The notes: generated by a model not told the origin, from the letters alone. Positions 1 through 5,661 are shown, counted from the first letter of the stretch. The stretch is DNA of 5,661 nucleotides from Candidatus Iainarchaeum sp. (GCA_028700905.1 JAQVRT010000044.1:1-5661); one strand, 5' to 3'. Numbers and translations: made by a program.

Positions 1-3000
1 ACATCTTAAAAGGTCCAACCTTTTCTAAAGCTTTATTCATGTTTTCAGATTTTTTAACAGCTTCAGGATTAGAAGTATCTGGAGATACACTAATTTCAAA
101 TGCATCTTCTTCACAACCAGTTTCTGGATTAGTTTCTTTTATAGGATCAACATCCATTCCTTTAATTTCAGATTGATGCATTACATAGGTTTGTTCAACC
201 CACATTATATAACTATTCTTTTCTCCATTATAGATTAATTGTCCTCTTTCAAATTGAACTGAAATATTTTTACCAAGAGTGACTTCTTTGTCTTCAATAG
301 GATATAATTTTGTAGTTCTGTTTCCTAGAACATTTATTCTTGCAGATTCTCCAGAAGCAATTCTTCTTGGAGTTCCTTCTGCTATTATTTCTGCTGAACT
401 ATTCATTCCTTTTGGTATAATATCATATTGACTATCTGGGTTTAAATTATTTGTTGTGATAACTTGTTTTACAGAACCTAAATATTCTGTTAAAGTATTA
501 CCACTCATTTCAAGACCAGTTTGTTCATAGTAATTTCTTTTTAAACAACTTAAAAATTCAGCATCATCTATCTTTAGATTACCATAAACATCTATATTAA
601 ACAAAGGAGTGTTAGTATCAGGTACAGGGATATATGAAAGACTATGAGGAATTACTTTTGCAGGAATTCCTAAGTTAGTTGCCATTAGTCTTACCCAATC
701 TTTATTTTTTGAAGAAATTATTTCTTTAACATTTCCATCTTTATCAACAATTTCAACAACACCTTCTTCTTTATCAACAACTAAAGTTTCTCCTGTTTTA
801 GAATCAACTAAATGTTCAACACCTTTGTTATTGTAACCACTTGCTCTACACATTGAACTTTCTCCAATTTCAAGGAAGAAAAGTTTAGCATTCATTGATC
901 CAGAAGTATTACCTTGTGTTTCTATTCTTGATTGCATTATTGGATTATCTTTAATTTCAGTTTCAGCAAATTGTTTTACTTCTTGTGTTGTTTTTGAAAT
1001 TGATTCTTGAAGTTCTGTGTTCTTTGTAATATTTGTTAAACTTTTTTCAACAGAATCTGCTCCTTTTGAAATTGCATCTCCAACTTTATTTTTTGGATCT
1101 TTTTCAATTCTTTCATATTCTTCAGAAGCAACAAAGAAATGTGAATAATAACCTTCTTCATGATCTACACAATTATAAATTTCTGGAACAATTACAACTT
1201 GTGGTAAGATATCACCAAAGATTGCTCCTAAAACTACTCTGTGTTGAGGAATACTTAATGAATAATAAACAATATTTGAAAAACCCGCTGCAACAGCACC
1301 TGCTCTATATGATTTTCCTGTTATTTGATTTGTCCAACCTATTGGTATACCCATAACTTCTAAATTTTTAAGTTTATCAGAACAAGTTTCTTCTTCATTA
1401 ATTGATTGTAAAAGATTTACTGAATCTGTAGAATTAAAACCTGCAAGAGAACCATCATAATCTGTATGATGAGAAAATGCAATTAATGTTTGTCCTTCTT
1501 CTTCAAAGTTTTCTTCACTTGTGTTTTCTAAAATATAACTAGTTGTTTTTATTGCATTTCCAGTTGCATAATTAACTTCAATATTTTTCTTAAGACTTGG
1601 AGTATAGGTGTTATTTGCATCCATAGATTTACTTCTTGTAACTTCTTCAAGAAGAGAAGAATCTCCAACTTTTATATGACAAGAAGTTGTTGAACAATTA
1701 TTGTTCATTGCATCAGTTAATATTGCAATATTATCTGTAGAACTTCTTCTTATGTGTCCTTCAGTAAGTTCTGTTATCCAGTTTGAAAAACCTTGTGTTG
1801 TTTCCCACTCTGTGTTTTCTAAAGCACCTTTAGGAAGATTTACCATCCAAAATATAATTGAATTAAAATAATCCATAAAAAGATCTCCTTGATCAGAACC
1901 ATCATTTGCAAAGAAATCTATATAAGAATCATTGTATATATCTCCACTTTCACCATGTTTGAAAATAATAGAAGTATATGTTTCTGGTATTCTAAACATA
2001 CTATATCTATCAAAAGCTCCACCAAATATAGTAGAACCAGCTGTTTTAAATTGCCAGTATCCAAAATTATAAAGATAAGCTTTTGCAGAATCTGACATTA
2101 TGTTAAATCCTCTTTTATCCCATTGAGTTACAGTTTGTTGTTTCATTCTTTGATTTATATAACTTAATCCTCTTCCTGTACTCCATCCTTGGTCTTTTAA
2201 AACATTTACGACACCATCAGTTACTATTTCTGCATCTTTTATTTTTTTAATTCCAAGTTCTTGTAAATAACCATAAGATACTTCTAAAGGATTAATTCCA
2301 TATTTTGAAAGTTCTGCATCAGGAACTGCAGTATCTTTAATATCTCTCATATTTATTTGTTTACCAGGATCAACATCTCCAATATCGATTACAGATCCTC
2401 TCACCTTTTTTGGAGTTCCATCTTTTGCAACATATTCTATTAATACATCTGGTTTTTTGTTGTATATTATATCATTATAATTAAGCATAGTTGAAGAATC
2501 ACTTATTTTTTCTTTAAAAGGAATAATTACTTCAACCTCACTTGGACCATCTTTAAAATTAACAGTTATTTTTTTAGTTTGGAAAGGAGAAATTTTATTT
2601 TCAGAAATAATATCTCCAAATTTAGAAGATCCTGTAAGTTCTGTTGAAGTTACTTCATTTTTAAGTCTTACTTTATTTAATAAAACTTCTTCATCATTAA
2701 TTATTTTTCCTCTTTCTTTTAAAAGAGTGATATTATCAGCACCATCATCCCATTTAAATTTATTTTCTGTAAATGTTGAAAATGATTTATTAAGACTATT
2801 TAATCTTTTTGTTTCTTCAAGTAAAAGATCATATTCTTCTTTTGTTAAAGATTGATAAAAATCTTCCATAGTTTTAGATTTATTAAATAAATTTTCAAGA
2901 GGTTCTTTTAAAGTCTTTTTTAAATTATCAGTTGTAAAATCTTGAACCATTCTAACTGTTCTAATATTGTTTTGATATTCAAGAACAGATTCCATGAACA

Positions 3001-4330
3001 CTCTTTGTTGAGGTTTATTCATTTTTGCAAAAGCTCCATCTTTAAAGAACTCATTTTTAATTGTGTCTGCATTCTTTTTAGAATTTAAAGCATTTACATA
3101 TTTATCAAACTCTGGTTTCATGTTATATCTATTAATATTCTTGATTATATCGTCATTACTTTTTGCAAGTTTAGCAGCATAATCATCAATGTTTTTTGTA
3201 ATCTTTGAATATTTATAAGTTTGTACTGCAGAACTTACTGCACTCATATCTTTATTTAAAAAATTATCTAAAAAACCATTTTTACCTCTAACTCCACCAA
3301 TCTTATCAGATGCAATTAATTTTTGAGCTCCAAGTTTATTTGGTACATTTCTAAATATTTTTCCAGTAAATTTCCAAAGAACAGGAGATGCTGAAGTAAA
3401 TATCATATCAGCAGAATAATATTGATTAAAAACTTTGTCAAAAAGAGAATACATGTTAATATAACAATTATCAGAATTACATGTGCTTTCCATACTTGCA
3501 TTAAAAGAATCAGTAAACATACTGTTTTCAATAGCTTTATCTAAAACTAATTCCATTTTTTTAATTTCAATTTCAGTTAGATTAGTATCTTGAAATTGAC
3601 TTTTTCTAAACTCTGCAAGTTCTTCATAAGACATATCAGAAAATAAACCTAAATCAACATTTGTGTCATAATCTAACTCTGGGTCAACTAATTCATTTGA
3701 AACTTCTTCTAATTTTTTAAGACCTAACATATCTAAAAAATCTTTACTTACAGAAAAAGTTTGATCAACAAAACCATAACTTCCATTTTGTCTAAATAAT
3801 CCTTCTCCTTCAAGATAACAAGCTGCTTGGTCTCCACCAGCACATCTTCCAACTCTTAGGGTACTATCAAGATCAAGTCCACTTGAAAAAGGACCATAAC
3901 ATACTTGACCTAAAACTGTTGGAACTTCTAAAGGATCCATTATTTTGTTAGGGATTTCTGTTTTTCCTACAACATCTCCTGATTTTGTATCTTTATCTGT
4001 AATAATTACTTCATTTGCTTTTAATGTTTCTCTATTTTGGTTTGCAGGTTGATCACTTGTTATTAAATCAGCTTTAAAACCATTAACTAAAATCTCATTC
4101 CAAATATTTTCTACAGCTTCAGGAGAAAGCTCTTCTGTGTAACATTCTGAAATAACTTTATCTTGAGTATAGTTTATAGGTTCATCTGTATAATTAATTG
4201 GAATAGCATCATCAAAATAATAAGATGTATCTTCAGTTGAAAATACTCTGTTTGGATCTATTGTAGATGCAAAAACTCCATTTATCATTAATATTAAAAA
4301 AAATATTGCCCAAAGTCTTTTTGTTTTCAT
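1..4330 (-). CDS. Giant secreted or surface protein of unknown family. The N-terminal 1,443 codons are visible; the C-terminus lies beyond the left window edge.
   Basis: Manual reverse-complement translation of every 60-nt line from 4330 down to 2 found ATG at 4330-4328 and 1,443 consecutive sense codons with no TAA, TAG or TGA. The translation ends ...SPDTSNPEAVKKSENMNKALEKVGPFKM with one base left over at position 1. An in-frame TAA at 4355-4357 with no intervening ATG makes 4330 the first possible ATG. An N-terminal signal peptide follows immediately. The other frames of this AT-rich DNA are chopped by stops, and the longest antisense ORF in the track is only 107 aa, so an open frame of this length is not chance. 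The amino-acid composition looks protein-like throughout. Confidence 0.93.
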   Translation of the reverse strand, partial: MKTKRLWAIFFLILMINGVFASTIDPNRVFSTEDTSYYFDDAIPINYTDEPINYTQDKVISECYTEELSPEAVENIWNEILVNGFKADLITSDQPANQNRETLKANEVIITDKDTKSGDVVGKTEIPNKIMDPLEVPTVLGQVCYGPFSSGLDLDSTLRVGRCAGGDQAACYLEGEGLFRQNGSYGFVDQTFSVSKDFLDMLGLKKLEEVSNELVDPELDYDTNVDLGLFSDMSYEELAEFRKSQFQDTNLTEIEIKKMELVLDKAIENSMFTDSFNASMESTCNSDNCYINMYSLFDKVFNQYYSADMIFTSASPVLWKFTGKIFRNVPNKLGAQKLIASDKIGGVRGKNGFLDNFLNKDMSAVSSAVQTYKYSKITKNIDDYAAKLAKSNDDIIKNINRYNMKPEFDKYVNALNSKKNADTIKNEFFKDGAFAKMNKPQQRVFMESVLEYQNNIRTVRMVQDFTTDNLKKTLKEPLENLFNKSKTMEDFYQSLTKEEYDLLLEETKRLNSLNKSFSTFTENKFKWDDGADNITLLKERGKIINDEEVLLNKVRLKNEVTSTELTGSSKFGDIISENKISPFQTKKITVNFKDGPSEVEVIIPFKEKISDSSTMLNYNDIIYNKKPDVLIEYVAKDGTPKKVRGSVIDIGDVDPGKQINMRDIKDTAVPDAELSKYGINPLEVSYGYLQELGIKKIKDAEIVTDGVVNVLKDQGWSTGRGLSYINQRMKQQTVTQWDKRGFNIMSDSAKAYLYNFGYWQFKTAGSTIFGGAFDRYSMFRIPETYTSIIFKHGESGDIYNDSYIDFFANDGSDQGDLFMDYFNSIIFWMVNLPKGALENTEWETTQGFSNWITELTEGHIRRSSTDNIAILTDAMNNNCSTTSCHIKVGDSSLLEEVTRSKSMDANNTYTPSLKKNIEVNYATGNAIKTTSYILENTSEENFEEEGQTLIAFSHHTDYDGSLAGFNSTDSVNLLQSINEEETCSDKLKNLEVMGIPIGWTNQITGKSYRAGAVAAGFSNIVYYSLSIPQHRVVLGAIFGDILPQVVIVPEIYNCVDHEEGYYSHFFVASEEYERIEKDPKNKVGDAISKGADSVEKSLTNITKNTELQESISKTTQEVKQFAETEIKDNPIMQSRIETQGNTSGSMNAKLFFLEIGESSMCRASGYNNKGVEHLVDSKTGETLVVDKEEGVVEIVDKDGNVKEIISSKNKDWVRLMATNLGIPAKVIPHSLSYIPVPDTNTPLFNIDVYGNLKIDDAEFLSCLKRNYYEQTGLEMSGNTLTEYLGSVKQVITTNNLNPDSQYDIIPKGMNSSAEIIAEGTPRRIASGESARINVLGNRTTKLYPIEDKEVTLGKNISVQFERGQLIYNGEKNSYIMWVEQTYVMHQSEIKGMDVDPIKETNPETGCEEDAFEISVSPDTSNPEAVKKSENMNKALEKVGPFKM
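738..780 (-). repeat. In-frame 13-nt direct repeat with a 30-nt period inside the giant ORF
   Basis: The + strand sequence tctttatcaacaa occurs at 738-750 and again at 768-780. On the coding strand this gives V-V-D-K-E and I-V-D-K-D within ...LVVDKEEGVVEIVDKDGNVKEI... Confidence 0.6.
4268..4330 (-). other. Sec-type (signal peptidase I) signal peptide of the giant ORF, with predicted cleavage VFA|ST after residue 21
   Basis: The translated N-terminus is MKTKRLWAIFFLILMINGVFA-ST. It has a basic n-region (KTKR), an uncharged hydrophobic h-region of about 13 residues, and small residues at -3/-1 (V-F-A). There is no lipobox Cys and no twin-arginine motif. Confidence 0.75.
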
Positions 4331-4343
4331 AATTTTTCTTTCT

Positions 4344-4844
4344 TTATATATATATTAAATAAATTAATAATGCTATTAATTTTGGAAAGACTAATAATAT
4401 AAAAAATATAATTATATTTGTAATTATTAGACTTTTAAATAAATTAAGATTATGATAAGGTTTCTTTTTATTTGTTTCAAACTTATCATAAATTGCAAGA
4501 GTTATAAATGAAAAAGAAAGAATAACTCCTGAAATTATAATGTTAATTAAAATTAATCTTATTAAATGATAGAAAATAAAACCAACTGATTGCCAAAATG
4601 TTAAATCTTGATAAAAAGTTGAAATAATTGGTAAAAAATAAATTAATAATAAAATAATATATGAAATTATATAAACAATTATAAAAAGAGAACCAATAAC
4701 ACTAAATTTTTTTCTTAAATTAATAAATTTAGATTTGAATATTTTTACAATTATAAAGAAAGGAATTGAAAAAAGTATTGAAACACCAACTAACTTTAAA
4801 ATAAATAATAAATAATTTAAGATTGTTTGAAATATGTTTTCCAT
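4344..4844 (-). CDS. Small polytopic integral membrane protein, 166 aa, 4-5 predicted transmembrane segments, unknown family
   Basis: This ORF is in the supplied track: ATG at 4844-4842 and TAA at 4346-4344. It has long I/L/F/V-rich segments (about residues 18-35, 48-77, 87-119 and 138-166). These are separated by K/R-rich loops (KSKFINLRKKF and DKFETNKKKPYHNLNLFK), consistent with the positive-inside rule. 166 stop-free codons in DNA this AT-rich are very unlikely by chance. A GGGGAT Shine-Dalgarno-like element lies 6 nt upstream of the ATG. Confidence 0.8.
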   Translation of the reverse strand: MENIFQTILNYLLFILKLVGVSILFSIPFFIIVKIFKSKFINLRKKFSVIGSLFIIVYIISYIILLLIYFLPIISTFYQDLTFWQSVGFIFYHLIRLILINIIISGVILSFSFITLAIYDKFETNKKKPYHNLNLFKSLIITNIIIFFILLVFPKLIALLIYLIYI

Positions 4845-4850
4845 TAATTT

Positions 4851-4856
4851 ATCCCC
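4851..4856 (-). promoter_or_regulatory. Shine-Dalgarno-like GGGGAT upstream of the membrane-protein gene
   Basis: The minus strand reads TTTTTGGGGATAAATTAATG. It is the only G-run in the intergenic region, sits 6 nt before the ATG, and matches 5 of 6 positions of the GGTGAT part of the canonical AGGAGGTGATC anti-16S complement. Confidence 0.4.
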
Positions 4857-4876
4857 AAAAATATAATATATCTATA

Positions 4877-4889
4877 ATATATATTAATT
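4877..4889. repeat. Copy 1 of the 13-nt direct repeat ATATATATTAATT in the divergent promoter region
   Basis: It is identical to 4911-4923. It lies 33-45 nt upstream of the minus-strand ATG at 4844. Confidence 0.5.
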
Positions 4890-4910
4890 GAAAGATTTAA
4901 AAGGCTTATT

Positions 4911-4923
4911 ATATATATTAATT
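4911..4923. repeat. Copy 2 of the 13-nt direct repeat ATATATATTAATT in the divergent promoter region
   Basis: It is identical to 4877-4889. It lies 38-50 nt upstream of the plus-strand ATG at 4961 and abuts the TTTATATA element. Confidence 0.5.
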
Positions 4924-4933
4924 TATATAAAAA
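4922..4933 (+). promoter_or_regulatory. TATA-box-like element TTTATATAAAAA upstream of the 215-aa gene
   Basis: It matches the archaeal TATA consensus TTTAWATA and starts 39 nt upstream of the ATG at 4961, which would give a leader of about 10 nt. A bacterial reading also fits: TTGAAA at 4888-4893, an 18-nt spacer, then TATATA at 4912-4917. In DNA this AT-rich neither reading is decisive. Confidence 0.35.
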
Positions 4934-4960
4934 GTAAGAAAATTAAAGAGAAAATTAAAT

Positions 4961-5608
4961 ATGGAAATTGAAAAAGTACCTAGAAGAGAAAGAAGACATT
5001 TTAGAAAATATATAAATGGAGAAATTGTTTATTCTGATGTACCTTTTGGACATGAAGAAAAACATAATTATTCTTCTAAAACTTATCAAGATAACAGTGA
5101 AGAAGATGATATTAAAAGTCTTTTAGATGTGGGTCAAAAGAAAAAATTAATTGTACATAAAGATGAAAAGATTCAAAAAGTTTTAAGAAACATTTCAGAT
5201 ATTGTTTCTCCTGATATTGATAGTATTGCTGATGCTATTTATTCTCAAGTAAGTAAAGACGATAATTTAAATAGTTTTAAAAAAGAAGAAATTGAAAAAA
5301 CTATTAAAAGTAGTAAACATTATAGAGCCTCTAAAGATGATTCTGGAGAAATAGTTGAAACAGACAATATGAAATCTTTAGTTGAAGATGTCTTTAATCA
5401 ACTTGAATCTGAAGAAATAAGAAATGAAAATAAATCGAATGTAAAAAAAGAAACTTCTAAAAAGAAAGAAGAACCTTCTAAAAAAATTATAAAAGAAGAA
5501 AAGAAAAATAAAAAAGAAGAATCTGACATACAAGATTTATTGGACGATGATTCTGATTCTTTAGATCTTGAAGAAGATAATGAAGATGATTTAGGTTTAA
5601 AGTTTTAA
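4961..5608 (+). CDS. Highly charged, low-complexity hypothetical protein of 215 aa, with a basic N-terminus, a K/E-rich middle and an acidic C-terminal tail; no Cys and no TM segment
   Basis: This ORF is in the supplied track: ATG at 4961 and TAA at 5606-5608. It is open for 215 codons in AT-rich DNA. The N-terminus is MEIEKVPRRERRHFRKY. The C-terminus is ESDIQDLLDDDSDSLDLEEDNEDDLGLKF (nt 5519-5605). A TATA-like element lies 39 nt upstream of the ATG. I recognise no domain. Confidence 0.75.
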   Translation: MEIEKVPRRERRHFRKYINGEIVYSDVPFGHEEKHNYSSKTYQDNSEEDDIKSLLDVGQKKKLIVHKDEKIQKVLRNISDIVSPDIDSIADAIYSQVSKDDNLNSFKKEEIEKTIKSSKHYRASKDDSGEIVETDNMKSLVEDVFNQLESEEIRNENKSNVKKETSKKKEEPSKKIIKEEKKNKKEESDIQDLLDDDSDSLDLEEDNEDDLGLKF

Positions 5609-5661
5609 TCTTCTTCACTATATTCTTTACATTTTAAATTAGTTATATTTTCAATTTCATT
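5605..5661 (-). CDS. Possible 3' end (18 codons plus TAA) of a convergent gene entering from the right window edge
   Basis: The reverse complement of 5661-5605 reads aat gaa att gaa aat ata act aat tta aaa tgt aaa gaa tat agt gaa gaa gat taa, which is NEIENITNLKCKEYSEED*. The other two minus-strand frames hit stops within the first 6 codons. Only 18 codons are visible, and that length can stay open by chance in roughly 1 case in 5 at this base composition. Confidence 0.3.
   Translation of the reverse strand, partial: NEIENITNLKCKEYSEED

Follow-up and report, generated by a model that had tools for sequence, protein, structure and literature searches.

A giant predicted cell-surface protein encoded beside a type IV pilus-like locus in Iainarchaeota

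Introduction

What is encoded on the minus strand of a 5,661-nt window (the whole stretch of DNA analysed here) in which an ORF track lists just two antisense ORFs across positions 1..4330? The window belongs, as a strain variant, to Candidatus Forterrea multitransposorum (Iainarchaeota/Diapherotrites, DPANN), whose reference genome, CP045477.1, is 839,632 bp, in keeping with the AT-rich, small-genome prokaryote that an earlier sequence-only reading had supposed. The DPANN lifestyle is believed to depend on contact with other cells, and to our knowledge almost no DPANN surface proteins have been identified. The sequence-only reading had proposed a giant secreted orphan protein, and we examined the reality of its gene, its family, its genomic context and its likely place in the cell.

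A giant ORF runs off the end of the window

Independent translation of window:2-4330 on the minus strand yielded 1,443 sense codons with 0 stops and a frame still open at base 2, as had been found by hand. The expectation that the real protein is larger was borne out by a public "hypothetical protein" (P0001) of 1,629 aa that is 99% identical to the window protein; the reference genome copy (CP045477.1, L003 10001-14890) is also annotated "hypothetical protein".

2..4330, minus strand: giant ORF, residues 1-1443 of the 1,629-aa protein, whose C-terminal 186 aa lie past window position 1
1033-1356 and 1889-2095: antisense ORFs within 1..4330, from an ORF listing with a 60-aa cut-off

From the base composition of the ORF itself a stop is expected with a probability of 0.093 per codon, so that the probability of finding none is ~1e-61. 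The longest stop-free run in all other frames is at most 225 codons, and an in-frame TAA lies 27 nt 5′ of the ATG at 4330. The two antisense ORFs are exactly those listed in 1..4330, as had been stated, but the absence of the giant ORF from the track reflects a listing rule and not biology, because ORFs that run off either source end are omitted. That absence is the sole support for a spurious ORF, pseudogene remnant or assembly artefact, a reading with practically no probability that is refuted by the open frame, by full-length homologues in at least 55 species and by a dN/dS of 0.09.

The protein has features of export and C-terminal anchoring

The topology of the giant protein was read from hydropathy and motifs.

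4268..4330, minus strand: Sec-type signal peptide MKTKRLWAIFFLILMINGVFA, with cleavage predicted before S22 from hydropathy and motif

The N-terminus, MKTKRLWAIFFLILMINGVFA|S, is of the Sec type, as the sequence-only reading had claimed, and its hydropathy peak at residues 5-18 is kept in 97% of family members. It is not of class III, and type IV pilin or archaellin identity was therefore rejected. A motif search of the giant protein found no class III ([KR]GQ) motif and, in agreement with the earlier search, no lipobox, HExxH or LPxTG. The only two strongly hydrophobic segments are the signal peptide and a C-terminal helix, conserved in 97-98% of members.

The C-terminus, which lies outside the window, consists of a Gly/Ser-rich linker and then the motif [FL]N[LI]P[SL]xPE, one TM helix and a K/R tail. 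All three elements after the linker are present in ~76/83 members, and this tripartite signal is kept in Micrarchaeota relatives with the motif in the form LPSWPxD/E. The earlier statement that there is no sorting motif thus holds inside the window but not at the true C-terminus, 186 aa beyond it, where full-length homologues carry the anchor that the sequence-only reading had suggested looking for. Substrates of archaeosortases and exosortases (PGF-CTERM, PEF-CTERM, VPXXXP-CTERM, PEP-CTERM) combine a short conserved motif that contains Pro with a hydrophobic helix and then a basic tail, and the Forterrea protein resembles them in its tripartite C-terminus and Gly/Ser-rich linker. However, [FL]N[LI]P[SL]xPE fits no NCBIfam CTERM model and the sequence contains no PGF or PEP; no cognate sortase was identified in 25 kb of CP045477.1.

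Between its two hydrophobic ends the protein has an acidic ectodomain of ~177 kDa (pI 4.7), with the richness in E, K, N, S, T and D that had been described. It has 14 Cys in full and 13 in the windowed part, with close pairs at 163/171, 284/289 and 879/884, matching the earlier count and pairing, and 12 Cys columns show at least 86% conservation among 58 sequences. Taking together the Sec-type N-terminus, the C-terminal TM helix with its basic tail and the conserved Cys, the giant protein is best read as an exported, C-terminally membrane-anchored cell-surface protein, the location that had been proposed.

Confidently modelled regions lack convincing fold relatives

Sequence conservation and AlphaFold2 models divide the windowed part into regions.

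3251..4267, minus strand: N-terminal Cys-containing region, residues 22-360, the fastest-evolving part
2192..3241, minus strand: helical bundle (364-535), beta domain (540-670) and long helix (681-713), AlphaFold2 pLDDT ~90
1121..2113, minus strand: most sequence-conserved core, residues 740-1070, with invariant alignment columns
1877-1900: GSDQGDLF in the conserved core
1169..1312, minus strand: conserved segment of residues 1007-1054, semi-hydrophobic but weaker than a TM helix
2..956, minus strand: first part of the beta-rich module at the C-terminal end (here residues 1125-1443), which extends to ~1570 outside the window

Residues 22-360, with conserved Cys at 63, 163, 171, 284 and 289, are poorly modelled (pLDDT mostly <60), as is the conserved core (pLDDT 40-65), whose motifs are DFFANDGSDQGDLF, FSHHTDYDG and CVDxEEGYYxH. 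The semi-hydrophobic segment reaches a Kyte-Doolittle value (19-residue window) of 1.7 in the window protein and 1.4 in the family mean. For the region of residues 364-713, Foldseek against PDB gave no match with E < 0.1. The C-terminal module is modelled with pLDDT >90 over residues 1154-1565, and Foldseek on residues 1154-1570 matched beta-propellers (Kelch, WD40, YWTD) with E only ~1e-4, TM-score ≤0.15 and rmsd of ~20 Å or more. With hhalign no internal repeats were detected, the best probability among 12 segments being 5.7%, in line with the earlier remark that tandem repeats are not obvious.

Family searches were negative. Residues 1-1443 have no Pfam or NCBIfam match at E ≤ 1, the C-terminal 186 aa have none in either collection (NCBIfam CTERM models included), precomputed Pfam is "-" for 60/60 full-length homologues from two family searches, and no arCOG, Pfam or NCBIfam model among those searched fits the protein. 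Searches of Pfam, NCBIfam and PDB by sequence and by Foldseek on the AlphaFold2 models gave no convincing match, and no similarity to known adhesin, S-layer or pilus-associated domains; neither family nor fold could be tied to a characterised protein.

The family is widespread and under purifying selection

An exhaustive HMM search recovered 215 cluster representatives at E ≤ 1e-3, all unnamed and uncharacterised, with full-length homologues of 24-99% identity in at least 55 GTDB species. Additionally, the C-terminal ~500 aa are common to Micrarchaeota proteins (hhalign A1 vs A7, probability 99.9, E = 1e-36, residues 1125-1625), and with this distribution the label "orphan" has to be dropped. 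The gene is single-copy and conserved phylum-wide in Iainarchaeota. Compared with the reference genome, the window gene has an overall dN/dS of 0.09, with a gradient from 0.20 in the N-terminal part down to 0.03 in the C-terminal part. Strong purifying selection together with single-copy, phylum-wide conservation suggests that a core envelope component fits better than a fast-evolving host-range adhesin.

The gene is linked to a type IV pilus-like locus

Ahead of the giant ORF, the window holds a small membrane-protein gene and a divergent neighbour.

4344..4844, minus strand: membrane protein of 166 aa with four hydrophobic stretches, separated by 13 nt from the giant ORF downstream
4845..4960, no strand: very AT-rich divergent intergenic region
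4961..5608, plus strand: K/E/D-rich protein of 215 aa whose N-terminus bears the motif VPRRERRHF, a divergently transcribed, conserved neighbour

The membrane-protein gene and the giant ORF are probably one transcription unit, and the AT-rich region is presumed to hold the promoters of both flanking units. A membrane protein of the same size occupies the position just upstream of the giant gene in 37 loci; none of the Cys, His or Ser residues of this four-TM protein is invariant. BLAST homologues of the 215-aa protein were found in 15 loci, and its positional counterparts in distant loci carry PRRMRRF and a Zn-ribbon. A CPBP-family protease is encoded 7.5 kb downstream of the giant gene, only in close relatives.

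In 38/38 Iainarchaeota loci, every one for which 4 kb or more of upstream sequence was available, a type IV pilus-like cluster lies just upstream of the giant gene, scored as two or more pilin-like families on the giant gene's strand in the 9 kb before it. Seven pilin-like genes and a divergent T2SSF platform make up the cluster, joined in distant loci by a T2SSE ATPase. The small upstream proteins carry KGQ-type pilin-like N-termini, e.g. KGQAFSTFQLLIAAVVALA, and a 746-aa neighbour matches Pfam T2SSF in 8/12 homologues (best E = 3e-6). The T2SSE ATPase (E = 3e-18) adjoins this T2SSF-type gene in distant loci L020 and L042 and is not adjacent in the Forterrea clade. The giant gene itself stands outside the pilin operon, with a divergently transcribed gene between them. 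The entire pilus-like locus recurs around one Micrarchaeota-type relative (P0169); since 2/3 of the Micrarchaeota-type relatives examined are surrounded by housekeeping genes and lack a pilus locus in their vicinity, the pilus link is lineage-specific and may be indirect.

A proposed envelope or adhesion component of the pilus-like machine

Among the additional components of archaeal type IV pilus (T4P) loci, Makarova et al. 2016 (PMC4858521) describe big Cys-rich proteins with a C-terminal anchor, "S-layer-like" or adhesins, so an anchored large surface protein at pilus loci is a predicted kind already noted for archaea. This class (PMC4858521; DPANN loci in PMC6393860) is descriptive and defined by context rather than by homology, its adhesin role being predicted only. 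Like the Forterrea protein, its members are large, have a signal peptide, several conserved Cys and one TM helix at the C-terminus (in the Forterrea protein read from hydropathy and motifs), and are encoded next to a secretion ATPase, a platform of the TadC/FlaJ type and fast-evolving pilin sets. The Forterrea protein differs in being longer (1,629 aa) and in having its gene split from the pilin operon by the divergent gene. PilY1-like tip adhesins with DUF2341, from Methanococcus-type pilus loci (PMC4858521), are likewise large, extracellular and T4P-locus-encoded, with adhesion proposed; however, they are not C-terminally membrane-anchored, and DUF2341, Secretin and SPEARE (serine protease + restriction endonuclease) domains are absent from the giant protein, which has no Pfam match of any kind.

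On balance we lean towards the giant protein being a C-terminally anchored envelope or adhesion protein that would work with the pilus-like machine. The invariant linkage in Iainarchaeota makes a surface-apparatus role more specific without proving it; of the surface, adhesion or host-interaction role suggested earlier, the surface part is the best reading and the rest is still inferred. In the proposed scheme the protein would be exported by Sec and would lose its 21-residue signal peptide, as the motif suggests. The ectodomain would fold outside the membrane, presumably stabilised by disulfides between conserved Cys, and the TM helix and K/R tail that follow [FL]N[LI]P[SL]xPE in full-length homologues would hold it in the cytoplasmic membrane. 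The topology and the dN/dS gradient point to the conserved beta-rich C-terminal ~450 aa lying next to the membrane, with the faster-evolving N-terminal ~1,100 aa facing outward. Placed in this way, it may serve as a fixed component alongside the T2SSE ATPase, the divergent T2SSF platform, the seven pilin-like proteins and the upstream small membrane protein, to which it is linked.

Alternative functions

SlaB of Sulfolobales and tetrabrachion of Staphylothermus marinus are large envelope proteins with a C-terminal helix in the membrane, the distal parts of which form or carry the outer layer. The giant protein, similarly large and anchored, might be a functional analogue of SlaB, a stalk tying a separate S-layer protein to the membrane and unconnected to the pilus genes. 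Its membrane-proximal module, conserved across Iainarchaeota and Micrarchaeota, and its stand-alone homologues in housekeeping contexts would fit such a role, as would the proposal of a second, TM-anchored partner for SLP_Mh, which has no anchor (10.1101/2021.04.28.441871), and the multi-domain densities running from S-layer to membrane in ARM-1 cryo-ET (PMC11329633). We nevertheless consider it unlikely: there is no sequence or fold similarity to SlaB or tetrabrachion and no long coiled-coil stalk is predicted, the only helical region being the compact bundle 364-535; 177 kDa is far above known anchors; and the pilus-locus linkage in all 38 Iainarchaeota loci is left unexplained.

Quite unlikely, in our view, is that the protein is the main S-layer lattice protein of Iainarchaeota, self-assembling into a 2D array held by its own C-terminal helix. 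The signal peptide, acidic pI (4.7-5.2), C-terminal anchor, large size and single-copy, phylum-wide conservation under strong purifying selection are all consistent with this role, but the window protein matches none of PF05123, TIGR01564 and TIGR01567, no Pfam domain is on record for the 60 full-length homologues, N-glycosylation sequons are not enriched (19 observed vs 17.5 +/- 3.7 expected), and 14 Cys are atypical of S-layer proteins. In the sister phylum Micrarchaeota, the experimentally supported and most abundant S-layer protein is SLP_Mh (Micr_00292; Gfrerer et al., bioRxiv 10.1101/2021.04.28.441871), likewise exported, acidic and large. Yet SLP_Mh, at 101 kDa with PF05123/TIGR01564-type domains and no C-terminal TM anchor, is a different protein from the anchored Forterrea protein, which lacks such domains; relatives of the C-terminal module, too, are encoded in Micrarchaeota.

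By analogy with secretins, the giant protein might instead be an unrecognised envelope-spanning part of the DPANN type IV filament machine, an oligomeric membrane-to-S-layer collar, dock or conduit, which we regard as very unlikely. Cryo-ET of the micrarchaeon ARM-1 envelope shows unidentified barrel-shaped or crescent-shaped densities (PMC11329633), which the giant protein could account for. On this same reading its [FL]N[LI]P[SL]xPE C-terminus could represent a novel sorting signal.

Highly improbable is a surface-anchored enzyme, such as a hydrolase, in which the core motifs would bind metal or form a catalytic centre that attacks polymers of the host or the environment. An invariant or near-invariant cluster of Asp, His and Glu does fall in residues 800-1070, the most conserved stretch, but this stretch is modelled with low confidence, no enzyme family in Pfam, NCBIfam or PDB matches, and HExxH is missing.

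Implications

The favoured envelope or adhesion protein would be the largest conserved extracellular protein in a locus that is intact across a whole phylum. Its membrane-proximal module is common to Micrarchaeota, which include cultured members, and its confidently predicted domains have no known fold relatives. These features offer targets for antibodies, cryo-ET labelling and metaproteomics in asking how the envelope is built, how pilus-like filaments pass through it and how partner cells are attached. If the pre-TM motif is a processing site, it would be a new archaeal sorting signal; if the protein is an ordinary anchored surface protein, the result would still improve the annotation of >200 "hypothetical protein" clusters.

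Giant ORF and architecture of its product

We find that the giant ORF is real and was rightly described in the sequence-only reading: translation of the minus strand from 4330 to 2 yields 1,443 sense codons and reaches the window edge without meeting a stop. With a stop expected every ~11 codons from the ORF's own base composition (28% G+C), the chance of such a run is ~1e-61; the longest stop-free run in any other frame of the window is ≤225 codons. An in-frame TAA 27 nt upstream leaves the ATG at 4330 as the sole available start. Other features reported for the ORF also hold, including a Sec-type N-terminus (MKTKRLWAIFFLILMINGVFA followed by S), 13 Cys, of which 163/171, 284/289, and 879/884 are close pairs, a composition in which E, K, N, S, T, and D are abundant, the absence of HExxH, lipobox, and LPxTG motifs, and the lack of internal repeats detectable by hhalign between 12 segments. 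Its reported omission from the ORF track stands in part: only two antisense ORFs are shown there at the default cut-off, but the giant ORF is missing because ORFs that run off the source are never listed. Public data show no annotation gap, since the gene is already there as a 'hypothetical protein'.

Genes in the window:
4330-2, minus strand: giant ORF, residues 1-1443 of the protein
4344-4844, minus strand: 166-aa protein with four hydrophobic segments; 13 nt separate its end from the giant ORF
4961-5608, plus strand: 215-aa K/E/D-rich protein with an N-terminal VPRRERRHF motif, divergent from the giant-gene unit

The true protein is larger, as anticipated, with 1,629 aa in a full-length homologue (P0001, 99% identical), and the C-terminus sought beyond the window carries a TM anchor. 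The missing 186 residues, read from P0001, contain a Gly/Ser-rich linker and then LNLPLTPE, after which come a ~20-residue hydrophobic helix and a KFKKR tail. Family-averaged hydropathy identifies only two strongly hydrophobic segments, residues 5-18 (signal peptide) and 1600-1615 (C-terminal helix), both conserved in 97-98% of family members; a conserved segment at 1007-1054 is merely semi-hydrophobic. The protein is therefore best read as a type I membrane protein, and we rejected a polytopic one because TM-level hydropathy is found at the two terminal segments only. The predicted ectodomain comprises ~1,577 residues, with a computed mass of roughly 177 kDa and pI of 4.7. Twelve Cys columns are conserved (63, 163, 171, 284, 289, 879, 884, 983, 1054, 1262, 1406, and 1461), a pattern that would fit an oxidising, extracellular location. 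A pre-TM motif is present in ~76 of 83 members, with the Iainarchaeota consensus [FL]N[LI]P[SL]xPE; it recurs in Micrarchaeota relatives as LPSWPxD/E and has no match among the NCBIfam C-terminal sorting-signal models. N-glycosylation sequons are not enriched, and thus give no glycoprotein signature. From the signal peptide, C-terminal anchor, and conserved Cys, the cell-surface protein suggested earlier appears to be the best reading of the product.

Predicted structure, from AlphaFold2 with 58-sequence alignments as input:
Residues 1-360: N-terminal region, low confidence
Residues 364-535: helical bundle, pLDDT ~90
Residues 540-670: beta domain, pLDDT ~90
Residues 681-713: long helix, pLDDT ~90
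Residues 740-1150: most sequence-conserved core, low confidence
Residues 1154-1565: large beta-rich region, pLDDT ~90

The 740-1150 core contains the motifs DFFANDGSDQGDLF, FSHHTDYDG, and CVDxEEGYYxH. Foldseek returned no match for the N-terminal model at E < 0.1 (best E = 0.16), and for the C-terminal model it gave weak propeller-like and phage-tail-like matches in PDB and BFVD at E ~1e-4. We did not accept either as a fold assignment given a TM score ≤0.15, an rmsd of ~20 Å or more, and especially the lack of detectable repeats. As modelled, the giant protein is without known fold relatives.

Association with a type IV pilus-like locus

In 37 loci spread over the phylum, the gene directly before the giant one encodes a small membrane protein of the same size as the 166-aa protein. 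This family has no invariant Cys, His, or Ser and is thus unlikely to be a sortase or protease, so we rejected a dedicated processing enzyme; it may be a membrane partner or chaperone. The 215-aa protein is preceded by a divergent, very AT-rich spacer of 116 bp. Its positional counterparts in distant Iainarchaeota and in a Micrarchaeota-type locus have PRRMRRF at the N-terminus and a Zn-ribbon at the C-terminus. The 215-aa protein may act as a regulator in the cytoplasm, or else as an accessory factor of the locus. G+C drops to 16% over the small membrane-protein gene and the spacer (window 4250-5000), compared with 28-30% for the giant ORF. Scanning the window for Rfam families and tRNAs found none; the sigma-70 promoter scan used a bacterial model, which has no meaning for archaeal DNA.

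The reference genome (CP045477.1, an 839,632-bp record of Candidatus Forterrea multitransposorum, a DPANN member of the Diapherotrites/Iainarchaeota) encodes, further upstream, a 746-aa polytopic protein and then seven small proteins whose N-termini resemble class III (prepilin) signal peptides, e.g. MFIKNNKGQAFEAYQLLIAFIIATAILG, MKLISLKNSKGQAFSTFQLLIAAVVALA, and NKAQMSAPFELLVAIIVM. These pilin-like proteins have no family matches in Pfam, NCBIfam, or PDB, and their assignment is based on N-terminal motifs and context. Pfam T2SSF is matched by 8 of 12 homologues of the 746-aa protein (best E = 3e-6), and in distant Iainarchaeota loci a T2SSE secretion ATPase (E = 3e-18) lies directly upstream of this platform gene. 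Together with the pilin-like genes, these matches identify the neighbourhood as a type IV pilus-like (type IV filament) locus. At least two pilin-like families occur within 9 kb upstream on the same strand in every one of the 38 Iainarchaeota loci that have at least 4 kb of upstream sequence.

In the Forterrea clade (L001-L003), opposite-strand genes for a ferredoxin and an AP endonuclease lie upstream of the platform gene, at the position where the distant loci L020, L031, L042, and L043 have the T2SSE ATPase; the ATPase of the Forterrea system is presumably encoded elsewhere in the genome, or shared. A few kb downstream, distant Iainarchaeota loci have another type IV filament module, encoded on the other strand (L023 17342-20461, minus strand; equivalents in L020, L024, L026, and L043). 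It pairs a T2SSE ATPase (E = 1e-38) with two ~270-300-aa T2SSF-like proteins and lies beside a PAC2-family gene. Downstream genes such as AspRS are kept among close relatives only, and a downstream CPBP protease was rejected as a partner on the same grounds.

Distribution and constraint of the family

The orphan status proposed for the protein does not hold. Word-indexed searches returned 60 full-length homologues, none with a Pfam domain on record or a name beyond 'hypothetical protein'. When one genome per GTDB species was scanned with a pattern and the matches were confirmed by tblastn, 55 species proved to carry the gene. Almost all of them bear the label Iainarchaeum, Diapherotrites, or 'archaeon', and full-length identity spans 24%-99%. 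A profile of residues 520-1600 was run with HMMER exhaustively against 1.84 billion cluster representatives; 215 proteins scored E ≤ 1e-3, and 114 of these reached E ≤ 1e-30. The weaker tail of this list consists of proteins of 1,200-1,440 aa whose sources, where named, are MAGs labelled Micrarchaeota, Micrarchaeia, or Norongarragalinales. By profile-profile comparison, these relatives and the Forterrea-type family have the C-terminal ~500 residues, anchor included, in common (probability 99.9, E = 1e-36), and no relatedness is detected across the N-terminal ~1,100 residues. A word-indexed search with one of the relatives, P0169, recovered no protein besides the query. Neither the single protein nor the family profiles A1 and A7 matched anything by sequence in Pfam, NCBIfam, or PDB. 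IMG/VR contigs held no relative, and we rejected a viral or mobile origin. No paper in the literature searched names the family; the Forterrea genome paper notes just five proteins of more than 1,800 aa, none of them this one. The giant protein is phylum-wide in Iainarchaeota, and its family is uncharacterised.

The complete pilus-like arrangement recurs around P0169, in the order intein-interrupted ATPase, platform gene, six pilin-like genes, divergent Zn-ribbon protein with a membrane protein, small membrane protein, and giant gene. The intein of this T2SSE ATPase (L058 1-1943) matches Pfam Intein_splicing and LAGLIDADG_3. Two other Micrarchaeota relatives have housekeeping-gene surroundings with no pilus locus nearby, so the pilus link is invariant in Iainarchaeota and not obligatory in the wider superfamily. 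Stand-alone homologues on Micrarchaeota contigs have other giant proteins encoded near them (L060 20479-24299, L061 15486-19565), one of >2,900 aa with faint Big_1, SpaA, and MG-domain matches and another a 1,359-aa Beta_helix/NosD protein.

The window, assigned by the GTDB pattern scan to Candidatus Forterrea multitransposorum, is a strain variant of CP045477.1, from which it differs at 96 of 4,329 nt, changing 24 of 1,443 residues. Against that genome the overall dN/dS is 0.09, which indicates a constrained core component as opposed to a host-range determinant that diversifies rapidly. From 0.20 in residues 1-360 the ratio drops to 0.03 in residues 1151-1443, marking the membrane-proximal module as the most constrained part; this is in keeping with the conservation of that part alone in Micrarchaeota. 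The sole cluster of adjacent differences, TYTP versus STST at residues 908-911 (window 1598-1609, minus strand), falls in the family's main indel hot spot at 900-920, where the alignment has 91 insert columns.

A candidate envelope component

On balance, we favour, by a little, a fixed envelope or adhesion component that works with the neighbouring pilus-like machine. The protein would be Sec-exported, C-terminally anchored, and disulfide-stabilised in the envelope, and its membrane-proximal module, which is conserved, and its more variable distal part would cooperate with that machine. A component of this kind has been predicted before: several archaeal type IV pilus loci carry as an extra a large, Cys-rich, C-terminal-TM 'S-layer-like protein' or adhesin (Makarova, Koonin, Albers; PMC4858521). 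The giant protein would fall within that kind; its family has no match among the available models. The same authors describe DPANN pilus loci in which most genes are unrecognisable 'dark matter' (PMC6393860).

The main alternative, that the giant protein is the S-layer lattice protein itself, is unlikely. Every archaeal S-layer domain is absent from it, its sequons are not enriched, and in the cultured micrarchaeon A_DKE another protein, a PF05123-containing one of 101 kDa that lacks an anchor, is the most abundant and immunodetected S-layer protein (10.1101/2021.04.28.441871), while Micrarchaeota additionally encode relatives of the C-terminal module. The same A_DKE paper proposes an unidentified TM-anchored S-layer partner, and the giant protein may, with low probability, be such an anchor or stalk. 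There is a small chance that it forms an envelope-spanning collar or dock for the filament; the barrel-shaped and crescent-shaped densities seen in the ARM-1 envelope, as yet unidentified, might be connected with it (PMC11329633). A surface enzyme, suggested by the conserved Asp/His/Glu-rich core, is improbable. As a giant surface protein that is tied to a pilus-like locus, bears a conserved C-terminal anchor signal, and extends across the phylum, the envelope or adhesion component whose function we infer here provides a concrete target for DPANN envelope and contact biology.
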